From Fimbriimonadaceae bacterium (GTDB taxonomy: Bacteria; Armatimonadota; Fimbriimonadia; Fimbriimonadales; Fimbriimonadaceae), in the NCBI GenBank assembly GCA_022843485.1, contig JALHNM010000002.1:94238-158237 (forward strand): a stretch of 64,000 bases of DNA, read 5' to 3'. The position numbers were made by a program, and so were the translations under genes. The notes under the pieces were generated by a model. It had not been told where the DNA came from and ran no database searches. It saw only the letters and a program-made list of their open reading frames with translations. Below, one piece after another: positions 1 through 64,000 of this stretch. How positions within the stretch are numbered: position 1 is the stretch's first letter; each line of letters starts with the position of its first letter.

Positions 1-1
1 C

Positions 2-232
2 CTCAGCCCCGCGAAGGTCAACACTTTGCGGCTGAACGAGGAGGAGCGCAGCGCCTACGTCATCGTCCCGGACACTCAGCTTTCGCTGGCGATCGGCCGC
101 GGGGGCCAGAACGTCCGGCTCGCCGCCCGGTTGACCGAGTGGAAGATCGACATCCGGAGCGAGTCGCAGGCGGCCCAAGAGGCTAAGGAGCGGGCCGGTT
201 CCAACCCCGCACCGGAGGCTCCCGGCGGCTAA
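2..232 (+). CDS. nusA: NusA C-terminal fragment (gene starts upstream of window)
   Basis: ORF 26..232 encodes the KH-domain motif [30 protein letters not shown]; sits immediately upstream of ylxR-infB as in the conserved nusA-infB operon. Confidence 0.8.
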
Positions 233-251
233 GTCGCCCGTCCGCACCTGC

Positions 252-488
252 GTGGTCTGCCGCCGCCGTCGGCCGCAGACCGAGCTCGTCCGCGTTCGTT
301 GGGACGAGACGCAAGGGCGGCTCGCGACCGGGCCACAGGGGACGGGGCGTAGCGTCTACGCCTGCCCAGAGCCGCCTTGTCCACACGGCCTCTTCGAGCG
401 CGGACGGCTCGAACGGGGTCTGCGCCGACCCCTCAGCGACGGGGTGAAGGGATCGTTGTCTCAGGAGATCACGTGCCAGCAGAGGTAA
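252..488 (+). CDS. YlxR/DUF448 family RNA-binding protein
   Basis: Start of the ORF reads RRRRPQTELVRVRWDETQGRLATGP, the YlxR-type N-terminus; located between nusA and infB; its stop overlaps the infB start region. Confidence 0.6.
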   Translation: MVCRRRRPQTELVRVRWDETQGRLATGPQGTGRSVYACPEPPCPHGLFERGRLERGLRRPLSDGVKGSLSQEITCQQR

Positions 489-2428
489 AACCAGCCGGAA
501 TGACTGTCGTCGTCGAAGAGTTCGCCAAGAAACACGGGTTCGTGAAAGACACCGTTCTCGAGGTCTTGGCCGAACTTGGGGTCGAGGTCGAGGGCGGGGC
601 GTTCGAAGCCGACGCCGACGCGCTCGACCTTATCATCGAGGAACTCAAGGGGAGGGTGGCCCCTGCGGCGGACGTACTCGTTCTGGCCCCGGGCCGGACC
701 CCACGCGACCTGGCTGCGGCCATGGGCAAGCCGGACAAGGACGTCCTCAAGACGCTCATGACCAAGGTCAAGGTCATGGCGACCCTGACGACCACGCTCG
801 CCGACGACGTCGCCGAGAAGCTGGCCGCAGAGCTGGGCTTCAAGGTGCGCTGGGAGCAGCCGGAGGCGGCCAAGCCCGCCGCCAAGGCCGCCAAGCCTTC
901 AGGCCCCGCGAAGCCGGGGGAGAAGTCGCTCCGCCCGCCCGTCGTCACGATCCTCGGGCACGTCGACCACGGGAAGACGTCGCTCCTCGACTACATCCGC
1001 AAGACCAACGTCGTCAGCCGGGAGCACGGCGGCATCACGCAGCACATCGGCGCCTACCAGGTCAACCTGAAGGAGGGGACGATCACCTTCCTCGACACCC
1101 CGGGCCACGCGGCCTTTACCGCGATGCGTGCCCGCGGGGCCCAGGTGACGGACATCGCCGTCCTCGTCGTCGCGGCGGACGACGGCATCATGCCCCAGAC
1201 GATCGAGGCGATCAGCCACGCCAAGAACGCCGACGTGCCGATCATCGTCGCCGTCAACAAGATCGATAAGCCGGGCGCCAACCCGGACCGGGTGCTCCAA
1301 CAGCTCACCCAGTACGAGCTTATCCCCGAGGCTTACGGCGGCGAGGTGATCACCTGCCCGGTCTCGGCCCTGACTGGGGAAGGGGTGCCGCAGCTCCTCG
1401 AGATGATCCTGCTCCAGGCCGAGGTGCTCGAACTGAAGGCCGACCCCCGGGGGGCCCTCGAGGGCGTCGTCATCGAGGCCAAGCTCGATAAGGGCCGCGG
1501 GCCGGTGGCGACCGTCCTCGTCGAGGAGGGCACGCTCCACGTCGGCGACGTGGTCGTGATCGGTCGGACGTGGGGCAAGCTCAAGGCGATGACCGACTGG
1601 CAGGGCGAGCGGCTCAAGCTGGCCGGCCCGTCCACCCCGGTCGAGATCCTCGGCCTGGCCGAAGTCCCGATGGCGGGCGACACGATGGAACCGGCCAAGG
1701 ACGAACGCGAGGCCCGCGAGGTCACTACCGCCCGGCAACAGGCCGAACGCGTCCGTGCCCTCACTTCGCCGAAGAGGAAGGTCAGCCTCAAGGACATCCG
1801 CAAGATGGGCGAAGAGGACACGGTCAAGGACCTCAACCTCATCGTGAAGGCGGACGTCCAAGGGTCGGTCGAGGCGGTCAAGGGGCTGCTCGACAAGATC
1901 GAGAACGAAGAGGTCAACGTCCGGGTCATCCACACGGGCGTAGGCTCGATCACCGAGTCGGACATCCTGCTCGCGAGCGCGGCCCACGCTATCGTCGTCG
2001 GGTTCAACGTCAAGCCGGAGGGCGGAGCCAAGATCGAGGCCGAGCGGCAGAAGATCGAGATCCGCACCTACACGATCATCTACGAGCTCATCGAGGACAT
2101 CGAGGCGGCCGTGAAGGGCATGCTCGAACCGAAGTTCGAGGAGCAGTACCACGGCACCGTCGAGGTCCGGATGGTATTCAAGCTCACGAAGGCAGGGAAG
2201 GTCGCGGGCTCGCACTGTACGGACGGCAAGATCACGCGGAACTCGAGCGTTCGCGTACGCCGGGACAAGGAGATCGTGTTCGAAGGGAAGCTGGCCTCAG
2301 TCCGCAACGTGAAAGAGGACGTCCGCGAGATCATCGCCGGTCAGGACTGCGGACTCAAGTTCGACGGGTGGGAGGACTTCAAGGACGGAGACCTCATCGA
2401 GGCGTACGAACTAGTCCAGGTGAACTGA
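473..2428 (+). CDS. infB: translation initiation factor IF-2
   Basis: GTP-binding motifs [32 protein letters not shown]. Track ORF starts at TTG 377; GTG at ~473 preceded by AGGAG (464-468) is the more likely start; ATG at 500 is an alternative. Confidence 0.9.
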
Positions 2429-2444
2429 ACGGGGGCAAGGAGGG

Positions 2445-2744
2445 ATGGGGGGCCGGGCCAGTCGCACTCGAAAGCGGGGGGTCGCCCTCTCTTCCGAGGC
2501 GGTCGCCCTCGTCGAGGCGGCCCTCGACGAGGCGTGGCGCCGGTCGGGACGGCTGGAGAAGCTGACCTGGGAACGCCGGGCGCTGCTGTTGGGCTTGGGT
2601 GAGGCCACGACCAAACGCCTGCTGCAGGGCAAGCCGGTCGATCGGGCGACTATCGACATCGCCTTCGCCCATCTCGGCCGTTGGTGGCTTCAGGGGCAAC
2701 CAGTTCGCCGGAGGTTCCGGGGGAGCGATACGACTTGTCGGTGA
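2445..2744 (+). CDS. hypothetical protein
   Basis: 99-aa ORF directly downstream of infB; no recognisable domain; may be spurious. Confidence 0.25.
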   Translation: MGGRASRTRKRGVALSSEAVALVEAALDEAWRRSGRLEKLTWERRALLLGLGEATTKRLLQGKPVDRATIDIAFAHLGRWWLQGQPVRRRFRGSDTTCR

Positions 2745-2921
2745 CTCTTTACACCTTTCTGGATCTGCTCGTGCAGAAGGTTCGAATGGTAGTGGTCTTG
2801 GTCAATTCGGCTTGAGGCCAACCAATTCAACGTCGGCAACAATGTCGTCCAGACCGCTTCCGTCCTCCAGCCGATCCCCAACAATACTCCTCAGATTTGG
2901 CCTGATGTCCAGGCGCCCGAA

Positions 2922-3215
2922 GTGCGAATAGACACTGTTAACGCACGGGCGGTGAACACAGACCCAAGCGGGAACATGAGCGTGCCCGACCTCTCGGTCA
3001 CGAGCGGGGGAATGGTTCCGGTCGTGCTCGTCACTCGAAACGTCCCGCCCTCTTGGAAGGTGACACTGCGAAACGTGCGGCAGAACACCAGCACTGCCGC
3101 GTTTGTCCAAGCCACTTTCAACCTGGGGACGGGGAAGTGGGAGGCGATGGTCGAGTTGGGCGACAACGGCAACTACCTCGTGGCCAAGGCGGCGGCGCCG
3201 GGGTACCCGGACTAA
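2922..3215 (+). CDS. hypothetical small protein (GTG start) in a lower-GC patch
   Basis: 97-aa ORF in a lower-GC region (~2700-3230, estimated by eye); only GTG available as in-frame start; no recognisable motif. Confidence 0.25.
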   Translation: MRIDTVNARAVNTDPSGNMSVPDLSVTSGGMVPVVLVTRNVPPSWKVTLRNVRQNTSTAAFVQATFNLGTGKWEAMVELGDNGNYLVAKAAAPGYPD

Positions 3216-3227
3216 GGGGCGAACGGG

Positions 3228-3959
3228 ATGCTCTTCGAGCTTTCCCTCGCCCTGGTCGCGGCCTCGGCGGCCGTGCAGCAGGTGCAGGACGTGGCCGTCT
3301 CGCGCGGGGTGGTCGTTGGGGTGAACCGCACCCAGTCGGCCGACGCCGCAACGAGCCGCGGGGTCGTGATCGGGGTCGACCGCACCAGCAGCGGGAACGT
3401 GGCCACCAGCCGCGGCCTGGTGGTCGGGGTCTTCTCGATCTCGAACGCCAACGCCGCCGTTAGCCGGGGCGTGGTCGCGCTCTCGGGGCCGATCCCGCCG
3501 GACAAGGTGACGGTGCGCCTGGGCCGTCGCGAGGCCGGCGACCTGGCCAGCTTCGCCGCCCAGGACGGGAACGTCTACCGCGTCTGCAAGTTCATCGTGC
3601 CGAATCAGACGGTGCCACCGGTGAACGTCGAGGTCGAGGCCGTCTCGCCCGACCCGGTGCTCGGCCGGGTGGGCCTTCGCACGGTGGCCCGGATGACGGT
3701 GACCGGCTCGTTCCAGCAGCGCCTCGAGCTGTGGGACTGGTCCGCATCGCGCTGGGACCCCACGGACACGGTGGCCTCGGCGATCTCGACGACCCTCCGG
3801 ACCCTGGTCGTGCAATCGACCGGCAACGCGAACCGGTACCTGGACCCGAACCGTCGCCTCCGCGCCCGGTACACGGTTCGCCCGACGGGGCCGGTCGGGA
3901 CGAACGCGTGGTGCGTCGAGACGGACCAGGCGGTCTTCCTGACCGAGCCCGGCCCGTAG
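3228..3959 (+). CDS. secreted protein: signal peptide, 4 tandem ~20-aa repeats, shared C-terminal domain
   Basis: N-terminal hydrophobic signal MLFELSLALVAASAAV; repeats (A/T)SRGVV(V/I)GV(N/D)RT...; C-terminal ~150 aa homologous to the C-termini of the ORFs at 25356, 36769 and 46878. Confidence 0.6.
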   Translation: MLFELSLALVAASAAVQQVQDVAVSRGVVVGVNRTQSADAATSRGVVIGVDRTSSGNVATSRGLVVGVFSISNANAAVSRGVVALSGPIPPDKVTVRLGRREAGDLASFAAQDGNVYRVCKFIVPNQTVPPVNVEVEAVSPDPVLGRVGLRTVARMTVTGSFQQRLELWDWSASRWDPTDTVASAISTTLRTLVVQSTGNANRYLDPNRRLRARYTVRPTGPVGTNAWCVETDQAVFLTEPGP

Positions 3960-3967
3960 AACGGCGC

Positions 3968-3999
3968 GAGGCCGGCCGGGGATCCCCCTGGCCGGCCTC
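3968..3999. terminator. GC-rich inverted repeat between convergent genes
   Basis: GAGGCCGGCCGGGGA/TCCCCCTGGCCGGCCTC perfect palindrome between the + gene ending at 3959 and rplL ending at 4023. Confidence 0.5.
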
Positions 4000-4022
4000 G
4001 CCGTTCGCGGTCCTTTCGGGCC

Positions 4023-4412
<390 letters not shown>

Positions 4413-4418
4413 CTTGTG

Positions 4419-5144
4419 TTACTCCTTGGTTTCGGTGTCCGCGGCCGGTTCTTCGGCGGCCTCGGGGGTCGGGGCGGCGTCTTCGGCCGCGGGGGTTTCG
4501 GGGGCAGCTTCGGCAGCGGCCTCGGCGGGGGCTTCGGCAGCAGGTTCCGGGGCAGCGGGTTCCGGGGTCGCGTCGGCTTCGGGGGCCGCAGGGGCCTCCT
4601 CGGTCTTGGCCGGGAGGGGCGAGCCCTCTGCGACCTTGTCCGCGACGGCTCCGATCACGCGGATCGGGTCGGCGTAGAGCGCCTCGATCGTCCCGACGAG
4701 TGTCGAGAGCGGGGCGGCGATAGCGCCGATGACCTGGGCGATGAGGATGTCACGCGGCGGGAGTTTGCTGAACGACTCGACTTGCTTGTCGCTGAGCGGC
4801 TTCCCGCCGATGAGTCCGCCCTTCACCACGAGCGCCTTGTTCGTCTTCGCGAAGTCCAAGAGGAGCTTGGCGATTTCGGGCTCGTGACCCGACCCGAGGA
4901 AGGCGACGGCCGTGGGGCCGCTGTTGAGCTCGGTGGGCAGGTTCTGGGCGTCGTCCCCGATCGCGATCCGGAACAGGGTGTTCTTCACGACGTGGAACTC
5001 GCCGCCCTTGTCCTTGAGCTGCGAGCGCAGCGCTTGGAGTTGGTGGACTTTGAGCCCGCGGTACTCCGCGAAGATCACCCCGGCTGCCTGGTCGTATTTG
5101 GCTTTCGTCTTTTCGATGACTTGCGCCTTTTCGGCAGTCGGCAT
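4419..5144 (-). CDS. rplJ: 50S ribosomal protein L10 with extended acidic P/E/A-rich C-terminal tail
   Basis: True start at internal Met [36 protein letters not shown] (L10 signature); the ~54 track codons upstream are leader read as protein; C-terminus has a ~65-aa PEA-rich low-complexity extension. Confidence 0.9.
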
Positions 5145-5420
5145 AGTTGTGGATCGCTCCTTCCGCCTGGGTAGGGAAGACCCCCCAGAACGGATCAAGC
5201 TCCCGTCCTTACATGGGAAGCGGGAGCTCGATCCAGCGTCCGACCCGACTGGGCCCGACTCGAAACCTCGTTGTCCACGCCACCCTCGGTCGGCCCGTGC
5301 GAGCACGGTTTATGGCCTGCGGCCACCGACGGTCTTCGGAGAGCGGACCGAGTCTAGCACGCCCGGGCCCGGGCTCGCGGGACCCCGCACTGCAGGCCCC
5401 GGCGGACCCGACCGACAATC
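5145..5420 (-). promoter_or_regulatory. putative rplJ 5' leader (L10 autoregulatory leader) and promoter region
   Basis: ~275-nt untranslated stretch upstream of rplJ; bacterial rplJL operons typically carry an L10(L12)4-binding leader. Inferred from position only; no structure checked. Confidence 0.3.
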
Positions 5421-5426
5421 CACGGT

Positions 5427-5777
5427 ATGGCGTCGGCCTCGAAGCGGTTCGTGTGGCCGGGCGTGCTCGGGTCCTCCCGGTGCGCCCTCGTCGCCGGTCG
5501 GCTGGCCGAGCCGTTCCTCACCGAGCGACGCCAGGCCAACGACGAGGTCTGGGCCGACGGGCGTAACTGGCGGGTCGGGTTCTACTTCGGGGCGGGCGAC
5601 TCCCGGCTCTGGGTGCCCCGCCGTGACCGATGGGGCCGGCCGGTCGATTCGGTCCGGGTCGTGAACTTCGCCCACCCCCGGGGCCGGCGAGCGTTCCGGG
5701 TGCTGGTCCTGGCCTACGGGATCGCAGCCGTGACCGCCGCCCTCTTCACGGCCGCCCTCCTCGGCGTGCGGTGGTGA
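5427..5777 (+). CDS. hypothetical small protein with C-terminal hydrophobic helix
   Basis: 116-aa ORF ending in FRVLVLAYGIAAVTAALFTAALLGV (TM-like); divergent from rplJ. Confidence 0.3.
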   Translation: MASASKRFVWPGVLGSSRCALVAGRLAEPFLTERRQANDEVWADGRNWRVGFYFGAGDSRLWVPRRDRWGRPVDSVRVVNFAHPRGRRAFRVLVLAYGIAAVTAALFTAALLGVRW

Positions 5778-5903
5778 GGGGTCGGGGGCAATCCGGTGCT
5801 CCGGCTTGGCTCCCGAACCGCTCGTGGCTGTAGCCTCTAAAGGGCCCGCTGTCGGCGACCCCGAGGAGGAGGGCAACCGTTCGGGGGTAAACCCGGGGGG
5901 CGG

Positions 5904-6758
5904 ATGGGGGTGCTGGTCACGATCGTGTTGCCCACGAGGAACCGGGCGGGGCTGCTGCCGGAGGCGATCGAGAGCGTCCGGGCGCAGACCTTCGGCGATT
6001 GGGAGCTCATCGTCGTCGACGACGCTTCAGACGACGAAACCACGGCGGTGGTCGAAGGGTTCGCACGCCTCGACGGCCGGGTCCGGCTGCTCCGCAACCC
6101 CAAGAACCTGCACATCGCAGCCTCGCTGAACGCAGGGTTCCAACGGGCGGAGGGGGATCTCTGGACGTGGACGTCCGACGACAACCGACTGCGCCCACCG
6201 ATGCTCGAGCGGCTGGTCCCCGAGTGCCAGAGGGCAGACCTTGCGTACTCCGCGATGGCGCTCATCGACGGCGAGGGGCACGTCACGGGGGGAAAGGCGG
6301 CCCTGCCTCCCCGGTTGCTGCTCCTCGAGAACGTCGTCGGAGCGAGCTTCCTCTATCGGGCAGCCGCGGCGAGGCGAATCGGCGGGTACGACCCCTCTTG
6401 GCGGCTCGTCGAGGATTGGGACCACTGGATCAGGCTCGCGAGCCAGGGCCGGCTGGTAGCCGTGCCGGAGGACCTGTACGAGTACCGTCTGCACGAGGGA
6501 TCGCTGACGGAGACGCGGCGAGGCGAGATCCTGGCCAAGGTCGAGGCGCTGCTCCTCCACCACCTCCCGACGCTTCGGCGACCGCACAGCGCGGCGGCCC
6601 GGCTCCACCTGGCGAGCTATGCCTGGCAGCGGGGCGCCCGCGGGGCCTCGCGGCGGCTGGGGCTGGCCTCGCTCCTGCACGGCGGCCTCGGCTTTCGGGG
6701 CGCCCTCGCCGATAGCCTCCTCGGTTCCGGCTGGTCCCGCCGTCGCCGGGGAGGGTGA
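5904..6758 (+). CDS. family 2 glycosyltransferase
   Basis: VTIVLPTRNRAGLLPEAIESVRAQTFGDWELIVVDDASDDET, GT2 DxD-type N-terminus. Confidence 0.85.
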   Translation: MGVLVTIVLPTRNRAGLLPEAIESVRAQTFGDWELIVVDDASDDETTAVVEGFARLDGRVRLLRNPKNLHIAASLNAGFQRAEGDLWTWTSDDNRLRPPMLERLVPECQRADLAYSAMALIDGEGHVTGGKAALPPRLLLLENVVGASFLYRAAAARRIGGYDPSWRLVEDWDHWIRLASQGRLVAVPEDLYEYRLHEGSLTETRRGEILAKVEALLLHHLPTLRRPHSAAARLHLASYAWQRGARGASRRLGLASLLHGGLGFRGALADSLLGSGWSRRRRGG

Positions 6759-6911
6759 TCGGCCCCGGCGCGACCCTCGCGCGTCGGATCGACCGGATCG
6801 CTCACCAGGGCGAGGCCGACACACCTACTCTCCTGGCTTCGACGGACCGGCGACCGAGCACGTCCGCCGTGTCGGGCACGCCGTCCGCCTCGCGGGGGGC
6901 AGAGGGACACT

Positions 6912-7931
6912 TTAGGGGCGGGTCACACTCACCGTGTTGCTGCCCCGCTCGTTCGAGGTCGTCAAAACGACGAAGACCTTGTAGAAAACCCGCGAGCCCG
7001 GGGCGACGAGCCCCTCGTCGGTCAGGAATTGGAGCGCACCGGGCGGGTTATTGTCGATGACGACCGACTCGTCGGCCTTCCAGCGGTCACCAAAGCACGC
7101 ACGCAGCTCGTACTGGTCGAGGTTGGGGTCGGTACTCGCCGTATAGGTCACGCGAGCCTTCCCGAGCGCCACGTCCCATGTCGCGCTGGCGTTCACAGGG
7201 GCCGGGGTGTGGCCGCGAGCGGCCGTGAGCTTCGGCAACGAGGACACGAAGGGGCTGGTCGACGGGAAGCTGGCCAGCACCGCCTGGCGGTACTGCTTAA
7301 GCCGCTGGTAGACGGGGGCAAAAACGGCGTCCCGCTGCTCGCGCGAGAGCTGCGCGACCTGCTCCGCGCTCGCCAAGGCCACGAAAGAGCTCTTCAGCAG
7401 GTTGCTCTCGCCCGTGAAGAGGATGAGCGTGTACGCCCCGGCCAAGAGAAGCGGCGGGGTGAACCCGCTCACCGGCGGGGAGTTCGTGTTCACCGTCGTC
7501 CAGAGGCTGCTCATGTCGTCTAGGGCGTCGCGCCACTTACCGGGGGAGGCGGTAAAGGGCGGCGTCCTGGGGATCGCCCGCTGGTAGCGGGAGCCAGGCA
7601 GCTGGGCGTTGATCGCCGCTCGAAACTGGGCAAAGCGAGGCCGCACGGAGGCACGCCGAACGTCACGCTCGCCCCGAGCCGTCTGCTCGACGTTAAGCCT
7701 AGTCTGCACCTCGGTCACGGCCGCATCGACCGCGGCACGGTCAGTGACGAGGTTGGCCCTAGCATACGCACCGCTGAGCGTCAAAGCCCCAGGCGCAAGG
7801 GCTGTGTTCACGTCCTGCCAGTGCTGCAGGAACTCGTCCATAGTCGGAAGCCACGACGCCACACCAGTGATCGGCATAGTGCGTGCCAGTGTACCACAGT
7901 TAATAGGCGAAGGCCACCTTTTGTGACACAT
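6912..7931 (-). CDS. hypothetical protein
   Basis: 339-aa ORF with no recognised motif; possible alternative starts at internal Met residues (MPITGV, MDEFLQ); lies downstream of the Pnkp ligase ORF after a ~220-bp gap. Confidence 0.45.
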   Translation of the reverse strand: MCHKRWPSPINCGTLARTMPITGVASWLPTMDEFLQHWQDVNTALAPGALTLSGAYARANLVTDRAAVDAAVTEVQTRLNVEQTARGERDVRRASVRPRFAQFRAAINAQLPGSRYQRAIPRTPPFTASPGKWRDALDDMSSLWTTVNTNSPPVSGFTPPLLLAGAYTLILFTGESNLLKSSFVALASAEQVAQLSREQRDAVFAPVYQRLKQYRQAVLASFPSTSPFVSSLPKLTAARGHTPAPVNASATWDVALGKARVTYTASTDPNLDQYELRACFGDRWKADESVVIDNNPPGALQFLTDEGLVAPGSRVFYKVFVVLTTSNERGSNTVSVTRP

Positions 7932-8152
7932 AGGTCAACCGGCGTTAAAAAAGGGTCGCCTTCAGGCCGTAACTGTCGGTCTGCAAGGCACGACTGTCAG
8001 CCTACGGGCCTTACCGGTAAGGCTTCAAACGGCTCCCGTCGAGCTAGAACACACGGCCGTAGAGCTTCGGCTCATGAACGTGTGCCGTTTGGAGAGGACT
8101 GCTGGCCTAGCGGCCGTGCGTGCTGGGTGCTGCGACCGGGTGGGGCGCGAAC

Positions 8153-9400
8153 CTAGAGCCGCGGGTCGACGGGCTCGCTCTCAAGGGCGAGTACGGCGAA
8201 GGCGCACTCGTGGACCCGTCGCAACGGCTGCCGAGCGACGAACCGCTGGAGCCCTTCGAGCCCGAGCGCGAACTCGCGGAGGGCCAAGGAGCGCTTGGCT
8301 GCGAGCCCCCGTTGGCGGAGGCGGTCCAGGTTGTCCGGTGCAAGGTAGTCCGGGCCGTAGATAATGCGCAAGTACTCGAGTCCGCGGACCTTCAAGGCCG
8401 GTTGCGCCAGCCCCTTGCGCCCTTTGGCGACGAACGACGACGGTTTGACGACCATCCCCTCGCCGCCCGACCCGACCAAGTCCTCCCACCACTCGACCGC
8501 GGCGGCTACGGCGGACTCATCGGCGAGTTCGACCTCGCGCCAGGGCGTTGCGGACAGGAGTTGGCGATCGACGGAGCAGACCGAGGCCAGTTCGTCCATG
8601 TGCTGGGCGTGGGGGAGGACGGCCCAGACCCGTCCCTCCGTCGCCATCACGTGGAACGGGGCCAGCCGGTACCCGGCAAGCCCGTCCACGGGCCAGCAGT
8701 AGCGTCGGTAGGCCTCGACGTACAGGCCGAGGGCGGCGCGCCGGGAGCCCAAGCGGGCGGCGAGGGCATCGACGAGCGGATCGGGCCCCGCCGTCGCCGC
8801 TGCGGCGGAGACGGCGGCCTCGGCGGCGGCCAACGACGCAGCTCCCGCCGCCCCGACGGGGGCGTACTGGGTGCGGAGCAGCTCTTGGGCCTTGGCCGAC
8901 CAGGGCATCAGCTCGCAGTCGATCACTGCCCAGTCCGTGCGCCACGCTTCCCACCGCCCGGACTCACCGATGGCCTTCGCCACTCGACCGATCAGTGCCG
9001 CCTCGAGGTCTAGGTCGGTGAAGAACCGCCGACCGGTGCGGGTGAGGACGATTCCGGTCTCGCCGGTCTCGACTCCGAAGCGCGCGCGGGCCGCTTTGGC
9101 GTCGCGGCAGACGACGACGACGGCCCGCGACCCCATGTGCTTCTCCTCGAGCACGACTCGCTCGACGCCCTCGTCCCGGAAGTAGCTGAACGCCTCCTCT
9201 GGGCGCTCCAGGTAGCCGGGTTCCTTGCTCGTCTGGACGGGTGACATGGTCGGCGGGAGGTAGACCATCCACTTCGGGTTCGCGCCGTAGCGGCTGACGA
9301 CCTCGAGCGCGGCCGAGGAGTTCTGTGCCTGGATCGTCACGCGCGACATGAGGGATGTCTCGACATACCTGCGGCCGAGCACGTCCTCCATGTCGAGCAC
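8153..9400 (-). CDS. pnkp: Pnkp C-terminal RNA-ligase (nucleotidyltransferase) domain, separated from the kinase-phosphatase part by an in-frame stop
   Basis: Contains EEKHMGSR (lysine nucleotidyltransferase motif I-like) and a C-terminal region resembling bacterial Pnkp ligase domains; same reading frame as ORF 9416..10771, separated by TAA at 9416-9418 plus 5 codons. Confidence 0.75.
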   Translation of the reverse strand: MLDMEDVLGRRYVETSLMSRVTIQAQNSSAALEVVSRYGANPKWMVYLPPTMSPVQTSKEPGYLERPEEAFSYFRDEGVERVVLEEKHMGSRAVVVVCRDAKAARARFGVETGETGIVLTRTGRRFFTDLDLEAALIGRVAKAIGESGRWEAWRTDWAVIDCELMPWSAKAQELLRTQYAPVGAAGAASLAAAEAAVSAAAATAGPDPLVDALAARLGSRRAALGLYVEAYRRYCWPVDGLAGYRLAPFHVMATEGRVWAVLPHAQHMDELASVCSVDRQLLSATPWREVELADESAVAAAVEWWEDLVGSGGEGMVVKPSSFVAKGRKGLAQPALKVRGLEYLRIIYGPDYLAPDNLDRLRQRGLAAKRSLALREFALGLEGLQRFVARQPLRRVHECAFAVLALESEPVDPRL

Positions 9401-9415
9401 GTCGTCCGCTTCGTG

Positions 9416-10771
9416 TTAGGCGGAGAGGGTGGCGGCCTGGAGGGGCCGGGCCGGTTCGGCGTAGGTGGCCCGTGCCGGGACGCTGAGGGTCTCGCGCTCC
9501 GGCCAGCGCAGGGCTGTGAGCTTGCCTCCAAAGGCGCAGCCGGTGTCCACGCACAGTGTGTTGTTGAGCCACTGCGGTTCTAGGGTCGGGGTGTGCCCGT
9601 AGACCACGGCCGCCTTGCCTCTGTAGTCGAGCGCCCAGGGGTAGCGGACGGGCAGGCCGAATTCGTCGGACTCGCCGGTCGTTTCGCCGTAGAGGGCGAA
9701 GTCTCGGATCCGCCCCGAGGCCCGTCCTTGGTACCGCTCCTTCATTCCTGCATGCGCGACGACGAGTCTGCCCCCGTCGAAGACCAGGTGTGAGACTAAG
9801 CACCGGAGAAAGGTGCGTAGCCGGCCTTGTTCCTCCCCGGGGAGGGCTTCGACCTGGGCCACGGTCTCGGCCAGCCCGTGGTTGAGGCTGACTTTCTGGC
9901 GGTTCATGTGCTTGAGGAGCTTCTCCTCGTGGTTGCCGGGGACGCAGTAGCCCGCTCCCTGCGCCACGACGCTCATGACGAGGGTGAGGGCGCTGGCGGA
10001 GTGGGGCCCGCGGTCGACGAGGTCGCCGACGAACACGAGTTTGCGGCCTTCGGGGTGGCTCACTCGCCACGACCAGGCGAGTTCTTGCCATGGGCCGTCG
10101 TGCCGGCCGGGCGGCTCGCTGAGTGTGGTGGGTCGGGGCTCGTCGATCCGCTCGACCTCGTAGCCCAGGGCACCGAGGAGTTCGAGGAGCTCGACCAGAC
10201 ACCCGTGCACGTCGCCCACGATGTCGAATGGCCCCCGTTCATGGCTCTTGTCGTGCCAGCCCTTGTCGCGGACGATCTCGACCGAGTCGATTTCCTCGGG
10301 GGTCTTGAGGACTGTCACCGACCGGAACCCCTCTCGATTGAGGCCGCGCAGGCTTGCGCGGAGGTCGCGCGTGTGGTTGCGCACGACGTGCGGCCCGAAG
10401 TCGCGCCCGGGCCGGCCGACGTTGCGCTCTTGGCACACGGCCTCCGGGAGGGCGAAGACGATGGCGACGGCGGGGACGTCGTGCTCCTTGGCGTACTTCA
10501 GGAGCCCGGCCCGTGCGTGCGCTTGGACGTTGGTGGCGTCGACGACGGTCAGACGCCCGCGCCTGAGCCGGACGTCCAGCATCGTGTGGAGGAGTGCGAA
10601 GGCGTCGTTCGTGGCGTCCATCGAGGTTTCGTCGTCCGAGACCGCCGCTCGGCACCAGTCGGACGACAGCACCTCGGTCGGCAGGAAGTGGTGGGCGGCG
10701 AAGGTCGACTTACCGCTGCCGGAGGCGCCGATCAGTACCACGAGGCTCAGGTCGGGGACGTGGACGGTCAT
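9416..10771 (-). CDS. pnkp: Pnkp N-terminal polynucleotide 5'-kinase plus 2',3'-phosphatase (calcineurin-like) domains
   Basis: MTVHVPDLSLVVLIGASGSGKSTFAAHHF (P-loop kinase), then GDVHGC ... GDLVDRGP ... GNHE (metallophosphoesterase motifs). The ~300 codons upstream in the track ORF are an Arg/Pro-rich artefact. Confidence 0.85.
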   Translation of the reverse strand: MTVHVPDLSLVVLIGASGSGKSTFAAHHFLPTEVLSSDWCRAAVSDDETSMDATNDAFALLHTMLDVRLRRGRLTVVDATNVQAHARAGLLKYAKEHDVPAVAIVFALPEAVCQERNVGRPGRDFGPHVVRNHTRDLRASLRGLNREGFRSVTVLKTPEEIDSVEIVRDKGWHDKSHERGPFDIVGDVHGCLVELLELLGALGYEVERIDEPRPTTLSEPPGRHDGPWQELAWSWRVSHPEGRKLVFVGDLVDRGPHSASALTLVMSVVAQGAGYCVPGNHEEKLLKHMNRQKVSLNHGLAETVAQVEALPGEEQGRLRTFLRCLVSHLVFDGGRLVVAHAGMKERYQGRASGRIRDFALYGETTGESDEFGLPVRYPWALDYRGKAAVVYGHTPTLEPQWLNNTLCVDTGCAFGGKLTALRWPERETLSVPARATYAEPARPLQAATLSA

Positions 10772-12132
10772 CGCGTGAACACCGCCATCTGGCTCGGGGG
10801 GCCGTGCTCCTCGTGCTCGGGTCCCACGGGCCGGATTTCGAACGAGTAGCCGTGGGCACCCGCGACCCGGGCGCACCAGGCCTGGAACTCGGCCCGGTCC
10901 CACTCGAACCGGTGGTCGGAGTGTCGCACCGCCCCCGCCTCCATGCCGAAGACCGCGTTGTGCTCCCGGTTCGGCGTGGTGAGGACGACCGTCCGCGGGC
11001 GGGCCGACTCGAAGACGCACCGCTCGAAGGCGACGAGTCGCTCCGGGTCCAGGTGCTCGACGACCTCTACGATCGCCGCCGCGTCGAACCCTTCCAAGCG
11101 CCGGTCGCGATAGACGAGCGACCCATGGATGAGCCGGATCCGCTCGGCCTGGCTCGGTGGGAGCCGGTCGAGTTTGAGCCGCCGCTCGGCGCGGTCCAGC
11201 CAAGCCAGCGACACGTCCATCCCCACGATCTCCTTGAACTGCTTCTCGCGGAGGAGGAGCGTGAGGACTTTGCCCTCGCCGCAGCCAAGGTCGAGGACGC
11301 GGGAGGCTCCGCTGGCCACGAGCGCCTCGGCGGCGGCGGCTAGGCGTTGGTCGTGGAGCCGCTCCTTGGGCTCGGAGGCGGGTTCTTCCGGCTCGGCGTC
11401 GGGGTCTGGCTCGCCGTCCTGGGTGCTCAACCGGGTGAGGGCCTCTCGCGTGAGGTGGGCGGAACGCTCGAGGTAGCCCCGGACGATCGTCGTCTTCGCC
11501 GGGTGGTCGTTGAGCCACCCCTCGCCGGCGCGGAGGAGCTTCTCCACCTCGTTCCCGTCCAGCCAGTAGTGCTTGTCCCGGTCGAGCACGGGGATGAGGA
11601 CGTAGAGGTGGTTGAGCAAGGCCTGGAGCGTGACAGTCGCCCTTAGCCGGACGTCGTAGAGCGAGCTCTGGCCCCACTCCGGGAAGCGGTCGTCCAGGGG
11701 TAGATGCCGTGACTCAACCTCGTAGCCAAGGGGCTCGAAGAGCGAACGGAGCACGGCCTCGCCGCCGCGGCAGGGGACGCAGGGGAGCCCGGCCTCGAGC
11801 GGGATCGGTGTCTGCGCCAGCTCCGGCCGGTCCTTGCTGCGTCCGGCCATGGCGGTCGAGAAGAGGCCCTTGAGGGCGACGCAAAGGTAGGACGAGGCCA
11901 CGTAGGGCCGGTCGTTGACGTACTGGTCGAAGCGTCCTGGCCCTCGGACAAGCCCGACCGCGTCGACCTCGAGGATGAGCGCTGCCGTGCATCGCTCCTC
12001 GGTCCGCTCTGGGAAGACGACGGTCGCCCGGCCGAACGTGAGGTCGGCTTCGTGCGCGCGCCCCGGGTTCTTGTGGAGCAAGTAGCCGAGGTCGGTCGCG
12101 GGGCGATGGGTCGTCGTCAGAGTGAGCAGCAT
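10768..12132 (-). CDS. hen1: bacterial Hen1 RNA 3'-terminal 2'-O-methyltransferase
   Basis: MLLTLTTTHRPATDLGYLLHKNPGRAHEADLTFGRATVVFPE (bacterial Hen1 N-terminus); C-terminal SAM-MTase motif VLDLGCGEGKVLTLLL; stop overlaps the pnkp ATG (ATGA). Confidence 0.85.
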   Translation of the reverse strand: MLLTLTTTHRPATDLGYLLHKNPGRAHEADLTFGRATVVFPERTEERCTAALILEVDAVGLVRGPGRFDQYVNDRPYVASSYLCVALKGLFSTAMAGRSKDRPELAQTPIPLEAGLPCVPCRGGEAVLRSLFEPLGYEVESRHLPLDDRFPEWGQSSLYDVRLRATVTLQALLNHLYVLIPVLDRDKHYWLDGNEVEKLLRAGEGWLNDHPAKTTIVRGYLERSAHLTREALTRLSTQDGEPDPDAEPEEPASEPKERLHDQRLAAAAEALVASGASRVLDLGCGEGKVLTLLLREKQFKEIVGMDVSLAWLDRAERRLKLDRLPPSQAERIRLIHGSLVYRDRRLEGFDAAAIVEVVEHLDPERLVAFERCVFESARPRTVVLTTPNREHNAVFGMEAGAVRHSDHRFEWDRAEFQAWCARVAGAHGYSFEIRPVGPEHEEHGPPSQMAVFTR

Positions 12133-12194
12133 CCGGGAAAGGGCATTTTAGCCTTATAGAAACGTGTCGCCTGGGCTGGCTTAACCGCCACTCG
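12133..12194. promoter_or_regulatory. AT-rich divergent promoter region (hen1-pnkp leftward / hydrolase rightward)
   Basis: GGGCATTTTAGCCTTATAGAAACG is the only AT-rich stretch in this neighbourhood, with TATAGA / TAAAAT-like hexamers on either strand. Confidence 0.3.
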
Positions 12195-13127
12195 ATGGCC
12201 CTTAGCGACCTTCCAAGGGACCACCAGGAAACCCGGTGGATCGCGTGTGCACCGGATCGGCAGGAGGCGGCCTATACTGAGGGGGTGCGCCGTGCCCTCC
12301 TTGCCCTCGCCCTCGCTCCGTTGGCGGCCCTAGCCCAGTTCGCCGTGCAGGAGGTCCCGGACGTCGTCTACACCCAGGCGAGCGGGTTTCCGCAGGCTCT
12401 CGACCTTTATCTGCCCTTTCCGGTGACGAGCACCGCCCGCCCGGCCCTGGTGCTGGTCCATGGCGGCGGGTGGATGTTCGGCGACAAGAGCGATTTCGCC
12501 GACTGGGGCCGGTATTTCGCGGCCCGGGGGTACGTGTGCGCCTCGGTCGATTACCGGTTGACGCCGACCCACATCTGGCCGGCCCAGCTCGACGACGTGC
12601 AGGCCTCGGTGCGCTGGCTTCGCCGCCACGCCGTGGCCCTTTCGCTGTCGCCGGAGCGGATCGGGACGGTCGGGGGCTCGGCGGGCGGGCACCTGGCGCT
12701 GTTTCTGGGGGCTCGCGAGACGCTGAACGACTTCGACCCCGACCTGCGGGGGTATTCGTCGCGGGTCCGGGCGGTGGTCGATATCTATGGGCCGACGGAC
12801 ATCGGCGACCTGACGGAGTTCCGGCGCGACCTGTGGGTCCTGGTGTTCGCGCTGATGGGCCAGCCCTGGTCGCGGCAGTCGCTCGTGTACCGGGCCGCCT
12901 CGCCGATCACCTTCGTCACGCCCGACGACGCCGCGACGCTCGTGTTCCAGGGCGCGCTCGACGACGTCGTGCCGCCGTCCCAAAGCCGTCGGCTGGTCGA
13001 CCGGATGCGGGCCAGCGGTGTGCCGGTGGAGTACTTCGAGTTCGCGGACCAAGGCCACGGCTTCGACCCGCCGACGAACACGTTCGTGATCGAGACCGCG
13101 GCTCGGTTCCTCCAGGGCACGCTCTAG
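12195..13127 (+). CDS. alpha/beta hydrolase (esterase/lipase, BD-FAE / fold-3 family)
   Basis: LVLVHGGGWMFGDKSDF and nucleophile elbow GGSAGGHLALFLG. Confidence 0.8.
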   Translation: MALSDLPRDHQETRWIACAPDRQEAAYTEGVRRALLALALAPLAALAQFAVQEVPDVVYTQASGFPQALDLYLPFPVTSTARPALVLVHGGGWMFGDKSDFADWGRYFAARGYVCASVDYRLTPTHIWPAQLDDVQASVRWLRRHAVALSLSPERIGTVGGSAGGHLALFLGARETLNDFDPDLRGYSSRVRAVVDIYGPTDIGDLTEFRRDLWVLVFALMGQPWSRQSLVYRAASPITFVTPDDAATLVFQGALDDVVPPSQSRRLVDRMRASGVPVEYFEFADQGHGFDPPTNTFVIETAARFLQGTL

Positions 13128-13167
13128 GGGTTGCGGAGGGGCGCGACCCGGTTGGGGGCCTTAGGAG

Positions 13168-14556
13168 TTAGTTGGGTCGAGGGGCGGTTCGCCCGGTGGC
13201 GTCGGCCGTCTTCGGGAAGACGAACTCGAAGTTCCTTCTGTTCCACTCGGAGTCCTCGCCCCGGCCGTCCGCAGCGATCCCGTCTGGCTGACCATTGGAG
13301 ACTCTGACAATGTCCCCATCGACGCGGAGTTGGTACGGGCCGCCCGAGTAGGGGTCCGTAGCTTGGAACCCAGCCTCAGCCAAGGTCTTGGGAAACCGGC
13401 CCTTCGCGTGCTTGAACTCGACGGCCGCCATCAAGCCCCTGAACGAGCCGACCAGGGCCTGATGCCGGAGAAAGGCGTCTCCCATCTGGCCGAACACGGG
13501 CATCAAGAATCGGTTTATCTCGAGGGTGGGGTCTCCTTCCCGCGTGAACACGCCCACCACCCTCTTTAGGTGCGGCGCGAACAGTCGCGGATCTGAGACG
13601 GCTTCCCGATCGGAGAACACCTCGGACCACATCTGGAGGGATCGGGCTCGATACGCCTTTCGCGCCGTGTCTCGGCCGACGCCGAAGGGGAGCACCCGTC
13701 GGCGGTGGCCGGCGAGCTCGTCCGGTTCGGGCGGGTCCTGGTCGAAGGATAGCGAGCCATCCATGATCTCGTCGATCCCAGCCTCGATCACGGCGGTGGA
13801 GAACAGCGTTTCGCTCCGCAAGTACCATGCGAAGTCGAGCGGCGGGGTGGCTTGCTTCGCGGCCAGATCGGCGAGTGATCGGTGGAAGGCGGCGTCCTCC
13901 GGCCGGGTCGCGAGTGCCCACTCCATCTGGCGAAGTAGGGCCAGGTCGCAGACGACCCGAACGAACGCGCCTATGACTACAGGCTCCGATCCGACGAAGC
14001 GGCTCAGGGCCTGAGCGGTTCTGAAGTCTTCGATCGCGGCGGCAGTATCGCCCTCGAGGGCGCCCAACGTCGCCCGGAGCGAGAGTGCCCGAACTAGCTG
14101 CTTGAACGAGCTGAACTCGGGGAAGCGGATCGTCCAAGGCTTCGGGCTTTCCCAGTCTCTGCCGAAGTCGACCCTTGGCCGCTGGGTGGCGCGGGCGGCG
14201 TCCGCCATGGCCGGGGCCAGCTCGGCCAGGATCTCGCGGGCGGGCCCGACGGCGGCCCCGGTCGGGTCCTTGAGGGCCTTGTCGATCTCTTCGGCCCAGC
14301 CGCGCCGGCTCCTGCTCAAGGCCGTCAGCTTGCCGAAGGCCTCTCGAAGCGCCGGGGCGGCGTTCTCCTCCGGCGTCACGGGCGGGTTCGGCTTCAGCGC
14401 CGAGCCGTCGAGGACAAGCCCAAGGCGCTTGGCCTCCGCCTCTGCCGCCGGCAGCTCCCTCGCCGCTTGCTCGAACGAGCGGGCGGTCTCGCTCTGGCAC
14501 CCGACCAGCGCGAGCACCGCCACCCAAACCGCACACGTGACGTCGAACCGCCTCAT
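13168..14556 (-). CDS. hypothetical secreted protein / lipoprotein
   Basis: True start at MRRFDVTCAVWVAVLALVGCQSE (signal peptide with lipobox-like LVGC); the ~216 upstream track codons are artefact; no known domain. Confidence 0.55.
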   Translation of the reverse strand: MRRFDVTCAVWVAVLALVGCQSETARSFEQAARELPAAEAEAKRLGLVLDGSALKPNPPVTPEENAAPALREAFGKLTALSRSRRGWAEEIDKALKDPTGAAVGPAREILAELAPAMADAARATQRPRVDFGRDWESPKPWTIRFPEFSSFKQLVRALSLRATLGALEGDTAAAIEDFRTAQALSRFVGSEPVVIGAFVRVVCDLALLRQMEWALATRPEDAAFHRSLADLAAKQATPPLDFAWYLRSETLFSTAVIEAGIDEIMDGSLSFDQDPPEPDELAGHRRRVLPFGVGRDTARKAYRARSLQMWSEVFSDREAVSDPRLFAPHLKRVVGVFTREGDPTLEINRFLMPVFGQMGDAFLRHQALVGSFRGLMAAVEFKHAKGRFPKTLAEAGFQATDPYSGGPYQLRVDGDIVRVSNGQPDGIAADGRGEDSEWNRRNFEFVFPKTADATGRTAPRPN

Positions 14557-14663
14557 GACAACAGTATAGGCCGAAAAGTTACGCTTTGCAACACTCCTTC
14601 TTCGGCCGAGGCCCGCCAGCGCAGGGTCGCTTCCCGCCAGCCCGCGCCGACGGGGCCAGAGCC

Positions 14664-15752
14664 TCAGAGCGTGCCGCGGAGGGCTTGCTCGCGTTCGATC
14701 GACTCGAAGAGAGCCTTGAAGTTGCCCTTGCCGAAGCTCTTTGCGCCCTTGCGGTGGATGATCTCGTAGAACAGGGTCGGGCGGTCCGTGATCGGCTTGG
14801 TGAAGATCTGGAGGAGGTAGCCCTCGTCGTCCCGGTCGACCAGGATGCCGAGGTCGGCGAGGACGTCGATGTCCTCGTCGATCTTCCCGACCCGATCGGG
14901 GAGCATGTCGTAGTACGTCTTCGGCACGGAGAGGAAGTCCACCCCCCGAGCCCGCAGGCGCGAGACGGTGTAGACGATGTCGTCGGTGCGCATCGCGACG
15001 TGCTGGACGCCCGCGCCGCCGAAGAACTCTAGGTACTCGTCGATCTGCGACTTCTTCTTGCCCTCGGCGGGCTCGTTGATCGGGAACTTGACCCGCCCGT
15101 TGCCGCTCGCCATCACCTTGGACATGAGGGCGGTGTAGTCGGTCGAGATGTCCTTGTCGTCGAAGCTGATGAGGTTGGCGAAGCCGAGCACGTCCTCGTA
15201 CCACTTCACCCAGACGTTCATCTTGCCGAGCTCGACGTTGCCGACGCAGTGGTCGACCTCGATGATCCCGATCCCGTCGCCGGGCTGGTTCTCGGCGCGG
15301 AAGCCGGGGAGGAACGGGCCGTTGTAGGCGTCGCGGTTGAGGAGGGAGTGGACGACGTTGCCGTAGGTGCGGATGGCGGCGTGGCGGACCTTGCCGTGGT
15401 CGTCCTCGAGCGTGCGGGGCTCGACGGCGCCGATCGCGCCGCGGTCCGTCGCGGCCTTGTAGGCCCAGTCCACGTCGTCGACCTCGAAGGCGATGTCCTG
15501 GACGAAGTCGCCGTGCTCGGCGATCAGCGGGGCCATCGGGTGGCCGGGCCGGAGCGGGGCGGTGAAGCAGAGGGTGAGGTCGTTCTGCTTGAGGACGTAG
15601 CTCGCCTCGTCGCGGCTGCCGGTTTCGAGGCCCGAGTAGCCGGAGATCGAGAACCCGAACGTGTGCTGGTAGAAGAAGCTGGACTGCCGGGCGTTGTTGA
15701 CGTAGTGCCGGACGTGGTCGACCCGGCGGATCGGGAAGGTGTCGGTGCTCAT
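14664..15752 (-). CDS. hppD: 4-hydroxyphenylpyruvate dioxygenase
   Basis: Two VOC-fold modules, RRVDHVRHYVNN and HIAFEVDDVD-type motifs, length 362 aa typical of HppD. Confidence 0.8.
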   Translation of the reverse strand: MSTDTFPIRRVDHVRHYVNNARQSSFFYQHTFGFSISGYSGLETGSRDEASYVLKQNDLTLCFTAPLRPGHPMAPLIAEHGDFVQDIAFEVDDVDWAYKAATDRGAIGAVEPRTLEDDHGKVRHAAIRTYGNVVHSLLNRDAYNGPFLPGFRAENQPGDGIGIIEVDHCVGNVELGKMNVWVKWYEDVLGFANLISFDDKDISTDYTALMSKVMASGNGRVKFPINEPAEGKKKSQIDEYLEFFGGAGVQHVAMRTDDIVYTVSRLRARGVDFLSVPKTYYDMLPDRVGKIDEDIDVLADLGILVDRDDEGYLLQIFTKPITDRPTLFYEIIHRKGAKSFGKGNFKALFESIEREQALRGTL

Positions 15753-15986
15753 CGTTGGTTCCTACCTTGCCTTACGTCGCTCGCCCCAATTTCCGACTGA
15801 AACGGAATACGGTCGCTCGGGCAACGAAGAGCGTCCTTGCCATTATATCCCGGCTCGTGCTCCCCTAGGAGCGCGGGACCGGGGAGCGGGTCCACGGATC
15901 CGCGCTCCGGGCGTCTATGATAGGGAAGCCGTGGCCAGCCCTCGCCAACGCCCCACCCGGGGGTTCGTCTGAACGCCCATGCCTCG

Positions 15987-16406
15987 GTGCGCGTGCGCAC
16001 CGATCGCAAGGGCTCGGCCCGCGGCTACGCGGGCAAGGGGTCGTTGGAGTTGGGGACCCGCCTCAGCTTCAGCGAGGCCGACGACCGCTTCGACCCCCTC
16101 CGCGCCCTCCTCCTGAGCCTTTGCGCCGAGCTGGCTGGGCGCCTGACGGCCGAGATGGCCCGCGCCCGGGCCGTCCTCGACGACCTTGAGATGGTCGCCA
16201 GGCTCTGGCTGGACGACCCCATGGCCGCCATCGGCGTCGTCGGCGCCCCAGGGGACGGCCGGGTGCGGCGGATCGAAGTGTCCGCCTTCGCGTCGACCCC
16301 CGACGGCGACCCCGTCCTCCAAGCCGCCTGGCGCCGCGCGTGCCAGGGGTCCGTCCTCGCCCGCTCGCTCTCCGCCGAGCTCGACCTCCAGTGCAAGTCC
16401 GTTTAA
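15987..16406 (+). CDS. possible OsmC/Ohr-family protein
   Basis: DPLRALLLSLCAELAG resembles the OsmC P-x-ELLLAALAxC first-Cys motif; second Cys in RRACQGS; weak assignment. Confidence 0.35.
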   Translation: MRVRTDRKGSARGYAGKGSLELGTRLSFSEADDRFDPLRALLLSLCAELAGRLTAEMARARAVLDDLEMVARLWLDDPMAAIGVVGAPGDGRVRRIEVSAFASTPDGDPVLQAAWRRACQGSVLARSLSAELDLQCKSV

Positions 16407-16416
16407 CCCCACCGCC

Positions 16417-17559
16417 ATGTACCGATTGAACCCACAAGAGACGCTCGCAGTGACCCGCGCCGCCGAAGTTGCGGACCGAACCATCGCCCCCCTCGCCGCC
16501 CAGATCGACGAACAAGCCCGCTTCCCGAGCGAGTCCGTGAGCGCCCTCGCCGAGGCCGGGTTGTTCGGCCTCACCGTCCCAACCGAGTTCGGCGGACAAG
16601 GGGCGGGCCTGCGTGCCGCCGCCGCTGTGCTCGACACCGTCGCCCAGCGCTGCCCGTCGACCGCGATGGTCTATCTCATGCACCTCTGCGGTATTGCGTG
16701 CTACAAGGCGAACCCCCATGTCGCGTCCGAGGCGCTGCGGGCCGCCGCCCGGGGCGAGCACCTCTCCACCCTCGCCTGGAGCGAAATGGGCTCCCGCAGC
16801 CACTTCTGGGCCCCGGTCAGCAAGGCCGAGCCCCAGGGCGACGCTGTCCGGCTCCGGGCCGAGAAGTCCTGGGTGACCTCCGCCGGGCACGCCGACGGCT
16901 ATGTCGTCACGACCGGCACCGCCGAAGGCGGGATCGACCTCTATCTGCTCCAGAAGGACGACGCTGGCCTCGAGGTGGCGGGCCCCTGGAACGCCCTCGG
17001 GATGCGGGGCACTGCCTCCGCCCCGATGCGCCTCGCCGGGGTCGAGGCCGGTTCCGACCGCCGCCTCAGCGAGCCCGGCCAGGCGTTCGGCATGATGATG
17101 GGCCATGTACTGCCCCAGTTCCAGACCGGCAACGCCGCCGTCTCGATCGGTGCCGCCGAGTCCGCCGTCCGCGCCACCGCCGGGCACCTGACCGGGCAGG
17201 GGTTCGAGCACCTCGGCACCAAGCTCGCCGACCTCCCCAACCTGCGCCACCGCCTCGCCGCGATGCGTATCGAGACCGACAAGGCCCGCGCCCTGCTCGC
17301 CGCCACGTTCGACGCCCTCGAGTCGGAGGACCCTGGAGCCATGCTCCTCGTCCTCGAGTCCAAGGCGATGGCGGCCGACACCGCCCTCCTCGTCACCGAC
17401 CTCGCGATGAGGGCTTGCGGCGGGGCCGCCTTCAGCCGCCACCTAGGCGTCGAGCGCGTGTTCCGTGACGCCAGGGCCATGAGCGTCATGGCCCCGACTT
17501 CCGACGTGCTCCACGACTTCGTCGGCAAGGCGCTCTGCGGCATGGAGCTCTTCTCGTGA
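16417..17559 (+). CDS. acyl-CoA dehydrogenase family protein
   Basis: MYRLNPQETLAVTRAAEVADRTIAPLAAQIDEQARFPSESVSALAEAGLFGLTVPTEFGG (ACAD N-domain); C-terminal ACAD helical domain; the 77 upstream track codons are artefact. Confidence 0.8.
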   Translation: MYRLNPQETLAVTRAAEVADRTIAPLAAQIDEQARFPSESVSALAEAGLFGLTVPTEFGGQGAGLRAAAAVLDTVAQRCPSTAMVYLMHLCGIACYKANPHVASEALRAAARGEHLSTLAWSEMGSRSHFWAPVSKAEPQGDAVRLRAEKSWVTSAGHADGYVVTTGTAEGGIDLYLLQKDDAGLEVAGPWNALGMRGTASAPMRLAGVEAGSDRRLSEPGQAFGMMMGHVLPQFQTGNAAVSIGAAESAVRATAGHLTGQGFEHLGTKLADLPNLRHRLAAMRIETDKARALLAATFDALESEDPGAMLLVLESKAMAADTALLVTDLAMRACGGAAFSRHLGVERVFRDARAMSVMAPTSDVLHDFVGKALCGMELFS

Positions 17560-18356
17560 GGCCCGTCCTCGTCGGCGCCGTTGTCTACGACCCCAAGGTC
17601 GTCACGATCTGGGAGATCATCCGCCGCTACTTCGCCGAGCAGGGGGTGCCGATGGAGCCGGTCTTCTACGGCGACTACACCACCCAAGTCCAGGGCCTCC
17701 TCGACGGGCAGGTCGACGTCGCCTGGAACTCGCCGCTCGCCTGGGTGGACGCCCAACGGCGCAGCGGCGGCACCTGCCGGGCCATCGCCATGCGCGACAC
17801 CGACCGCGACCGCCAAACCCGCTTCGTCGTCCGCCGCGAGTCGGGCTATGGCTCGCTGGCCGACCTCGCCGGGCGCCCGGTCGGCTTCGGCGCCCAAGAC
17901 TCCCCCCAGGCCCACCTCATCCCGCTCCGGCGGCTGATGAGCGAGGGGATCGACGTCACCGTGCGCCGTTTCGACGTGAAAGTCGGCCTCCACGGCGACC
18001 ACGTGGGAGGCGAGCGCGACGCCTTCGACGCCCTCGCGGCCGGGGAGGTCGAGGCCGCCTGCGTGCTCGACCTCAACTGGGAGCTCTGGACCAGCGACGG
18101 CACCGCCGACCCCGCCCGCTTCGAGGCGCTCGACTCCACCGAGCCGTTCGACCACTGCGTCTTCACCGTCCGCGCCGACTTCGACCAGGAAACCGAGCGG
18201 CTTTGGCTGGCGGCCCTGCACTCGATGAGCTACGACAACCCCGAGCACCGCGAGATGATGGACATGGAGGGGCTGAAGGCGTGGCAGCCCGGACGCACGG
18301 ACGGCTTCGCCCAACTCGAGGACGCCGTCGCACGATTGGGGTACTTCCAGGCGTGA
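17556..18356 (+). CDS. PhnD/SsuA-like (phosphonate-type) substrate-binding domain protein, no signal peptide
   Basis: PVLVGAVVYDPKVVTIWEIIRRYFAEQGVPMEPVFYGDYTTQVQGLLDGQVDVAW; GTG start overlaps the ACAD stop (GTGA). Confidence 0.6.
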   Translation: MRPVLVGAVVYDPKVVTIWEIIRRYFAEQGVPMEPVFYGDYTTQVQGLLDGQVDVAWNSPLAWVDAQRRSGGTCRAIAMRDTDRDRQTRFVVRRESGYGSLADLAGRPVGFGAQDSPQAHLIPLRRLMSEGIDVTVRRFDVKVGLHGDHVGGERDAFDALAAGEVEAACVLDLNWELWTSDGTADPARFEALDSTEPFDHCVFTVRADFDQETERLWLAALHSMSYDNPEHREMMDMEGLKAWQPGRTDGFAQLEDAVARLGYFQA

Positions 18357-19528
18357 AGCTGCCCCTCCTGCCCGTCACGACCGTCGGCAGCTGGCCCCGG
18401 TCCGAGGCGCTGCTCAAGGAGCAACGCGCCCTGCGGGCGGGCCGCAGCTCGCGCGAGCGGTTCCAGGCCCTGGCCGCCGCCGAGGTCGCCGAGTTCGTGG
18501 CGCTGCAGGAGGCGGTCGGCGTCGACGTCCTCACCGACGGCGAGCAACGGCGGGACAACTTCTACTCGTTCGTCGCCGACAAGCTCGACGGCGTGCAGCT
18601 CATGACCCTCGGCGACATGCTCGACCTCGTCGAGGACAAAGCCGGTTTCGAACGCCTCCTCCAGACCCTCGACGTACCCGCCTTCGGGATCAGCAACCCC
18701 ACCTGCGTCGGAAAGGTGTCCGTCCGCGAGCCGATCGCCCTGGACGAGGCCCGGTTCCTGCGGGCGGCCACCGACCGGCCGATCAAGGTGCCGCTCCCCG
18801 GGCCGTACCTGCTGACCCGGGCGATGTGGGTGCCCGAGGCCGCAGGCCGCTACTACGCGAGCAAGGAGGAGCTGGGCGAGGAGGTCGTGGCGATCCTGGC
18901 CGACGAGGTGCGGCGGCTCGTGGCGGAGGGCGTGGACTTCGTGCAGTTCGACGAGCCCGTGCTCACCGAGTTGGTCTTCTCCCAGGGCGAGACGCGCACG
19001 TTCATGTGCGCCGCCCTCGCCGCCCGCAGCGACCCCAAGGAGGAGCTCGACTTCGCGGTCGGGCTGATCAACCAGGTCGCCGAAGCGGGGAAGGGGTGCC
19101 GCACTGGGCTCCACGTCTGCCGCGGCAACTGGAGCCAGCGCGAGGAGACCCTGCTCGCCGGGCCCTACCACCCGCTCGTGCCCGTCTTCGACCGCCTCGC
19201 CGTGGACCAGCTCGTGCTCGAGTACGCCACCCCCCGGGCCGGGCCGCTCATCCCGATGGGAGGGAAGGAACTCGGGCTCGGGGCCGTCAACCCCCGCACG
19301 GCCAAGGTCGAGACCCCAGACGAGATCGCTGCCCGCATCCACGAGGCCCTCGCCCACGTCCCCGCGGACCGGCTGTGGCTCAACCCCGACTGCGGGTTCG
19401 GCACCTTCTCGCTCCGACCCATGAACGACCGCGACACCGCCCGGCGCAAGTTGGAGTCGCTCGTCGCCGCCGCCCAGGCGGTGCGGGCCGAGCTGGCCGG
19501 GGCCGCCGACCGCCGGGAAGGGGCCTGA
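18353..19528 (+). CDS. cobalamin-independent methionine synthase II (MetE C-terminal-domain-like) protein
   Basis: LPVTTVGSWPRSEALL ... ELDFAVGLINQV ... CGFGT (UROD/MetE-like fold); GTG start overlaps the preceding stop. Confidence 0.7.
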   Translation: MKLPLLPVTTVGSWPRSEALLKEQRALRAGRSSRERFQALAAAEVAEFVALQEAVGVDVLTDGEQRRDNFYSFVADKLDGVQLMTLGDMLDLVEDKAGFERLLQTLDVPAFGISNPTCVGKVSVREPIALDEARFLRAATDRPIKVPLPGPYLLTRAMWVPEAAGRYYASKEELGEEVVAILADEVRRLVAEGVDFVQFDEPVLTELVFSQGETRTFMCAALAARSDPKEELDFAVGLINQVAEAGKGCRTGLHVCRGNWSQREETLLAGPYHPLVPVFDRLAVDQLVLEYATPRAGPLIPMGGKELGLGAVNPRTAKVETPDEIAARIHEALAHVPADRLWLNPDCGFGTFSLRPMNDRDTARRKLESLVAAAQAVRAELAGAADRREGA

Positions 19529-19551
19529 AGAGGGCCGAGTACACTCCGGCG

Positions 19552-19740
19552 ATGGGGAACGAGGACGAGGGGAAGGTCGCCGAGGCTCGGGCCAAGTGCG
19601 GCGAGCAGGACGCCTGGGGGAACAGCGTCGCCGCCCTCCGTGCGAACCTCAAGCTGACCCCGCTCGAGAGGCTTCGGCGGCTCGAGCGGGCCGCCCGGTT
19701 CGTGGAGAAGTATCGTGGGGCAGCCCGAAAGGCCGATTGA
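19552..19740 (+). CDS. small protein (62 aa), possible antitoxin-like partner of the downstream nucleotidyltransferase
   Basis: ATG at 19552 in the tail of a spurious 304-aa track ORF; sequence ...LKLTPLERLRRLERAARFVEKYRG; overlaps the start of the NTase gene by ~26 nt. Confidence 0.35.
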   Translation: MGNEDEGKVAEARAKCGEQDAWGNSVAALRANLKLTPLERLRRLERAARFVEKYRGAARKAD

Positions 19741-20218
19741 GTTCGAGCGCGTCCTTGCCCTCGTCTTTGACGCAGGGGTGGACTTCGTCACGATCGGCGG
19801 TGTGGCGCTCGTGCTCTCCGGTGGCGCCCATGTGACGCAGGACGTCGACTTCGCCTTCGTCCGCCGTCGCGAGAACGCCAAGCGGCTCGCGGACGCCCTC
19901 GCCCCCTTCCACCCGCGGCCGCTCGATTGGCCCGAGGGGTTGCCCTACGTCTGGGACGACCAGACCTTGATGAACGCCACCACCCTGACCCTGGAGACCG
20001 ACATCGGCCGGATCGACCTCCTCGCCGAGCCCGACGGCGCCCCGCCCTACGAAGCGCTCAAGGCCCGGGCCAACGTGTTCGACCTGGACGGCCGCCCCGT
20101 GCGTGTGGCCTGCATCGAAGACCTCATCGCCATGAAGCGCGCCGCCGGCCGCCCCAAAGACCTCGCCCACATCGCCGAGCTCGAGACCATCCAACGCCTC
20201 CTCGCCGAAGGCAGTTAG
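19715..20218 (+). CDS. nucleotidyltransferase-fold protein (AbiEii / DUF6036-like)
   Basis: FVTIGGVALVLSGGAHVTQDVDFAFV (Pol-beta-type NTase G-S-x9-DxD motif) and C-terminal IAMKRAAGRPKDLAHIAEL. Confidence 0.55.
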   Translation: MGQPERPIEFERVLALVFDAGVDFVTIGGVALVLSGGAHVTQDVDFAFVRRRENAKRLADALAPFHPRPLDWPEGLPYVWDDQTLMNATTLTLETDIGRIDLLAEPDGAPPYEALKARANVFDLDGRPVRVACIEDLIAMKRAAGRPKDLAHIAELETIQRLLAEGS

Positions 20219-20541
20219 CCCCCGGCGCGCAGGCCACCAGGCCCGCAGGCGCACCGCCGCGAACGCCCACGCCTGCCCCCTGACGACCACACTAGGTCCC
20301 CGCCTCGCTCCCACTCAACCACGGCGCGAGTTGGGGCCCCGGAAGGTAACGGTGAGGGGAGGGAGCTGCTCCGGGTCTATCGGCTGCGTTATAGTGCCCC
20401 ATGGCCACCCAGGCTCTCCGAATCGTGACGGCGCTCTCGACCTTAGGCGCGGCCTCGGTCGCCCTCCAGCTCGAGTTCCAGTACCGGACCGGCGTCTAAG
20501 GCTTCGACCAACGACGCTCCGGTCTTCTTAACGGCGGGAGA

Positions 20542-21441
20542 ATGTACTGCGTACCGTCGAGCTTCGTGAACGCTTGCGGCTACCTGCGGGACAACGGGAT
20601 GCGCACCATGCTGGGCGGGAGCAACCCCAACAGCCACGCGGAGATCACCTACCTGCTCCTTCTCATGGGGGCGCCCATGGGAACCGACCCCACCAAGGGC
20701 ATAAAGGGCTCCTACCCGGTCGAGTGGTCGTGGGTGGACTGGAAAACCAGCAAGCTCGTCTACCTCGGCGCCTGGAGCCCCACCGGCTCCTGGAACCACG
20801 ACACGGTCATGGACCTGTTCCGCTCCGGGGCCATGGTGAGGCTCGGCTATGGCCGCTACGCCAACGTCAACGGCACCTGGTTCCGCACCGGCGGCCCGGC
20901 GGTCACCCGCAACCTGAGGGGGCGTGTCGCCGCCATCGACGTCGACGAGGTCACGGGCGGGTTCGTCGCCCTTGACGCCAAGCTCGGGGGCACGACCGCC
21001 TACGACACCGACTTCGTCACCTCCCGACGCGAGCCGCTGCTCGGGATTGTCCCCGCCCGGCCGGTGACGAACATCGCCGTCGGTGAGGCTGTGTTCTCCG
21101 TGGACTCCGAAACCGGCGACTACCTCGTCGCTGTCACCGGGGAGCAAGGCTGGACCCGGTTCGCCCGCGCTGGGGCAGCCCGGTTCGGCACTCGCGTCAC
21201 GGCGAAGGTGGCGGGCGGGGTGCAAGGGCTCATGGCCGGGCCGCAAGGCACCGTGTTCGTCCAGAACGGCTCCAACCGGCTGGACGCCTACTCTCACACC
21301 GGGTCCATACGGCCGTCCGAGTTCACCGGCCTCCAGGCGAGAGGGCCGTTCCAGATCCCCAAGAGCTTCCGTGCCGTCCGCCCAGGCCAAATGACCGGCC
21401 CCGGCTGGAACGACGTCCCCCCGGAAGGCAACAACCCCTAA
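20542..21441 (+). CDS. hypothetical protein (unknown function)
   Basis: 299-aa ORF with no recognised motif; N-terminus MYCVPSSFVNACGYLRDNG. Confidence 0.4.
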   Translation: MYCVPSSFVNACGYLRDNGMRTMLGGSNPNSHAEITYLLLLMGAPMGTDPTKGIKGSYPVEWSWVDWKTSKLVYLGAWSPTGSWNHDTVMDLFRSGAMVRLGYGRYANVNGTWFRTGGPAVTRNLRGRVAAIDVDEVTGGFVALDAKLGGTTAYDTDFVTSRREPLLGIVPARPVTNIAVGEAVFSVDSETGDYLVAVTGEQGWTRFARAGAARFGTRVTAKVAGGVQGLMAGPQGTVFVQNGSNRLDAYSHTGSIRPSEFTGLQARGPFQIPKSFRAVRPGQMTGPGWNDVPPEGNNP

Positions 21442-21613
21442 CCACCCGCCGTCGGCCGGCCGGGTCGGGCGGGTCGAAGGCGAGGAGCGGGCAGGGTGAC
21501 GAGGTCTCCCCAGCGAGTGGGGCTAGGGGGTAAGGGCTATCATGCGAGTGCGAGTGGTACCGGGAGACACGGGGGCCAGAGAGTCCCCGCTCCAGGCTCT
21601 CCCCGGAGGCGTC

Positions 21614-22135
21614 ATGAGAACGAGCGAGGCGACCCTCTACATACTCTCCGGACTCCCGGGAAGTGGGAAGACGACCCTCTCCCAGTCGCTGGCACGGCGC
21701 CTCGGTGCCGCGCACCTCCGAATCGACACGATCGAGCAGGCGCTCAGAGACCTGGGCCGTGTCGATGTGCACGACGAGGGGTATCGCCTCGCGTACCGGG
21801 TGGCCTCAGACGTCCTCAACGCAGGCGTGAGCGTGGTCGCCGACTCCTGCAACCCTCTCGAGTTGACCCGGCGTGCATGGGAACAGGTGGCCATGGACGC
21901 CGGCGTCCCGTACGTGAACATTGAGATCGTCTGCTCCGACGCACGAGAACACCGGGAGAGGGTGGAGACCCGAGCCTCGACCGTGCAAGGGTTGCGCCTG
22001 CCGACGTGGGCCGAGGTCGTGAGTCGCGACTACGACGATTGGACGGCCGAGCGTATCCTTCTCGATACGGCGCGCAAGCCCGAAGAGGAGTGCCTCGATG
22101 AACTGCTCTCCAGGCTATCGGGCGCGGCCGGCTAG
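21614..22135 (+). CDS. P-loop kinase (AAA_33 / zeta-toxin / chloramphenicol-phosphotransferase-like family)
   Basis: LYILSGLPGSGKTTLSQSLARRLGAAHLRIDTIEQAL Walker A; ~170 aa. Confidence 0.6.
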   Translation: MRTSEATLYILSGLPGSGKTTLSQSLARRLGAAHLRIDTIEQALRDLGRVDVHDEGYRLAYRVASDVLNAGVSVVADSCNPLELTRRAWEQVAMDAGVPYVNIEIVCSDAREHRERVETRASTVQGLRLPTWAEVVSRDYDDWTAERILLDTARKPEEECLDELLSRLSGAAG

Positions 22136-22206
22136 GGGCCGCGCTGATCGGATCGGCCGAGCAGGCGGGTCGAGTCCCGCCAGCGCCTGTGGTTTGGGCC
22201 CCCCGG

Positions 22207-22827
22207 TCAGGCGGTGCCGTAGAGGCGGTCGCCGTAGTCGCCTAGGCCGGGGAGGATGTACTTGGAGTCGTCGAGGCCCCGGTCGACGGCGGCGGTGAAG
22301 ACGGGAACGTCCGGGTGGGCCTCGGCGAGGCGGGCGATGCCCTCGGGGGCGGAGACGATCGAGGCCATCGCGACGGACGCGGCGCCGTGGGACTTCAGGA
22401 GCCCGACCGCCTGGGCCGCCGATCCCCCAGTCGCGAGCATCGGGTCGACGAGGAGGGTGTGCCGGTCACGCAGCGGCGGCAGCTTGACGTAGTAGCTGTG
22501 GGCGACGGCGGTCTCGTGCGAGCGTTCGAGGCCGATATAGCCCACGGCGACGTCGGGGAAGAGCTCCAGGGCGGGTTCGAGCATCGAGAGCCCAGCACGC
22601 AGGACGGGCACCACGGCGAGCCCGACGGCCAGCGAGGCACCGTCGGTCGTCTCGAGCGGTGTCTCGACCGGGTGGGCGCGCTCGGGCACGGACCGGGTGG
22701 CGTCCAGGATGACGAGCGTCGAGAGCACCCAGGCGTAGCGCCGGAAGGTGGCAGGCGGGGTCGTGCGGTCGCGCAGTCCGGTGAGGAGGTGGCGGGCGAG
22801 CGGGTGGTCGACGACGTGGACGGCCAT
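22207..22827 (-). CDS. upp: uracil phosphoribosyltransferase
   Basis: MAVHVVDHPLARHLLTGLRDRTTPPATFR ... DPMLATGGSA (PRPP-binding motif). Confidence 0.85.
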   Translation of the reverse strand: MAVHVVDHPLARHLLTGLRDRTTPPATFRRYAWVLSTLVILDATRSVPERAHPVETPLETTDGASLAVGLAVVPVLRAGLSMLEPALELFPDVAVGYIGLERSHETAVAHSYYVKLPPLRDRHTLLVDPMLATGGSAAQAVGLLKSHGAASVAMASIVSAPEGIARLAEAHPDVPVFTAAVDRGLDDSKYILPGLGDYGDRLYGTA

Positions 22828-22880
22828 GGGCGCGATGCTACATCAGACTGGCCTCCCCGGGGTATCGTCTAGCCCCACCC

Positions 22881-24299
22881 ATGGCCCCCACCCCCACCGC
22901 CGGCCTGATCCTGGCCGCAGGAAAAGGCACCCGGATGAAGAGCGACCTGCCGAAGGTGCTGCACGAGGTGGCGGGCACGCCGATGGTGCGGCTGGTGGTG
23001 GCGGCCCTTGCCGAGGCGGGCGTTCGGGAGCCTGTGGTCGTGACAGGGTACGGCGGCGAGTTGGTGCGGGAGTCGCTCGCGCCGGACGGGTGCCAGTTCG
23101 TCGAACAGGCGGAGCAGAAGGGCACCGGGCACGCCGCGCTCATGGCCGCCCCGGTGCTCGGCGAGTTCGAGGGGCCGGTCGTGGTCGCCGCCGGTGACAC
23201 GCCGTTGCTCACGTCGGGCACGGTGCGGGGACTCGTGGAGGAGTTCCTGGGGTCGGGGGCGCAGGCGGTCGTGGCGTCGTTCGTGACGTTCGAACCGAAA
23301 GGCTACGGACGGATCGTCCGGGACGGGGACGTCCGGGTCGTGGGCATCGTCGAGGAGAAGGACGCCACGCCCGAGCAGCGCCGGATCCAGGAAGTGAACG
23401 CGGGGCTCTACTGCTTCGACTCGGCGACGCTGTTCCGGATCCTGCCGACGCTGGGGACGGACAACGCCCAGGGTGAGGTCTACCTGACCGACGTCGTGGC
23501 GGCGATCGCGGCCGAGGGGGGGCTGGTGACGGCAATGACCGCGGACGACCCGGACGAGTTCATGGGCGTCAACGACCGGTGGCAGCTCGCCGAGGCGTCG
23601 CGGGTCATGCGCCTGCGGGTGTTGCGGCGCCATGCGATGAACGGCGTGACGATCGTCGACCCGACGAGCACCTACATCGGGGCGGAGGTGGTGATCGAGC
23701 CGGACGTGACGATCCAGCCGATGACCGTGCTTGAGGGCCGCACCGAGGTCGAGACCGGGGCGGCGATCGGCCCGAACGCCTGGGTCAAGGACAGCGTGAT
23801 CGGCCGGGGCTGCCGCGTCTTCATGAGCCACATCGACCAGGCGGTCATGGAGGCCGAGTCGCGATGCGGGCCGTTCAGCAACCTCCGCCCCGGCACCCGG
23901 CTCGGGCGCAAGGCGAAGGTCGGGAACTTCGTCGAGGTGAAGAACAGCGACATCGGGGAGAGCACCGCCGTCTCGCACCTCACCTATATCGGCGACTCGA
24001 CCGTAGGCGCCCGGACGAACATCGGCGCGGGCACGATCACGTGCAACTACGACGGGTTCGAGAAGCACCGCACGACGATCGGCGACGACGCCTTCGTCGG
24101 GAGCAACTCCACGCTCATCGCCCCCCGGAGGATCGGCGACGGGGCGATGGTGGCGGCCGGGAGCGTGGTGCACGAAGATGTCCCCGACGACGCCTTGGCG
24201 ATCGGACGGGCCAAACAGGAGAACAAGGAGCAATGGGTAGCGTCATGGCGGGAACGGCGATCGGGACAACGGGACGAGAAGGCGAATTCCAGGCCTTGA
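22881..24299 (+). CDS. glmU: bifunctional UDP-GlcNAc pyrophosphorylase / GlcN-1-P N-acetyltransferase
   Basis: GLILAAGKGTRMKSDLPKVLH N-terminal NTP-transferase motif plus C-terminal left-handed beta-helix hexapeptide repeats. Confidence 0.9.
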   Translation: MAPTPTAGLILAAGKGTRMKSDLPKVLHEVAGTPMVRLVVAALAEAGVREPVVVTGYGGELVRESLAPDGCQFVEQAEQKGTGHAALMAAPVLGEFEGPVVVAAGDTPLLTSGTVRGLVEEFLGSGAQAVVASFVTFEPKGYGRIVRDGDVRVVGIVEEKDATPEQRRIQEVNAGLYCFDSATLFRILPTLGTDNAQGEVYLTDVVAAIAAEGGLVTAMTADDPDEFMGVNDRWQLAEASRVMRLRVLRRHAMNGVTIVDPTSTYIGAEVVIEPDVTIQPMTVLEGRTEVETGAAIGPNAWVKDSVIGRGCRVFMSHIDQAVMEAESRCGPFSNLRPGTRLGRKAKVGNFVEVKNSDIGESTAVSHLTYIGDSTVGARTNIGAGTITCNYDGFEKHRTTIGDDAFVGSNSTLIAPRRIGDGAMVAAGSVVHEDVPDDALAIGRAKQENKEQWVASWRERRSGQRDEKANSRP

Positions 24300-25240
24300 A
24301 GATCTTTAGCGGCAACGCGCACCCGGAACTCGGAACGCGGCTCGCCGCCTACCTCGAGGCCGAGCCCGGCCATATCACCATCACCCGGTTCAGCGACGGG
24401 GAGATCCGGCTCATGGTCGAGGAGAGCGCGCGGGGGAACGACGTCTACATCCTCCAGCCGACCTGTGCCCCGGTGAACGACAACTTGATGGAGTTGCTCA
24501 TCATGCTCGACGCCTTCCGCCGGGCCAGCGCCAGCCGAATCACGGTCGTCATGCCCTATTACGGCTACGCGAGGCAGGACAAGAAGCTCAAGCCCCGTGA
24601 GCCGATCACCGCTCGGCTCGTCGCCGACCTCATCGTCGAGGCTGGGGCCCACCGCGTCGTCTGCGTCGACCTCCACGCGGAACAGATCCAGGGCTTCTTC
24701 GACATCCCGGTCGACCACCTCTACGCCGGGCCGGTAATCGGACGCTGGCTCGTCCAGCAAGGGTTCTCGGAGGCCGAGGACGTCGTGGTCGTAAGCCCGG
24801 ACGTGGCCGGCGTGCAGCGGGCGCGGTCGCTCGCGGAGATGCTGAGTTGCCCGATCACGATCATCGCCAAGCGCCGCCCGGAACCGAACAAGGTCGATAT
24901 CATGGAGATCATCGGCGACGTGAACGGCAAGCGCTGCGTGATGATCGACGACATGATCGACACCGGTGGGACGATCATCCGGGGGGCTGAGGCGCTGCTC
25001 AAGCGCGGGGCGACCGAAGTGCTCGCGGTGGGGACGCACGCCGTCTTCAGCGGCAACGCCCCCCAACTCCTGCAGGACAGCGTGCTCTCGAAGGTGGTGG
25101 TGACCGACACGGTGCCGATCCCGAGCGTCAAGGTGTTCCCGAAGCTCACCGTCCTCCCCATCGCCCCCCTCCTCGGCGACGCGATCCGGCGCATCCACAC
25201 GAACGAGTCGGTGAGCACGCTCTTCGACGGCTGGCGGTAG
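24233..25240 (+). CDS. prs: ribose-phosphate pyrophosphokinase
   Basis: LKIFSGNAHPELG ... RITVVMPYYGYARQDKK ... MIDDMIDTGGTI; start ATG 24233 (or 24245) overlaps the glmU end. Confidence 0.9.
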   Translation: MGSVMAGTAIGTTGREGEFQALKIFSGNAHPELGTRLAAYLEAEPGHITITRFSDGEIRLMVEESARGNDVYILQPTCAPVNDNLMELLIMLDAFRRASASRITVVMPYYGYARQDKKLKPREPITARLVADLIVEAGAHRVVCVDLHAEQIQGFFDIPVDHLYAGPVIGRWLVQQGFSEAEDVVVVSPDVAGVQRARSLAEMLSCPITIIAKRRPEPNKVDIMEIIGDVNGKRCVMIDDMIDTGGTIIRGAEALLKRGATEVLAVGTHAVFSGNAPQLLQDSVLSKVVVTDTVPIPSVKVFPKLTVLPIAPLLGDAIRRIHTNESVSTLFDGWR

Positions 25241-25355
25241 TCGGCGCGGCACCCAGTATAAGTGCGAGACTTGACACTCGTATCACTCTGATCCTGCGGG
25301 TTCCGGGTCAAACTGTGCGTCGTTCGCCTCGGTTTTCGGGGCGGGGTTCGTCAGT

Positions 25356-28106
25356 ATGCGTCACAGTCGTCTTCTCACGTTCGCCCTGTTCCTGGGCCTC
25401 GCCGTCGCCGCTCCGGCGGACTGGACCCTCTCTCTCTCCCAGGCTCTGAGCCGGCCGGACGTGGTCCGGGGCCTGCCGGGCCTTGACAAGGAGCGGAGTG
25501 CCGTGATGGCCGTCCGACAGCGGGCTCAGGCCCGGCTCGGGGCCGACGGCACGGCTCCGCCGAACGCCCTCTGGCGGGCGAAGCTCCAGCGGGACGCCCT
25601 CCTGGCGGCGCAGGGCGAAGAGCCCGCTCTGAGCGCCCTGAGCTGGACGAACTTCGGTCCGGGGAACATCGGCGGCCGGATCCGGGCCATCCTGATCCAC
25701 CCGACGGACCCTAACACCATGTGGCTCGGCTCGGTCGGTGGGGGCGTCTGGAAGTCCGTGAACGCGGGCGGCTCGTGGGTGCCGATGGACGATTTCCTGC
25801 CCGCCCTGAGCATCGGGTGCATGGAGTTGGACCCGAACGATCCGAACGTCCTTTATGCGGGCACCGGGGAAGGGTTCTTCGAGACGGTCGAGGGCTCCTC
25901 GAACACCGCCGCCCTGCGTGGGGCCGGGATCTTCCGAAGCACCGACGGGGGCACGACCTGGGCACAGATCCCGAGCACGGCGGGCATTGACTTCCAACTC
26001 GTCAACCGCCTCGCGATCGACCCGCGCGACTCGAACCGGATCATGGCCGCCACGAGCACCGGCCTCTTCCGCTCGATCGACCGGGGCCAGACGTGGCAGA
26101 AGACCTTCACCGGCTGGGTCTACGACCTGAAGCTGAACCCTAACAACCCCGATCAGGTCGTCGCCGGGCTGCACGCGGGGGCGGGCGTCATCCACTCCTC
26201 CGACAACGGGGTCACCTGGGGCAACTCGACCGGCATCACGGGCGCCCACCGGTGCGAGCTCGACTGGTCGAAGAGCGCGAACGGGACGGTCTACGCCGGG
26301 GTGAGCGCCAACGAACGGATCCGGATCTTCCGCTCGACCGACTTTGGCCGGACCTGGACGCTGCGGACGAGCGGGAGCGGGGTCTCGACGTACGAGTCGT
26401 ACAACTCGGCCCTCTGGGTCGACCCGACCAACGCGAACAACCTCGTCGTAGGCGGGGTCTTCGTCTACCGGAGCACCGACGGGGGTGTGACGGTGCCCCG
26501 CGTCTTCAACGCCATGCACCCGGACTTCCACGTCATCGTCGAGGCGCCCGGCTACGACGGTTCGACCAACCGGAGGGTCTACTTCGGGCACGACGGCGGC
26601 ATTTCCGTCGCGACCAACGTCTACGGCTCGACCTACACGGACCTCAACAACAACCTGGGGATCACCCAGTTCTACGGCGTGGCCGTTAACGACGCGACGG
26701 GCGTCATCGTGGCCGGGGCCCAGGATAACGGGACGCTCCGCTACACCGGCAACGTCAACACCTGGAGCGACCGGATCGGCGGCGACGGAATCTTCTGCGG
26801 CAGCGACCCGACCAACCCGAACTACTTCTACGGCGGCTACTACTACAACCGGATCTTCAGGTCCAGCGACGGCGGCGCGAACTTCAGCGACATCAGCACC
26901 GGGATCACCGACCGGGACAGCTCGACGAACTCGAACTTCATCGCCTACTTCACGCTCGACCCGAACGACCCGAACCGGATGCTCGCCTGCGGGCGGCGGT
27001 TGTGGCGGTCCAACACCGTCAAGGGCACGCCGGGGTGGACGATCATCAAGCAGCCCATCGCTCTCGGCCCCGGGGACGGGCCCGGCGACCCCCCGAACGC
27101 CCACATGAACTCGAACCCCCCGCAGAACATCTCGACCTGCACGATCGCGCGGGGTAACTCGAACCTCATCTGGGTGGGCCACAACAATGGGCAGCTGTGG
27201 AAGACGACGAACGGCACGGCCGGGACCCCGTCCTGGACGCGGGTGGACGGTGGCGTGACCCCGGGCCGTTGGGTGGGCCGGATCGTGATCGACCCGAACG
27301 ACACGAACCGGGTCTACGTGGCCTTTATGGGTTGGGAGGGGGACAACGTCTGGCGCACGACCGACGGCGGCGCGACGTGGCAGCAGGCGACGGGCGTCGG
27401 GGCGCGGAAGCTCCCGGCGGCGCCGGTCTCGGCGTTGGCGGTCGATCCGGCCCGGCCCGGCCGGCTCTTCGCCGGTACGGACGTTGGGCTCTTCACGACC
27501 TGGGACGACGGCCAGACCTGGTCGGTCGAGTCGCAGGGGCCAGGCACGGTCTCGATCGACGAGCTCGTCTGGCGAAACCCGACGACCCTCGTGGCCGCCA
27601 CGCACGGTCGCGGGGTCTGGCAGGCCAACGTGACCCCGGGGGCCAACGAGGCGAGCCCCGAGAGCTTCACGATCGCCAGGGGCGTCAACCAGGGCGGCGG
27701 TCTTGCTGAGCTCACGACGAGCGACGACGCCTACCTCAACGTCGGGCGGGGCCTGGTGTTGAACCAGCAGGAGTCCCCGGTGACCGTCGAGTTCTCGACC
27801 ACGGCCCGGACGTCGACCGCCCAGTCGATCGAGGTAACGCTGGAACTCGGGGCGAACACCGCCGGCCTCCAGCAGACGATCCAGGCTCGGGACACCCTAG
27901 CGGGAGCGTGGGTCGAGGTCGACCGGCGCAACGCGAGCCTGAGCGACCTCGTCACGACGGTGACCCTGCCGGGCAGTGCGAGCCGGTTCGTCGACGGGGC
28001 CACTCGAAGGGTCAGGCTCCGTGCCCTGGTTCGCCAGACCGGTCCGACGACCCTCTTGAACTGGTTCGTGAGGTTCGACCTGGTCCGCTGGCGGATCGTC
28101 GACTGA
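25356..28106 (+). CDS. large secreted BNR/Asp-box repeat protein with shared C-terminal domain
   Basis: Signal peptide MRHSRLLTFALFLGLAVAAPA; multiple S-x-D-x-G-x-T-W repeats (STDGGTTW, SIDRGQTW, SSDNGVTW, STDFGRTW, TTDGGATW, WDDGQTW); last ~150 aa homologous to the C-termini of ORFs 3228, 36769 and 46878. Confidence 0.75.
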   Translation: MRHSRLLTFALFLGLAVAAPADWTLSLSQALSRPDVVRGLPGLDKERSAVMAVRQRAQARLGADGTAPPNALWRAKLQRDALLAAQGEEPALSALSWTNFGPGNIGGRIRAILIHPTDPNTMWLGSVGGGVWKSVNAGGSWVPMDDFLPALSIGCMELDPNDPNVLYAGTGEGFFETVEGSSNTAALRGAGIFRSTDGGTTWAQIPSTAGIDFQLVNRLAIDPRDSNRIMAATSTGLFRSIDRGQTWQKTFTGWVYDLKLNPNNPDQVVAGLHAGAGVIHSSDNGVTWGNSTGITGAHRCELDWSKSANGTVYAGVSANERIRIFRSTDFGRTWTLRTSGSGVSTYESYNSALWVDPTNANNLVVGGVFVYRSTDGGVTVPRVFNAMHPDFHVIVEAPGYDGSTNRRVYFGHDGGISVATNVYGSTYTDLNNNLGITQFYGVAVNDATGVIVAGAQDNGTLRYTGNVNTWSDRIGGDGIFCGSDPTNPNYFYGGYYYNRIFRSSDGGANFSDISTGITDRDSSTNSNFIAYFTLDPNDPNRMLACGRRLWRSNTVKGTPGWTIIKQPIALGPGDGPGDPPNAHMNSNPPQNISTCTIARGNSNLIWVGHNNGQLWKTTNGTAGTPSWTRVDGGVTPGRWVGRIVIDPNDTNRVYVAFMGWEGDNVWRTTDGGATWQQATGVGARKLPAAPVSALAVDPARPGRLFAGTDVGLFTTWDDGQTWSVESQGPGTVSIDELVWRNPTTLVAATHGRGVWQANVTPGANEASPESFTIARGVNQGGGLAELTTSDDAYLNVGRGLVLNQQESPVTVEFSTTARTSTAQSIEVTLELGANTAGLQQTIQARDTLAGAWVEVDRRNASLSDLVTTVTLPGSASRFVDGATRRVRLRALVRQTGPTTLLNWFVRFDLVRWRIVD

Positions 28107-28202
28107 TTCGGGAGCGGTCCGGCGACCCCGCCGGACCGCATCCCCGACGAAACCGGCAACTTCGCAGAGGCGAGGCAAGGCTGGCCCTCCGAACATCCAT
28201 CT

Positions 28203-28436
28203 GTGCCCACGGAAGGGGCACGGGGTGCATGGATGGCACGGAGGCAGCTCAAAGTCGTCAGGCTGGTCGAACCCGACCTTTGCCTAGAATGTCGGTTCGC
28301 CCAAATGGCGTCCGTCGAGCTCAAGGACGGGTCGGTGCAGCGGATGATCCACTGCCGCCGGCTCGACTGCGACAACTGGGACTACTCGACGGCGGAGGCG
28401 GCTAAGGGCGTCCACGTGGACGACGACGGCGCCTGA
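28203..28436 (+). CDS. small Cys-containing hypothetical protein
   Basis: CLEC ... CRRLDC four-Cys arrangement; 77-aa ORF. Confidence 0.25.
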   Translation: MPTEGARGAWMARRQLKVVRLVEPDLCLECRFAQMASVELKDGSVQRMIHCRRLDCDNWDYSTAEAAKGVHVDDDGA

Positions 28437-29230
28437 GGCGGGGGCCGCCGGACGGGCACGGTCGTCCGTCCCGACGCCTCGAGGACCCCGCCCTCGAGCC
28501 GGACGCGGTCGACGAGAATGGCGTCCTGGAGGCCGAGGTCGCGGTCGAAGTCCACGACCGGGTTGAGCGTGTCGAGGAGCACCTTCGCCGCCGCCGGGTC
28601 GGCCCTGCGCCAGTCGAACCAGATCTTGGCCTCAGTGAGCGAGAGCTTCGTGCCGTCGATTGGGGCCAGGCGGGCGATGACGGTGAACGTGCTGTTCACG
28701 ATGAGGAACTCGCCGTAGCCCTCGACCCAGACGATGCCGTTGTAGACCTTGACCGTGACCCGCTTCACCTCCGGGAATTTGCGGAGGATGAAGGCGGCGA
28801 GGTCGGCCTCGCGAACGCGCACCGTCCCCGTGCCTACCCCAGCCCGACTGAGCCGGATGCTCTTCTCGCGCCGGGCGAGTCCCAGGTCGTAGCGACAGGC
28901 CGGGATCCGGGCGGAGAGGGATTCAACCCGCAGGCCGCGAAGCTCGAATTCGCGCAGCTCGATCCGCAGTTCGCCCAGCCGGCCGGCTTGGGATCGCTGC
29001 GGCTCGGTGAACAGAGGGAGCCCGTCGACCGAGAACCCTTGGGCCTGGATGGTGGCCCGCCGCACCTCCCCCCACGCCGCCCCGAGACCGGGTTCGACGT
29101 CCACCTTGACGGTGCCGCCCCTTAGCTGAGTGGCGATGTCCCGGGCGGCAGCGCCCTCGAAGACCCTGATCTCTCGATCGGCGAGCCCAGCCCCCAGCCC
29201 GAAGGCGACCAATGCGACTAGGGGCCCCAT
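28382..29230 (-). CDS. DUF2993 (LmeA-like) family protein
   Basis: N-terminal hydrophobic segment MGPLVALVAFGLGAGLA followed by the extended beta-rich region typical of DUF2993; a paralog lies at 56318..56833. Confidence 0.5.
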   Translation of the reverse strand: MGPLVALVAFGLGAGLADREIRVFEGAAARDIATQLRGGTVKVDVEPGLGAAWGEVRRATIQAQGFSVDGLPLFTEPQRSQAGRLGELRIELREFELRGLRVESLSARIPACRYDLGLARREKSIRLSRAGVGTGTVRVREADLAAFILRKFPEVKRVTVKVYNGIVWVEGYGEFLIVNSTFTVIARLAPIDGTKLSLTEAKIWFDWRRADPAAAKVLLDTLNPVVDFDRDLGLQDAILVDRVRLEGGVLEASGRTTVPVRRPPPQAPSSSTWTPLAASAVE

Positions 29231-29296
29231 TTTGCGCCTCGAGCCCGTCTCGCATCGTTAAGAATCCCCAGGGGGGGCCACGGGCCCCGAACTTCG

Positions 29297-30250
29297 ATGA
29301 CTGCGCCTTCCATGACCGTCCCCGCAGGATACGACTCTTTGACCGAGGGGGCCGGGCTCTACGCGGAAACTGGGCTCAGCCTCCTCCTCGTGACGGGTGA
29401 GGACCGCAAGGGCTGGCTCCAGGGCCAGGTCACGCAAGACCTTCGCGACTTTGCCCTGGGCCACTCGTTGGACGCCTGCCTCGTGGCCGCGACGGGCCAG
29501 ATCCGGGCCGTGTTGCGTCTCTGGTCGCTGCCCGGGCGGATCGCCGTGCTGACCGAAGCCCCGGAGGCGTTGCTCGAGAGGGCCGCCAAGTTCGTCGTGC
29601 TCGAGGACGTGCGGGTCGAGCTAACCCAGAGCCGGGTGGTCAGCGTCCAAGGTCCGCGAGCGACCGGCACACTCGCGAGCCTCGCGGACCTCCCGCACCA
29701 GGACGGGGGAGAGGTGTCCCTGGGTGGCGGCGTCGGCCTTGCGCTCCGCTCTCGGCGCACCTGGGCCGGCGGGTGGGACCTGTGCCTGGACGACGGGGCC
29801 GCGCCCGCCGTTCTGGCGAGAGGGCTTGAGCCGGTGAGCGCGGAGGCGTGGAACCTGGCCACCCTCGAGGCTGGGTTCCCGCTGATCGGGGTCGATACCG
29901 ACGCCAAGACCTTACCGCCCGAGCTCGGGCACCGGTTCGAGGCGCAACACGTGAGCCATAGCAAGGGCTGCTACATGGGGCAGGAGGTGCTCCACCGGAT
30001 CCATTCCCGGGGCCACACGAACCGGACGTGGGTCGGGCTGGAACTTGCAGGGTCGGTCGTGCCGGGGGACACCGTCTCCGTCCGCGGACGCTCTGACGTC
30101 GGACGTGTCACCCGCTGCGTCTGGAGCGCGGCCCACGGTTGGATCGGGGCCGCCATGGTACGCAACGAAGCGGCCGAGTCGGGGACGCCGGTGACAGTGG
30201 GGTCCGTCGTGGGCGAGGTCTGCAGCCTTCCGCTCGCCTCGGACGACTAG
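29297..30250 (+). CDS. YgfZ / GcvT-like folate-binding protein
   Basis: Aminomethyltransferase-fold architecture; KGCYMGQE motif typical of the YgfZ family. Confidence 0.65.
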   Translation: MTAPSMTVPAGYDSLTEGAGLYAETGLSLLLVTGEDRKGWLQGQVTQDLRDFALGHSLDACLVAATGQIRAVLRLWSLPGRIAVLTEAPEALLERAAKFVVLEDVRVELTQSRVVSVQGPRATGTLASLADLPHQDGGEVSLGGGVGLALRSRRTWAGGWDLCLDDGAAPAVLARGLEPVSAEAWNLATLEAGFPLIGVDTDAKTLPPELGHRFEAQHVSHSKGCYMGQEVLHRIHSRGHTNRTWVGLELAGSVVPGDTVSVRGRSDVGRVTRCVWSAAHGWIGAAMVRNEAAESGTPVTVGSVVGEVCSLPLASDD

Positions 30251-31389
30251 CGCCAGGTCTCCAACGCCGGGGATTCGATGGTGGGGTTCGGGACCGTCCC
30301 GCTCGACGTCGACTCCCGCTGGGAGAGCAGGGCGATGAGGCCGCCGACGACGATGAGGCCGAGGAGGACGGCGAGCAGCACCTTCCAGAAGCTGATCGGC
30401 GCCTCGCCCCGTACCTCGCCGGTCTGACCGTTCACGAGGAACCGCCACGACCGACCCCGGTAGCGGTAGGCCCCGCTCCAGATCGGGAGCAGGACGTGCT
30501 TGAAGGTGACGTCGCTGTAGTGGGTGTCCTTGTGGTGGATCTGCTGCTGGTCGCCGCCTATGTCCTGGCGGATGGCCGTGTCGATGTGCGGCTGCATCAT
30601 CTCGGTGGCCGTCCCCCAGCAGGTCGCGAGGTCGCGGTCGTAGCGGGCCGCCTGGAAGCCGCTTAGGTACTGAGGTTGGTAGGGCGCGAGCCCTCCGAGC
30701 TCCCAGGTGTTGAGGGCCTGGGCGTACTCAGGTGGCAGCTTGTCCGAGCCGAGCACGAGGACGTCGTCGAAGTGGACGTGCACGGTGCCGGCGGCGGGGT
30801 ACCAACGCGTGCGCATGACCTGGCGAGTCTGCGTCCGGCCTTCGGAGTCGGTGTACGTCTCCGTCTCCCAGTAGTTCTCGCCCCGGAGGCCGGTGTAGTG
30901 GGTGAGGGTGTCCGAGTCGTAGGTCCAGTACGGGACGTAGACGCCGTCGAGCCCGGCGTGGGCGAGGGCGAGGCGCTTGAGGTCGTTCGGGGCCCAGAAC
31001 CGGCTCGTGACCCAGTCCTTGTACTTCTCGCGGGCGACCCGGCGGTCGGTCGCGAACGGGAGGACGGCGTTCGGCGGGATCCGCTTCTCGGCGTCGGTCG
31101 GGACGACGACGTTCGAGCCACAGAAAGGGCACCGGGTCGCCTCCTCGTTCGCCCCGAGGGTGAACTCGGCGGCGCACTGGTTACAGTGGACGGCGTGGTC
31201 GCTCTCGAGGACGGCGTCGAGCCGGGCCCGGTCGAGATAGGCATTGATGTCGAGTTCCTCGACCGTCGCCGTACCGGGCCCGATCTCCTGGTCGTGGCCG
31301 CAGTAAGGGCAGTGGAGCGCGTTCGTACCGGGCCGGAACTCGAGTTTCGCCCCGCACTGCTCGCACGGGTAACGGAGGACCTGGCTCAT
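30247..31389 (-). CDS. zinc-ribbon membrane protein paired with the SPFH protein
   Basis: Two CxxC...CxxC pairs at the N-terminus (CEQCGAKL ... CPYCGH; CNQCAAEF ... CPFCGS) and C-terminal TM helix VLLAVLLGLIVVGGLIAL. Confidence 0.6.
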   Translation of the reverse strand: MSQVLRYPCEQCGAKLEFRPGTNALHCPYCGHDQEIGPGTATVEELDINAYLDRARLDAVLESDHAVHCNQCAAEFTLGANEEATRCPFCGSNVVVPTDAEKRIPPNAVLPFATDRRVAREKYKDWVTSRFWAPNDLKRLALAHAGLDGVYVPYWTYDSDTLTHYTGLRGENYWETETYTDSEGRTQTRQVMRTRWYPAAGTVHVHFDDVLVLGSDKLPPEYAQALNTWELGGLAPYQPQYLSGFQAARYDRDLATCWGTATEMMQPHIDTAIRQDIGGDQQQIHHKDTHYSDVTFKHVLLPIWSGAYRYRGRSWRFLVNGQTGEVRGEAPISFWKVLLAVLLGLIVVGGLIALLSQRESTSSGTVPNPTIESPALETWR

Positions 31390-31451
31390 CCCATCGCCCG
31401 AGGCGCGTCGAAGCCTGTCGCCCTTCCAACCCCCTTACTGACCCCCATGTC

Positions 31452-32549
31452 TCAGATGCCGGGGATCGGGGGCGGGGCGTCGTTGAGCAGCGCGACGACC
31501 TCGGGCACCTCGCTCGCGGCGACCCACCCGGCCATCCCCGCCGACCAAACGAGGGTCTCGCGGGTCAGAGTCCCGCTCGCGACCATCTGCTGCAGGGTCG
31601 AGAGAGGGAAGGGCCCGGTCTGCTTGCCGTCCACGGCGACGTGGAACTGCTTGCCCTGGGGCACCGGCGGGGGGGCGACGGGAGGGGCTTGGGGCAGCAT
31701 CGCCTGTCCCGCCATCTGCGCCGCGATCTGGCCCGCTGCCATCTGCGCGCCGAGTCCGCCCATTCCGCCGGGGTTCTCGGCGCCCTTGACCATCGCCTCG
31801 CCCGCCTGCATCTGCATGTACTCGGTCATCACCCCGCCCATGGCGCCGATCTTGCTGCGGGTGTCGATCGCCGCCTCGACCTCTGGCGGGACGCTCACGT
31901 TCTCGATCAGCAGGTTGATGAGTTCGAGGCCGTGCTCGCCGAACTTCGGCTGGAGCTTCTCGGCCAGGAAGCTGCCCATCTCGCCGTACTTGGCGTAGAG
32001 GTCGAGCACCGGCATCTTCGTTTCGGCGAAGGCTTCCGCGAGGCTGCTCACAATGAAGTTGCGCAGCTGGTCGCTGATCTGGTCGGTCGTGAACTCCCAG
32101 TTCGTGCCGACGACCTCCTTAAGGAACGTGGCCGCGTCCTTGACCCGCATCGAATAGGTGCCGAACGCCCGTACGCGGACCATGCCGAAGTCGGCGTCGC
32201 GCATCATGATCGGGTTCATCGTGCCCCACTTGAGGTCGGTGAACCGCTTCGTGTTGACGAAGTAGACCTCAGCCTTGAACGGGGAGTTGAAGCCGTACTT
32301 CCAACCCTGCAGGGTCGAAAGGATCGGCAGGTTCTTGGTCTCGAGGGTGTACATCCCGGGCTGGAACACGTCCGCGATCCGACCCTCGTCCACGAAGACG
32401 GCGACCTGCGACTCGCGCACGGTCAACTTCGCCTCGTTCTTGATCTCGTTCCCATGCCGCTCGAAGCGGTAAACCATCGTGTCCGTGGTCTCGTCGGTCC
32501 ATTCGATGATGTCGACGAACTCGCCGCGCAGCTTGTCGAAGATGCCCAT
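31452..32549 (-). CDS. SPFH/Band-7 domain protein with C-terminal GYF-like (DUF4339) domain
   Basis: True start MGIFDKLRGEFVDIIEWTD (SPFH-family N-terminus); C-terminal QFHVAVDGKQTGPFPLSTLQQMVASGTLTRETLVWSAGMAGW; upstream track codons are artefact. Confidence 0.7.
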   Translation of the reverse strand: MGIFDKLRGEFVDIIEWTDETTDTMVYRFERHGNEIKNEAKLTVRESQVAVFVDEGRIADVFQPGMYTLETKNLPILSTLQGWKYGFNSPFKAEVYFVNTKRFTDLKWGTMNPIMMRDADFGMVRVRAFGTYSMRVKDAATFLKEVVGTNWEFTTDQISDQLRNFIVSSLAEAFAETKMPVLDLYAKYGEMGSFLAEKLQPKFGEHGLELINLLIENVSVPPEVEAAIDTRSKIGAMGGVMTEYMQMQAGEAMVKGAENPGGMGGLGAQMAAGQIAAQMAGQAMLPQAPPVAPPPVPQGKQFHVAVDGKQTGPFPLSTLQQMVASGTLTRETLVWSAGMAGWVAASEVPEVVALLNDAPPPIPGI

Positions 32550-32703
32550 GTGCCTGGGAGTATACAGCGGGGGGCGAGAAGCGGTTGCAGCGGTGGCCGC
32601 CCGACCTGGAGCCGCTGCCTGTCGCGCAGCGACCCTGCGCCGAGACGAAGGCCTTCGTTGATCGCTGTCCTCCTCCGCGGGGTCGCCTCGCGACAGCCCG
32701 CGA

Positions 32704-33138
32704 CTACTGTCGGGTGAGCAACGCGGCCGCGAACGGCTCGGCCCAGGCCTTGATCTGGTCGCGGGTGGTGCGGAAGCCGTCCTTCCATGTCGCCGGGTCG
32801 ATCGAGTCGCCCTCGGGGTCGGGGAAGCCGTGGTGGACCCGCTGGTCGGCGTTCGTGAAGACCGGGCAGACCTCGTTCGCATGGTCGCAGACGGTGACCA
32901 CCACGTCGAAGCGCTCGTCCTTGTACTGGTCGACGTGGTCGGAGGTGTGGTGGCTGATGTCGATGCCGACCTCGCCCATGACCTCGATCGAGAGCGGGTG
33001 GACGCCGCCGGGACGGGTGCCGGCCGAGGAGACCTCGAGGCGGCCCTGGCCGAAGTGCCGGAGCCAGCCCTCCGCCATCTGGGAGCGGGCCCGGTTCCCG
33101 GTGCAGACGACAAGGACTTTGAGCGGGGTCTCGGCCAC
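32704..33138 (-). CDS. arsC: arsenate reductase / LMW protein-tyrosine-phosphatase family
   Basis: VLVVCTGNRARSQMAEG (CX5R P-loop) plus downstream Cys pair VCDHANEVCP. Confidence 0.8.
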   Translation of the reverse strand: MAETPLKVLVVCTGNRARSQMAEGWLRHFGQGRLEVSSAGTRPGGVHPLSIEVMGEVGIDISHHTSDHVDQYKDERFDVVVTVCDHANEVCPVFTNADQRVHHGFPDPEGDSIDPATWKDGFRTTRDQIKAWAEPFAAALLTRQ

Positions 33139-33227
33139 GGGGAGAGGTTACCCAGCGGACGGGGGGCCCAAGTTTCAGCCGGAAGTGAAAGTTCCCGCCC
33201 GTCGGGGCAGTAGAATGGATAAGAGCT

Positions 33228-34388
33228 ATGGCAGCAATCGCGGAGAGGCCCACCATCGACGGGATCGCGGACAAGGTGTTCGCCGGGGAGCGGATCAGTG
33301 CCGAGGACGCGCTCGCGCTCTTCCAGCACCCGAACCTGAACGACCTCTCCGCGCTCGCCGACCACTGCCGGATGCGGACGACCCTGTGGGCGGAACCCGG
33401 GCCCTCAGTTTCGGTGGGCACGAGCCATCCCTCCGAAACCGAGGGGGGGGCTTCCCGGAAGCCGATCGTCACCTACCTCGTCGGGCGCATCCTGAACTAC
33501 ACCAACGTGTGCTGGGTCCGGTGCAAGTTCTGTGCGTTCTATCGCGTGCCCGGCCACGGCGAGGGCTACCTCCTGAGCGACGAGGAGATCCTCGACAAGG
33601 TCCGCGACACGGTCGAGCAGGGCGGCACCGAGATCCTCTTCCAAGGGGGCCTCAACCCGAAGCTCAAGATCGACTACTTCGAGCGGGTCTTCGGGATGAT
33701 CAAGGACGCGTACCCAGATGTGGTTTTGCACGCCCTCAGCCCGGCCGAGATCATCTACGTCGCCCACATTTCGAAGCTCACTCTCGAGCAAACGTTGACC
33801 CGACTCAAAGCCGTTGGCCACCACTCGATCCCCGGCGCAGGGGGGGAGATCCTCGTCGACCGGGTCCGCAAAGTCATCGCGCCCTACAAGGACACGACCG
33901 ACGAGTGGCTCGAGTGCATGCGGGTCGCCTCAGGCCTCGGCATGCGGTCGACCGCGAGCATGATGTTCGGCCACGTCGAGACGCTCGAGGACCGGGTCGA
34001 GCACCTGGGACGCATCCGCGACCTCCAAGACGAGTGCCGACCGTTCCGAGCGTTCGTAACGTGGAGCTTCCAGCCCGAAGAGACGGACCTGCCGATCGCG
34101 AAGAAGGCGTCGTCGTTCGACTACCTGCGTACCGTCGCCGTCTCGCGGGTGTTCCTCGATAACTTCGAGAACCTCCAGCTCTCGATCCTCACCCAAGGGC
34201 CCAAGATCGCCCAGACCGCCCTGCGGTACGGCGCGAACGACTTCGGGTCGACGATGATCGAGGAGAACGTCGTCAGCGCGGCGGGGAACAAGTTCATCCT
34301 CAACGCGGAGGAGTTCGAACGCCTCATCCGGGACGCCGGCTACGAGCCCCGGCAGCGGAACACGCGGTACGAGTTGCTTTCTGCTTGA
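33228..34388 (+). CDS. radical SAM menaquinone (futalosine pathway) enzyme, MqnC/MqnE family
   Basis: NYTNVCWVRCKFCAF radical-SAM CxxxCxxC in MqnC/MqnE-type context; C-terminal similarity to the CofH/MqnC family; ~24-aa insertion before the cluster. Confidence 0.7.
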   Translation: MAAIAERPTIDGIADKVFAGERISAEDALALFQHPNLNDLSALADHCRMRTTLWAEPGPSVSVGTSHPSETEGGASRKPIVTYLVGRILNYTNVCWVRCKFCAFYRVPGHGEGYLLSDEEILDKVRDTVEQGGTEILFQGGLNPKLKIDYFERVFGMIKDAYPDVVLHALSPAEIIYVAHISKLTLEQTLTRLKAVGHHSIPGAGGEILVDRVRKVIAPYKDTTDEWLECMRVASGLGMRSTASMMFGHVETLEDRVEHLGRIRDLQDECRPFRAFVTWSFQPEETDLPIAKKASSFDYLRTVAVSRVFLDNFENLQLSILTQGPKIAQTALRYGANDFGSTMIEENVVSAAGNKFILNAEEFERLIRDAGYEPRQRNTRYELLSA

Positions 34389-34419
34389 CCGGGGATCTGT
34401 CGTCGTGCCACCATAAGGC

Positions 34420-35199
34420 GTGAGACTGTACTGCACCGTTTTCCTTTTAGCGCTAGCATCCAGCGCCTTCGCTCAGGATCCTCTCCGAGTGACGATCGGC
34501 AGTCACCGAGACAAGTCGGTCCACGAGTACATGGAGGCTCATAGCAGGGACGTCGAGGAGCAGAAGACGATTCTTCGAACGGCCTCGACGTACCTCGCGC
34601 AAGGGCGGAGGATCGAGGCGCTTTGGTACATCCAGGATCGTATGGGCCGAGGTCGCCCATGGGGCGACACCTTGCTCGGTCGAGGGTACGAGGCGGCGCT
34701 CCTCACGCTGGATCGCTGGGATGACCTCTGTCGCAGGTATGAACCCTGGAGGTTCCTCTACGGTCGTCTCGACGAGGATTCGGAGGCCTTCGGGCAGTTC
34801 GCGTTGGCGATGCTCGGGAAGCCGTCCCGCGAGACGCACGAACGGTTCCTCGCGTTTTTGAGGGGGGATGCCCTCCAGGGGTGGGACTACGGTTTCGACA
34901 CCTCCTTCTCACCGACCAGCGCGACCGTCGTCGCTGCGGCGTACTTCGTGCGGGCGACCCGTGCCGACTACATCCCCGGGTTCTCGACTCGCCAGTTGAT
35001 CTTGCGCAGGGCGCTTCAGGTCGACCCCGGCAACGCGCTCCTCAAGGCAACCCTGGGCATGGAAGTCGGTGGGGCCGAACAGGTTCGGCTCTGTCGCGAG
35101 GCCGGCCTTGCAAGCGTAGGGCCGTTCAGTGAGTGGAACCTTCGGCTCGCAAAGGAGATGGAACGGAGCACCGAGCGTGAGCGGCTGCGCAAGAAGTAG
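34420..35199 (+). CDS. secreted hypothetical protein (lower GC than neighbours)
   Basis: Signal peptide MRLYCTVFLLALASSAFAQ; no known domain; 5' region noticeably lower GC. Confidence 0.5.
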   Translation: MRLYCTVFLLALASSAFAQDPLRVTIGSHRDKSVHEYMEAHSRDVEEQKTILRTASTYLAQGRRIEALWYIQDRMGRGRPWGDTLLGRGYEAALLTLDRWDDLCRRYEPWRFLYGRLDEDSEAFGQFALAMLGKPSRETHERFLAFLRGDALQGWDYGFDTSFSPTSATVVAAAYFVRATRADYIPGFSTRQLILRRALQVDPGNALLKATLGMEVGGAEQVRLCREAGLASVGPFSEWNLRLAKEMERSTERERLRKK

Positions 35200-35314
35200 T
35201 CTTTCGCAAGCTGCCACCGGGTAGACGCTTCGCGGGTAGCGAGGTATCGACCAGGGACGCGAGACCGCGACGGTCAAGTAAGTGCGTGCGAGACGTCGAT
35301 CGGAGGGCGGGGCG

Positions 35315-36163
35315 CTAGGCGGAGGCCTCGCCCTCGACCCAGTACAGCTCCGGCCGGCGGCGACCCGTCACGTCGATCTCGTACTCGCCGGGGCGGACGA
35401 CCGTACGTTTGTCGCGAGCCTCGGAGAGGTCAAGGTCAGCCAGGAGCACGGTCTCCTCGGCCCCCGCCCCGGTCACGGTCCGGCCGAAGACGTCGTAGAC
35501 CGCGCTCCGGCCGATGAAGTCGAACCCGTTCTCCGTCCCCACCCGGTTGCAGGTCGCGACGAAGACCTTGTTCTCGGCCGCCCGGGCGGGGGCGATGAAG
35601 TCCGGCCCGGCATGGGCCCCGACCGGCCAGTTCGTGGGCAGCACGATGAGGTCGGCCCCCTTCAGCGCCAGCGTCCGGGCCGCCTCGGGGTAGCGCAGGT
35701 CGAAGCAGACCAGCACCCCGATCCGGCCGATCGCCGTTTCGAACACCGGCAGCGCGTCCCCCGGCCGGGCGAACTTGTCGAACCCCAAATCCGGGAGGTG
35801 GGTCTTAACGTATCGCCGGGTCCGTCCAGAAGGCTCGACCAGGAGGGCGCCGTTGTAGAGCCCCTCGGCGTCTTGGCCCGCGAAGCCGACCACGACGTGG
35901 GCCCCGGAGCGGCGGGCCGCCTCCTTGACCGTCCGGACGGCGGGGTGGGCATCGATGACCTCGCCGTCCGGGCCGCCCCCGACCTCGATCGCGATCCGGG
36001 CGGCCTCCTCGGGGCTGGCCACGCAGTACCCGGTCAGGAACGCCTCTGGGAAGACGACGAGGTCGCACCCCGCCGCCTCGCGGCAGAGGACGGACTCGAG
36101 CCGCTCGGCGTTGGCCTGGGGGTCGGCGAAGGCGACGTCGATCTGGGCGACGGCGAGCCGCAT
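35315..36163 (-). CDS. carbon-nitrogen hydrolase (nitrilase superfamily)
   Basis: MRLAVAQIDVAFADPQAN ... FPEAFLTGY ... IGVLVCFDLRYPE (E-K-C catalytic triad context). Confidence 0.8.
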   Translation of the reverse strand: MRLAVAQIDVAFADPQANAERLESVLCREAAGCDLVVFPEAFLTGYCVASPEEAARIAIEVGGGPDGEVIDAHPAVRTVKEAARRSGAHVVVGFAGQDAEGLYNGALLVEPSGRTRRYVKTHLPDLGFDKFARPGDALPVFETAIGRIGVLVCFDLRYPEAARTLALKGADLIVLPTNWPVGAHAGPDFIAPARAAENKVFVATCNRVGTENGFDFIGRSAVYDVFGRTVTGAGAEETVLLADLDLSEARDKRTVVRPGEYEIDVTGRRRPELYWVEGEASA

Positions 36164-36615
36164 CAGGCCACCAGGATCAGGGGATCACCGGGGTTGACGA
36201 GTTGGCCGTTCGTCGCGACGACCTTGACGACGCGCCCGCTCACGGTCGATGTGATCTCGTTGAACACCTTCATCGCCTCGATCAGCCCGATCACCTGGCC
36301 CGCGGTCACGGTGTCGCCCTCCGAGACGAAGGGCGGCGACCCCGGGTTCGGCGACGAGTAGTAGATCCCGGTCGTCGGGCTGTTCACCGGTGTCCCCAGG
36401 GGCTCGGGAGGTTCGGCGGGGTAGTGGTCCCCGTCGTCCTCGGCGTCCGGCGTTGGGGTCGGTTCTCCGAGGATCGCGGTCGCAAGACCTTTCGGTCGGG
36501 GCGCGCCGCGGTCGAACTCGACCGACCATTCGTCCCCACTCCAGCGCGCGCGTTCGAGACCGTACTCGTCCATGAGCGCGGCCAACTCGTCGATCCGGCG
36601 GTCCAGTTCCGACAT
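36163..36615 (-). CDS. accB: biotin carboxyl carrier protein of acetyl-CoA carboxylase
   Basis: C-terminal biotinyl domain with EAMKVFNEI; likely start MSELDRRIDELAALMDEY preceded by GGGAAGG; stop overlaps the ATG of the CN-hydrolase gene (ATGA). Confidence 0.8.
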   Translation of the reverse strand: MSELDRRIDELAALMDEYGLERARWSGDEWSVEFDRGAPRPKGLATAILGEPTPTPDAEDDGDHYPAEPPEPLGTPVNSPTTGIYYSSPNPGSPPFVSEGDTVTAGQVIGLIEAMKVFNEITSTVSGRVVKVVATNGQLVNPGDPLILVA

Positions 36616-36768
36616 CCTTCCCGAAGGGTACCCAAGCGCGGTCGTCGTCCCGTAGTGGGCGTTGCGACCTATTAATGATATGAGTTCTCTAAGAATTCGC
36701 TCGACCGACCGGAACGGACGATACACTAGGGCATTCCCCGCTCGGCTTGCGAACGGGGAGGTGAGAGA

Positions 36769-39165
36769 ATGAACCTAAACACACGCTTCGCGCTCGTCGC
36801 GGCGTCCGTCCTGTGCGCGGTAGCTGGGAACTCCCAGAGCCCGCCGAGGCCGACGCAAGGGTCGTTGGCGCCCCCGACCGGCGCAGTTGTCTCGATCCCG
36901 AACACGCCGTGGAGGATCCCGAAGGGCAGCAACGAGGTCTTGGTCACGGCGACGCCGAAGACGATCGACACGTACACTCCCGTCATCGACTACCCGAACC
37001 CGACGCGGACTCCGAACGAGGACACCTCGATCCCCGGGCCGAAGATCCGGGTGTCGCAGGCCCCACTCGCCCAGCAGGTCGAGGATCAGGCGGGCATCTC
37101 GGCTGAGGCCCTCATCGAGAGCTGGGAAGGGATCGGCCAGACGAACCTCTCCCCGCCCGACCCCGCGTTGGGCGTCGGTATCGACCACGTCGTCACCGCC
37201 GTCAACGCCACTTGGCGAATCTCGGACAAGTGTGGCAACACGCTGTTCAACGCAGACTTCGGCGACTGGGTGGGCGATCCGGGCGGCTTCTACTTCGACC
37301 CGAAGGTCCAGTTCGACCCGTGGCGCCAGCGATGGGTGATCATGTACCACCTGTTCGACCAGTCGGCGCAGACCTCGCAGCTCGTTCTGGCCGTCAGCCA
37401 GCAGTCCAGCCCGATCGGCAACTACTGGATCTACCGGTTCAACGCGAACACGGGGAGCGGCGGGACCCTCGCCTGGGCCGACTACTACGACCTGGGCTAC
37501 TCCAACGAGGTCGTGACCGCCTCCGGTAACCAATTCCGGTACTCGGGCGGCTTCGGCGGCGGGTACGTGCGCTGGTGGAACCCGGCGGAGATCTATGCCG
37601 GTGCCGCCGCGACGATGCGCACGCGCAGCCTTGGGAACAACCCGGACGGTTCGGCAGCAGCGACCCCGCGCAGCGTCCGGCTCCTCCAGGACAGCCTGAC
37701 CGCGTTCATCAACTCGCGCGGCGGCGGTGGCAACCGGATCACCCTGTGGTGGTACATCGACCCCCTCGGCGCTGCGACCCAGAACGTTCGCGAGTACACG
37801 GTAGGAGGCTACTCGTCCCCGCCCGAAAGCCGACAGCCGAACGGGGCCTTCACCGACACCATCGACTGCCGACTCATGCCGGCCTACATGAAGGTCATCA
37901 ACAATGCCTTCTACGTGTTCACCGGACTCACGACGAACAACTCGAACCAGAACGGGTTCGCTACGACGCGCCTGCTCGTCATGGACGTGACGAACAGCAC
38001 GAACCCCCTCGACATCGACTTCTTCGCGACGGACGCGCACTCGTCCTTCCCGAGCCCGGCCCTCAACTACCAGAACACGTGTAACTGGGTCTTCACGCGG
38101 ACGAGCACCACGCTCAACCCGAACATCCGGTACGTGAACTGGGAGAACGGGGCCTTCACGAACGCGTCAAGTTCGCTGAGGACGAGCTCGTCGAGCTACG
38201 GCTCGGTGGCCGGTACGGTCTACCGGTGGGGCGACTACTTCGCGGGCGACCTCGACTGGGGAGACTACAACTTCCAAGGCGGCTCGGGCGGTCGCCAAAA
38301 GATGTGGGTCTACGCCGAGTACGCCGCGTCGACGTCCAATTGGGCCACCTTCGTGGGGTCCATGGGCTCGGCGGGGACGGCGGAGGGCGCCTTCAGCCTC
38401 ACGGGTAACGCCTACAACCTCGTCGGCTTCGAAGGCGGGTCGTTCAGCCCCGGCAGCCAGGCCTACACCGTGACGAACACGGGCCAGCTCGGCGCGATCT
38501 GGGAGCTCGAGCTCCCGAACTGGCTCTCGGCGAACGAGTCGGGCGGCACGCTCTACGCGGGCGGTTCGACGCCGTTCACGGTGACGCCCAACGCCGCCAC
38601 CAACGCCCTGACCTACGGGATCTACAACGGTAGCGTCCGGATCCGGAACTGCTTCAACGACGCCACGACCTCTCGGTCGGCCAGCGTCACCGTCCGCGCC
38701 CGGATCTCTCCGAACCGGGTGACCGTCCGACTCGGTCGGCGAGACGCGGGGACCCTCGCGAGCTTCGAGAGCCGAGACGGCAACGTGTACCGCGTCTGCC
38801 GGTTCGTCGTCCCGAACTCGACGACCCCGCCGATCAACGTCGAGCTCGAAGGGCAGGCTCCGGGAACCACCGCCTCGGCGATGGACTGGAACCTGACCTC
38901 GCGGATGGCCCAGTCCGGGTCGTTCCAGCAGATCATGGAGATCTGGGACTGGAACCTTAACAACTGGAGCCCGATCGACCGGCGGACCGACGCCATTAAC
39001 CAGACCCTGACAGCCCGGTCGCTCGCCGCGACTGGTGTAGTCAACCGCTACATCAACGCGAGCCGCGTCGTCCGTGCTCGCTACCGCATCCAGGCGACCG
39101 GCCCGGTCGGCGCCTCGGTCTGGTGCCAAGAGTCGGACTTCGCGAGCTGGACCTTCACGCCGTAA
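36769..39165 (+). CDS. large secreted protein of unknown function with shared C-terminal domain
   Basis: Signal peptide MNLNTRFALVAASVLCAVAG; 798 aa; N-terminal ~650 aa unrecognised; last 149 aa (38716..39162) homologous to the C-termini of ORFs 3228, 25356 and 46878. Confidence 0.7.
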   Translation: MNLNTRFALVAASVLCAVAGNSQSPPRPTQGSLAPPTGAVVSIPNTPWRIPKGSNEVLVTATPKTIDTYTPVIDYPNPTRTPNEDTSIPGPKIRVSQAPLAQQVEDQAGISAEALIESWEGIGQTNLSPPDPALGVGIDHVVTAVNATWRISDKCGNTLFNADFGDWVGDPGGFYFDPKVQFDPWRQRWVIMYHLFDQSAQTSQLVLAVSQQSSPIGNYWIYRFNANTGSGGTLAWADYYDLGYSNEVVTASGNQFRYSGGFGGGYVRWWNPAEIYAGAAATMRTRSLGNNPDGSAAATPRSVRLLQDSLTAFINSRGGGGNRITLWWYIDPLGAATQNVREYTVGGYSSPPESRQPNGAFTDTIDCRLMPAYMKVINNAFYVFTGLTTNNSNQNGFATTRLLVMDVTNSTNPLDIDFFATDAHSSFPSPALNYQNTCNWVFTRTSTTLNPNIRYVNWENGAFTNASSSLRTSSSSYGSVAGTVYRWGDYFAGDLDWGDYNFQGGSGGRQKMWVYAEYAASTSNWATFVGSMGSAGTAEGAFSLTGNAYNLVGFEGGSFSPGSQAYTVTNTGQLGAIWELELPNWLSANESGGTLYAGGSTPFTVTPNAATNALTYGIYNGSVRIRNCFNDATTSRSASVTVRARISPNRVTVRLGRRDAGTLASFESRDGNVYRVCRFVVPNSTTPPINVELEGQAPGTTASAMDWNLTSRMAQSGSFQQIMEIWDWNLNNWSPIDRRTDAINQTLTARSLAATGVVNRYINASRVVRARYRIQATGPVGASVWCQESDFASWTFTP

Positions 39166-39192
39166 GGCACGGTCCGACAGCGATCCCCTCTG

Positions 39193-39227
39193 CCCCCCGG
39201 CCCTCGCGCCGGGGGGCGCTTCGTTTC
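39193..39227 (+). terminator. rho-independent terminator-like hairpin
   Basis: CCCCCCGGC-cctcgc-GCCGGGGGG followed by CGCTTCGTTTC. Confidence 0.5.
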
Positions 39228-39506
39228 AGCGGTTGGGTTCGAGTCAAGGGTGCCTTGGCCGGGTGGCGAACGAGGGCCGACGGATCACCGGAGGGGCTCC
39301 GGGAGCCCGCCTGACCTTTGGGCCTGCCACGACCCTGCGCAAGTGTGCCGTGGGAGGGCTTGTGTCCGCTTGAGATCGAGCGCAGGGGCGATCGACCGTA
39401 AGACGTTTCAAAACTCGGAACCCAGGCGCCTGTCCGAATCCGTCCGCCCGGCGCGAACTCCTCGTGTGGCCCCGCATAAAGGCGGGTTCACAGAGAGAGA
39501 TCGACC

Positions 39507-40160
39507 ATGCACAAGACCCTACTCATCGCCGCGGCCCTTAGCGCTGCCGCCCTCGCCAACGCCACCTACATCGTCAACGGTGGGTTCGAGACCGGGAGCC
39601 CGGGCACCATCAGCGTGATGCGCTCGCCCTGGTACAGCTTCTACAACTCCCCCGACACCCTCGACACCACCGGGATCAACGGGTTCTCGACCGTCGGCTA
39701 CGACTTCGACGGCGCCGGGGCAGGAGAGGGCACTGTCTTCGCCCGCACGATCAATATCGGCTCGTACATCGAGGGCTTCGGGCAGACGATGACGACCGCC
39801 ATCACGGGCGGCACCGAGATCACGATCGGCGCCCTCCTCGCCTCGGAGCTGAACCAAGGCGGCGCCTATAACGCGACCGTCCTTGGCGGCATCGACGTGT
39901 TCCTGTACGACGGCGTCACGACCCAGTTCGTCGGCGCCCTCGCTGCGAGCACGGCCGTCCGAACCTGGCAGTCCCGCTCGCTGACGTTCGTGGCCCCCAC
40001 CGGGACCTGGACGGACATCGTCTTCAGCGGCCAGGCCACCGCGGGCGACATCTCCCAGACCGCCATCGACGCCATCAACGTCGAAGTGGTCCCTGAGCCG
40101 GCCACCCTGCTCGCCCTCGGGGCCGGCCTTGCTGCCCTGGCCCGCCGCCGCCGGAAGTAA
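39507..40160 (+). CDS. PEP-CTERM sorting-domain protein
   Basis: Signal peptide MHKTLLIAAALSAAALANA; C-terminus VVPEPATLLALGAGLAALARRRRK (PEP motif, TM helix, basic tail). Confidence 0.8.
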   Translation: MHKTLLIAAALSAAALANATYIVNGGFETGSPGTISVMRSPWYSFYNSPDTLDTTGINGFSTVGYDFDGAGAGEGTVFARTINIGSYIEGFGQTMTTAITGGTEITIGALLASELNQGGAYNATVLGGIDVFLYDGVTTQFVGALAASTAVRTWQSRSLTFVAPTGTWTDIVFSGQATAGDISQTAIDAINVEVVPEPATLLALGAGLAALARRRRK

Positions 40161-40192
40161 GCGCCCCCGCCTCGGTTCGAGTCCGCGATCCC

Positions 40193-40225
40193 GACCCCCG
40201 GAAACCGGGGGTCGGGTCGTTGTTC
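40193..40225 (+). terminator. terminator-like hairpin
   Basis: GACCCCCGG-aaa-CCGGGGGTC followed by GGGTCGTTGTTC. Confidence 0.45.
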
Positions 40226-40353
40226 AGGGTCACCCTGACGCTGGGGGCCGTTGCCGCCGACCATTCTAGGGCGACCCCGGACGTCCTACCTGTCCTGGGG
40301 GTCGAAGGGAGTCTGTGACGCCCGACGGCCGTATAGGGTAGGAAGGACACAGC

Positions 40354-40953
40354 ATGAGTACCTGGAACATGGGCGTGCCGTTCGTTATCGAGCAGACTGC
40401 GCGCGGGGAACGCAGCTACGACATCTGGAGCAGGTTGCTCAAGGACCGGATCGTCTTCCTCGGCACCGGCGTCGACGACTACGTGGCGAACCTCATCATC
40501 GCCCAGCTCCTCTTCCTGGAGAAGGAGGATCCGGACAAGGACATCGAGTTCTACATCCACAGCCCGGGAGGGGTCGTGAGCGCGGGGCTGGCGATCTACG
40601 ACACGATGCAGATGATCAAGCCGGACATCGCGACGTTCTGCGTGGGCCAAGCGGCCTCGATGGGCGCGGTGCTCCTTGCCGGGGGCAAGAAGGGCAAGCG
40701 CTACGCCCTCGACAACGCCCGGATCATGATCCACCAGGTGAGCGGCGGTGCACAGGGCAGCCTGAGCGACATGCAGATCAGCCTCAAGGAGGCCGACCGG
40801 CTCATGGAGATCCTGGTGGGGATCCTGGCGAGTAGTACCGGTAAAGATGCGGAGTCCGTGCGCAAGGACATGGACCGCGATTACTGGATGTCGGCCGAAC
40901 AGGCCCGCGATTACGGGCTCGTGGATAAAGTTCTCAAGCCTGGCGAGCGATAA
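40354..40953 (+). CDS. clpP: ATP-dependent Clp protease proteolytic subunit
   Basis: [24 protein letters not shown] ... [14 protein letters not shown] (active-site Ser) ... IMIHQ. Confidence 0.95.
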
Positions 40954-40973
40954 TAGGAGGGTAGGGACACTCG

Positions 40974-42287
40974 ATGGCCAAACCGGACGAGCGAAGAGAC
41001 CGCTGCTGCCTCTGCGGCAAAGCGAAGGAGCAGGTACCGAAGCTGATCGTCGGCCTTCACGGGGCCGTGTGCTCGGACTGTATCGACCTCTGCAACGACA
41101 TCCTGCAGAACGAGGGCGGGGCGCCCGTGCGGGAGTCCCGACGGGAGGATAAGGAGACCCGTCGCGAACGGACCCCGGCCACGGTCGGCGGACCCAAGGC
41201 GACCAAAGTCCCCAAGCCGAAGGAGATCGTCGGCTTCCTCGACCAGTACGTCATCGGACAGGAGAACGCCAAACGGTCGCTCTCGGTCGCGGTGTACAAC
41301 CACTATAAGCGGGTGCAGGATCAGGACGACTCGGGGGTCGAACTCCAAAAGAGCAACATCCTCATGGTCGGCCCGACCGGCTCTGGTAAGACGCTCCTGG
41401 CCCAGACGCTGGCCCGGATGCTCAACGTGCCGTTCGCCATCGCCGACGCCACGGCCCTCACCGAGGCCGGGTACGTCGGCGAGGACGTGGAGAACATCCT
41501 GCTCAAGCTCTGGCAGGCGGCCGAGACGCTCGACTCTCGCAACGCCAAGGAGCTCTGCGAGCGGGGCATCATCTACGTCGACGAGATCGATAAGATCAGT
41601 CGCAAGTCGGACAACCCGTCCATCACTCGCGACGTGAGCGGCGAGGGTGTCCAGCAGGCGCTCCTCAAGATCCTGGAAGGCACGACCGCCAACGTCCCCC
41701 CGCAAGGCGGCCGTAAGCACCCGCAGCAGGAGTACCTCCAGATCGACACGAAGAACATCCTGTTCATCTGTGGAGGCGCCTTCGAGGGCCTGGCCGAGAT
41801 CATCATGCGGCGCCAACGGGAGAACGTCATGGGCTTCCGTGCCGACCCCGCCAGCAAGGCCGAGCGCAAGAAGGACGTGCTCCGCGCCGTGAACCCGGAA
41901 GACCTGCTCAAGTTCGGGCTGATCCCCGAGTTCATCGGGCGACTCCCCGTCATCACGACCCTCGACGAACTCGACGAGGAAGCGCTGGTGCAGATCCTCA
42001 CCGGGCCGAAGAACGCGATCCTCAAGCAGTACGCCAAGTTCTTTGAGCTTGACGGGGTTCAGCTCGAGGTCCATCCGGGGGCCCTGCAGGAGATCGCTCA
42101 GGAGGCGATGCGCCGGAAAACCGGTGCCCGCGCCCTGCGATCGATCATCGAGCACGTCATGCTCGAGGTCATGTACGAGGTCCCGAGCGACGACAAGATC
42201 AAGAAGGTCGTCGTCCCGGAGGGCGTCGTGACCGGCCAGACCAAGCCGATGCTCCTCACCGAGGAGATGATCCGGCAGGCCAGCTGA
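40974..42287 (+). CDS. clpX: ATP-dependent Clp protease ATP-binding subunit
   Basis: Zinc-binding N-terminus CCLCGK ... CSDCIDLC; Walker [18 protein letters not shown]; GYVGEDVEN. Confidence 0.95.
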
Positions 42288-42304
42288 ACTGGGTCGAAGC
42301 GAGC

Positions 42305-42336
42305 GAAGGGCCCGGGGAACCCCCCCGGGCCCTTCG
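42305..42336 (+). terminator. terminator-like hairpin after clpX
   Basis: GAAGGGCCCGGGG-aaccc-CCCCGGGCCCTTC, a 13-bp perfect stem. Confidence 0.5.
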
Positions 42337-42486
42337 CGCGTCCGGGGGCTGCGGATTGCGGGCCCGCAAGGGGCCTGGCTGGCAAGAGACCCGGAACCGA
42401 TCCGAGCCTGACAACCCTGCGAGCGGGCCGATCCGCCAGACCGTGAATAACCCAAAGGGAGCAGGTACGGCGGAAACGCCCACCCT

Positions 42487-42846
42487 TTGTCACCGATCAT
42501 GTACACGTTGAATTGGAACCCAGACTCGCAGCGCCTTGAAGCCAGCTTTGGAGGTGTCGTCACCGCCGGCGAGGGACAGGTCTTCCTCGAAGACCTGCGC
42601 GAGGCCCTCGAATCGGAGAATGGCAGCCCGTTCGCCTTCGTCCTCGACTTTGCGACCGTGCGCTCGCTCGCCAGAGGGGTCGAAGACGCCTTCTCCGAAG
42701 CCCGGGACATGGCGAAGTTCAGTGGAGCGAAGGAGGTCGTGTTCGTCGCCCGCGACGAGGACGAGGTCCAGCGGCTCACCGAGCAGCGGCTTCAGCAGGT
42801 CATCGAGGGCCAGGAGCGGTACGTCGCCTACCGACTCGCCTCGTAG
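42487..42846 (+). CDS. hypothetical protein
   Basis: 119-aa ORF, acidic, no recognised motif. Confidence 0.4.
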   Translation: MSPIMYTLNWNPDSQRLEASFGGVVTAGEGQVFLEDLREALESENGSPFAFVLDFATVRSLARGVEDAFSEARDMAKFSGAKEVVFVARDEDEVQRLTEQRLQQVIEGQERYVAYRLAS

Positions 42847-42927
42847 GCCCCCAGGCCCCCGGGTCCCAACCCGGACGGGCCAACCGTGCAGAGTCCGGGC
42901 GGTTCGAGCCATAATGAAGGTTCGAGC

Positions 42928-43001
42928 TGCCCGATCGTCTAATGGTAGGACACCGGTTTCTGGTACCGTCAGTTGGGGTTCGAGTCCCTGTCGGGCAGCC
43001 A
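42928..43001 (+). tRNA. tRNA-Gln (anticodon CTG)
   Basis: Hand-folded cloverleaf: acceptor TGCCCGA/TCGGGCA (U1:A72, as in bacterial tRNA-Gln), D stem GTCT/GGAC, anticodon loop TTCTGGT, T arm TGGGG-TTCGAGT-CCCTG, discriminator G, encoded CCA. Confidence 0.65.
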
Positions 43002-43062
43002 AAAGAGTCCCCTCGCCCCCGTCGAGCGGTTGACTGAGACCCCTTTTCCGCGCTGAATCTGC

Positions 43063-44046
43063 GTGGGTCGGCCCTGGCCGACCGCGGACTTCAGCATGCT
43101 CAACCCTTCTAAGTTCCCTGTGCTGCCGATGCGCGCGGACCGGTTCTACCGGGTCATGCCGTTCGGCGATAGCCTCACGAGTGGCACCAGCACGTTCTCC
43201 GGCTGGCGCGGGCCCCTGAAGCGGGTGCTCGCCGACCTTGGCGTCACCAACTGGGAGTACGTCGGTAGCCAGACCGGTCAACAGGGCTACCTCGCCGATT
43301 ACGGTCGCGACTGGCAGCATGAGGCCTACGGCGGCGAGACCGTGACCCAGCTCACCGCCCGGATCGCGACGGCCCTGACCTCGAACGCCCCGGACGTGAC
43401 CGTCGCGATGATGGGCTCGAACGACGGCGACACCACCGACGTCCAGGTGATCAAGGGACGGTTCGACCGGTTCTTCGACGCCTACTTCGCGGTCACGACG
43501 AACCCGATCGTCTCCCTCAGCCGACCCCCCGCTAACACGAACGGCGCGATCACGATGGACTCAGTGGTGCAGGCGGGGATCGATGGGTGGCGCCTTTCGG
43601 TCCAGGGCCAGCTCTCGCGAGGCCGGAGCGTGCTCCCGGTCGACCCCCACGCCCTGATCCGGGACCACTTCCACCGGTACATGTTCAGCGGCGACAACAC
43701 CCACTACAACGAACTCGGATACCACCAGCTCGCGCTCGGTATCGCCGAGGCCCTCGCCGGGCGGACGCGGCCCCCGGTGGCTCCGACGGCGAGCGTGAGG
43801 ATCACAGCCGCGGGGACCGACTTCGACTTCGCCGAGGGGGCGAGCGTGGCCAAGCTCTCGTCGCTCGACACGTTCGACGTCACGACCGTGGCGGGGCGGA
43901 CGGTGCGGATCCCGGCGCAGTGGCCCGTCGGGACGGCTTGGCCTGCCGCCGTTGTCCGCGTCCACGGCGCCGACGTCACGAGCGGCGGCGCGGTCGCGAT
44001 GTCGAACATCGTCGCCTCCGCGTTCGCCCCTGCGACCCGCTGGTAG
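43063..44046 (+). CDS. SGNH/GDSL hydrolase family protein
   Basis: FGDSLTSG (GDSL block I), MMGSNDG, GDNTHYN (block V D-x-x-H); start may be at 43096 or 43129. Confidence 0.7.
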   Translation: MGRPWPTADFSMLNPSKFPVLPMRADRFYRVMPFGDSLTSGTSTFSGWRGPLKRVLADLGVTNWEYVGSQTGQQGYLADYGRDWQHEAYGGETVTQLTARIATALTSNAPDVTVAMMGSNDGDTTDVQVIKGRFDRFFDAYFAVTTNPIVSLSRPPANTNGAITMDSVVQAGIDGWRLSVQGQLSRGRSVLPVDPHALIRDHFHRYMFSGDNTHYNELGYHQLALGIAEALAGRTRPPVAPTASVRITAAGTDFDFAEGASVAKLSSLDTFDVTTVAGRTVRIPAQWPVGTAWPAAVVRVHGADVTSGGAVAMSNIVASAFAPATRW

Positions 44047-44073
44047 GGCCCCCCGGGGTAGAACCGGCCGCAG

Positions 44074-45060
44074 ATGGGGAAGAGCGGTCGGTTCCTCCGG
44101 GAGTACGGGGCCTTGGTGGCCCTTGTCGTGCTCGTCGTGCTCAACGCCGCCGCCCAGCCGGACGTGTTCCTCCGCCCCGAGAACCTGCGCAACCTCGTCA
44201 ACCAGAACGCGGTCGTCGGGATCGTGGCAGTCGGGATGACGCTCGTGATCATCGCGGGCGGCATCGACCTCTCCGTGGGGAGCCTCTGTGCCCTGGCGGG
44301 CGCGGTCGGTTTGCACACGGTCGCAAGGGCGATCCCGATGGGCGAGGTTTCGGCAGTGGCTCTCGGCGTGGTGGCCTGCGTGGGGGTGGGCCTCGCGTGC
44401 GGGCTGGTGAACGGAGCGCTCGTCGCCTATGGGCGGGTCACCGCCTTCATCGCCACGCTCGTCGGGCTGGTCGGTTACCGGTCGTTGGCGCTGGTGTCGG
44501 CGGACGGCGGGGAAGTCAGGTCGGCGAGCGCGACGGTGCTGCCGGCCATTGGGCAGGGCGGCATCCCGCTCCCGATCGCGACCGCTTCGGGAAGGCCTCT
44601 CGAGCTGACGTGGAACATCTTGGCGTTCGTGGCCGTGGCCGTGGCCGGGCATGTCCTGCTGACCCGGACGACGTTCGGTCGGAACGTGGTGGCGGTCGGG
44701 GCAAACGAGCAGGCCGCGTTCCTCGCCGGGATCGCCGTGCAACGGGTCAAGCTCGCGACCTACGCGCTTTGCGGGGCGCTGTCGGGGCTGGCCGCGGTCG
44801 GGCTGGCGGGCCGGATGAACTCCGTGTCGTCCTCACAGACGGGGGTGCTCTACGAGCTTGACGCCATCGCGGCGGTCGCGATCGGGGGGACGAGCATGGC
44901 CGGTGGCCACGGGCGCGTCTGGGGGACGGTGGTGGGCGTGCTCATCCTCGGGGTCATCTCGAACATGCTCGTCGCGAACGACGTCTCGCCCTACTGGCAA
45001 GGCCTGGTCAAGGGTGTGGTCATCCTGCTCGCCGTCTTGCTCCAGCGGTCGCGAGCGTAA
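44074..45060 (+). CDS. ABC transporter permease (sugar/ribose-type, RbsC/BPD family)
   Basis: Multi-pass hydrophobic profile; GIDLSVGS motif typical of the ribose/branched-chain permease family. Confidence 0.75.
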   Translation: MGKSGRFLREYGALVALVVLVVLNAAAQPDVFLRPENLRNLVNQNAVVGIVAVGMTLVIIAGGIDLSVGSLCALAGAVGLHTVARAIPMGEVSAVALGVVACVGVGLACGLVNGALVAYGRVTAFIATLVGLVGYRSLALVSADGGEVRSASATVLPAIGQGGIPLPIATASGRPLELTWNILAFVAVAVAGHVLLTRTTFGRNVVAVGANEQAAFLAGIAVQRVKLATYALCGALSGLAAVGLAGRMNSVSSSQTGVLYELDAIAAVAIGGTSMAGGHGRVWGTVVGVLILGVISNMLVANDVSPYWQGLVKGVVILLAVLLQRSRA

Positions 45061-45116
45061 GGCCCGCCTGACTGGCCTACTCGCGAGCGCCGAAGGGTAC
45101 GTGCCAAGATGGGGGC

Positions 45117-46127
45117 GTGAAGACCGTCGGTCGAATCGTCACCTGCGTCCTGCTCTGGGTCGCGCTCGTCGCCGTCGTCGGGTGTGGAAGCGCCCCTGCC
45201 CCGGTTGCAGGGGGAGCCTCAAGGTTCGTGGACTCCGGTTCCGCTCCGAAGAAGCTCAGGATCGGCGTCTCGATCCCGGCCGCCGACCACGGCTGGACGG
45301 CGGGCGTCGTCTGGTGGGTCGAAGAGGCGAAGAAGTCGATTCCGGACGTCGAATGGACGGTGGCTACGGCGGACAAGCCGGAGAAGCAGATCGCCGACGT
45401 CGAGACGATGCTCGCGAAGGGCGTGGACGCCATCGTCCTCCTCGCGACTGAGAGCGCCCCCCTCACCCCGGTGGCGAAGAAAGTCAAGGAGGCTGGGGTC
45501 TATCTCGTCAACGTCGACCGCGGCCTGCTCGAACCCGTTGCAGACGTGTTCCTGGAAGGCGACAACGTGGCGTTCGGCCGCAAGGCGGGCGAGTTCATCG
45601 GCCAGAAGCTCAATGGGCAGGGAAGGATCCTCGTCCTCGAAGGCGTCCCCAGCACGGTCAACACGGACCGGAACGCGGCCTTCCGCGAGGCGCTCAAGGC
45701 CTACCCAGGGGTTCAGATCCTCGACTCTCAGGCCGGTAAGTGGGACCGCAAGACCTCGCTCGAAGTCACGCAGACCATGCTCGTCAAGCACGCCCAGGTC
45801 GATGCGATCTGGGCGGCGGACGACGACATGGCCCTCGGGGCCGAGCAGGCCCTGAAGGAAGCGGGTCGCACCGGCGTCTGGATCGTCGGCGGTGGCGGGA
45901 TGAAGGACGTCGTCAAGCGAGTCATGGACGGGGACGCGACGTTCCCGGCGACCGTCACGTACCCCCCGTCGATGGTCGCGACGGGGATGTTCCTCGCGAC
46001 GAGCGCCTTACGAGACGGGAACGTCAAGGAGAAGTCGGCCTTCCTCCCCAGGCACATGCTCATCGACGTCGAGCTCGTGACCCCCGAGAACGCCGGGCGC
46101 CACTACTTCCCGAACTCGGTGTACTGA
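45117..46127 (+). CDS. ABC transporter periplasmic sugar-binding protein (RbsB/LacI-type PBP fold)
   Basis: Lipobox-like LVAVVGC signal; KLRIGVSIPAADHGW ... VDAIVLLATES ... VYLVNVDRGL. Confidence 0.75.
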   Translation: MKTVGRIVTCVLLWVALVAVVGCGSAPAPVAGGASRFVDSGSAPKKLRIGVSIPAADHGWTAGVVWWVEEAKKSIPDVEWTVATADKPEKQIADVETMLAKGVDAIVLLATESAPLTPVAKKVKEAGVYLVNVDRGLLEPVADVFLEGDNVAFGRKAGEFIGQKLNGQGRILVLEGVPSTVNTDRNAAFREALKAYPGVQILDSQAGKWDRKTSLEVTQTMLVKHAQVDAIWAADDDMALGAEQALKEAGRTGVWIVGGGGMKDVVKRVMDGDATFPATVTYPPSMVATGMFLATSALRDGNVKEKSAFLPRHMLIDVELVTPENAGRHYFPNSVY

Positions 46128-46804
46128 TGCGCGAGCGGGGAAGGGCTTTCACACTGATCGAACTCCTGGTGGTGATCGCCATCATCGCTGTGCTCGCAGC
46201 GATCCTGTTCCCCGTGTTCGCGAGCGCGAAGCTGGCCGCTCAGGCCACGTCGTGCGCGTCGAACATCCGCCAGATGGGGGTCTCGTTCACGCTCTACACG
46301 GGCGATACGGACGGCGTCTACCCCCTCGCCGCCTATCCGACCGGGGGCCAAGGGTTCGCGCTCTGGCACGACCTCGTCGATCCGTTCGTCAAGAACAAGG
46401 ACGTGTGGCTCTGCCCCTGTAGCCGGGTCAAGCCTCGGGACGAGAGCGGGGCCCCGACCTCGCACTTCGGCTACAACGTGCGGGGTCTCACGGACATCCG
46501 TCTCGACTTTGCCAACGCCGTCGGCCACCGGGCCGTCTCGGAATCGCAAATCGAACAGCCCAGCGAGACCGTGCTGCTCGTGACCGCCAAGGCGAGCAGG
46601 CTCTCGAGCTTCTGCGGCGACGACGGCAAGCTCCTGCTCTTCCCGAGCGACCCCGACGACGACTGCTGGGGCAGGCCGGACCCGAACGCGCAGGGCAAGG
46701 CCATCGTCCAATGGGCCGACCTTCATACCTCCCGGCGCGCGGCGGGGGGCTTCAGTGTCGGGGCCAACCCAGCCGACCGGTTCTTCGACACCCTCGGAGA
46801 TTGA
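46127..46804 (+). CDS. prepilin-type N-terminal cleavage/methylation domain protein with DUF1559 (H-X9-DG-like)
   Basis: MRERGRAFTLIELLVVIAIIAVLAAILFPVF (class III signal / pilin-like N-terminus); start ATG overlaps the stop of the upstream SBP (TGATG); the 129 upstream track codons are artefact. Confidence 0.75.
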   Translation: MRERGRAFTLIELLVVIAIIAVLAAILFPVFASAKLAAQATSCASNIRQMGVSFTLYTGDTDGVYPLAAYPTGGQGFALWHDLVDPFVKNKDVWLCPCSRVKPRDESGAPTSHFGYNVRGLTDIRLDFANAVGHRAVSESQIEQPSETVLLVTAKASRLSSFCGDDGKLLLFPSDPDDDCWGRPDPNAQGKAIVQWADLHTSRRAAGGFSVGANPADRFFDTLGD

Positions 46805-46877
46805 CCCCGGCAATAGTGCTGGAATCGAAGGAGTCGCTCGTAACCCTTCCAGGCGCTGCCGGTATCCTTGGCCCGCC

Positions 46878-48335
46878 ATGCCCTGTTCTTCATTGCCTCT
46901 AAAGCGGAGTTCCCGTTCGGCTCTCATCGGCTCGCTCCTGCTCCTCTCGCTCACCCTCCCGGTCGTCGGCGCGGCCCAGGGCCCTCCCCCGTGGCTCTGG
47001 AAGGCGAGCGGCTCGGACCCGGCGAACGCGGTCGGTTTCTCGGCGGACGGCACTGCGTTCGCGAAGGGCACGACCGGCTCCGACGTGCTCGTATTCGACT
47101 CGATCGAGGGTTCTCCGAGCCAGGTGCTCTCCGGTCACACGGGACAAGTCTTGGCCATCGCGTTCCCCAACAGCGGCGACGTCGTCGCCACCGGCTCGTT
47201 CGACCGCTCTGTTCGGCTCTGGAACTGGCGGACCGGCGCGCTCATCCGGTCGCTCCCCGGCCACTCCGCCCCGGTGAACGCCATCGCGTTCTCGCCGAAC
47301 GGTAACCTCTTGGCATCGGCTTCCACCGACCGGACGGTCCGCATTTGGCGTGTCGGGGATGGGGCTCTGCTTAACACGTTGACAGGCCACACGGACGCCG
47401 TCAATTCGCTGGCCTGGGGTTCTTCGAACGTCCTCGCGAGCGGCTCGAGCGACCTCTCGATCCGTCTCTGGGACCCGGCCACCGGGATTCTCCTGCGCAC
47501 GCTGACCGGGCACGCGGGTCCCATCAGCTCGCTCGCCTTCAACACCGACCTCTCTCAGCTCGCCTCGGGCTCGTGGGACGCCACGGTCAAGCTGTGGAAC
47601 CCGCAGACCGGCGACCTGTTCCGGACTATCCCGGGCCACACCGACTGGGTTCTCGGGCTTGTCTTCACTGGTGACCGCAGGACGCTCGTCTCGGGTTCGC
47701 TCGACGGCACCATCAGGTTCTGGAACCCGCAGGACGGCACACTGCGCAAGCGCTACGACGAGGAGACCGGTGCCGTGCTCGGCCTCGCCTTCGGTTTCGA
47801 CGACGCCCTCCTCGGCATCGCCGCCGAACAGTCCGGCGTGGCCCGGAACCCGTTCGGCGTACCGGACGTGCAGTTCCCGATCGCGTTCCAGGCCCTGCGC
47901 GGCCGAGTCGATCGTGGCGATCTCACGAGCCTGCGAGGCGATGACTCGAACCCGCTCCGCGTCTGCCGGTTCATCGTCCCGAACGACCCGCTGCGGGTCG
48001 TCGAGCTCCGGTACACGCTGCGCACGATCACGCCGAAGCCCGGCGCCCTCGTCGTGGCCGTCCGCTCGCGGGCCTCGGTCGGTGGGTTGCTCCAGCAGAC
48101 GCTCGAGCTGTTCGACTGGGCCGAGAACCGCTTCGACCCGACGGACGTGCTCCAGGGGAACCTCAACACGACCTTCACGAGCCGGGTCTTGACGGCCACG
48201 GGCGATCTGACCCGTTACGTCGACTCCAACCGGCGCATCCGGGTCCAGCAGACCATGCGCATCGTCGGCCCCATCCCGAACCCGAACCCGTGCCTCGAGA
48301 CGACGCTCGTCCGAGCCACGGTCACCCCGTCCTAA
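46878..48335 (+). CDS. secreted WD40-repeat protein with shared C-terminal domain
   Basis: Signal peptide ...LIGSLLLLSLTLPVVGAAQG; seven WD repeats (GHTGQVLAIAF ... SFDRSVRLWN etc.); last ~140 aa (47913..48332) homologous to the C-termini of ORFs 3228, 25356 and 36769. Confidence 0.75.
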   Translation: MPCSSLPLKRSSRSALIGSLLLLSLTLPVVGAAQGPPPWLWKASGSDPANAVGFSADGTAFAKGTTGSDVLVFDSIEGSPSQVLSGHTGQVLAIAFPNSGDVVATGSFDRSVRLWNWRTGALIRSLPGHSAPVNAIAFSPNGNLLASASTDRTVRIWRVGDGALLNTLTGHTDAVNSLAWGSSNVLASGSSDLSIRLWDPATGILLRTLTGHAGPISSLAFNTDLSQLASGSWDATVKLWNPQTGDLFRTIPGHTDWVLGLVFTGDRRTLVSGSLDGTIRFWNPQDGTLRKRYDEETGAVLGLAFGFDDALLGIAAEQSGVARNPFGVPDVQFPIAFQALRGRVDRGDLTSLRGDDSNPLRVCRFIVPNDPLRVVELRYTLRTITPKPGALVVAVRSRASVGGLLQQTLELFDWAENRFDPTDVLQGNLNTTFTSRVLTATGDLTRYVDSNRRIRVQQTMRIVGPIPNPNPCLETTLVRATVTPS

Positions 48336-48351
48336 GCGCCTGACCGGCCGC

Positions 48352-49806
48352 CTAGCCGCCCCGCAGCAGCTGCAACACGCTCTGCGGGGCCTGGTTGGCC
48401 TGGGCCAGCACCGAGACGCCGCTCTGGCGAAGGATCTGGACCTTCGTGAACTCCGTCATCTCCTTGGCGAGGTCGGCGTCACGGATCTGGCTCTCGGAGG
48501 CCGTGATGTTCTCCTGGGCGACGGCCAACGAACGGCCGGTCGACTCGAGGAAGTTCTTCTGGAAGGAACCGAGGTTGCCGCGGAGGGCCGAGAGCTGGGA
48601 GATCGCGTCGTCGATGATCGCCATCGCGTCGCGGGCGCCTTGCGGCGACCGCAGGTCGATTGTCGAGAGGTTCTGTCCCGCGACGGCGGCCGTCCCGAGC
48701 CGAGAGGGGTCGACGCTGGGGATCGAGAACGTAGTTGCCTGGTCCGAGTTGCTGCCGATCTGGAAGCGCATGCTCCCCACGTTCAGTTGCCCGACCACGG
48801 TCGCGGCGCCGACCGCGTTGCCCGCCACGGTAACCACGAGCTTGTTCCCGCTCGGCGAGGTCAGCGTCAGGCCGTCGTCGTTCGGGCCGACCCCGCCCGT
48901 GAAGGTCTCCGTCTGGGTGCCCGAGGGCTCGACGGGGACGGTCACGTCGTAGACCGCGTTCGCCCCGACCGCTGGGGTGGCGCCGGAACCGTTGTTGAGG
49001 ATTGTCCCTGTCTCGAGGTAGTTGATCGGGTAGCGCGAGCCGAACTTCGTGGACGTGAGCGTGAACTGGAGCGGGGTGCCGGCGACCGTCGCCGAGACGC
49101 CGGTCGTGGCCGACTGCTGGTTGACCATCGCGAGCACGTCGTTGACGGTCATGCCCGCTTGGACCGTGAAGGCCTGGCCGTTCAGGACGAACGTGCCTGC
49201 GCCCACCGTCGCGCCCGTGCTGGCAAAGGTGGTCGCCAAGGCCCCGGTCGTCGTCCGGGTCGCTGCTGTGGTCTGGTCGATGGTGATGGATCCCGTCCGT
49301 ACCGTCGCGCCGTTGAACGTCGAGCCGACGAACGCGCTGGAGACGAGGTCGGTGCGGGTGACGGAGGTTGAGACCCCGGAGCTCCCGTTGAGCAGCCGCT
49401 TGCTCCCCCAGGTCGTCTGCTCGGCGATGCGCCGGATCGAGTCGACGACCGACCGCACCTGGGTCTGGTTCGCCTCGAGCTGTGCCGCGTCGATGGTCGC
49501 GGTGTTGGCCGAGTGGACAGCGAGGCCGCGGACGTCCCGGAGCAGGCGCGAGATCTCGTCCATTGCGCCCTCCGCCGTCCGTGCCATGTTGACCGCGTCT
49601 TGCACGTTGCGGCTCGCCTGCTCGATCCCCTTGATCTGGGACCTCAGGCCTTCGCTGATGATGAGGCCGGCCGGGTCGTCGGCGGCCGTGTTGATCCGCA
49701 GGCCGGTGGCGAGGCGGGTCACCGAGCCCGACATCATGGCGTCGGTCTGGCTCAGGTACCGCATCGCGGTCATCGCGGGGACGTTGGTATTGATCCTCAG
49801 GCTCAC
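48352..49806 (-). CDS. fliC: flagellin
   Basis: Conserved D0/D1 termini: MSLRINTNVPAMTAMRYLSQ ... GLRINTAADDPAGL at the N-end and LGSFQKNFLESTGRSLAVAQENITASESQIRDADLAKEMTEFTKVQILRQSGVSVLAQANQAPQSVLQLL at the C-end; variable Thr/Gly-rich middle. Confidence 0.9.
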   Translation of the reverse strand: MSLRINTNVPAMTAMRYLSQTDAMMSGSVTRLATGLRINTAADDPAGLIISEGLRSQIKGIEQASRNVQDAVNMARTAEGAMDEISRLLRDVRGLAVHSANTATIDAAQLEANQTQVRSVVDSIRRIAEQTTWGSKRLLNGSSGVSTSVTRTDLVSSAFVGSTFNGATVRTGSITIDQTTAATRTTTGALATTFASTGATVGAGTFVLNGQAFTVQAGMTVNDVLAMVNQQSATTGVSATVAGTPLQFTLTSTKFGSRYPINYLETGTILNNGSGATPAVGANAVYDVTVPVEPSGTQTETFTGGVGPNDDGLTLTSPSGNKLVVTVAGNAVGAATVVGQLNVGSMRFQIGSNSDQATTFSIPSVDPSRLGTAAVAGQNLSTIDLRSPQGARDAMAIIDDAISQLSALRGNLGSFQKNFLESTGRSLAVAQENITASESQIRDADLAKEMTEFTKVQILRQSGVSVLAQANQAPQSVLQLLRGG

Positions 49807-49890
49807 AGTCTGGGCTCCAAGCCGGATCCACGGAGGAAACCGGCAGTCTTGCTATGAGGGATTCTCGGCTGAGTGTGGAAAGAACCTTAG

Positions 49891-51330
<1,440 letters not shown>

Positions 51331-51436
51331 GGCCGTCGCTCTCTTGCCCTAGTGATTCGCAGGGGGAGGTCTGCGACACGAGGAGCACGCGTGGCGTCTA
51401 GAGAGTGGTGTCAGACCACGTGGAGAAGGACAGGAC

Positions 51437-52699
51437 ATGACGAGGTTCGGAAGCCAGGGGCCGTTTCATTTCGCTTCTTGGGGGAGGGTCAGCTTGGCGA
51501 TCGCCGGGTCGCTCCTCCTGGCGGGGTCGGGGCTGGCGGCTACCGAGGACGACTCGTTCGCCAAGACGAAGGCCCTCGCGCTGAGTCGATTGATGGAGGC
51601 GGCGAAGAAGCTCGGGCGGCCCTTGATCGTCGAGACGACCATCGAAATGGCGCACATCCCGGACGAGCTCTGGGAGGGCGCGATGAGCCTGGAACCGGGC
51701 CAGTTCTTGACGCTTCTCGCCGGTTGGACCGGGACGAAGCGGGAGCAGCACAACGGCGTCCAGCTCCTTCTGCGAGACCGTCAAGATGGCTCGCCCACCG
51801 GGGACAGCGACGCCGCCCAGGCCCTCGCCTGGGCCTCCCGACTGTCGCCCGACCAACTGAAGGCTCTCCTGACCCCGGACGGGCTCTCGACGGCGAAGCT
51901 GGACGACCAAACCCTGTGGACGCTGGCTTCGGTGGGGGGGCCGAGTTCGTTGGGGCTCGCCATGATCCGTCACCGCGCCGATTCGAACGTGGGGGTCATG
52001 GGGTCGCCCTACGTCGAGTTCGTTCGCGAGGGAAAGGTTCGACGAGTCCCGTTGCCAGGCTCGGATATGCGCCGGATTCACCGTGACGACCCTGTCTCCC
52101 CTCCCGCAGACTGGCGGACGCTGGTGCCGTCGGTGAGTCTCGAGGAGACCGTGCCCGGCCCGCTCGATTTTGGCCCCGGCGCCTGGACCCCGTTGTACAA
52201 GATGGTGAACGCCGCGACCCGGCAGTTCGACCTCCAATTGGGCTACGACTTCCGGCTTGCGGAGGCGGAAGTCTTCGCGGCGGGCTCGATGACCGAAGAA
52301 ACTTGGCTGAAGGTGTTCCGACGCTTGGTCACGTCGCAAGACCCGTCGTCCAGTCGCCGGTCCGAAACCGCTGAACACGGCGCCCTCGCGCTGAAGAACT
52401 GGTTTGGGAGCGACCCGGACTCGATCCCGCTCCAGACCGAACCGCTGAACGGGTTTACGGCGAAAGACTTCCTCGAAGGGCGGGAGATCGCTCTTGGGGG
52501 CTTGCTGTCGCAGAACCCCCATTTAGGGGACTGGGCGAGGAAGCAGCTCAACCTCGGGCCGAACGACCGGGTTCGCTTGGGACTGAGGCCGATTCTGCGC
52601 CTCGAGGCTCCAGGTTGGAGAGAACTGCCGAGGCGGATGCTTACCGGCGCCCATAGGGTCGTCTTCGACAACGTCGGCTCGATCGCGTTGGACGACTAG
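51437..52699 (+). CDS. secreted hypothetical protein
   Basis: Signal-like N-terminus GRVSLAIAGSLLLAGSGLAA; 420 aa; no recognised domain. Confidence 0.5.
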   Translation: MTRFGSQGPFHFASWGRVSLAIAGSLLLAGSGLAATEDDSFAKTKALALSRLMEAAKKLGRPLIVETTIEMAHIPDELWEGAMSLEPGQFLTLLAGWTGTKREQHNGVQLLLRDRQDGSPTGDSDAAQALAWASRLSPDQLKALLTPDGLSTAKLDDQTLWTLASVGGPSSLGLAMIRHRADSNVGVMGSPYVEFVREGKVRRVPLPGSDMRRIHRDDPVSPPADWRTLVPSVSLEETVPGPLDFGPGAWTPLYKMVNAATRQFDLQLGYDFRLAEAEVFAAGSMTEETWLKVFRRLVTSQDPSSSRRSETAEHGALALKNWFGSDPDSIPLQTEPLNGFTAKDFLEGREIALGGLLSQNPHLGDWARKQLNLGPNDRVRLGLRPILRLEAPGWRELPRRMLTGAHRVVFDNVGSIALDD

Positions 52700-52703
52700 C
52701 CCT

Positions 52704-54179
52704 TCAGTCCAGTCTGGCGAGGCGGCGGAGGGCGCGGTAGAGCTCGACCATCGCGAGGGTGTCGCGTTCGCAGTAGCGGAGGAGCGCCTCTCGCGTGGCC
52801 TCCGCGGCCTCGGGCGGCAGGGCACCGGAGACGAGGTCGAGGTACGCCTGACTCGCCGCGTCGCCGCCCTTGATCGCGAGGTCGGAGTAGTCGAGGCCGG
52901 GCACGAGCGCGGGGAGCACGGCCTTGATCGAGAACTGCCCCCCGAACGCCCGGTCGTAGACTCCCTCACGGACGATCGGATAGAGGTCGACGAGACGGTC
53001 GAGGACGTACCCCAAGAGATCCTTCGCCCCGTCGATCCCTTGGCGCTCAAGGGCCTCGAGACGCTGCTTCTCGTAGGAGCTGTAGACCGCGATCGACCGG
53101 GCCCCTTCTACCGCCAGCCGCAGGGAGGCGACGAACCCGGAGCGTGGGTCCTGACCGGTCACGTCCAGGAACTCGGAGTGGACGGCCTCGCTGCCCGGTG
53201 AGTCGAGGCGGTGGCACGACCACTGGAACACGACGGGGCCGTATGGGCCGAGCCCGGGGAACAGCGGCAAGAGCGGCCCGGCCGCCTCGAAGTCCACAAA
53301 GCACGCCGGGAACTCGATCGACGCGAGCTCCCCAGCCACCCCCGGCTCGACCCGGGGCCCGCCGAAGCGGACGACCTCGACGACCCTCCGCTCGATCGGG
53401 CTCAGCCGCTCGCCGTCCGGGATCTGCTCGATCGTATCGACCCCCTGCGCCCGGAACCGGACGATCCGGTCGTGACGCATCCCGGGGATCGTCTCGATGT
53501 CCGTCTCCGACTGCCCCTCGCGACAGTGGGCCGTGAACGGGCAGGGCACGGGGTTCCTGCAGGCGGGACCGAGAACGGCGTCCGGTCGGCGTCCCGCCTC
53601 GCGGAGGCCCTCCCACGTTCGGATCGCGTCGAGCACCGCCGTCCTGAGTTGGTCGACCCGCCTGGTGAGATCTGTGAGGAGAAGGAGGTCGGCGTGCTCC
53701 AACGGGCGGTCGCCGCGGACGAGGGTCTTGTCCACGAGCCCAAGGCTAGCCCTGACGACCTCGATCCCGGCTCGGCGCAGCACCTCCACCTGGAACGCGA
53801 CTTCCTCCTCGTAGTGTGGCTTGACGCTGGTGGAGGACTTCACCTCGACCAGACGCCAGGCAGTACCCTCGCGGAGGAGGACGTCGCACCGCACGTAGAG
53901 GCCGTCCGCCAGGAAGGCGGGCTCGAAGAGGGTGTCGGCGCCGGATTCCAGAGCCCGCCTGGTCTCTTCGAGGGCCGCTTCCGGCTCCGTCGCCTCGATG
54001 AGCACCCCGCCCGGGAACCGGGTCCGGACGTCCTCGCCGAACGCTCGCCCCGTCTCCATCCGTGCTCGCGAGGCGGGGTCCGGCGGAGTGGCCGCGTCTG
54101 GGTCGTTGACTTCGAGCCACCCCCGTCGAGGGCATTGCCGAAGGGAGACGTAGAGGGACTTGGTGAGGGGACGGCTCAA
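52704..54179 (-). CDS. DUF2779-family protein (RecB-like PD-(D/E)xK nuclease N-terminus plus RNase-H-like C-terminal domain)
   Basis: N-terminal Cas4/RecB-like core ...LVEVKSSTSVKPHYEEEVAFQV... ; overall length and architecture match DUF2779 proteins. Confidence 0.55.
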   Translation of the reverse strand: MSRPLTKSLYVSLRQCPRRGWLEVNDPDAATPPDPASRARMETGRAFGEDVRTRFPGGVLIEATEPEAALEETRRALESGADTLFEPAFLADGLYVRCDVLLREGTAWRLVEVKSSTSVKPHYEEEVAFQVEVLRRAGIEVVRASLGLVDKTLVRGDRPLEHADLLLLTDLTRRVDQLRTAVLDAIRTWEGLREAGRRPDAVLGPACRNPVPCPFTAHCREGQSETDIETIPGMRHDRIVRFRAQGVDTIEQIPDGERLSPIERRVVEVVRFGGPRVEPGVAGELASIEFPACFVDFEAAGPLLPLFPGLGPYGPVVFQWSCHRLDSPGSEAVHSEFLDVTGQDPRSGFVASLRLAVEGARSIAVYSSYEKQRLEALERQGIDGAKDLLGYVLDRLVDLYPIVREGVYDRAFGGQFSIKAVLPALVPGLDYSDLAIKGGDAASQAYLDLVSGALPPEAAEATREALLRYCERDTLAMVELYRALRRLARLD

Positions 54180-54248
54180 CGACCCGGGAGTGTATCACCC
54201 GCCAAGGGCCCCGGGTACCATGTTGGTTCCTCGTAGAGAGAACAGGAC

Positions 54249-54848
54249 ATGAACTTCCACGACCGTCTCGACAACGTCATCGCCCGCTACGACCTGCTCC
54301 AGCACCCGTTCTACAAGGCGTGGAACGAGGGCACGCTGCCGGTCGCGGCGCTCAAGGACTATGCGACCGAGTGGGGGGCGTTCATCGAGGTCGTCCCGCA
54401 GACCTGGGAGGCGGTCGGCGAGTTCGCGATCGCGGCCGAAGAGCGGACGCACGTCGAGATGTGGCGCCGGTTCGCCGCGGCCTTGGGCACCGACATCGAC
54501 CGCCCGAAGGGCCCCCGGGTCGGTGACCTGGTCGCCCGGACCCGCGAGTCGTGCGGTATGGCGAGCGACGCGCTTGGCGCCCTTTACGCCTTCGAGGCCC
54601 AGCAGCCGAACACCTCGAGCTCGAAGCTGGACGGGCTTCGGGAGCACTACCGTGACCTCGGCGAAGCGGCCATGGAGTACTTCGTCGTGCACCAGGACGA
54701 CGACACCGAGCCGAAGATCATCCTCGATCGCATCGCCGGTCTGAGCCCGGACGAGCAGGAGCGGGCCGTCGAGTCGTGCACGACGATCTGCCGCTCGCTC
54801 TGGGACGGCCTCACCGAGATCCACGACCGCCACTGCCCGGCGGCGTAA
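54249..54848 (+). CDS. heme-oxygenase-like fold protein (CADD / TenA / PqqC family)
   Basis: LLQHPFYKAWNEGTLPVAALKDYATEW, characteristic of CADD/PqqC-like iron-dependent enzymes. Confidence 0.55.
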   Translation: MNFHDRLDNVIARYDLLQHPFYKAWNEGTLPVAALKDYATEWGAFIEVVPQTWEAVGEFAIAAEERTHVEMWRRFAAALGTDIDRPKGPRVGDLVARTRESCGMASDALGALYAFEAQQPNTSSSKLDGLREHYRDLGEAAMEYFVVHQDDDTEPKIILDRIAGLSPDEQERAVESCTTICRSLWDGLTEIHDRHCPAA

Positions 54849-54897
54849 GCCCTGTGTTCGACGGGGGGCACCGAGAGACCGGTGCCCTCCGTGATCC

Positions 54898-54950
54898 CGG
54901 ACTGCGTCTGCTCGCAGACGCTCTGGAGTAGCGAGCTTGCTCGCTCGTCT
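54898..54950. terminator. double hairpin between convergent CADD-like gene and tRNA-Leu
   Basis: GCGTCTGC-tc-GCAGACGC followed by GCGAGC-ttgc-GCTCGC; same two-hairpin architecture as the 67-bp tandem-repeat unit at 56061. Confidence 0.4.
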
Positions 54951-54963
54951 CCCGTCCGATGAG

Positions 54964-55048
54964 TTGGTGGACAAGGTGGGACTCGAACCCACACGCCTTG
55001 CGGCACTGGAACCTAAACCCAGCGCGTCTGCCAATTCCGCCACTCGCC
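54964..55048 (-). tRNA. tRNA-Leu (anticodon TAG), long variable arm
   Basis: Reverse complement GGGCGAGTGGCGGAATTGGCAGACGCGCTGGGTTTAGGTTCCAGTGCCGCAAGGCGTGTGGGTTCGAGTCCCACCTTGTCCACCA: acceptor GGGCGAG/CTTGTCC (two G-U pairs), D arm GCG-GAATTGGCAGA-CGC, anticodon stem CTGGG/TCCAG with loop TTTAGGT, long variable arm, T arm GTGGG-TTCGAGT-CCCAC, CCA encoded. Confidence 0.75.
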
Positions 55049-55110
55049 CGAGGGCCGACAGGATACCAGGCGGGGCCAGGCGGCGACGGCGGCTGGTAGA
55101 GTCCTGATCC

Positions 55111-56082
55111 ATGGTGCTCGTCGTCGGCGGGGCCGGTTACGTCGGCTCCCACACCCTGCTCGCGTTGCGCGAGGCCGGTCGGGAGGCGATCGCGCTGGAC
55201 GACCTCTCTCGAGGTCATGAATGGGCCCTCCTCGGCGCCCCGCTCGTCCGAGCTGACGTGACCGACCTCGAAGCACTCCGCTACGTCTTCGGCCGTCATC
55301 AGGTCTCGGCCGTGCTCCACTTCGCCGGGCTGATCGAGGTCGGCGAGAGTGTGAAGGACCCCGCTGGCTTCTACCATGCCAACGTCCACGGCACCTGGTG
55401 CCTGCTCGAGGCGATGCGCGAGGCGGGGGTCCGCGACCTGGTGTTCAGCTCCACCGCGGCAGTGTACGGCGAGCCCGAGCACACCCCGATCCCGGAGATG
55501 CACCCCAGGAACCCGACGAGCCCGTACGGAGACACGAAGCTGGCCGCGGAACGACTGATCCAGGCCTATGAGGCTGCCTACGGGTTCCGGGCGGTGCGGC
55601 TTCGCTACTTCAACGCGGCAGGCGCCGACCCGGAGGGAAGGCTAGGAGAGGCGCACGACCCGGAGACTCACCTCATCCCCCGAGCCCTGCTCTCCGTCCT
55701 GGGGCGCGGGCAGTTCACGGTATTCGGAGACGACTACCCGACGCCGGACGGAACGTGTGTTCGGGACTACGTCCATGTGTGCGACCTTGCTGCGGCCCAC
55801 GTGGCGGCTCTCGACGCCTTGCGCCGGGGCGAGTCCGGGGCGTTCAACCTCGGGACGGGGCGAGGGGCGAGCGTTCGCGAGGTGGTCGAGGCGGTCCGGG
55901 CGGTGACGGGGGCCGACTTCTCACCTGGGGTCGCTCCCCGGCGACCGGGGGATCCGGCCGTCCTCGTGGCCGACCCCGGGCTGGCGGGGTCCGTGCTCGG
56001 TTGGCAGCCCCAGCGCAGCGACCTCCTCACCGTGGTCGAGGACGCTTGGCGCTGGCACCGGCGGAGTCTGCAAGCAGACTAA
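55111..56082 (+). CDS. galE: UDP-glucose 4-epimerase
   Basis: VLVVGGAGYVGSHT Rossmann motif and YGxxK-type catalytic region; final 7 codons and the stop lie inside the first copy of the 67-bp tandem repeat. Confidence 0.9.
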   Translation: MVLVVGGAGYVGSHTLLALREAGREAIALDDLSRGHEWALLGAPLVRADVTDLEALRYVFGRHQVSAVLHFAGLIEVGESVKDPAGFYHANVHGTWCLLEAMREAGVRDLVFSSTAAVYGEPEHTPIPEMHPRNPTSPYGDTKLAAERLIQAYEAAYGFRAVRLRYFNAAGADPEGRLGEAHDPETHLIPRALLSVLGRGQFTVFGDDYPTPDGTCVRDYVHVCDLAAAHVAALDALRRGESGAFNLGTGRGASVREVVEAVRAVTGADFSPGVAPRRPGDPAVLVADPGLAGSVLGWQPQRSDLLTVVEDAWRWHRRSLQAD

Positions 56083-56328
56083 TCCAGTGCGAGAGCACGC
56101 TCTCGCACTCCGGGCCTCGCTGCGCTCGCGGAGTCTGCAAGCAGACTAATCCAGAGCGAGAGCACGCTCTCGCACTCCGGGCCTCGCTGCGCTCGCGGGG
56201 TCTGCGAGCAGACTAATCCAGAGCGAGAGCACGCTCTCGCACTCCGGGCCTCGCTGCGCTCGCGGGGTCTGCGAGCAGATTGATCCAGGGCGAGAGCAGG
56301 CTCTCGCACTCCTGGGGCTAGGGTGTGA
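56061..56328. repeat. 4 x 67-bp direct tandem repeat, each unit carrying two hairpins
   Basis: Units begin GCGG at 56061, 56128, 56195, 56262; copies 1-3 near-identical, copy 4 degenerate. Each unit contains AGTCTGC-aa-GCAGACT and GCGAGAG-cacg-CTCTCGC palindromes. No unique spacers, so not CRISPR. Confidence 0.8.
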
Positions 56329-56833
56329 CGGGGACTCTGCCTTCGATGGCGATCCGGCCACCCTCGACCGCGACTCGGGTCAGCTCCAAGGCCAGCGGGA
56401 GGTCGGCGACGTCGAACACCGGGTTGAGCTGCTCCAACTGGCCCTCGACGAGCCCCCGGGCGACGGGGACGCTCAGATCGACGAGGTCCACGAACACCTG
56501 CCGCCCCTCCACGACCCTCAACCGGCACGTCAGAGTCGCCCGCACTTCGAACACGACCTTCGCCGTCGCCTCGATCTCGATCTCGCCGTCCGGCATCCGC
56601 ACGACGACGTCCCGGAGCATCCCTTTCGACCGGGCCTCCAGCAGGGACGTCACTCCCTCCGGCAGGATCTCGGCCGTGAGCCGACCCTCCGCCCCGAGCT
56701 CGAGCGCCCCCGTCTTGATGTCCACCGTCGCCGCCTGCGCCTCGATCACGATGTGCTCCAACCGTAACCCGAAGTGCAAGGTGAGCCCGTTCACCTCCGC
56801 GTGGAGGCGGTCGAGGGTGAGTCGCTTGCTCAT
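56318..56833 (-). CDS. DUF2993 (LmeA-like) family protein, short paralog
   Basis: Probable start MSKRLTLDRLHAEVNGLTLHF; beta-rich sequence resembling the ORF at 28382..29230; N-terminal 62 track codons overlap the tandem repeat and are probably not translated. Confidence 0.45.
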   Translation of the reverse strand: MSKRLTLDRLHAEVNGLTLHFGLRLEHIVIEAQAATVDIKTGALELGAEGRLTAEILPEGVTSLLEARSKGMLRDVVVRMPDGEIEIEATAKVVFEVRATLTCRLRVVEGRQVFVDLVDLSVPVARGLVEGQLEQLNPVFDVADLPLALELTRVAVEGGRIAIEGRVPVTP

Positions 56834-56855
56834 AACCTTCGGGTAGTGTGACCGC

Positions 56856-58292
56856 GTGAGCCCGCTCCTGCTGGCGGCCCTGGTCATGCGTGAGACGTCC
56901 GACCCACCGACCCTGACCCGCGAGTTCAGGGGGGTCTGGATCGCCACCGTCGCCAACATCGATTGGCCGAGCCGCCCCGGTCTCCCGGTCGCCGAGGCCA
57001 AGGCGGAGATGCGCTCCACTCTCGCGGCCCTGTCCCGAGCAGGGTGTAACGCGGTCGTGCTCCAGGTCCGGCCGATGGCCGACGCCCTGTACCGCTCGCG
57101 CCTCGAGCCCTGGTCGAGTTTTGTTTCAGGGCGCCAAGGGAAGAGCCCCGGCTTCGACCCGCTGGCTTTCGCGGTGACGACCGCCCACGCGGAGGGGATG
57201 GAACTTCATGCCTGGGTCAACCCGTTCCGGGCTCGCCACGCGACGTTCGAAGGGCCCGCCGACCCCACTCACGTCACCCGGCGGCACCCGGGGTGGGTCG
57301 TCGAGTACGGCAATCAAGCCTGGGTCGACCCCAACGCCCCCGGCGCCCAGGCCCATGCCCTCGCCGTCGTCGAGGACATCGTCCGGCGGTACGACGTGGA
57401 CGGGCTGCACATCGACGACTACTTCTATCCCTACCCCGTGCGCCGGGCGGACGGGACGAAGCTCCCCTTCCCAGACGAGCGCAGTTGGGCGAAGCGCGCC
57501 CCGGGCACGACGGACCGCGACGCGTGGAGGCGAGCGGCCTGCGACCGGTTCGTACGCGACCTCTACCGCCGGGTCAAGGCGGTCAAGCCCTGGGTGAAGG
57601 TGGGGGTGAGCCCCTTCGGCATCGCGCGCCCGGGCGTGCCGGAGGGGGTCACGGCCGGGATCGACCAGTACGCCGACCTCCACGCCGACCCGGTGAAGTG
57701 GCTTCGGGAGGGGTGGCTGGACTACCTGTCGCCGCAACTGTACTGGCGCCGTTCGGCTCCGCAGCAGCCGTACGACCAGTTGCTCGAGTGGTGGCTGGCG
57801 CAGGAACGACCGTCGCGTGTCCGGGTCTGGCCGGGTCTGTTCACGTCCCAAGTGGGTCCGCAAGGCGCGGACTGGCCCGCCAGCGAGATCGTGGCCCAAG
57901 TCGAGTCGGCCCAGCGCGAGGCGGGAGGTAGTGTCCACTTCAGCGCGAAGGCCCTTGTGGGCGATTGGGACGGTGTGGCGAAGGCCCTGGCGGAGGGGCC
58001 GTACCGAGACCCCGCGCTCGTCCCGACGTTCGTGGCCTCGGGCGCGGCACCCCCTCCGCCCCGGGTAGGGCAAGCCTCGGGCCGAGCGTGGCGGCTGGAA
58101 CTTGCCCCTGGGGGCACGGCCCCGGTCCGGTTCTACGTTGTGGCCCCCGAGGGCCCCGGCCGGCCGATCGTGACGACTCGGACGACGGTGGCGGTGCCGA
58201 AGGGGTGGACCCGCGTGCGGGTGGCCGCGGTCGACCGGGCTGGGCGGATCGGGCGGGCACGGGTCGTCCACCGGCCGGGGTCGGGCTCGTGA
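56856..58292 (+). CDS. glycoside-hydrolase-like family 10 (GHL10 / DUF187, YngK-like) protein
   Basis: FRGVWIATVANIDWPS ... CNAVVLQVRP ... ELHAWVNPF ... DGLHIDDYFYP, hallmark GHL10 motifs. Confidence 0.7.
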   Translation: MSPLLLAALVMRETSDPPTLTREFRGVWIATVANIDWPSRPGLPVAEAKAEMRSTLAALSRAGCNAVVLQVRPMADALYRSRLEPWSSFVSGRQGKSPGFDPLAFAVTTAHAEGMELHAWVNPFRARHATFEGPADPTHVTRRHPGWVVEYGNQAWVDPNAPGAQAHALAVVEDIVRRYDVDGLHIDDYFYPYPVRRADGTKLPFPDERSWAKRAPGTTDRDAWRRAACDRFVRDLYRRVKAVKPWVKVGVSPFGIARPGVPEGVTAGIDQYADLHADPVKWLREGWLDYLSPQLYWRRSAPQQPYDQLLEWWLAQERPSRVRVWPGLFTSQVGPQGADWPASEIVAQVESAQREAGGSVHFSAKALVGDWDGVAKALAEGPYRDPALVPTFVASGAAPPPPRVGQASGRAWRLELAPGGTAPVRFYVVAPEGPGRPIVTTRTTVAVPKGWTRVRVAAVDRAGRIGRARVVHRPGSGS

Positions 58293-58735
58293 GGGCGGTG
58301 GTCCAACGGGTCTCTCACGCTTCGGTCACCGTGGACGGCCGCGAGGTCGGGCGCTGCGGACCCGGATTCGTGGTCCTCGTGGCAGCGGGGAAGGGGGACA
58401 CCGAACTCGAGGCGAGGAAGATGGCGGACAGAGTCTGGGGAATGCGCGTCTTGCCGGACGAGACCGGGAAGATGAACCTCGCCCTCAAGGACGTGCCAGA
58501 GACGGGGGAGCCGAACGTGCTGGCCGTGAGTAACTTCACGGTCTACGGCGATGCCACCCAGCGCCGGCCGAGCTTTACCGCCGCCGCACCCTACGACGAG
58601 GGCGAGCGGCTCTTCGACGCGTTCGTCGCCGAGCTCCACCGACTCGGCGCCAGGGTCGAGACCGGCGTCTTCGGCGCGGAAATGGCCCTCACGCTCACGA
58701 ACACGGGGCCGGTCACACTCGTTGTTGAGACTTAG
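58289..58735 (+). CDS. dtd: D-aminoacyl-tRNA deacylase
   Basis: VRAVVQRVSHASVTVDGREVG ... SNFTVYGD (SQFTL-like motif) ... NTGPVTLVVET; GTG start overlaps the upstream stop (GTGA). Confidence 0.85.
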   Translation: MRAVVQRVSHASVTVDGREVGRCGPGFVVLVAAGKGDTELEARKMADRVWGMRVLPDETGKMNLALKDVPETGEPNVLAVSNFTVYGDATQRRPSFTAAAPYDEGERLFDAFVAELHRLGARVETGVFGAEMALTLTNTGPVTLVVET

Positions 58736-58880
58736 CGGCGCGCCCCCGCGGGCATCGGATGATCTGTGGCCCCGTTCACGGCCGAAAGAGCAACCGCCTT
58801 CGCCGGTATCGGTGCGAGCTCGCAAATGCTGGCTGGCAGTCGTAAAGACACCGAGCGATCCGGCTCGACACGAGCGTGAC

Positions 58881-59666
58881 TCAGAGGTCGCCTACCAGCC
58901 CTAGGGCCTCCTCGAACTCCGGGTGTTTGCGGCAGAGCGGCAGGAAGTCGCACGTCGGGCAGATCGCCTTGGGCACGGGTAGCAGCGAGGCGTAGTCGCG
59001 GTCGAGGATCTCGTGCCCGATCGCGAGGACGCACGCTTCGAACTCGGCGGCTTCCTCCTCGGTGAACGTGGCGCTGGCCCGGTCACCAGAGCGCAGGGCC
59101 AAGATCGTCGCCCGCACCGGGCGGTCGGGGAAGCTGCGACGGAGGAGGAGTTGGTAGCAGCCCATCGCGATGTCGGTCGCGACGTCCTCAGGGGTGACCG
59201 TGCCCCGTCCCGACTTGTAGTCGACGACTTCGACCGTGCCGTCCTCGTGCTCGTCGATCCGGTCCAGCCGACCGAGCAGCACGAACCGTCCCATGTCCGC
59301 CCGTAGGGTCTTCTCCACGAAAAGCGTCTTCGCGCTGACCGCCTCGACTGCCCGTAACTCCACGTACCGCTCGACGATCGCCTTACCCTCGCTCAGCGCC
59401 TGCGCCATTTCGTCCTGGCTCGAGTACCCGGCTTCGACCCAGCTCTCCTCGAGGGCGGCGACGGCCTCGGAGGTGGTCGTCACGCCCCGGTCGCCGGTGT
59501 CGTGGAAACGCTGGAGCACGGAGTGGAGCGACGTCCCGAACGAGTAGTACGACTTCGACCGGAGGTACCACTTCCCGCGGGCGTCCAGGTACGTCCACTT
59601 GTACTTGTCCGGGCACGCCAGGTAGGTGGTGATCTTCGTCGGGCTCAGCGTCGGCTTTCGGGCCAC
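58881..59666 (-). CDS. PD-(D/E)xK nuclease superfamily protein (Cas4/RecB-like) with C-terminal Cys cluster
   Basis: N-terminal LACPDKYKW Cys plus C-terminal CPTCDFLPLC (Cas4/AddB-like four-Cys Fe-S arrangement); core ...RLDRIDEHEDGTVEVVDYKSG (D-x-n-E-x-K-like). Confidence 0.55.
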   Translation of the reverse strand: MARKPTLSPTKITTYLACPDKYKWTYLDARGKWYLRSKSYYSFGTSLHSVLQRFHDTGDRGVTTTSEAVAALEESWVEAGYSSQDEMAQALSEGKAIVERYVELRAVEAVSAKTLFVEKTLRADMGRFVLLGRLDRIDEHEDGTVEVVDYKSGRGTVTPEDVATDIAMGCYQLLLRRSFPDRPVRATILALRSGDRASATFTEEEAAEFEACVLAIGHEILDRDYASLLPVPKAICPTCDFLPLCRKHPEFEEALGLVGDL

Positions 59667-59709
59667 GGCGGGTTTGTACCCAGTCCGGGCCGGGTACCTT
59701 ACCGGGGCG

Positions 59710-60768
59710 ATGAGAACGGTCTGGACGGCGGCAGTGGTGTGCGCGATCGCGGTGCTCGCGTGTACGGGCGGGGTCAGCGCGCGTCAGGGGCGAGACGGGT
59801 TGACCCGAGTCATGACGTACAACGTGGAGTGGTTCAGCGAGGACGCGAACCCCGGACGGGTCAGCAACCTGAAGGCAGTGCTCGACGAGACCGCCCCCGA
59901 CGTGGTCGGGCTCCAGGAGATCCAAAGCCGCAAAGCGCTCGGGCAGGTCTTCGGAGGCGAGTGGCAGATCGGGATGACCGACGACCCGGACGACGCACAG
60001 GAACTCGCGATCGCGGTGAGGAAGCCGCACGTCCTCGTGAGCAGCGAGATGGTCTTCCCAGGGCCGACGTTCGAGGAGTTCTTCCCGAACGGTCGCGACG
60101 CGCTGCGGGCCGTCGTCCAGACGCCCAGCGGAAGGAGGCTCATCGTCTATGTTCTCCACCTGAAGAGCCGCCGGGGCGGGCGGATGCAGACGGACTTCCA
60201 GCGCGAGGGCGCGGCCGGGCTGCTCGCCGCCTACATCGCCGCCCGTCCCGATGAGAGGAACGTCGTCGTGCTCGGCGACCTGAACGACACTCCGAACGAC
60301 AGGAGCGCCCGTATCCTGGCCACCGGCGACCTCACCGTCCCGGCCGGGGACGCCAAGCCGCCCCGCTGGCTGCTCCAGAACCTGATGACGCCGCTTTGGG
60401 ACGAGGACTACGTGACCATCGGCGTGAGCAGCCTCTTCCAGGGCTCGGCGCTCGTCCCCCGCGTGCCCGGCGCCAAAGCGGACAGCGACCGCCTCCGCGG
60501 GGTCGACTACCGGTTCCCCGACGACGTCCGGGTTCGGCAGACCCTGTTCGACCAGATCCTTGCGAGCCCAGCCGTCGCCAAAACGGCCAGAGAGCGCCCG
60601 ACCGTGTTCGCTGGACCCGCCGCGATGAGGGGTCAGGGCGGACGGGTAGTCGTCGAGGAGGGTCGCCCCGTGCAGTACACCGAAAAGGGCGATCGTGCGA
60701 GCGACCACCTCCCCGTCTACGTCGATGTGGCCGTCCCCGAAGAACCGGCGACGACCGTCGGGGGCTGA
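59710..60768 (+). CDS. secreted endonuclease/exonuclease/phosphatase (EEP) family protein
   Basis: Signal peptide MRTVWTAAVVCAIAVLACTG; RVMTYNVEWF ... VVGLQEI ... VVVLGDLNDTPND ... SDHLPVYVDV (EEP catalytic motifs). Confidence 0.7.
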   Translation: MRTVWTAAVVCAIAVLACTGGVSARQGRDGLTRVMTYNVEWFSEDANPGRVSNLKAVLDETAPDVVGLQEIQSRKALGQVFGGEWQIGMTDDPDDAQELAIAVRKPHVLVSSEMVFPGPTFEEFFPNGRDALRAVVQTPSGRRLIVYVLHLKSRRGGRMQTDFQREGAAGLLAAYIAARPDERNVVVLGDLNDTPNDRSARILATGDLTVPAGDAKPPRWLLQNLMTPLWDEDYVTIGVSSLFQGSALVPRVPGAKADSDRLRGVDYRFPDDVRVRQTLFDQILASPAVAKTARERPTVFAGPAAMRGQGGRVVVEEGRPVQYTEKGDRASDHLPVYVDVAVPEEPATTVGG

Positions 60769-60993
60769 CCTTGCGGGCCTGGCTCCGAGGCGGGGCGCAT
60801 TCGTTGTGGCTTCTCCCGGTAGGGGTCGTGGCCCTCGGCACCAAGACTAACCTCGCCCGGCGGGTTACGGGAAATCTTACGTACATATACGGGTTCTATA
60901 GCGATCGGTAGTCACAGTCTCGTCTTCTTGGTCTAACATGTCTAGCACCACCCCGGGTGGACGGCCCTCGCTTGGAGGGCCGAGGGATCAGAC

Positions 60994-61554
60994 ATGAAGA
61001 AGCTTGCTGTGCTGGCGCTCGTCGCCGTTTCGTCCTTCTCGTTCGCTCAGTCCGCCGTTTGGGACGGCGCCCTGACCTCGGCCGACCCCGTTTACAACCG
61101 AACAGTCGAGGACGGCAGCGGCCTGTCCGGCGTCGGCACGGCCGTCTTCTACGACGTCCAGCCGTTCTTCGTGCTGGCCACGGGTGAGTACACGATGGAG
61201 GTCCGGGCCCGGAACGCCGGCGAGGACACCTTCGCGTTCATCTACCGCGACCTCTTCAACCCGGGTGCCCCGACGGTCAACTTCGTCGGCGGCAACGACG
61301 ACTGGCTCGACTTCACCACCTCGAAGATCGGTGGTGGCAACGGCTCCCCGACCACGCTGATCCTCACTTCGGGCGTGCAGTACTTCGCGATCACGACGAG
61401 CTTCAGCAACGGCGACCAGTTCGCCTACGACAACAACGTCACGCCGCTGTTCCAGGGCGGTGAAGCCCGGCTCGGCATCGTTCCGGAGCCGGCGACGATG
61501 CTCGCGCTCGGAGCGGGCCTCGCGGCGATCGCCGCCCGTCGCCGCCGCAAGTAA
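60994..61554 (+). CDS. PEP-CTERM sorting-domain protein
   Basis: Signal peptide MKKLAVLALVAVSSFSFAQ; C-terminus IVPEPATMLALGAGLAAIAARRRRK. Confidence 0.8.
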   Translation: MKKLAVLALVAVSSFSFAQSAVWDGALTSADPVYNRTVEDGSGLSGVGTAVFYDVQPFFVLATGEYTMEVRARNAGEDTFAFIYRDLFNPGAPTVNFVGGNDDWLDFTTSKIGGGNGSPTTLILTSGVQYFAITTSFSNGDQFAYDNNVTPLFQGGEARLGIVPEPATMLALGAGLAAIAARRRRK

Positions 61555-61668
61555 GCGGTCCGGTATGGCGCCAAGGAGGGTCGGGGCCTAGGGCCCCGGC
61601 CCTTCTTCGCGTCAGGGAGTCCCGGCCGAGTCGGTCTCCGGGTGCCTCACTGGTACGCTCAGCCTCAC

Positions 61669-62514
61669 ATGCTCATCCGCATCGGCCACTCGCCCGACTC
61701 CGACGACGCGTTCATGTTCTACGGCCTGGCCAACGGGGTCGTCCAGTCGGAGCACGAGTTCGAGCACATCCTCCGCGACATCCAGACCCTCAACGAGTGG
61801 GCGAAGGAAGGGCGGCTCGAGTCGAGCGCGGTGAGTGTCCACGCCTTCGCCTACGTGGCCGACCGCTACGCCCTCCTCCGACACGGCGGCAGCTTCGGCG
61901 AAGGGTACGGGCCCATGATCGTCGCCCAGGCCCCGATCCCGGTCGACGAGCTCAGGGAGACCGTGATCGCGGTGCCCGGGGAACTCACGAGTGCGTTCCT
62001 TCAACTGAACGTCTGGTTCGACGAGACTTTCGGCGCCGGGGTGCGCCCGCAGTACGAGGTCGTGCCGTTCGACGAGATCATGCCTGCGGTCAAGGAAGGC
62101 CGGTTCCGTGCGGGCCTCATCATCCACGAGGGACAGCTCACCTATGCGGAGGAGGGGCTCGTCGAAATCGCCAACATGGGCACCTGGTGGCGCGACCGGA
62201 CGGGTGGACTGCCGCTTCCGCTCGGGGTGAACGTCGTGCGCAAGGACCTCGGGCCGGAGCTCTGCGCCGAGGTGTCACGGTGTATGCGGGAGAGCATCGA
62301 CGCTGGCCTTAACGCCCGCCCGAAAGCCCTCGACTACGCCCTCCAGTTCGCCCGGGGGATGGACCGACAGACCAGCGACACGTTCGTCGGCATGTACGTG
62401 AACGAGCGGACCCGGGACATGGGCGACGAAGGCGTCCGCGCGATCCGGATGCTCCTCGCCGAAGGCGCCCGCATCGGCCTCGTCCCGCCGGTGGACGTCG
62501 AAGTCGTGGACTGA
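61669..62514 (+). CDS. MqnA/MqnD family (futalosine-pathway menaquinone biosynthesis; chorismate dehydratase / 1,4-dihydroxy-6-naphthoate synthase)
   Basis: MLIRIGHSPDSDDAFMFYGL ... DIQTLNEWAKEGRLESSAVSVHAF, typical MqnA/MqnD PBP-like-fold N-terminus; track ORF starts 9 codons earlier. Confidence 0.65.
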   Translation: MLIRIGHSPDSDDAFMFYGLANGVVQSEHEFEHILRDIQTLNEWAKEGRLESSAVSVHAFAYVADRYALLRHGGSFGEGYGPMIVAQAPIPVDELRETVIAVPGELTSAFLQLNVWFDETFGAGVRPQYEVVPFDEIMPAVKEGRFRAGLIIHEGQLTYAEEGLVEIANMGTWWRDRTGGLPLPLGVNVVRKDLGPELCAEVSRCMRESIDAGLNARPKALDYALQFARGMDRQTSDTFVGMYVNERTRDMGDEGVRAIRMLLAEGARIGLVPPVDVEVVD

Positions 62515-62636
62515 CTCTCACGTTTCATGTGAGGGATCGTTGAAAAGACGGTCAACAGCGTGGTAGGCTTCCCATATCGGTAAGTCTGTCGCTGGCGCCT
62601 CTGGACGTGTGCGCTTGCGCAAGGAGCGCTCACTCT

Positions 62637-64000
62637 ATGTCTCATCAGGCCCCCCAGGGCACTCGGCGGCCCTCGTTCCTGAAGAAAGTTGCTGCCACGT
62701 GCGGGTCTCTGATCGAATGGTTAGCCAATAGGATTCCTTCACTCAGGGATAGCGTCGTAAGTCGGACGAGGAGTACCTGGTACCGAGTTAGGGCCTGGCG
62801 TCTACCGCCTATTGTTGCTCTCCCATTGTGGCTAGTTTGCCTTCTGGCGCTCCTAATCGTCCCCTTTTCGCCGTCTGTGCAGAAACACCTTAGCGTCGTC
62901 GAGACGCCGCGCGCCCGGAACCAATGTTGCGCGGCCAGCTACCTTCGTTTCTTTTCAGTCAGGGATGCGTCTAAGGCGGTTTACGTTCCCAACTCGAAGC
63001 TACCTCCGAGCGACTTCGCCCGTTGGCTTCTCGTGAACGAGGTCCAGCTCGATGAGCAGATGGCGGAGTCGCTTATGCCTGACCTGGGCCGCACCCCTGT
63101 ATACGTGCTGGGGTTCGATGTTCGTGACCTCATGGCCAGGCATCTGACCCTTATCCGGCGGAAGAGAGAGCGGCGTATTGAGGTCATCCTCCTCGCGTTC
63201 TATCGATCCTATCTTACGGAAGCGGGGGTGAACCAACCGGACTTCTTGGTTCGACACGAGCAGTACCTCGGTTCTTCGATCAGCAGGCCCGATGGCGGCG
63301 ACCCTGCTCTAGCGACTGATCGGGACGTTCCCCGGCTCACACCATACGTCCTGAGGTTCGAGTACTGCCCTACCCGGCTCGTTTCGGCGGATCCGGCCCG
63401 ACCAAACCCGAACGTCCACTCTGTGGCGCGGATCATCGGGATGGACATCTATCCGTCGGGCGACCTGCCCGCGTTCGGAGCGGCAGGGAGCACGTTCTCG
63501 GCCCTTCTCGCTGGCTTCGCCCTTACGGTCGCAGCCCTCCTCTTGGAGCGCAGGGGCTCGAACACGACGAAAGCGAGCCGTGCAGACCGCCACCTGCACC
63601 GAACGGCTGTATCGCTCCTCTTGCTTTCGTGTGGCCTACTTGCTTTCGCGACTGCATCTGGGCTCATTGTGTCTGGACTTCCCGCCTACTCAATGCAAGC
63701 CCTGCTGCTCCTTCAAGTGTTCGCGCTTGGCCTGATCATGGGAATCTCGGTCATGTTCTACGGCCTGTTCCTCGCCATGTTGCAGAACTCGAACAGCGAG
63801 GAGTACCGCGCCGCCCAGTACGTCCTCTTGCTTGCCGTCACGGGTACGGTCGTTCTCGGTGCGTTTCAATCAGCCACGGTGCCTGCCGTACTGGTTACGG
63901 AAGAGGGGAGGGCGGCAGCATTTCTCCCTGGTCTCTCCTATCTTGCGGGTGGCTTCCTCCTGGCGGTCAACGCGATGTACCGCGCTTGGTGGAGACCACG
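62637..64000 (+). CDS. hypothetical multi-pass membrane protein, 3'-truncated by window end (absent from ORF track)
   Basis: ATG 62637 preceded by AAGGAG (62621-62626); open frame of >=454 codons to the window end with no stop. Lower GC than surroundings, many rare codons (TTA, AGG, ATT, TCA, GTA, AGT). N-terminal TM PPIVALPLWLVCLLALLIVPF and at least four C-terminal TM segments. Confidence 0.6.
   Translation, partial: MSHQAPQGTRRPSFLKKVAATCGSLIEWLANRIPSLRDSVVSRTRSTWYRVRAWRLPPIVALPLWLVCLLALLIVPFSPSVQKHLSVVETPRARNQCCAASYLRFFSVRDASKAVYVPNSKLPPSDFARWLLVNEVQLDEQMAESLMPDLGRTPVYVLGFDVRDLMARHLTLIRRKRERRIEVILLAFYRSYLTEAGVNQPDFLVRHEQYLGSSISRPDGGDPALATDRDVPRLTPYVLRFEYCPTRLVSADPARPNPNVHSVARIIGMDIYPSGDLPAFGAAGSTFSALLAGFALTVAALLLERRGSNTTKASRADRHLHRTAVSLLLLSCGLLAFATASGLIVSGLPAYSMQALLLLQVFALGLIMGISVMFYGLFLAMLQNSNSEEYRAAQYVLLLAVTGTVVLGAFQSATVPAVLVTEEGRAAAFLPGLSYLAGGFLLAVNAMYRAWWRP

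Follow-up and report, generated by a model that had tools for sequence, protein, structure and literature searches.

The minus strand of the 64,000-nt window, as we call the whole stretch of DNA analysed, carries a canonical Hen1-Pnkp RNA-repair operon in which the Pnkp gene is interrupted by a premature TAA. In all likelihood this stop arose by nonsense mutation very recently, or else is a base error, and does not mark an evolved two-subunit enzyme. The operon begins with hen1 (10768..12132, minus strand), encoding a 454-aa 3'-terminal RNA ribose 2'-O-methyltransferase whose N-terminal module is the one responsible for binding the ligase of Pnkp. In profile searches this ORF was full length (TIGR04074 positions 1-462/462, 654 bits), and Pfam recognized Hen1_L (1-241/242) and methyltransferase domains in it. 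Its end overlaps by 4 nt (ATGA) the start of Pnkp on the same strand, whose reading frame (10771..8153) is broken once, by a TAA at 9418..9416 that stands in place of a conserved Gln-452 codon. Upstream of the stop lies an N fragment of 451 aa (9419..10771), comprising a P-loop 5'-OH polynucleotide kinase and a binuclear metallophosphoesterase (2',3' phosphatase). Five sense codons, H-E-A-D-D (9415..9401), separate the stop from the first possible restart codon, GTG 9400, from which a C fragment of 415 aa (8153..9400) containing a complete ligase (adenylyltransferase) domain continues in the same frame to its terminator at 8155..8153. Alternative ligase restarts on this strand are ATG 9391 (412 aa) and GTG 9382 (409 aa). 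The initial annotation had described two same-frame minus-strand ORFs split by this TAA and H-E-A-D-D, a description that was correct to the base. Identical proteins exist in the databases for the N fragment (P0121) and for the ATG 9391 version of the C fragment (P0243, 100%); each forms a single-member cluster found on one contig, which for P0121 is an NCBI contig of 445,359 bp.

The two fragments are collinear parts of a single protein family. The N part matches positions 1-428/851 of NCBIfam TIGR04075 (bacter_Pnkp; 660 bits) and the C part positions 440-851 (602 bits), with neither half reaching the whole-protein cut-off of 750 bits. The N part contains the kinase domain (AAA_33 1-141/143, 104.6 bits; motif GASGSGKST; 4GP6, E=6.3e-54) and the phosphatase domain (Metallophos 2-189/191; motifs GDVHG, GDLVDRG and GNHE; 4J6O, E=1.5e-91), and the C part the ligase domain (PNKP_ligase 1-377/377, 556 bits; 4DRF, E=8.5e-149), with the sequences EEKHMGSRA, which includes the KHMGS lysine motif, and GGEGMVVKP. 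These matches to TIGR04075, TIGR04074, Pfam and PDB bear out the earlier assignment of the locus to a Pnkp that is broken where phosphatase and ligase meet and has Hen1 as its neighbour. The locus shares with the bacterial Pnkp-Hen1 systems of the Clostridium thermocellum / Anabaena variabilis type the Hen1-then-Pnkp order, the co-oriented and overlapping genes, the P-loop kinase, calcineurin-type binuclear phosphatase and PNKP_ligase with every motif, and the N-terminal ligase-binding module of Hen1; identity between its two fragments and canonical single-chain Pnkp is 55-62%. It differs from them in that the in-frame TAA, at a conserved Gln between phosphatase and ligase, leaves no single polypeptide of ~850-870 aa with all three Pnkp domains. 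Among named proteins, the best matches to the ligase half come from Gemmatimonadota and Longimicrobiales MAGs (62%). PEP-CTERM proteins occur in the window and in the loci of relatives.

The inter-domain linker had been proposed as the site of the break, and both the ends of crystallised constructs and a predicted structure place it between domains. The alignment to the 4J6O phosphatase construct ends at window aa 441, residue 2 of the Pnkp-C construct (4DRF/4E6N chain A) aligns with the Val of GTG 9400, and an AlphaFold model built for the nearest uninterrupted full-length homologue gives residues 446-457 a pLDDT below 50. The supposedly flexible linker contains a near-invariant motif, LSxQ[HQ]xxDDVLD, which lies outside every solved construct and includes the H-E-A-D-D codons. 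In one homologous locus (L001), a NUDIX domain is inserted into Pnkp exactly at the break point.

The stop itself is confined to a single assembly among everything compared. Gln occupies the stop position in 120/120 full-length homologues and in 71/73 metagenome loci (CAG in 41, CAA in 30), and, being nearly universal among relatives, it is probably a functional residue. The two closest relatives (74-82% identity) encode continuous 871-aa proteins with CAG (L043/L049; P0241/L049, 871 aa, on 6 contigs) and CAA (P0001/L044, 871 aa) at this site, and the hen1-Pnkp arrangement is alike in L043, L044 and L049-L052. The junction was uninterrupted in 38/38 same-frame species-representative loci and in 69/73 metagenome loci; the genome-contig scan contained no relative above 66% identity, and the metagenome-contig scan, which served as the junction survey, none above 65% among the matches listed. 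Nearly all of the best 120 homologues of the rejoined protein (119) span 845-892 aa, the exception being the truncated P0002 (769 aa). This comparison shows that the ancestral residue was Gln; we infer that its codon was CAA, which a single C-to-T transition would convert to TAA; to judge by the alignments, the codon struck is a conserved Gln rather than a neutral linker codon. The initial annotation had offered a natural two-polypeptide Pnkp as one explanation and had proposed conservation of the stop in related genomes as a check. The stop is not conserved, and the continuous 871-aa orthologues, the conserved Gln and the restriction of the stop to one assembly speak against such a protein as an evolved architecture. 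Continuous orthologues without a shared break were also what the initial annotation had named as grounds for giving up a natural split. Set beside intact orthologues, the gene has the disabling lesion that marks a pseudogene, a single nonsense codon where a Gln is otherwise conserved.

To look for a lineage with split Pnkp, short database proteins were located on long contigs. L045, L075 and L133-L135 were rejected as in-frame-split precedents, since they come from long-read assemblies and are split by frameshifts, often more than one to a locus. Also rejected were L046-L048, in which the ligase is absent altogether (real deletions), and L055, a free-standing ligase lacking any partner closer than 3 kb. 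As in the window, gene callers give separate kinase-phosphatase and ligase ORFs in L045, L075 and L133-L135, and in L045 the predicted ligase ORF begins at the conserved Val codon (the GTG of DDVLD) that corresponds to GTG 9400. Unlike the window, none of these loci (L045, L075, L133-L135, L046-L048, L055) has its Gln codon replaced by an in-frame stop.

Decay was sought in both halves of the gene, and none was detected. Relative to P0241, the dN/dS ratio was 0.108 (N half) and 0.132 (C half). A relative-rate test gave no significant acceleration (24 window-unique against 20 relative-unique changes in the N half, 25 against 18 in the C half), and there was no excess loss of conserved residues: the two halves deviate at 12 (N) and 15 (C) of the columns conserved to at least 95%, as compared with 12/15 and 10/16 in intact relatives. 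Neither half carries a frameshift or a second stop, so that the relaxed constraint and secondary lesions of an ageing pseudogene are missing. The earlier view that the halves are otherwise intact agrees with this. The dN/dS, relative-rate and conserved-column results indicate that the lesion is recent, and if the gene is a pseudogene, it is a very young one. The lack of a second lesion is equally compatible with ongoing selection on both halves.

Compared with intact relatives, no new start codon or properly spaced Shine-Dalgarno (SD) sequence has arisen after the stop, so that the ligase ORF lacks a start and ribosome-binding site of its own that the fused relatives do not have. Both GTG 9400 (Val) and ATG 9391 (Met) already exist as ordinary codons in intact relatives, and their SD duplex energy (-3.2 kcal/mol) is close to the null median (-3.0). 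For these two codons the earlier remark that no obvious SD precedes the second half was right; it overlooked a GGAGG (9389..9385, minus strand) formed by the codons ATG-GAG-GAC, which is followed after 2 nt by the in-frame GTG 9382, has a duplex energy of -8.7 kcal/mol, and is replaced by GTG-GAC or GAA-GAT in relatives. This element is probably too near GTG 9382 for a good ribosome-binding site. We found no recoding structure, internal promoter or internal terminator around the break.

The explanation we favour, at roughly even probability, is a genome-specific and very recent C-to-T change at Gln-452, representing a first inactivating lesion or a strain-specific loss-of-function allele with no evolved two-gene architecture. 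Ribosomes would stop at the TAA and release a 451-aa kinase-phosphatase, which would be equivalent to CthPnkp(1-425), a fragment active in end healing. Synthesis of the ligase would depend entirely on ribosomes reinitiating after termination, at GTG 9400, ATG 9391 or GTG 9382, 15-33 nt downstream, and little of it would be expected since no restart codon has a properly spaced SD. Any ligase produced would be untethered from the kinase dimer; being both scarce and untethered, it would leave Hen1-dependent sealing, and hence complete repair, lost or strongly reduced. The position of the break argues against recent inactivation: the 15-codon gap between the crystallised constructs takes 1.2% of possible nonsense substitutions and 3.0% of transitions, so that random inactivation would rarely be expected in the gap, which is where a tolerated split would be expected.

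An error of sequencing, assembly or consensus is possible, if unlikely. The true codon would then be CAA or CAG, the gene would encode an intact 872-aa Pnkp, and the T would be a miscall or a minority variant. A single base separates TAA from the ancestral codon, neither decay nor adaptation is seen around it, and the allele has been seen on a single contig, in the sole assembly of this organism that the databases contain. The relative P0002/L043 shows a comparable one-off stop, a TAG that lies 22 nt from a contig end at the place where the ligase motif GG-E-GMVVKP has its Glu; the gene is unbroken on six further contigs belonging to its 90% cluster. The remainder of the window, however, is clean. 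No other interrupted gene was noticed among the window genes checked, in which adjacent same-frame ORF pairs proved to be distinct genes, and IF-2, CN-hydrolase, acyl-CoA dehydrogenase and others have their domains covered from end to end. Reassignment of the TAA codon is ruled out, as TAA ends rplJ, rplL and further genes; its role as a normal terminator, together with the intactness of the checked genes, makes both a noisy assembly and codon reassignment less likely. Moreover, where error-prone long-read assemblies contain a split Pnkp gene, frameshifts are responsible, usually at several places, as opposed to the one clean substitution seen here, and substitution errors in a finished consensus are generally far less common than genuine nonsense alleles, which counts against an error.

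It is rather doubtful that the stop marks a tolerated or selected fission, in which both fragments are made (the ligase by termination-reinitiation), a three-protein, non-covalent repair system operates with Hen1, and the allele is maintained. The break falls exactly between fragments that work alone, the N fragment resembling CthPnkp(1-425) and the C fragment from GTG 9400 the Pnkp-C that was crystallised with Hen1-N (PMC3675462), in a gap reached by 1.2-3% of nonsense paths; the motifs are all intact and constraint is unrelaxed. The linker can also accept large changes, as in L001, where it holds a whole NUDIX domain. With respect to translation, three in-frame starts lie within 33 nt past the stop, one of them beside the GGAGG, and post-termination ribosomes are able to scan about 40 nt (PMC5972666). 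The arrangement resembles known restart fragments of nonsense mutants in having a premature stop followed by in-frame GTG, ATG and GTG within 15-33 nt; bacterial reinitiation, however, relies heavily on an SD-like element no more than about 40 nt away (PMC5972666), and the present locus differs in having none with proper spacing, which predicts a low efficiency. Against fission, too, the split is conserved in no relative, the mutated Gln is conserved in nearly all of them, the surroundings of the stop are unchanged as compared with intact relatives, and all other inspected Pnkp splits are frameshifts in long-read assemblies. In addition, the Pnkp ligase is tethered via the phosphatase domain to the kinase dimer, with no known non-covalent contact that could substitute (PMC4411300). 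We regard it as quite improbable that the TAA is real, that the 451-aa kinase-phosphatase and a restarted ligase of ~45 kDa are both made and repair RNA with Hen1, and that the locus thereby represents a canonical Pnkp at the very beginning of a gene fission.

Nature does offer a system whose ligase is a subunit of its own, the Pnkp1-Rnl-Hen1 heterohexamer of Capnocytophaga gingivalis (PDB 4XRP, 4XRU; PMC4411300), in which ligase and kinase-phosphatase are likewise distinct polypeptides and Hen1 is needed; the window system would work in the same manner if both fragments were made. The window locus is nonetheless no member of that system. Pnkp1 is T4-Pnkp-like, with a phosphatase superfamily different from that of Pnkp, Rnl is ~20% identical to the Pnkp ligase, and hen1 is unlinked from the rnl-pnkp1 operon (PMC4411300), whereas the window encodes a calcineurin-like metallophosphoesterase and has hen1 adjacent. 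The match of Rnl (4XRP_B) to the window C half extends over ~80 residues with E=1.6e-9, as against 8.5e-149 for Pnkp-C. The mechanistic novelty that the initial annotation saw in a free ligase subunit is lessened by two things it did not mention, Pnkp1-Rnl-Hen1 (PMC4411300) and the isolated Pnkp fragments already studied in vitro, among them CthPnkp(1-425), an active kinase and phosphatase (PMC3675462).

For annotation, the break means that both ORFs should carry the label of a single interrupted Pnkp gene instead of being listed as two enzymes. Programmed or suppressor-mediated read-through of the UAA, which would restore full-length Pnkp and, the replaced codon being Gln, could yield a wild-type product if the near-cognate tRNA-Gln(UUG) reinserted Gln, is scarcely credible: we know of no UAA recoding system described in bacteria, TAA terminates ordinary genes of the window such as rplJ and rplL, no relative has a stop at the site, the RNA around the stop has no unusual structure (z = -1.16), and the only two tRNAs in the window are tRNA-Gln(CTG) and tRNA-Leu(TAG), so that a search within it yielded neither a suppressor nor a dedicated tRNA to accompany a conserved stop or recoding signal.

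As it stands, the locus is of minor importance, being another Hen1-Pnkp operon of a high-GC bacterium with a single nonsense codon. If the split were real and functional, it would be of modest importance, as a natural experiment on whether a covalent tether of the ligase-Hen1 unit to the kinase-phosphatase dimer is needed in vivo, and as a glimpse of a possible route to three-component systems such as Pnkp1-Rnl-Hen1; an early fission, if true, would parallel that independently evolved architecture. The linker motif LSxQ[HQ]xxDDVLD and the NUDIX insertion of L001 may prove of greater value than the stop codon itself.

On the minus strand, a full-length hen1 gene (12132..10768; TIGR04074 1-462/462, 654 bits; Hen1_L and methyltransferase domains) ends in a stop codon that overlaps the ATG (10771) opening a Pnkp frame. 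This frame runs for 451 sense codons to an in-frame TAA (9418..9416), resumes as H-E-A-D-D, and continues from a GTG at 9400 for 415 codons to a stop at 8155..8153 (both parts on the minus strand). The first part matches the bacterial Pnkp equivalog TIGR04075 over 1-428/851 (660 bits) and carries a P-loop kinase (AAA_33) and a metallophosphoesterase domain, and the second matches it over 440-851 (602 bits) and carries a complete PNKP_ligase domain (1-377/377). Because both parts match one family collinearly, a chance arrangement is ruled out. The catalytic motifs GSGKS, GDVHG, GDLVDRG, GNHE, KHMGS and EGMVVKP are all kept, and we found no frameshift or second stop in either half. The open reading frames and the TIGR04075 and Pfam matches thus bear out the initial annotation, which had described a Pnkp split at these coordinates into two otherwise intact halves.

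The neighborhood is partly syntenic with the database locus L050, a glyoxalase gene lying upstream of hen1 in both. In the window, hen1 and the glyoxalase gene are separated by a BD-FAE/alpha-beta-hydrolase esterase gene (12195-13127, plus strand), a local insertion or rearrangement adjoining the operon; in L050 and L052 the glyoxalase gene is directly upstream of hen1. The operon region is flanked by two minus-strand ORFs lacking a Pfam match, one of 339 aa (6912-7931) and one of 678 aa (13168-15204), the latter of which shares sequence with the glyoxalase ORF (14664-15761) and may be spurious. Elsewhere, a gene ending in TAA (46584-48335, plus strand) encodes 583 aa and has a strong WD40 beta-propeller (best Pfam match Beta-prop_WDR3_1st, 316 bits).

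The break is not shared by related loci. The best 120 database matches to the rejoined protein are 769-892 aa long, and all except the truncated P0002 reach at least 845 aa. In the two closest relatives Hen1 and Pnkp are arranged as in the window and overlap by 4 nt; P0241 (871 aa, found on six JGI contigs) and P0002, a truncated variant of it, share 80-86% identity with the window in each half, and P0001 (871 aa) is 74% identical. None of the 38 species-representative loci with both halves in one frame is interrupted at the junction (two further ones, L038 and L039, are split by frameshifts), and 69/73 metagenome loci are continuous there too. With continuous orthologues of ~860 aa and no conserved break, the proposal of a natural two-polypeptide Pnkp is not supported. 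The window's own halves, P0121 (451 aa) and P0243 (412 aa, called from ATG 9391), both come from one NCBI contig (445,359 bp) and form single-member clusters in a collection of 15 billion proteins, in which no second genome of the organism was found.

Other departures from the full-length form were seen among the database loci. In L043, a contig of the closest relative that encodes P0002 (769 aa), an in-frame TAG (8308-8310) stands where the ligase motif GG-E-GMVVKP has its Glu, 22 nt short of the end of the contig. P0241, intact at 871 aa, is encoded on six further contigs belonging to this 90% cluster, and the TAG probably reflects strain variation or an error at the end of the contig. Reduced Pnkp architectures occur in nature: in two assemblies (L046, L047) Hen1 is accompanied by a 435-aa kinase-phosphatase and no ligase gene follows downstream, L048 encodes a 446-aa kinase-phosphatase by itself, lacking Hen1, and L055 a lone Pnkp-type ligase with nothing Pnkp-N- or Hen1-like within 3 kb upstream. 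Insertions between hen1 and Pnkp were also observed, namely two RlaP-family (PF10127) nucleotidyltransferase genes in L133 (514-2147) and a 543-aa ORF with no Pfam match in L045 (2189-3820).

The alignment of the crystallized phosphatase construct 4J6O reaches window residue 441, residue 2 of the Pnkp-C construct solved with Hen1-N (4DRF/4E6N chain A) aligns to the Val of GTG 9400, and the AlphaFold model of P0001, the closest intact full-length homologue, has pLDDT <50 at residues 446-457, residue 452 being the Gln equivalent to the stop. These boundaries and the low-pLDDT segment place the break in the inter-domain linker, as had been proposed. The position is Gln in 120/120 full-length homologues and in 71/73 metagenome loci (CAG in 41, CAA in 30), with CAG and CAA in the closest relatives versus TAA in the window, and it falls inside the conserved motif LSxQ[HQ]xxDDVLD; judged by conservation, the codon changed to TAA is not an indifferent linker codon. 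The supposedly flexible linker holds a near-invariant motif (window 9380-9430, minus strand); no crystallized construct includes its Gln or the residues immediately preceding DDVLD, and most of it lies within the pLDDT <50 segment. In a Planctomycetota MAG (L001:5001-7991, JAEZED010000037.1), a continuous 997-aa Pnkp carries a NUDIX domain (PF00293, aa 446-561; Nudix box GGGIDEGETPEQALIREGMEELG) inserted directly upstream of SAQQxxDDVLD, the same spot as the window's stop. We know of no description of this four-domain kinase-phosphatase-Nudix-ligase architecture.

We favor, with evenly balanced confidence, a real and recent inactivating mutation. Measured against P0241, the N half has a dN/dS of 0.108 and the C half one of 0.132, and window-unique versus relative-unique amino-acid changes, with P0001 as outgroup, number 24/20 (N) and 25/18 (C), neither significant. 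Among the 365 alignment columns with conservation of 95% or more, the window departs from the conserved residue at 12 (N) and 15 (C), the same clade-typical level as in the intact relatives (12/15 and 10/16). Either the stop is very young or selection still acts on both halves; from the 25/18 count, we roughly estimate that the C half could have been neutral over no more than about a quarter of its branch after divergence from P0241, with a best estimate near zero.

A wrong base in the consensus at the TAA is an unlikely explanation, although a single one is compatible with an otherwise clean window. The 64 kb yielded no further interrupted gene; adjacent same-frame ORF pairs there are distinct genes, and IF-2, CN-hydrolase, BCCP, acyl-CoA dehydrogenase and an SPFH protein have full domain coverage; this cleanness makes a lone substitution error less likely. 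The other split Pnkp genes inspected (L045, L075, L133-L135) carry frameshifts, often multiple, in long-read metagenome assemblies.

That the split is tolerated or functional seems to us rather improbable. In its favor, the linker is the site where a split would most likely be tolerated, as it takes even a whole NUDIX domain (L001), and random nonsense in the 15-codon gap between the crystallized constructs is unlikely: 3/255 stop-creating single-base changes (1.2%) and 2/67 stop-creating transitions (3.0%) fall there, odds that are post hoc for a single case chosen for its neat look. Intact relatives also have GTG 9400 and ATG 9391, as ordinary codons for Val and Met. The claim that no obvious Shine-Dalgarno precedes the second half holds for both, since anti-SD pairing in the 18 nt upstream is on a par with that before randomly chosen internal ATG or GTG codons (-3.2 versus a median of -3.0 kcal/mol), but overlooks a GGAGG (9389..9385, from the codons ATG-GAG-GAC) only 2 nt before the in-frame GTG 9382. 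Such spacing is shorter than good initiation needs. The RNA fold around the stop is not unusual (z = -1.16), and no promoter- or terminator-like site was found inside the operon.

TAA reassignment is ruled out, since rplJ, rplL and other genes end in TAA; the window's tRNAs are limited to Gln(CTG) and Leu(TAG). Membership in the Pnkp1-Rnl-Hen1 system was rejected on phosphatase superfamily, Rnl identity and hen1 linkage: that system has a T4-like Pnkp1 with a phosphatase of a different superfamily, an Rnl ~20% identical to Pnkp ligase and an unlinked hen1 (PMC4411300), and the window ligase matches Rnl at E=1.6e-9 over ~80 residues. A free ligase activated by Hen1 is already known there (PMC4411300), which limits the mechanistic novelty that had been expected of a free subunit. 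The locus fits the canonical Pnkp-Hen1 system in all respects except that its Pnkp is not encoded as a single polypeptide, and that apart is a member of it: a known operon bearing either one ordinary nonsense mutation or an erroneous base.

What we infer beyond the presence of the stop is that one C-to-T transition would have converted CAA (Gln-452; 17% of the window's Gln codons are CAA) to TAA. If the stop is real, translation would halt at codon 452, and the product would be a kinase-phosphatase corresponding to CthPnkp(1-425), a fragment with end-healing activity (PMC3675462). The ligase would be made solely through post-termination reinitiation, which in bacteria works within ~40 nt and depends strongly on an SD-like element (PMC5972666), so that an inefficient ligase restart is predicted. 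Any ligase made would hold all of the construct that forms a sealing-competent heterodimer with Hen1-N, and would be untethered from the kinase dimer, which organizes the (Pnkp)2(Hen1)2 tetramer with the ligase tethered via the phosphatase (PMC3675462; PMC4411300). Sealing would be expected to be lost or strongly reduced, and the gene would be either a pseudogene in the making or a null or hypomorphic allele specific to the strain.

Follow-up and report, generated by a model that had tools for sequence, protein, structure and literature searches.

Does this locus on an Armatimonadota (Fimbriimonadaceae-like) chromosome carry a genuine Hen1-Pnkp RNA repair system, and what does the division of its Pnkp over two open reading frames mean? 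An earlier note on the window, i.e. the whole 64 kb stretch of DNA that was analyzed, had called it an unusual variant of this cassette, pointing to the gene order, the overlap of hen1 with pnkp and the split Pnkp. In its canonical form the cassette mends RNA that a ribotoxin has cut and leaves a 2'-O-methyl group at the junction, and the proteins form a (Pnkp)2(Hen1)2 tetramer. According to the literature, the Pnkp phosphatase takes the 2',3'-cyclic phosphate off the cut RNA, after which the Hen1 methyltransferase adds a methyl group to the terminal 2'-OH that has become exposed. The Pnkp kinase then phosphorylates the 5'-OH and, as the fourth step, the nick is sealed by the Pnkp ligase domain once this has been unlocked by the Hen1 N-terminal domain.

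Table 1. Features of the hen1-pnkp locus, in positions of the window.
Feature	Position	Strand	Description
hen1	10768-12132	-	454 aa; matches to TIGR04074, PF12623, PDB 4dqz and 3jwg
Hen1 N-terminal domain	11428-12132	-	aa 1-235; PF12623 Hen1_L at about 1e-103
Hen1 methyltransferase domain	10774-11376	-	aa 253-453; CthHen1 methyltransferase 3jwg at 7e-65
ATGA overlap	10768-10771	-	hen1 TGA 10770-10768, pnkp ATG 10771-10769; translational coupling signature
pnkp, N-terminal part	9416-10771	-	451 aa, TAA-terminated; kinase aa 2-167, phosphatase aa 172-441
In-frame TAA	9416-9418	-	phosphatase-ligase linker; aligned to the first Gln of L(S/T)AQQ
Candidate restart codons	GTG 9400-9398, ATG 9391-9389	-	start 16 and 25 nt past the last base of the stop
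pnkp, C-terminal part	8153-9400	-	ligase; 415 aa from GTG, 412 aa from ATG 9391
Intergenic region	12133-12194		62 nt, separating hen1 from a divergently oriented alpha/beta hydrolase gene; plausible promoter region

The minus strand between 8153 and 12132 encodes a full-length bacterial Hen1 as well as the complete set of Pnkp modules, namely kinase, metallophosphoesterase and ligase. The profile searches that the note had proposed as a check gave matches with Hen1 and Pnkp models (TIGR04074, PF12623, TIGR04075, AAA_33, Metallophos and PF16542), and the identification as a Hen1-Pnkp RNA repair cassette holds. Hen1 matched TIGR04074 end to end (model 1-462) with 653.8 bits over a cut-off of 340. 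Its N-terminal domain could be aligned with AvaHen1-N from the 4drf/4e6n complex (PDB 4dqz at 1.3e-76); in the literature this is the part of Hen1 that binds the ligase domain of Pnkp and activates it (PMC3675462, PMC4411300). In the alignment to CthHen1 3jwg the motifs EVVEHLD and HSDHRFEW were conserved, so that profiles and alignments together show both expected parts of Hen1, the ligase-activating domain at the N-terminus and the Mn-dependent 2'-O-methyltransferase domain at the C-terminus.

The N-terminal part of Pnkp covers positions 1-428 of the 851 of TIGR04075 and contains an AAA_33 kinase (7e-30; PDB 4gp6 at 6e-54), with the P-loop GASGSGKST and the motif SSDW, followed by a metallophosphoesterase (PF00149 at 5e-13; PDB 4j6o at 1.5e-91) with GDVHGC, GDLVDRGP, GNHE, AHAG and GHTP. 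The C-terminal part, covering positions 440-851 of the same model, is an ATP-dependent RNA ligase (adenylyltransferase) domain that matched PF16542 PNKP_ligase over its whole length (1-377 of 377, 5.8e-167) and AvaPnkp-C (4drf_A) at 1.4e-148, aa 2-415 against 3-427 of the chain; the motif I lysine lies in KHMGSRAV (KHMGS). Kinase, binuclear metallophosphoesterase and ligase are thus all present with their checked catalytic motifs. What is lacking is the single trifunctional protein of about 850-870 aa. The earlier note was right that Pnkp runs over two open reading frames, here of 451 aa and 412-415 aa, and each of them alone misses the TIGR04075 cut-off of 750 bits (659.6 and 601.8 bits).

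The two genes are adjacent and co-oriented in an operon-like arrangement, the one described in the literature for Hen1 and Pnkp (PMC3675462 Figure 1A; PMC4411300). The stop/start overlap that the note had seen is indeed present (ACG CGA TGA CCG). Neither feature makes the locus unusual, since hen1 was upstream of pnkp in 122 of the 123 related loci and the same 4-nt overlap was found in 50 of them.

The note had further placed the cassette in an accessory context behind an AT-rich divergent promoter, and both claims stand in part. Next to it are encoded an alpha/beta hydrolase and proteins that matched no family, in agreement with an accessory setting; against it, infB and rplJ/rplL are only 3-8 kb away. 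The GC content of the cassette (69.6%) is in line with that of the window. The region upstream of hen1 is mildly AT-rich (56% GC versus 68% for the window) and contains, on its minus strand, the sequences TATAAG and TAAAAT at 12-25 nt ahead of the ATG of hen1, but no consensus sigma-70 promoter was found in its 62 nt. A divergent promoter at this place is plausible. There was no Shine-Dalgarno sequence ahead of hen1 (anti-Shine-Dalgarno energy +2.1 kcal/mol).

Among known systems, the Pnkp-Hen1 of Anabaena variabilis and Clostridium thermocellum has the same domain set and order, with hen1 directly upstream and co-oriented. All of its solved domains mentioned above were matched here, and the Hen1 and Pnkp sequences of this locus are spanned end to end by the respective NCBIfam equivalog models. 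The differences are the in-frame TAA that cuts pnkp, leaving each part below the family cut-off, and the host, an Armatimonadota lineage whose Pnkp had no relative above 62% identity in the databases searched. The Pnkp1-Rnl-Hen1 heterohexamer of Capnocytophaga gingivalis, in which healing enzyme, ligase and Hen1 are three polypeptides and Hen1 binds the ligase, is a different case: Pnkp1 is T4-like, with a phosphatase of a completely different superfamily, the identity of Rnl to Pnkp-C and of Hen1 to AvaHen1 is only ~20%, and hen1 lies a long way from the pnkp1-rnl operon (PMC4411300). In the present locus, in contrast, the phosphatase is a calcineurin-like metallophosphoesterase, all three open reading frames are contiguous, with no stand-alone Rnl or divergent, distant hen1, and the matches to the heterohexamer are far weaker than those to the Anabaena proteins (ligase part to Rnl 4xrp_B at 1.5e-09 over ~80 aa; Hen1 to 4xrp_C at 1.3e-06). 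The tRNA repair by Pnkp and Rnl1 of phage T4 follows the same logic of healing and then sealing with a separate ATP-dependent ligase; it has no Hen1 and hence leaves no 2'-O-methyl mark, and its phosphatase is from another superfamily than the metallophosphoesterase of Pnkp (PMC4411300). The T4 proteins are not orthologous to this Pnkp, to which TIGR01663 matches over just 104 aa in the P-loop region of the kinase (6.7e-07).

The split itself comes down to one codon. Both parts of Pnkp are in the same frame, with exactly one stop between them followed by five sense codons. At the codon aligned to the TAA, 99 of 121 relatives have Gln (CAG in 73, CAA in 26), and of 149 related loci all but one (148) had a junction without interruption. 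In the cassette, CAA accounts for 10 of the 31 Gln codons. Database gene calling for the source genome starts the ligase frame at the ATG (P0001, 412 aa). The GTG and ATG correspond to ordinary V/L and M/I residues in the DD(V/L)LD(I/M)EDV motif of the relatives, and neither has a supporting Shine-Dalgarno sequence (anti-Shine-Dalgarno pairing of only -3.2 kcal/mol, weaker than the window median). The split, like the gene order and the overlap, gives no reason to speak of an unusual variant. Because the stop has replaced an ancestral, conserved Gln codon, in the same frame and without a Shine-Dalgarno sequence of its own, while the junctions of nearly all relatives are uninterrupted, we consider it probable that this is a canonical hen1-pnkp operon with a recent nonsense change (most simply CAA to TAA) in the interdomain linker, that is, a point lesion and neither an evolved gene boundary nor a distinct architecture.

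The remainder of the gene is well preserved. No further stops or frameshifts were found in pnkp, and all checked catalytic motifs are kept. The ligase half has substitutions at 6 of 118 columns conserved at 97% or more, the most among 79 sequences (median 1); hen1 and the N-terminal part are likewise near the divergent end of their own sets, with 3 substitutions each. This slight degradation of the ligase half is a small signal in the direction of a nonsense change. The linker that houses the stop makes up roughly 5% of the codons. That the stop falls in so short a segment, leaving complete autonomous units in both products, speaks in the opposite direction, as do the absence of further decay and the recurrence of linker stops and ligase-only partners in other loci.

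Independent in-frame linker stops occur in the loci L167, where the rest of the cassette is intact, and in L168, where hen1 is also broken; both were retrieved by a look-up of proteins chosen by length and are thus uninformative on enrichment. A Hen1 with only a ligase is found in L053 and a Hen1-ligase fusion in L133. Because of these linker stops and ligase-only partners, separation of the ligase module may be tolerated. We hold it unlikely, all the same, that the linker nonsense codon has turned the two-protein system into a functional one of three (Hen1, kinase-phosphatase and a separate ligase made by termination-reinitiation), the split being tolerated or selected with a logic analogous to Pnkp1-Rnl-Hen1. 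Such a system would fit with the intact motifs, with in-frame starts so close to the stop, with the separability seen in the four loci and with the existence of a natural three-protein system (PMC4411300). It would also fit with the place of the break, since the fragments correspond to recombinant units that fold or act alone in vitro (CthPnkp 1-425 and AvaPnkp-C) and the AvaPnkp-C construct begins at the same LDxxDVLGK, a domain boundary of active recombinant fragments (PMC3675462). Against it stand the missing Shine-Dalgarno sequence or evolved start, the conserved Gln codon under the stop, the fusion in 148 of 149 relatives, the way in which L167 and L168 were chosen and the broken hen1 of the latter. 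Besides, the three linker stops (TAA, TAA and TAG) are at different codons and positions, each in a singleton cluster, and the covalent link is thought to position the ligase-Hen1 units on the kinase dimer in the canonical complex (PMC3675462, PMC4411300).

A sequencing, assembly or consensus artefact, with CAA or CAG as the true codon and a normal Pnkp of ~867 aa, is likewise improbable in our estimate. A one-base difference would be enough to produce the stop, the rest of the gene is undamaged, and the sequence comes from an NCBI contig of 445 kb, whose lineage is represented here only by MAG-like records. However, a scan of the 64 kb brought up no second interrupted coding frame, its other three matches being gene boundaries or mirrored frames, and substitution errors are rare in assembly consensus. 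The error-ridden long-read loci L001, L073, L082 and L084 have frameshifts across several genes and not clean in-frame stops. Programmed recoding, in which the TAA would be read through (e.g. as Gln) to give a full-length Pnkp and perhaps to set the ratio of healing-only to full-length protein, we regard as very improbable. The replaced Gln codon and the stops in the same linker of two other lineages agree with it, but the three stops are unlike in codon and position, and of the bacterial stops UAA generally leaks least. TAA terminates 13 of the 42 window ORFs with a coding-type GC3 pattern, which indicates that it is a real stop here, and the only tRNAs in the window were the ordinary Gln-CTG and Leu-TAG. 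Rfam gave nothing in the window besides two ordinary tRNAs, hence no known RNA element, of recoding or any other type, near the stop.

If a nonsense change is the right explanation, the lesion would be young and not selected as a gene boundary. The cell would make Hen1 and the 451-aa kinase-phosphatase fragment, and the ligase fragment only if terminating ribosomes restart at the GTG or the ATG, probably at a lower level. Because of this dependence on restart, sealing capacity would be reduced or lost, unless the fragments act in trans.

With this locus a well-characterised RNA repair family gains a member from the Armatimonadota, and the comparison with related loci shows that the hen1-first order and the ATGA overlap are not unusual in this family. 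Its nonsense codon sits exactly where biochemists have cut Pnkp in order to obtain autonomous fragments. In the doubtful case that the split enzyme still works, this locus together with L167, L168, L053 and L133 would show that ligase and Hen1 together form the obligate core, from which the healing module can be detached, and the locus would be a living intermediate toward systems such as Pnkp1-Rnl-Hen1. If the pieces do not cooperate in vivo, it would be an early-stage pseudogene of an accessory defence-type system; if they do, it would provide a natural test of whether the order of methylating first and then ligating needs the covalent link between healing and sealing.

Three consecutive ORFs fill positions 8153-12132 (-) of the window, whose GC content is around 68%, and each of the three encoded parts occurs there in a single copy. 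The first is a full-length bacterial Hen1. It scored 653.8 bits against the NCBIfam equivalog TIGR04074 (cut-off 340) with model positions 1-462 covered, matched Pfam Hen1_L at residues 1-235 (8e-104) as well as class I methyltransferase models, and aligned to structures solved for Anabaena Hen1-N (4dqz/4drf; 1.3e-76) and for the Hen1 methyltransferase of Clostridium thermocellum (3jwg; 7e-65). The EVxEHLD and H..DHRFEW motifs are retained in the structure alignments. The second ORF is the kinase and phosphatase part of Pnkp (N-part), with Pfam matches to AAA_33 (7e-30) and Metallophos (5e-13), spanning positions 1-428 of the Pnkp equivalog TIGR04075 (851 positions). When aligned to CthPnkp, the C. 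thermocellum protein, residues 2-167 correspond to the kinase 4gp6 and 172-441 to the phosphatase 4j6o, and the P-loop, GDxHG, GDxxDRG, GNH, HAG and GHTP motifs are kept. Compared with the CthPnkp phosphatase, there is an insertion of ~17 residues (…EPRPTTLSEPPGRHDGPWQELAWSW…) between GDxHG and GDxxDRG, at residues ~205-235 (about 10065-10160). The third ORF is the Pnkp ligase domain: it covers the whole of PF16542 PNKP_ligase (model 1-377 of 377; 5.8e-167) and TIGR04075 positions 440-851, and aligned to the Anabaena Pnkp-C chain 4drf_A at 1.4e-148, motif I KHMGS included. Profile searches detected every module that an earlier note had named (Hen1 and the Pnkp kinase, phosphatase and ligase), and its proposal of a Hen1-Pnkp RNA repair cassette is borne out by TIGR04074/TIGR04075, Pfam and solved-structure matches for all three parts. 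The overlap that it described between the hen1 TGA and the pnkp ATG was also read, as a shared ATGA at 10768-10771 (...ACGCGATGACCGTC...).

Features of the cassette and its surroundings in the window
Feature	Position	Strand	Remarks
infB (IF-2)	377-2428		
likely gene, no Pfam/NCBIfam match	3228-3959	+	
likely gene, no family match	6912-7931	-	339 aa; no Pfam/NCBIfam match
pnkp C-part (ORF3)	9400..8153	-	415 aa from GTG; 412 aa from ATG 9391
pnkp N-part (ORF2)	10771..9416	-	451 aa, counted from the ATG overlapping the upstream stop
hen1 (ORF1)	12132..10768	-	454 aa; ATG start
alpha/beta hydrolase (BD-FAE/Abhydrolase_3)	12195-13127		divergent from cassette
likely gene, no Pfam/NCBIfam match	13168-14640	-	
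glyoxalase	14664-15752		

Relatives of the ligase part were collected from 80 species-representative genome loci and 80 metagenome loci, in which Hen1, N-part and ligase part were located by tblastn. A complete hen1 and the start of pnkp were available in 123 loci. The genes were arranged with hen1 upstream and a 4-nt stop/start overlap in 50 of them, with another overlap in 18, with a gap of 0-120 nt in 27 and with one or more extra genes between in a further 27; hen1 lay downstream in one (L078). Taken together with the literature, where Hen1 and Pnkp ORFs are adjacent, co-oriented and invariably share one operon (PMC3675462, PMC4411300), these counts make the hen1-first order and the ATGA overlap the norm and not a variant. 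The "unusual variant" of the earlier note is thus not supported as to gene order and overlap, with hen1 upstream in 122/123 related loci. The genes lying between hen1 and pnkp code for RlaP (PF10127) nucleotidyltransferases (one or two), for a HEAT-repeat protein, or for an HD+AAA_33 kinase together with a PF09414 RNA ligase (L018 2898-4660; L081 3078-4720; L059 3647-4640; L082 1014-2647; L042 749-2640; L084 122-1792; also L026 and L077). In L004, L025, L030 and L058 the intervening proteins had no family match instead. The window cassette carries none of these intervening genes.

We also considered the three-protein Pnkp1-Rnl-Hen1 system of Capnocytophaga gingivalis, in which Pnkp1 is T4-like, hen1 lies well away from the pnkp1-rnl operon, and Rnl and Hen1 are only ~20% identical to their Pnkp-C/AvaHen1 counterparts of Anabaena variabilis (PMC4411300). 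Membership was rejected, since the window phosphatase is a metallophosphoesterase and the ligase part is far nearer to AvaPnkp-C (1.4e-148) than to Rnl (4xrp_B, 1.5e-09).

The window appears to be a chromosomal segment of the Fimbriimonadaceae/Armatimonadota lineage, as its IF-2 was 74-78% identical to those of MAGs of this group. The GC content of the cassette (69.6%) equals the window average and gives no compositional sign of recent transfer. Besides the genes in the table, the cassette has a GT2 glycosyltransferase gene and rplJ/rplL as neighbours. The latter two lie on the strand opposite to infB, less than 1.6 kb apart from it (377-5306). The two nearest IF-2 relatives (L085 and L086) keep nusA-ylxR-infB in common, with different genes and no synteny downstream of infB. 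The rplJ ORF is 295 aa long and its L10 domain is confined to residues 56-154, so that the gene probably starts at a later codon. The gene at 13168-14640 is discernible only by its GC3 phase, within a stop-to-stop ORF of 678 aa extending into the glyoxalase gene. In the region 12133-12194, hen1 lacks a Shine-Dalgarno-like sequence (+2.1 kcal/mol), and neither has the divergent hydrolase gene an obvious one; a TAAAAT found 12 nt ahead of the hen1 ATG suggests, by its position, that the hen1 leader is very short or absent. Neither a terminator nor a promoter consensus was found, the 3' intergenic region folded no more stably than its shuffled counterparts (z = -0.54), and an Rfam scan of the window gave two tRNAs and no other RNA element.

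The region 8156-10771 contains exactly one stop codon, hence ORF2 and ORF3 are in the same frame and parted by a single TAA (9416-9418). ORF2 ends in ...GCC TAA, followed by CAC GAA GCG GAC GAC GTG CTC GAC ATG GAG.... The junction between kinase-phosphatase and ligase is one unbroken frame in 148 of the 149 readable loci, the sole exception being L165, where a frameshift at ~4500 breaks the ligase part after ~14 residues. In the relatives the linker reads ...Y(Y/A/C)EPxRPF...L(S/T)AQQxxDDxLDxEDVxGK, and in the window YAEPARPLQAATLSA*HEADDVLDMEDVLGR. The codon aligned with the window TAA is Gln in 99/121 loci (CAG 73, CAA 26), and CAA, though in the minority, is a normal codon for Gln here (90/478 in the window, 10/31 in the cassette). 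The candidate GTG and ATG starts of the ligase ORF fall on unremarkable V/L and I/M positions in the conserved linker motif. Anti-Shine-Dalgarno pairing ahead of them was only -3.2 kcal/mol (rplL -7.8; pnkp ATG -6.1), which is weak evidence because the measure barely separates true 5' ends (median -5.05) from internal decoys (-4.9 kcal/mol) in the window. The simplest reading of these sequences is that a canonical pnkp underwent one CAA>TAA transition, and that no gene boundary has evolved here. The split that the earlier note had considered unusual is real as two ORFs, but it looks more like a point lesion than a separate architecture, being one TAA on a Gln codon at a junction unbroken in nearly all relatives.

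A functional three-piece enzyme (kinase-phosphatase, ligase and Hen1) seems improbable, but it is a serious rival. In the crystal structures, the phosphatase domain ends ~10 residues ahead of the stop, and the AvaPnkp-C construct begins 5 codons past it. Termination-reinitiation 16-25 nt past a stop is mechanistically possible, and the ligase ORF starts at that distance, making it a putative route here. CthPnkp(1-425) has kinase and phosphatase activity, and the Pnkp ligase domain adenylylates alone, its sealing being unlocked by Hen1-N (PMC3675462, PMC4411300); given the fragment boundaries, each natural fragment thus spans complete units that are autonomous.

In-frame linker stops in two other cassettes also speak for three pieces. 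L167 has a TAA (3956-3958) at the Glu of YxEPxRPF and is otherwise intact (hen1 466 aa, N-part 432 aa, C-part 421 aa); L168 has a TAG (3992-3994) directly upstream of LTVQQQ, and its hen1 is frameshifted too. Both stops are at codons differing from that of the window, and they came from a targeted look-up of ligase-only database proteins picked by length, which gives no measure of enrichment. Nor can protein lengths gauge it, as the spikes at 411-416 and 486-487 aa arise where gene callers chose conserved start-like codons in frame. Among C-only proteins of 405-421 aa examined as recurrent splits, P0010, P0086 and P0079 were rejected for coming from error-ridden assemblies with several frameshifts, and P0072 for lying at a contig end. 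A frameshift in the phosphatase domain was seen in L163 (~4237); the lineages with pnkp lesions (L163, L165, L167 and L168) are unrelated. Two loci have reduced cassettes. In L053 (4481-7239, a Candidatus Angelobacter MAG) an ORF of 439 aa comes directly after hen1 and overlaps it at GTGA; its opening ~10 residues correspond to the N-terminus of the kinase (KITVPELSL) and continue directly into linker and ligase domain, the entire kinase-phosphatase region being deleted in frame to leave a Hen1 and ligase-only cassette. In L133 (2974-5730, on metagenome contig Ga0066388_100007165) one ORF of 918 aa joins a complete Hen1, in frame, with the ligase domain, and the locus has no kinase-phosphatase.

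A consensus error at the stop codon is an equally serious rival and, in our view, just as improbable. Against a generally error-ridden assembly, a scan of the 64 kb found no interrupted coding frame other than pnkp, the other three matches being gene boundaries or mirrored frames. Programmed readthrough of the TAA we regard as very unlikely; TAA terminates 13 of the 42 window ORFs with a coding-type GC3 pattern and is thus an ordinary stop in this genome. No close relative of the split gene was found: a protein search with the ligase part gave, besides the window's own protein, nothing above 62% identity, scans of GTDB and metagenome loci reached at most 62%, and a wobble-degenerate DNA pattern across the linker had 0 matches in metagenome contigs. 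Each of the three cassette proteins is alone in its 90% cluster, and their database copies belong to one NCBI contig of 445 kb.

At alignment columns with at least 97% conservation across the relatives, the window differs at 3/83 in Hen1, 3/116 in the N-part and 6/118 in the ligase part, the last being the highest count of 79 sequences (median 1). All three parts are among the more divergent members of their sets and have low HMM scores, and the cassette has no stops beyond this TAA and no frameshifts. Taken as signs of decay of the cassette, these observations are weak. The locus agrees with the Pnkp-Hen1 family in all tested features but one, that Pnkp is not a single polypeptide, and this split probably stems from a nonsense mutation that arose recently in the linker.

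Follow-up and report, generated by a model that had tools for sequence, protein, structure and literature searches.

A putative MenAT1-like toxin-antitoxin pair, a decayed peptidase gene and a solitary AAA_33 kinase lie side by side in a Fimbriimonadaceae genome

Our results suggest that positions 19,552 to 22,135 of the window, by which we mean the whole stretch of 64,000 nucleotides that was analysed, hold three independent accessory items, namely a MenAT1-like toxin-antitoxin (TA) pair, an inactivated peptidase gene and a stand-alone AAA_33 kinase. We put the probability of this reading at about 70%. The four open reading frames of the first-pass annotation are all present, at the coordinates given in Table 1, and the coding status of three of them is backed by homology and by GC3 values of 0.81-0.93.

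Table 1. Features of the region and of its flanks, with positions counted from the first nucleotide of the window.
Feature	Position	Strand	Remarks
MetE-like gene	ends 19528		5' flank of the region
Small ORF	19552-19740	+	62 aa
NTase ORF: DUF6036/DUF2204-type minimal nucleotidyltransferase (NTase), putative MenT1-like toxin	19715-20218	+	167 aa; GTG start; 26-nt overlap with the small ORF; Pfam, profile and AF2 model
Decayed gene of a secreted C39-like cysteine peptidase + NHL β-propeller family	20401-21441	+	tblastn, family profile
Remnant of signal peptide and N-terminus, MATQALRIVTALSTLGAASVALQLEFQYRTGV	20401-20496	+	aligns to P0243 residues 1-33 (MASHLRKTALLVAATALAAIAAPLDEFKYRADM); GC3 0.88
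In-frame TAA nonsense codon	20497-20499	+	Tyr or Phe here in relatives (tblastn)
299-aa ORF	20542-21441	+	residual frame of the decayed gene
Junction of ~195-residue in-frame deletion, RTGGPAVT	20884-20907	+	two tblastn segments (P0243 1-170 and 364-546) overlap here; also P0002 alignment
Kinase ORF	21614-22135	+	173 aa
upp	22207-22827	-	3' flank of the region

The first-pass annotation had proposed that all four genes make up one islet for defence or abortive infection, in which the kinase would be a zeta-like toxin and the 299-aa protein might be a novel effector. The genes are indeed adjacent, on the same strand and placed between core metabolic genes, and weak PADLOC matches could be obtained (AbiEii at 18 bits, and mad8/VakA at 18 bits on the P-loop). 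The co-occurrence analysis, however, contradicts such a unit: none of 88 loci has a homologue of the kinase, the peptidase, upp or the MetE-like gene at a distance of up to 4 kb from the NTase pair, and the genes did not co-occur in two kinase loci or in four peptidase loci either. The three parts are separated by intergenic spacers of 182 and 172 nt, direct or inverted repeats bordering the region and an adjoining tRNA were looked for and none were found, and overall GC content shows no step across the region, a lower GC3 being confined to the kinase. As described below, the kinase lacks the properties of a zeta toxin and the supposed effector is the remnant of a gene, and the chance that the four genes form one islet is close to negligible. 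Nor did we find housekeeping families with conserved synteny, the other outcome that the annotation had envisaged; all four are accessory genes, in contexts that differ among genomes.

The small ORF and the NTase are best read as a MenAT1-like type II TA pair with a new antitoxin module, for which toxicity is something we only infer. The pair combines strict coupling, a modular partner of antitoxin type, conserved catalytic residues and a match to the MenT1 fold, and it is regarded as TA-like because of the coupling, the overlap of the two genes and the modular architecture of the partner. A homologue of the small protein is encoded directly 5' of the NTase on the same strand in all 88 loci (80/80 from genomes and 8/8 from metagenomes), which are spread over about 11 phyla, and nearly all junctions overlap, as looked for in the coupled small genes of a type II TA pair. 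Among the 84 unfused junctions the overlap is 4 nt in 40 and 1 nt in 7, and most of the others have 7-47 nt. In the window copy the GC3 of the small ORF is 0.93 outside its overlap with the NTase. No third conserved gene was found beside the pair, the largest common flank cluster being present in 8 of 80 loci, all of one class. Contexts vary between phyla, the neighbourhoods at L005, L007, L009 and L011 being unlike one another, and two copies, L051 and L076, are present in a single MAG. In Thermoleophilia the pair is syntenic, between valS and clpX-clpP, and its presence on mobile elements is limited to two plasmid matches and one viral match; this synteny and the rarity on plasmids and viral contigs are more in keeping with a stable chromosomal pair than with a highly mobile element.

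The 62-aa partner contains a conserved core of about 47 residues (CGEQDAWGNSVAALRANLKLTPLERLRRLERAARFVEKYRGAARKA), and in its family only Arg40 and Leu33 are invariant or nearly so, with the invariant Arg held in the motif LTPxERL and with no conserved His. Searches of Pfam, NCBIfam and PDB sequences with the small protein gave no match, and neither did a PADLOC search. The core occurs alone, joined to an XRE-HTH, joined to a Phd/YefM antitoxin domain or joined to the NTase itself. It is C-terminal to an XRE HTH_3 domain in 12 loci (39-52 bits for Pfam HTH_3 in the seven genome-locus partners scanned) and C-terminal to PhdYeFM_antitox at locus L083 (54.4 bits, cut-off 29.8), while the partner on a Mycolicibacterium plasmid has HTH_3 (55 bits) followed by a degenerate core-like tail. 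Single-chain fusions of core and NTase were found at four loci, and also in P0056/P0057. XRE-HTH and Phd/YefM are the usual DNA-binding domains in type II antitoxins, and through these fusions the partner family has the composition of a modular antitoxin, that is, a putative neutralising domain combined with a DNA-binding domain from a known class of antitoxins. The copy in the window is the core alone, devoid of a DNA-binding domain, as is MenA1.

The NTase scores above the Pfam cut-offs for DUF6036 (26 bits, cut-off 23.6) and DUF2204 (24.5 bits, cut-off 20.3), and below that for PF08843, the AbiEii/DUF1814 family (13.1 bits, cut-off 22.5). Across 34 family members the invariant residues are G28, G29, T41, D43, D45, D101, K141, R146 and D149. 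These supply the NTase motif set of hGG/S (G28-G29), DxD (D43-x-D45), a third acidic residue (D101) and K...R...D (K141, R146 and D149), with the last Asp not conserved, and the invariant T41, two residues ahead of the first catalytic Asp, occupies the phospho-acceptor position of MenT toxins. The best PDB match of the NTase profile is MenT1 (8an4, E 0.0036), and the profile search aligns T41, D43, K141, R146 and D149 with T39, D41, K137, R146 and D149 of MenT1, residues whose roles, including that of T39 as phospho-acceptor (cf. S78 of MenT3), have been described (PMC10435456, PMC11375011). The D152 residue of MenT1, which is required for its tRNA activity (PMC11375011), corresponds to His152 in the window NTase and to a variable position across the family. 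Comparison of the NTase with MenT1 by hhalign, in which the template is a single sequence, gives a probability of 24%. The AF2 model of the NTase has a pLDDT of 93, and its top Foldseek match in the PDB is 8an5_B (MenAT1; E 1.9e-6, TM 0.65), with ANT(2'')-Ia, LnuA and TM1012 close behind (TM 0.55-0.61, E 1e-5 to 1e-3). The remoteness of the sequence similarity to MenT1, the sub-threshold AbiEii score, the missing counterpart of D152, the nearly equal structural closeness of small-molecule NTases and the lack of sequence similarity between the small protein and MenA1 are points against the MenAT1-like TA reading.

MenAT1 (Rv0078B/Rv0078A) of Mycobacterium tuberculosis consists of the small antitoxin MenA1 and the minimal DUF1814 NTase toxin MenT1 (PDB 8AN4, 8AN5 and 8RR5; PMC10435456, PMC11375011), and MenA1, a protein of 68 aa that has no DNA-binding domain, is encoded upstream of MenT1 (PMC10435456). 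The window pair shares this arrangement of a short upstream gene without a DNA-binding domain (62 aa here) and a minimal 170-190-aa NTase, and MenT1 is the best PDB match of the NTase by both profile and structure. In contrast to MenT1, the NTase described here belongs to DUF6036/DUF2204 and not to DUF1814/AbiEii, and it has no conserved counterpart of D152. No sequence similarity between the small protein and MenA1 was detected. The small-partner family is also far wider than that of MenA1, for which 21 homologues have been reported, and its core, unlike MenA1, is also found joined to XRE-HTH, Phd/YefM or the NTase.

The first-pass annotation had likened the pair to a TA module of the AbiEi/AbiEii kind, and only the first half of that description has stood: the coupling, the overlap and the modular partner support the TA-like character, whereas the AbiE label has to be dropped. 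The pair does share with AbiE, a type IV TA and abortive-infection system, a Pol-β-fold NTase with GG, DxD and K...R..D motifs and an upstream partner gene. However, the partner has 62 aa and no winged-HTH/COG5340 domain of AbiEi, the PADLOC AbiEii match covers only residues 9-63 of the NTase, and AbiEii is about twice as large as the NTase. AbiEi/AbiEii identity was rejected on the grounds of this partner, of the AbiEii score below the Pfam cut-off and of MenT1 being the nearest solved relative. The type VII HEPN-MNT system (HepT/MntA) likewise has a minimal NTase and a small adjacent gene, but there the NTase is the antitoxin, paired with a HEPN RNase that has an Rx4-6H motif and no fewer than 110 aa. 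The partner described here is a helical-looking 62-aa peptide encoded upstream of the NTase, with antitoxin-type DNA-binding fusions. This candidate was rejected for the lack of a HEPN partner with Rx4-6H, the partner here having 62 aa and no conserved His.

Under the MenAT1-like reading, the two genes would be translationally coupled, the 62-aa protein would be the antitoxin, whose core of about 47 residues would bind and block the NTase, and the DUF6036 NTase would be the toxin. The analogy with MenT1 suggests that this toxin would attach nucleotides to the 3' ends of tRNAs and so prevent their aminoacylation. The small protein may also, as MenA1 does, push Thr41 toward the bound NTP, so that the NTase would phosphorylate itself and switch itself off. 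Because the equivalent of MenT1 D152 is missing, the substrate or the chemistry of the NTase may differ from tRNA CCA-end extension. This belongs to a broader possibility that we raise tentatively, namely that the small-core/DUF6036 pair is a large undescribed branch of NTase TA systems whose module acts unlike both MenA1 and AbiEi.

A different explanation for the coupling would be a non-toxic enzyme made of two subunits, the small protein and the NTase, or an NTase that has the small protein as its substrate, with no role in addiction or defence. The small protein would then be a regulatory or specificity subunit, or would be nucleotidylated as HepT is by MntA. Coupling of 100% over about 11 phyla, together with a conservation of the core that is unusually high for an antitoxin, would suit such a complex, and the natural single-chain fusions are compatible with a two-subunit enzyme. 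The stable valS / clpX-clpP synteny in Thermoleophilia, the rarity of the pair on plasmids and in viral contigs and the absence of the D152 equivalent point the same way. On the other hand, this explanation does not sit well with the attachment of the same core to XRE-HTH and Phd/YefM, with contexts that differ among genomes or with the two copies in one genome, and the nearest solved structure is that of a toxin bound to a similarly small upstream antitoxin. A substrate of the HepT kind is further opposed by the small protein itself, which has no HEPN domain and, in its 62 aa, no (near-)invariant residues other than Arg40 and Leu33 and no conserved His. We therefore hold a two-subunit enzyme to be unlikely.

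Much less probable still, in our view, is that the NTase modifies small molecules (antibiotics), as enzymes of the ANT(2'')/Lnu type do, and that the upstream ORF is incidental or regulatory. The structural search did place ANT(2'')-Ia, LnuA and TM1012 near the top, yet MenT1 ranks first by sequence profile and by structure. Resistance NTases do not have a strictly co-inherited, overlapping partner that bears antitoxin-type fusions, and the invariant Thr at the MenT phospho-acceptor position is also at variance with this explanation.

The 299-aa ORF had been called unrecognisable and a possible novel effector. It turned out to be what is left of a recognisable gene, whose relatives are uncharacterised secreted proteins (P0243 and P0002, for example) that combine a Peptidase_C39_2-like papain-fold peptidase with an NHL propeller. 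The remnant is 40-47% identical to this family over both of the parts that are kept, which include the region of the signal peptide and the nucleophile motif MYCVP(S/T)S. The tblastn matches to P0243 have E values of 5e-43 and 2e-40, and hmmsearch gave 597 bits. Positions 35-174 and 371-540 of the 541 in the family profile are matched, and positions 175-370, about 195 residues, are missing. An exhaustive HMMER search returned 486 family members; the best-scoring of these typically have about 500-650 aa, the parent family having about 540 aa, and among the ten best of the 486 only the window copy matches in two separated stretches. The family has the invariant columns D3, D5, Q6, C19 and H135, in which Q6, C19 and H135 are the Gln, Cys and His of a C39-like peptidase; Pfam Peptidase_C39_2 is matched by 13 of 48 members (best E 3e-5). 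The C-terminal region resembles NHL-type propellers (Pizza 6ren, E 2.7e-15; TRIM2/3).

Full-length relatives correspond by tblastn to a single frame that runs from ATG 20401 to the stop codon, in which the signal peptide, the TAA and then DQRR...MYCVPSS follow one another. The TAA severs the signal peptide from the rest, and with profile positions 175-370 absent as well the full-length architecture is not kept. The codon behind the TAA encodes Gly in place of an Asp that is invariant in the family. Only the Cys of the catalytic residues lies within the 299-aa ORF: the Gln codon is upstream of its ATG, behind the TAA, and the invariant His of the GGH motif is Pro in the window copy, the lost residues including the invariant His. 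An assembly error could account for the TAA but not for the deletion. GC3 in the remnant is 0.89-0.90 and strong codon periodicity is kept, and with the frame open for 299 codons a truncated product may still be made. Our interpretation is that the gene was recently inactivated, with the 299-aa ORF probably being the leftover of a nonsense mutation and a deletion, and most likely the remnant makes no functional product. The ORF might instead encode a functional, domesticated cytoplasmic protein made of a truncated peptidase N-lobe and part of a propeller, which might for instance serve in binding or as a decoy. This could be argued from its 299 open codons with a GC3 of 0.90, from the in-frame deletion and from the Shine-Dalgarno-like GGGAGA just 5' of ATG 20542. 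However, at 70% GC chance keeps long frames open, and the presence of GGGAGA is explained by ancestry because it encodes the conserved family residues NGG(R/N). Such a protein would have no signal peptide, no oxyanion-hole Gln and no catalytic His, about two propeller blades would be lost, and its architecture is unmatched among the ten best of the 486 relatives; we consider it improbable.

The kinase starts at ATG 21614, a choice backed by the family alignment over the upstream ATG 21542. It matches Pfam AAA_33 with 58.9 bits and has the Walker A motif GLPGSGKTT, Asp38 (RIDTIEQ), Asp77 (ADSCNP) and an Arg114/Arg120 lid. The first-pass description of it as a zeta-toxin/AAA_33-like P-loop kinase holds for the AAA_33 P-loop kinase and fails for the zeta toxin. 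The kinase shares with zeta/PezT the P-loop kinase fold, the Walker A motif and a catalytic Asp, but it has 173 aa, whereas zeta toxins have about 270, and no epsilon/PezA-like gene is found upstream of it, where there is non-coding sequence of 172 nt and then the peptidase remnant. Its score against Pfam Zeta_toxin (PF06414) is 20.5 bits, below the cut-off of 22.3, and covers positions 15-103 of 199 only, the P-loop half. The top 50 structural neighbours in the PDB include 2rhm, APS kinases, PSTK, RNA/DNA 5'-OH kinases, gluconate kinase and PFKFB (6-phosphofructo-2-kinase/fructose-2,6-bisphosphatase), and no zeta toxin is among them. No shared, tightly linked partner gene was seen beside the kinase homologues at L013, at L014 and on a Vibrio plasmid, where contexts vary. 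Zeta-toxin identity was rejected on the Pfam score, on the lack of an upstream partner for this kinase and for the homologues examined and on the lack of a zeta structural neighbour. The kinase has 3,895 homologues, which show a very high conservation across phyla (70-86% identity) and occur in Acidobacteriota, Bacillota and others, and its GC3 is 0.81 compared with 0.93 in the neighbouring genes. We read it as a stand-alone, horizontally exchanged enzyme of the APS-kinase / polynucleotide-kinase fold class that phosphorylates some substrate, and not as part of a TA pair.

NTase toxins, MenT and AbiEii among them, are under active study for their part in tRNA inactivation, phage defence and antitoxin-induced auto-phosphorylation. 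For the peptidase remnant and the kinase the main value of our analysis lies in corrections, an orphan "effector" having become a decayed gene and a "zeta-like" kinase a solitary one. The pair would extend the NTase-toxin theme to another Pfam family, DUF6036, on which our literature search found no paper. The small-core/DUF6036 group comprises about 3,600 protein clusters from at least 11 phyla, mostly from soil and freshwater, and defining a compact partner domain that has no Pfam or NCBIfam annotation makes the partner gene callable in thousands of genomes. The presence of the pair in cultured carriers, Nitrospira moscoviensis NSP M-1 and Conexibacter sp. CPCC 205762, makes it amenable to testing.

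The four plus-strand ORFs that the first-pass annotation had placed between metabolic genes and upp are all present in the ORF list, and the kinase start that it had chosen is confirmed by the family alignment (see the table below). Its view of them as one accessory islet did not hold, both because the 299-aa ORF proved to be a gene remnant and because the parts do not travel together. At none of 88 loci did a homologue of the kinase, upp, GlmU, the MetE-like or PhnD-like gene, or the peptidase family represented by the remnant lie within 4 kb of the NTase pair (small ORF plus nucleotidyltransferase gene). The other parts were likewise absent from the kinase loci and peptidase loci examined, and each part is present once in the window. 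Since the parts do not co-occur, the islet consists of three independent accessory items that lie side by side.

Features of the region, in window coordinates
Feature	Position	Strand	Remarks
PhnD-like gene			upstream of the four ORFs
MetE-like gene (Meth_synt_2)	ends 19528		upstream of the small ORF
Small ORF	19552-19740	+	62 aa; ORF list
NTase	19715-20218	+	167 aa; GTG start; 26-nt overlap with the small ORF
Signal-peptide-like N-terminus	from ATG 20401	+	one frame with the remainder; tblastn
In-frame TAA	20497-20499	+	Tyr or Phe in relatives; tblastn
299-aa ORF	20542-21441	+	ORF list
Kinase	21614-22135	+	173 aa; start ATG 21614 set by family alignment, not upstream ATG 21542
upp		-	downstream of the kinase

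The window has a GC content of about 70%, with no step in overall GC across the region. ARAGORN found only two tRNA genes in the window, both distant and neither adjoining the region; Rfam at gathering thresholds gave no family there, the intergenic gaps being empty, and a search for repeats that might mark island boundaries returned short chance-level matches, with no flanking repeats bounding an insert. Promoter and terminator consensus scans, which are uninformative for this phylum, gave no sites. Third-position GC is 0.93-0.96 in neighbouring genes, 0.93 in the small ORF outside the overlap, 0.90 in the NTase gene and 0.89-0.90 in the 299-aa frame, and falls to 0.81 only in the kinase gene. 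Upstream (16186-19528), an acyl-CoA-dehydrogenase-like ORF shares its last 4 nt (17556-17559) with the PhnD-like ORF, the MetE-like gene comes next, and the small ORF begins only 24 nt past the MetE-like stop codon; given this close spacing, the NTase pair may be co-transcribed with the metabolic operon.

The NTase scores above the Pfam cut-offs for DUF6036 (26 bits) and DUF2204, and its relatives fall into about 3,590 protein clusters, the best named ones being from Armatimonadota/Fimbriimonadaceae. The upstream ORF was kept, overlapping the NTase start, in four contexts from metagenomes or MAGs whose neighbouring genes varied (succinyl-CoA ligase, adenine glycosylase, IMPDH, GroEL). A systematic test then covered 80 NTase loci from species-representative genomes, plus 8 earlier loci, and sampled Armatimonadota, Acidobacteriota, Actinomycetota (Thermoleophilia), Verrucomicrobiota, Gemmatimonadota, Planctomycetota, Myxococcota, Methylomirabilota, Nitrospirota, Eremiobacterota and Binatia; small-protein homologues were sought on six-frame translations by an iterated HMM started from four seed peptides. 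Such a homologue lies directly upstream of the NTase gene, on the same strand, at every one of the 80 loci and at 8/8 of the earlier ones. The overlap at the 84 unfused junctions is 4 nt in 40 cases, 1 nt in 7 and mostly 7-47 nt in the others. Programmed frameshifting from the small ORF into the NTase was rejected because close relatives do not share one frame offset: worked out by hand from locus coordinates, it is +1 in the window and at loci L007 and L011 but +2 at L005. No third conserved gene was found beside the pair: the largest shared flank cluster comprises 8/80 loci, all from Thermoleophilia, with the module between valS and clpX-clpP. For a putative toxin-antitoxin pair, this position next to the valyl-tRNA synthetase gene, taken by an HTH-core/NTase module in all eight genomes (L024, L032, L033, L040, L041, L082, L085 and L086; for example L040 895-6503), is unusually stable, or housekeeping-like. 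Few plasmids carry the module (2 matches), viral contigs almost lack it (1 partial match), and PHROGs gave no match for the NTase or the small protein.

Extra, partly truncated small-core ORFs lie upstream of the main module at L048 (1150-1320) and L077 (2-271), and one Thermoanaerobaculia MAG has two complete modules on different contigs (L051, L076). Two otherwise syntenic contigs, L009 and L010 (400-2000), both carry the module; the place of a 128-aa ORF in L009 is taken in L010 by a RelE/HTH_3 pair and a ferredoxin gene, which suggests that toxin-antitoxin genes turn over locally beside it.

The small partner is modular in the manner of type II antitoxins. It has a core of about 47 aa (consensus vIEAYKkdvDrTLLRENLkLTPeERL...ELRrAgR) with an invariant Arg, R40 of the window protein, and this core stands alone in most loci, the window included. 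At 12 loci, from Thermoleophilia, Gemmatimonadota and others, it lies at the C-terminus of a protein with an XRE-type HTH, HTH_3 scoring 39-52 bits in the seven partners scanned against Pfam. On a Mycolicibacterium rufum plasmid, the gene ahead of a more distant relative of the NTase encodes an XRE-HTH protein (HTH_3 55 bits) whose tail is core-like and degenerate. At L083 (876-1388) a Phd/YefM antitoxin domain (54 bits against a cut-off of 29.8) precedes the core, an architecture seen at this one locus among the 88. Searches with the core gave no match in Pfam or NCBIfam and no credible one in the PDB; profile matches to a designed repeat protein and, weakly, to Trp repressor were judged spurious.

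Among PDB sequences, the profile of the NTase family matched best to MenT1 (Rv0078A, 8AN4; E 0.0036) of the Mycobacterium tuberculosis MenAT1 pair, and the family-invariant residues T41, D43, K141, R146 and D149 align with MenT1 T39, D41, K137, R146 and D149. Likewise, the top Foldseek match of the AlphaFold2 model (pLDDT 93) is 8an5_B, from the MenAT1 complex (E 1.9e-6, TM 0.65), followed by TM1012, ANT(2'')-Ia, JHP933 and LnuA. An hhalign comparison with a MenT1 fragment rebuilt from the profile-PDB alignment was weak (probability 24%, E 8e-4), since the template was a single sequence. MenT1 is a nucleotidyltransferase toxin that acts on the tRNA acceptor stem and requires D152 for this activity; the upstream gene encodes its antitoxin, MenA1, which has 68 aa and no DNA-binding domain, forms a bridge between two MenT1 molecules and causes the toxin to auto-phosphorylate at T39 (PMC10435456, PMC11375011). 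By analogy, the NTase of the window would act as a toxin and the 62-aa protein would neutralise it through direct binding, with auto-phosphorylation of Thr41 possibly a part of neutralisation. The analogy is incomplete, as D152 has no conserved counterpart in the NTase family (the window protein has His152) and the small protein shows no sequence relationship to MenA1.

We therefore put the probability that the small ORF and the NTase form a toxin-antitoxin pair at about 0.7, held there by the remote relation to MenT1, the missing D152, the partner unrelated to MenA1, the rarity on plasmids and in viruses, the synteny within one class, and the occurrence of fusions. Single-chain peptide-NTase fusions occur at four loci and in two further proteins (L015, L016, L017, L019; P0056, P0057), from Capsulimonadaceae and other Armatimonadota, and would fit a two-subunit enzyme equally well. 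That the small protein and the NTase are two such subunits, or an enzyme and its substrate, we consider unlikely beside the reading as a toxin-antitoxin pair. The natural fusion, a single chain of about 234 aa, could serve to model the contacts between core and enzyme. That the NTase is a small-molecule nucleotidyltransferase seems very improbable indeed, MenT1 being its closest match in both sequence and structure searches. The pair had also been likened to AbiEi/AbiEii, but the Pfam AbiEii score is 13 bits, under the cut-off of 22.5, and the partner is not of AbiEi type, which excludes that assignment; HEPN-MNT was rejected because a HEPN domain would not fit in so short a partner, which also has no conserved His. 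PADLOC called no system among the four proteins and gave weak partial matches only (NTase to AbiEii, 18 bits over residues 9-63; kinase through its P-loop). Literature searches on DUF6036, DUF2204, PF19502 and PF09970 returned no relevant paper.

The 299-aa protein, earlier considered a possible novel effector, derives from a peptidase-propeller gene. A word-indexed homology search gave a single relative, the full-length P0002 (514 aa), which matches both halves of the ORF with about 200 residues missing between them; the orphan status this suggested was wrong, as an exhaustive HMMER search with the ORF and P0002 recovered 486 relatives. These have N-terminal signal peptides and, among the best matches, are typically about 500-650 aa long. 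Residues invariant in 48 members include Q6, C19 and H135 (P0002 numbering), within the motifs DFDQRR, MYC(V/A)PTS and GGH; Pfam Peptidase_C39_2 is matched by 13 of the 48 (best E 3e-5), and the C-terminal half resembles NHL-type β-propellers (designed 'Pizza' 6ren, E 2.7e-15; TRIM2/3 NHL domains). PHROGs gave no match for the peptidase. In the window copy, the codon right after the TAA encodes Gly in place of the family's invariant Asp, and past it the frame reads FDQRRSGLLNGGR-MYCVPSS by tblastn; the first ATG after the TAA, at 20542, opens the 299-aa ORF. The copy has no counterpart to positions 175-370 of the 541-position family profile, and the catalytic GGH reads GGP at the deletion junction. 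Taken together, the nonsense codon, the lost Asp and the deletion of about 195 residues make the 20401-21441 frame a pseudogene, probably of recent inactivation since codon periodicity is retained; set beside these lesions, a domesticated truncated product of the ORF is improbable.

Among further relatives (P0291, 1282 aa; P0348, 1411 aa; P0278; P0289), some lie within giant surface proteins with Ig, HYR, cadherin-like or GEVED domains and others end in dockerin-like repeats, contexts that fit an extracellular role for the family. At L001 (4827-9718) the P0002 gene lies beside a divergent AraC-family regulator, with an uncharacterised 322-aa gene and an ankyrin-repeat protein downstream.

The kinase is an AAA_33 P-loop kinase (58.9 bits). 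The suggested likeness to zeta toxins was not borne out: Zeta_toxin scores 20.5 bits, under its cut-off and over the P-loop half only, and none appears among the best 50 structural neighbours of the AF2 model (pLDDT 84.5), the nearest being the putative kinase 2rhm, APS kinases, PSTK, polynucleotide kinases and gluconate kinase. The nearest PDB sequence is a fungal RNA 5'-OH kinase (9d8a, 32 bits). Its homologues, about 3,900 proteins with a length of roughly 171 aa and 70-86% identity, occur in Acidobacteriota, Bacillota and other phyla, an unusually high cross-phylum conservation. The invariant motifs are GLPGSGKTT, RIDTIEQ and ADSCNP, with two lid arginines, and at the loci examined the homologues stand alone amid unrelated accessory genes. 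Relatives of about 50% identity are found on 95 plasmids, for example of Vibrio and Sinorhizobium. On one, from Vibrio alginolyticus (L095, NZ_CP135970.1, 4645-5411), the homologue adjoins a GNAT/DUF1778 (TacAT-type) toxin-antitoxin pair, in accessory surroundings of hypothetical genes. The window gene has a GC content of 0.66 against 0.70-0.73 in its neighbours (GC3 0.81 against 0.93), and the low GC3 suggests recent acquisition. This predicted kinase does not belong to a toxin-antitoxin pair.

Of the earlier interpretation, then, the toxin-antitoxin-like character of the small ORF and NTase is what stands, without AbiEi/AbiEii, zeta-like kinase or novel effector. The kinase and the peptidase remnant are both ordinary. 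What is new lies in the NTase pair, a MenAT1-like scheme that differs from MenAT1 in drawing its NTase from another Pfam family and in its previously unannotated antitoxin-type core, which is widespread in soil phyla.

Follow-up and report, generated by a model that had tools for sequence, protein, structure and literature searches.

An Armatimonadota-centred family of C-terminal domains on diverse signal-peptide-bearing proteins

The C-terminal elements most readily compared with the domain reported here differ in size and build. The PEP-CTERM motif (PF07589) spans ~25 residues and combines the PEP motif with a transmembrane helix and a basic, Arg-rich tail, the GC-type dockerin NF041540 is ~65 residues long, rich in Cys and Asp and ends in Gly-Cys, and the T9SS C-terminal domain is a seven-stranded, Ig-like fold of 70–100 residues. 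T9SS is, to our knowledge, restricted to the FCB group. Armatimonadota is a poorly studied diderm phylum, and we know of nothing established about how its members display or retain exported proteins. Armatimonadetes have been counted among the diderm Terrabacteria with OmpM (bioRxiv 10.1101/2021.05.31.446380), and their exported proteins therefore face an outer membrane. By definition, the uncharacterised Pfam family PF14741 (GH114_assoc) lies N-terminal to a GH114 catalytic domain; a structural paper on GH114 and GH191 describes GH114 enzymes as alpha-galactosaminidases and does not mention the associated domain. Literature searches on PF14741, on the GC-type dockerin and on Armatimonadota with PEP-CTERM returned no papers.

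Four homologous C-termini in one window

The window, a 64,000-nucleotide stretch of DNA from a Fimbriimonadaceae bacterium, contains four plus-strand genes, A, B, C and D, that agree exactly with NCBI gene calls on a single contig of 445,359 bp. Each ends in one copy of a ~150-residue C-terminal domain, hereafter CTD. Their features are listed below; CTD boundaries are HMM envelopes, and E-values of CTDs refer to an independent profile built from 120 relatives, none of them from the window.

Gene A: 3228..3959, + strand; 243 aa; probable signal peptide, four SRG(V/L)V repeats (aa 25, 43, 61 and 79; period 18 aa), then CTD; exact NCBI gene call
CTD A: 3495..3950, + strand; aa 90-241 of 243; E 1.6e-61
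Gene B: 25356..28106, + strand; 916 aa; signal peptide, BNR/Sortilin-Vps10 (F510_1955-like) propeller (PF15902, E 1.4e-19; NF045728, E 1.1e-36, under cutoff), CTD; exact NCBI gene call
CTD B: 27654..28103, + strand; aa 767-916; no cysteines; E 1.2e-33
Gene C: 36769..39165, + strand; 798 aa; signal peptide, disordered Pro-rich region of ~100 aa, then folded modules and CTD; exact NCBI gene call
Gene C, 7-bladed beta-propeller: about aa 115-535
Gene C, beta-sandwich between propeller and CTD: about aa 540-646
CTD C (the interval flagged in the earlier note): 38707..39162, + strand; aa 647-798; predicted jelly-roll; E 1.7e-58
Cys677 codon TGC: 38797..38799, + strand; first half of a putative disulfide, motif RVCRF, profile column 31
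Cys786 codon TGC: 39124..39126, + strand; second half of the putative disulfide, motif WCxExD, profile column 140
Gene D: 46878..48335, + strand; 485 aa; signal peptide, WD40 propeller (PF00400, E 2.5e-57), CTD; exact NCBI gene call from the ATG at 46878
CTD D: 47874..48329, + strand; aa 333-484 of 485; E 1.7e-46

The earlier note on this DNA, made from the sequence alone, had aligned the C-termini of these four ORFs, and both of our searches bear the alignment out. When the last 160 residues of each protein were compared by phmmer with a six-frame translation of the window (698 sequences), A and C matched each other at E = 1e-49/1e-51, A and D at 1e-28/1e-30 and C and D at ~1e-21, and CTD B matched the other three copies at 7e-7 to 8e-12; the next-best window sequences had E>0.2. 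The independent profile retrieved the same four copies (1e-61 to 1e-33), with the next-best window match at 0.39 and a bias of at most 1.7 bits. These values show that the similarity does not stem from low complexity, a concern that the earlier note had raised, and that the window holds exactly four copies; neither search yielded a fifth. Chance similarity is ruled out by the same scores. DNA identity between the copies is at most 69%, except in a 28-nt motif-coding stretch, so the copies are old paralogues, and recent duplication or gene conversion is ruled out.

Several details of the first description needed adjustment. The proposed start of the domain in B (27654) coincides with the HMM envelope, whereas those in A and C lay 9 nt late and that in D 39 nt late. 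The quoted motif blocks hold mainly for A, C and D; CTD B is a divergent subtype (27% identity) that lacks both cysteines. Signal peptides, which we judged by reading the sequence, are canonical in B, C and D, whereas A has only a hydrophobic h-region without a basic n-region. The two PEP-CTERM proteins said to lie in the window are indeed present (PF07589, E 4e-7); as positive controls they match a model that gave no match to genes A–D.

A lineage-restricted family with exchangeable C-termini

By exhaustive HMM search, the family comprises 2004 cluster representatives at E≤1e-3, of which 870 reach E≤1e-10; a word-indexed homologue search, insensitive by comparison, returned just 6 and 9 hits. 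The strictly C-terminal position proposed in the earlier note was found throughout: all 125 proteins examined carry a single copy that stops 0–3 residues before the end. Among the best 150 representatives, the domain is C-terminal in all but P0138, which has trailing sequence and looks frameshifted. By a crude test, at least 88 of these 125 have a hydrophobic stretch near the N-terminus. Pro is the last residue in 49% of members, and the CTD proteins of the window terminate in a beta-strand (...WxxxP). Stand-alone members or members with a tiny passenger also exist, namely gene A and P0085 (153 aa).

The family is Armatimonadota-centred and lineage-restricted, in line with the lineage specificity first suggested. 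A motif taken from a 6-sequence alignment, which 27% of the family representatives carry, located 27 genome loci; at all 27 the CTD is C-terminal and the genome is an Armatimonadota MAG. Counted by this motif, and thus by a signature of 27% of representatives, each MAG has 3–7 members. Every source-named member reached through the CTD likewise comes from an Armatimonadota MAG, and one CTD protein of a "Planctomycetota" MAG was reached via the gene B passenger. A motif scan of viral contigs found no CTD relatives.

The passengers are as diverse as the earlier note had proposed, and they bear signal peptides. HAF repeats account for 9 of 94 passengers and NHL modules of the ScyF PEP-CTERM type for 4 of 94, and ~5 of 94 resemble the putative glycosidase F510_1955 at scores under cutoff. 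The per-family summaries otherwise list propellers, HAF repeats, Laminin_G_3 and the like, with no other recurrent family. CAZyme-like modules are few, and most passengers are not CAZymes.

The passenger of gene B reveals what can occupy the place of the CTD. Its Armatimonadota orthologues end in a CTD of the same cysteine-less subtype (E 1e-27 to 1e-37). In Phycisphaerae/Planctomycetota, orthologues with ~50% identical passengers carry the GC-type dockerin NF041540 there instead; this model matched 8 of 10 tested orthologues, 3 of them above cutoff. Other orthologues have an EF-hand dockerin-like tail or nothing at the C-terminus. A second exchange involves the PEP-CTERM protein L027:3248-3952, the passenger of which is shared with the CTD protein P0089 (34% identity, E 6e-23). 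These cases show that, where passengers are homologous, the CTD can be exchanged for C-termini of known anchor type; the shared slot is a matter of C-terminal modularity, not of identical function.

Predicted fold and candidate functions

The CTD has no adequate model in Pfam-A (2025 copy) or NCBIfam 20.0. NCBIfam gave no match, and PF14741 was the only recurrent Pfam match, ranking first for 6 of 10 domain-only queries in a consistent register (domain position approximately profile position plus 11 to 15). Against a cutoff of 22 bits, the isolated domains of C, B and A scored 23.6, 17.7 and 13.6 bits and that of D did not match; as full-length proteins, A and C scored 12.9 and 14.0 bits and B and D did not match. 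Two further members reach the cutoff (22.8 and 22.2 bits) and most fall under it, and among 27 diverse members 5 match at E≤0.01 and 22 lie above this value. In precomputed Pfam annotation, PF14741 is absent from B-type members and nothing is listed for the other members returned. The borderline scores and constant register suggest that the CTD and PF14741 are probably remote homologues. Given that PF14741 is, by its Pfam name, attached to GH114 enzymes, this provides a hint of glycan binding by the CTD; the GH114 catalytic family itself appeared in no Pfam output for CTD proteins, which for two alignment scans took the form of per-family summaries. Domain-only queries matched no Pfam CBM model even at E≤10, and a sequence-profile search of the PDB gave no relative, only noise (ephrin receptor ligand-binding domain, E ~1; DhaK, 0.05). 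The earlier note had not recognised the domain as a described family. This stands as far as Pfam, NCBIfam and PDB are concerned, and the family is previously unmodelled, but the borderline link to PF14741 means that it is not wholly an orphan.

The predicted fold of the ~150 residues is a beta-sandwich of ~10 strands. The model is a lectin-like jelly-roll of the galactose-binding-domain or CBM type, and the structures closest to it are CBMs and glycan-binding modules of phage tailspikes and baseplates. A carbohydrate-binding module, which the earlier note had offered as an alternative, thus agrees with the predicted fold but not with the sequence, which matches no CBM family. Profile columns 31 and 140 are both Cys in 116 proteins and neither is Cys in 9, with no protein having one alone (n=125); this pairing points to a disulfide between the cysteines of RVC(K/R)F and WCxExD. 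Most of the near-invariant positions are structural, namely Gly, Pro, Cys and buried aromatics together with Asp/Asn, which could hold a structural Ca2+. Candidate sugar-binding residues, D/N81-W82 and R114-Y115, are conserved at just 50–70%. The domain is globular and soluble, has no transmembrane segment and adjoins its passenger directly, with no low-complexity linker. Across 163 orthologous pairs, identity is 48% in the CTD vs 41% in the passenger, so conservation of the CTD equals or exceeds that of its passenger.

We tentatively favour a reading, at somewhat less than even probability, in which the CTD is a localisation module. CTD proteins would be exported by Sec, as their signal peptides suggest, and the CTD would then fold to a compact jelly-roll locked by the RVC(K/R)F-WCxExD disulfide. 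The folded domain would bind non-covalently to a constituent that the cell envelope or matrix offers to all members, with a glycan of the surface or of exopolysaccharide as the likeliest candidate, and would thereby hold varied passengers, mainly beta-propellers, HAF repeats and ScyF/NHL-like modules, at the cell surface. Its role would be that of PEP-CTERM, dockerins or SLH domains elsewhere. The anchoring or sorting logic of the earlier note gains from the dockerin in the same slot on orthologous passengers and from the PEP-CTERM passenger swap; cell-surface location, export beyond the periplasm, processing, the nature of the ligand and tethering are parts that we infer. The signal peptide and disulfide are just as compatible with a periplasmic location, and gene A and P0085 fit a free lectin as well as an anchor.

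These two small proteins, almost without passenger, also suit a possible but improbable alternative, in which the CTD is a lectin or CBM that directs its passenger to an external polysaccharide or to the surface of another organism, be it substrate or prey, in the manner of classical CBMs and phage receptor-binding modules. The CBM-like jelly-roll, its nearest structures among CBMs and phage glycan-binding modules, the weak homology to a family named for its association with glycoside hydrolases and the few F510_1955-like putative glycosidases among the passengers all fit such targeting. It sits poorly with the prevalence of non-CAZyme passengers and with a single copy that is never internal or N-terminal (125/125), which is unusual for CBMs. 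Moreover, in other lineages these passengers end in a dockerin or PEP-CTERM, which are localisation devices rather than substrate binders.

We consider it unlikely that the CTD is instead the recognition or attachment signal of a new sorting or surface-display pathway of these diderm Terrabacteria, comparable in function to the T9SS CTD or to PEP-CTERM/exosortase. A dedicated machinery with its genes at another site of the genome would recognise the domain, carry folded cargo through the outer membrane or onto it, and perhaps cut the domain off or link it covalently. The absolute C-terminal position in single copy on diverse cargo, the several members per genome (by the same partial motif count), the lineage restriction, the outer membrane faced by these OmpM-bearing diderms and the frequent terminal Pro would all be expected of such a signal. 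However, models of the T9SS CTD or of other sorting signals find no match, the fold is unlike that of the T9SS CTD, and no cleavage motif is conserved among CTD members besides a Pro at the domain start. The dedicated sortase or transporter that the earlier note had proposed to look for is not co-located: across the 27 loci and the window, no gene family recurs in more than three loci, and no conserved neighbouring peptidase, translocon or partner was found.

Least probable is a purely structural role that involves no targeting, in which the CTD would help its passenger to fold or stay stable as a cap, mediate oligomerisation or be simply a mobile beta-sandwich spread by shuffling. Fold-determining residues do dominate the conserved positions and the CTD does abut its passenger, but the passengers are structurally unrelated, one being an 18-aa-repeat peptide, and thus offer no common fold to cap. 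Dockerin-type modules also replace the CTD on orthologous passengers, and the CTD is under purifying selection no weaker than theirs.

Read as a localisation module, the CTD marks a probable surface or matrix proteome of Armatimonadota and provides a testable tag for surface display. It merits its own model in domain databases, where its proteins are now "hypothetical". If dedicated machinery exists, the CTD is part of a new sorting system; if not, it represents a novel family of lectin or CBM-like type with a distant link to PF14741, itself uncharacterised.

Comparison with named systems

Compared with PF14741, the CTD lies at the opposite end of its proteins, being always C-terminal. Its predicted fold resembles that of CBM4, CBM16, CBM22, CBM59, CBM61 and CBM32, which are beta-sandwiches with a galactose-binding-domain-like fold. 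At 4–14% identity, however, it belongs to no CBM family by sequence, and whereas CBMs are appended to CAZymes, the CTD mostly is not and is obligately terminal and single-copy. Phage receptor-binding modules, namely TmpF of the phi812 baseplate (9euf_H/9eui_D) and the C-terminal domains of the K2-2 and CBA120 tailspikes, share the jelly-roll at 8–14% identity; unlike these, CTD host proteins are cellular and bear the signal peptides of Sec export.

The T9SS CTD and the Armatimonadota domain are alike in logic, each being a folded beta-sandwich that forms the very C-terminal end of many diverse exported proteins in one lineage. The two differ in size, strand number and topology (Ig-like rather than jelly-roll). 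TIGR04183/PF18962 and TIGR04131 matched none of the four window proteins and were absent from the per-family summaries that cover the remaining 121, and no PorV, PorU or SprA was recognised among the scanned ORFs, which cover part of the window.

The GC-type dockerin occupies the same C-terminal slot on ~50% identical BNR-propeller passengers, yet has no likeness in sequence or fold to the 150-aa jelly-roll; neither NF041540 nor any other dockerin model matched the scanned CTD proteins. PEP-CTERM differs in being a short membrane-spanning motif rather than a globular domain, and the two never occur in one protein (125 proteins). In their distribution the two run in parallel: both are strictly C-terminal on secreted proteins with overlapping passengers (HAF repeats and ScyF-like NHL), and they occur side by side within genomes, as they do in this window.

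Four copies of a C-terminal domain

Genes A (3228-3959), B (25356-28106), C (36769-39165) and D (46878-48335), all on the + strand of the window, encode proteins that end in a common domain of about 150 residues (the CTD), each preceded by its own passenger. The four translations are as the earlier note described them and are identical to the NCBI gene calls on a single contig of 445,359 bp. The homology it proposed for their C-termini is borne out both by phmmer and by a profile of 120 relatives from which the window sequences were excluded. When the 160-residue tails were searched against a six-frame translation of the window, A and C matched at E about 1e-50, A and D at about 1e-29, C and D at about 1e-21, and B matched the other three at 7e-7 to 8e-12; beyond these four, no match fell below E 0.2. 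With the profile, E-values for A-D ranged from 1.6e-61 to 1.2e-33, against 0.39 for the best-scoring other ORF, and composition bias was negligible. The window therefore contains exactly four copies, and a low-complexity match as the cause of the similarity is ruled out. The HMM envelopes are as follows.

3495-3950, + strand: CTD copy A
27654-28103, + strand: CTD copy B
38707-39162, + strand: CTD copy C
47874-48329, + strand: CTD copy D

Copy B represents a divergent subtype (27% identity; B-type). DNA identity among the copies is at most 69%; they are therefore old paralogues, and an origin by recent duplication is ruled out.

The view that the CTD belongs to no described family stands for NCBIfam 20.0, which has no matching model, and needs qualifying for Pfam-A, where the functionally uncharacterised PF14741 (GH114_assoc) is the sole recurrent, borderline match. 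PDB sequence profiles gave no meaningful match. Against full-length proteins, PF14741 scored 12.9 and 14.0 bits, under its cutoff of 22, and full-length scans found it in 5/27 locus proteins and 6/94 representative CTD proteins. With the domain alone as query, it was the best match in six of ten cases, in consistent register, and reached the cutoff for copy C (23.6) and two other members (22.8 and 22.2); A (13.6), B (17.7) and D fell below it. Only 5 of 27 diverse members matched at E<=0.01. These scores point to a probable remote homology rather than coverage by an existing model. In contrast to the Pfam definition, the CTD is placed C-terminally and without a GH114 domain, the reverse arrangement. 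We found no literature on PF14741.

Family size, position and predicted fold

Searched exhaustively with HMMER, a set of 1.84 billion cluster representatives yielded 2004 proteins at E<=1e-3, of which 870 passed E<=1e-10 and 92 passed E<=1e-30. Across 185,579 species genomes, a motif-seeded scan confirmed 27 loci, all in six MAGs that carry the labels Fimbriimonadaceae, Armatimonadota or Chthonomonadaceae, at two to seven loci per genome; because only 25 of 94 family representatives carry the seeding motif, the true copy number per genome is probably several-fold higher. The few source-named members found via the CTD itself are all proteins of Fimbriimonadaceae or Armatimonadetes MAGs. A protein of a Planctomycetota-labelled MAG (P0261; contig JBCCFB010000289.1, locus L028:1870-4674) has a B-type CTD (E 5.5e-18), so that either the domain occurs in a second phylum or the contig was misbinned; its gene adjoins one for a PF07638 ECF sigma factor. 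A motif scan of viral contigs found no relative.

The strictly C-terminal position claimed earlier held throughout the 125 proteins examined (94 representatives, 27 locus proteins and the four window proteins): each has a single CTD, followed by 0-3 residues after the domain envelope. Among the top 150 representatives, trailing sequence occurs only in P0138, which leaves the CTD mid-domain into unrelated basic residues and, from its sequence, looks frameshifted. No low-complexity linker precedes the CTD in the members examined; a proline stands at its start in 82% of members and at its end in 49%. By a crude test, at least 88/125 proteins have a hydrophobic N-terminal stretch, and several of the remainder show one on inspection or are fragments.

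An AlphaFold2 model of copy C, built from a nine-sequence alignment, is all-beta with about ten strands (pLDDT 91.6, pTM 0.85); in the full-length model of protein C, the CTD is again a separate domain, following a seven-bladed propeller and a beta-sandwich. The predicted fold is a galactose-binding-domain-like jelly-roll without a close structural relative. Of the 125 proteins, 116 have cysteines at both profile columns 31 and 140 (Cys677 and Cys786 in protein C), nine, copy B among them, have neither, and none has just one. This all-or-none pattern is a disulfide signature, which, with the predicted signal peptides, places the CTD outside the cytoplasm. The near-invariant profile positions (G10, G15, D24, C31, F33, V35-P36-N37, P42, G71, D/N81, R125, G132-P133, W139-C140, D144 and W148) look mainly structural. 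By analogy with many CBMs, D24, N37, D/N81 and D144 could form a putative structural Ca2+ site.

Passengers and the C-terminal slot

The passengers, described earlier as unrelated, are so by sequence, yet three of the four contain propellers. Gene A's passenger (3228-3494, + strand) consists almost entirely of four SRG(V/L)V-containing repeats spaced at exactly 18 residues (residues 25, 43, 61 and 79); similar short repeats occur in the CTD proteins P0002, P0003 and P0012. Gene B's is a BNR/Sortilin-Vps10 propeller, F510_1955 glycosylhydrolase-like but under the model cutoff, and gene D's is a WD40 propeller. Outside the window, recurrent passengers include HAF repeats (9/94) and ScyF "PEP-CTERM protein"-type NHL (4/94). 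Among the 121 non-window members, DUF3466, F510_1955-like, Laminin_G_3, ScyD/E, WD40 and other propellers also recur; no other family does, and the family summaries contain essentially no classical CAZyme catalytic domains. Conservation is slightly higher for the CTD than for the passenger across orthologous pairs (48% and 41% identity, respectively); the CTD scores higher in 127 of the 163 pairs, which are not independent.

The most informative result of the analysis is that, judged by sequence comparison, known localisation modules take the place of the CTD at the C-terminus of related passengers. The B passenger is encoded at 25356-27650. Its Armatimonadota homologues, about 900 residues long, end in a B-type CTD (E 1e-27 to 1e-37). 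In Phycisphaerae/Planctomycetota, orthologues with about 50% identical passengers (P0184, P0188, P0239, P0264, P0277 and others) end in a roughly 65-residue NF041540 module, "GC-type dockerin domain-anchored protein" (8 of 10 tested, three above the curated cutoff). Two further homologues, P0172 and P0177, have EF-hand dockerin-like repeats at the C-terminus, and some others have no C-terminal extension. In different phyla, this single passenger family is joined to three or more distinct kinds of C-terminal module. In a separate case, a PEP-CTERM protein of a Fimbriimonadaceae MAG (L027:3248-3952) and the CTD protein P0089 have the whole passenger in common (34% identity, E 6e-23). The two PEP-CTERM proteins reported earlier in the window are confirmed (PF07589, E 4e-7):

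39507-40160, + strand: small PEP-CTERM protein, tail VPEPATLLALGAGLAALARRRRK
60994-61554, + strand: small PEP-CTERM protein, tail VPEPATMLALGAGLAAIAARRRRK

Because the window encodes both, the host genome presumably runs an exosortase system beside the CTD family. PEP-CTERM and CTD proteins are found together in the same genomes and within the window itself, and none of the 125 proteins examined carries both termini.

Genomic context and candidate functions

The window is ordinary chromosome, with genes for ClpP, flagellin, a Hen1/Pnkp RNA-repair pair, a radical-SAM MqnC-like protein, a GT2 glycosyltransferase, an epimerase and others.

8153-12132, - strand: Pnkp/Hen1 bacterial RNA-repair pair (Hen1 at 10768-12132; PF12623, E 8e-103)
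28382-29230, - strand: LmeA-like phospholipid-binding protein (PF11209, E 1.7e-10), about 280 nt downstream of gene B
48352-49806, - strand: flagellin (PF00669 and PF00700), convergent with gene D, 17 nt past its stop codon

ORF 8153-9400 (- strand) has a match to the ligase domain of Pnkp alone (PF16542, E 6e-167), and the rest of Pnkp seemingly lies in overlapping ORFs of other frames (8964-10202 and 9416-11677); the split could be a frameshift or merely a mis-chosen ORF. Counts of four CTD genes in the 64-kb window, three in locus L006 and two each in L011 and L020 suggest that the family is loosely clustered. The last three loci, from Armatimonadota MAGs (SZAS-3, JPNG_metabat.53), have their two or three CTD genes within 12 kb.

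Armatimonadetes are counted with the diderm Terrabacteria that have OmpM (bioRxiv 10.1101/2021.05.31.446380); exported proteins must therefore either be periplasmic or cross the outer membrane. Our best, tentative explanation is that the CTD would act as a localisation module by binding one shared constituent of the envelope or matrix, a glycan being the most plausible. We favour it because the CTD is obligately terminal, single-copy, disulfide-locked and of predicted lectin fold, and because its Sec-exported passengers are mostly non-enzymatic, with termini exchangeable with dockerin or PEP-CTERM. A CBM or lectin aimed at a substrate or prey would share this binding chemistry and differ in its target; the domain architecture and passenger types disfavour it, and we consider it unlikely. 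More doubtful still is a secretion signal like the T9SS CTD with dedicated machinery: the position rule agrees with it, but no machinery, motif or fold resemblance supports it. The sortase or transporter envisaged in the earlier note was not linked to CTD genes in any of 28 neighbourhoods, and no non-CTD gene family recurred in more than three of them. A purely structural role ranks as least likely.

The CTD family is both large and lineage-restricted; it is effectively unannotated, its one database link being a borderline match to a Pfam family that is itself uncharacterised. Were a dedicated sorting machinery to be identified, the CTD would define a new system of protein sorting in a diderm phylum that has been little studied. 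As it stands, its fold and its logic each have precedents, and we do not regard it as a categorically new system.
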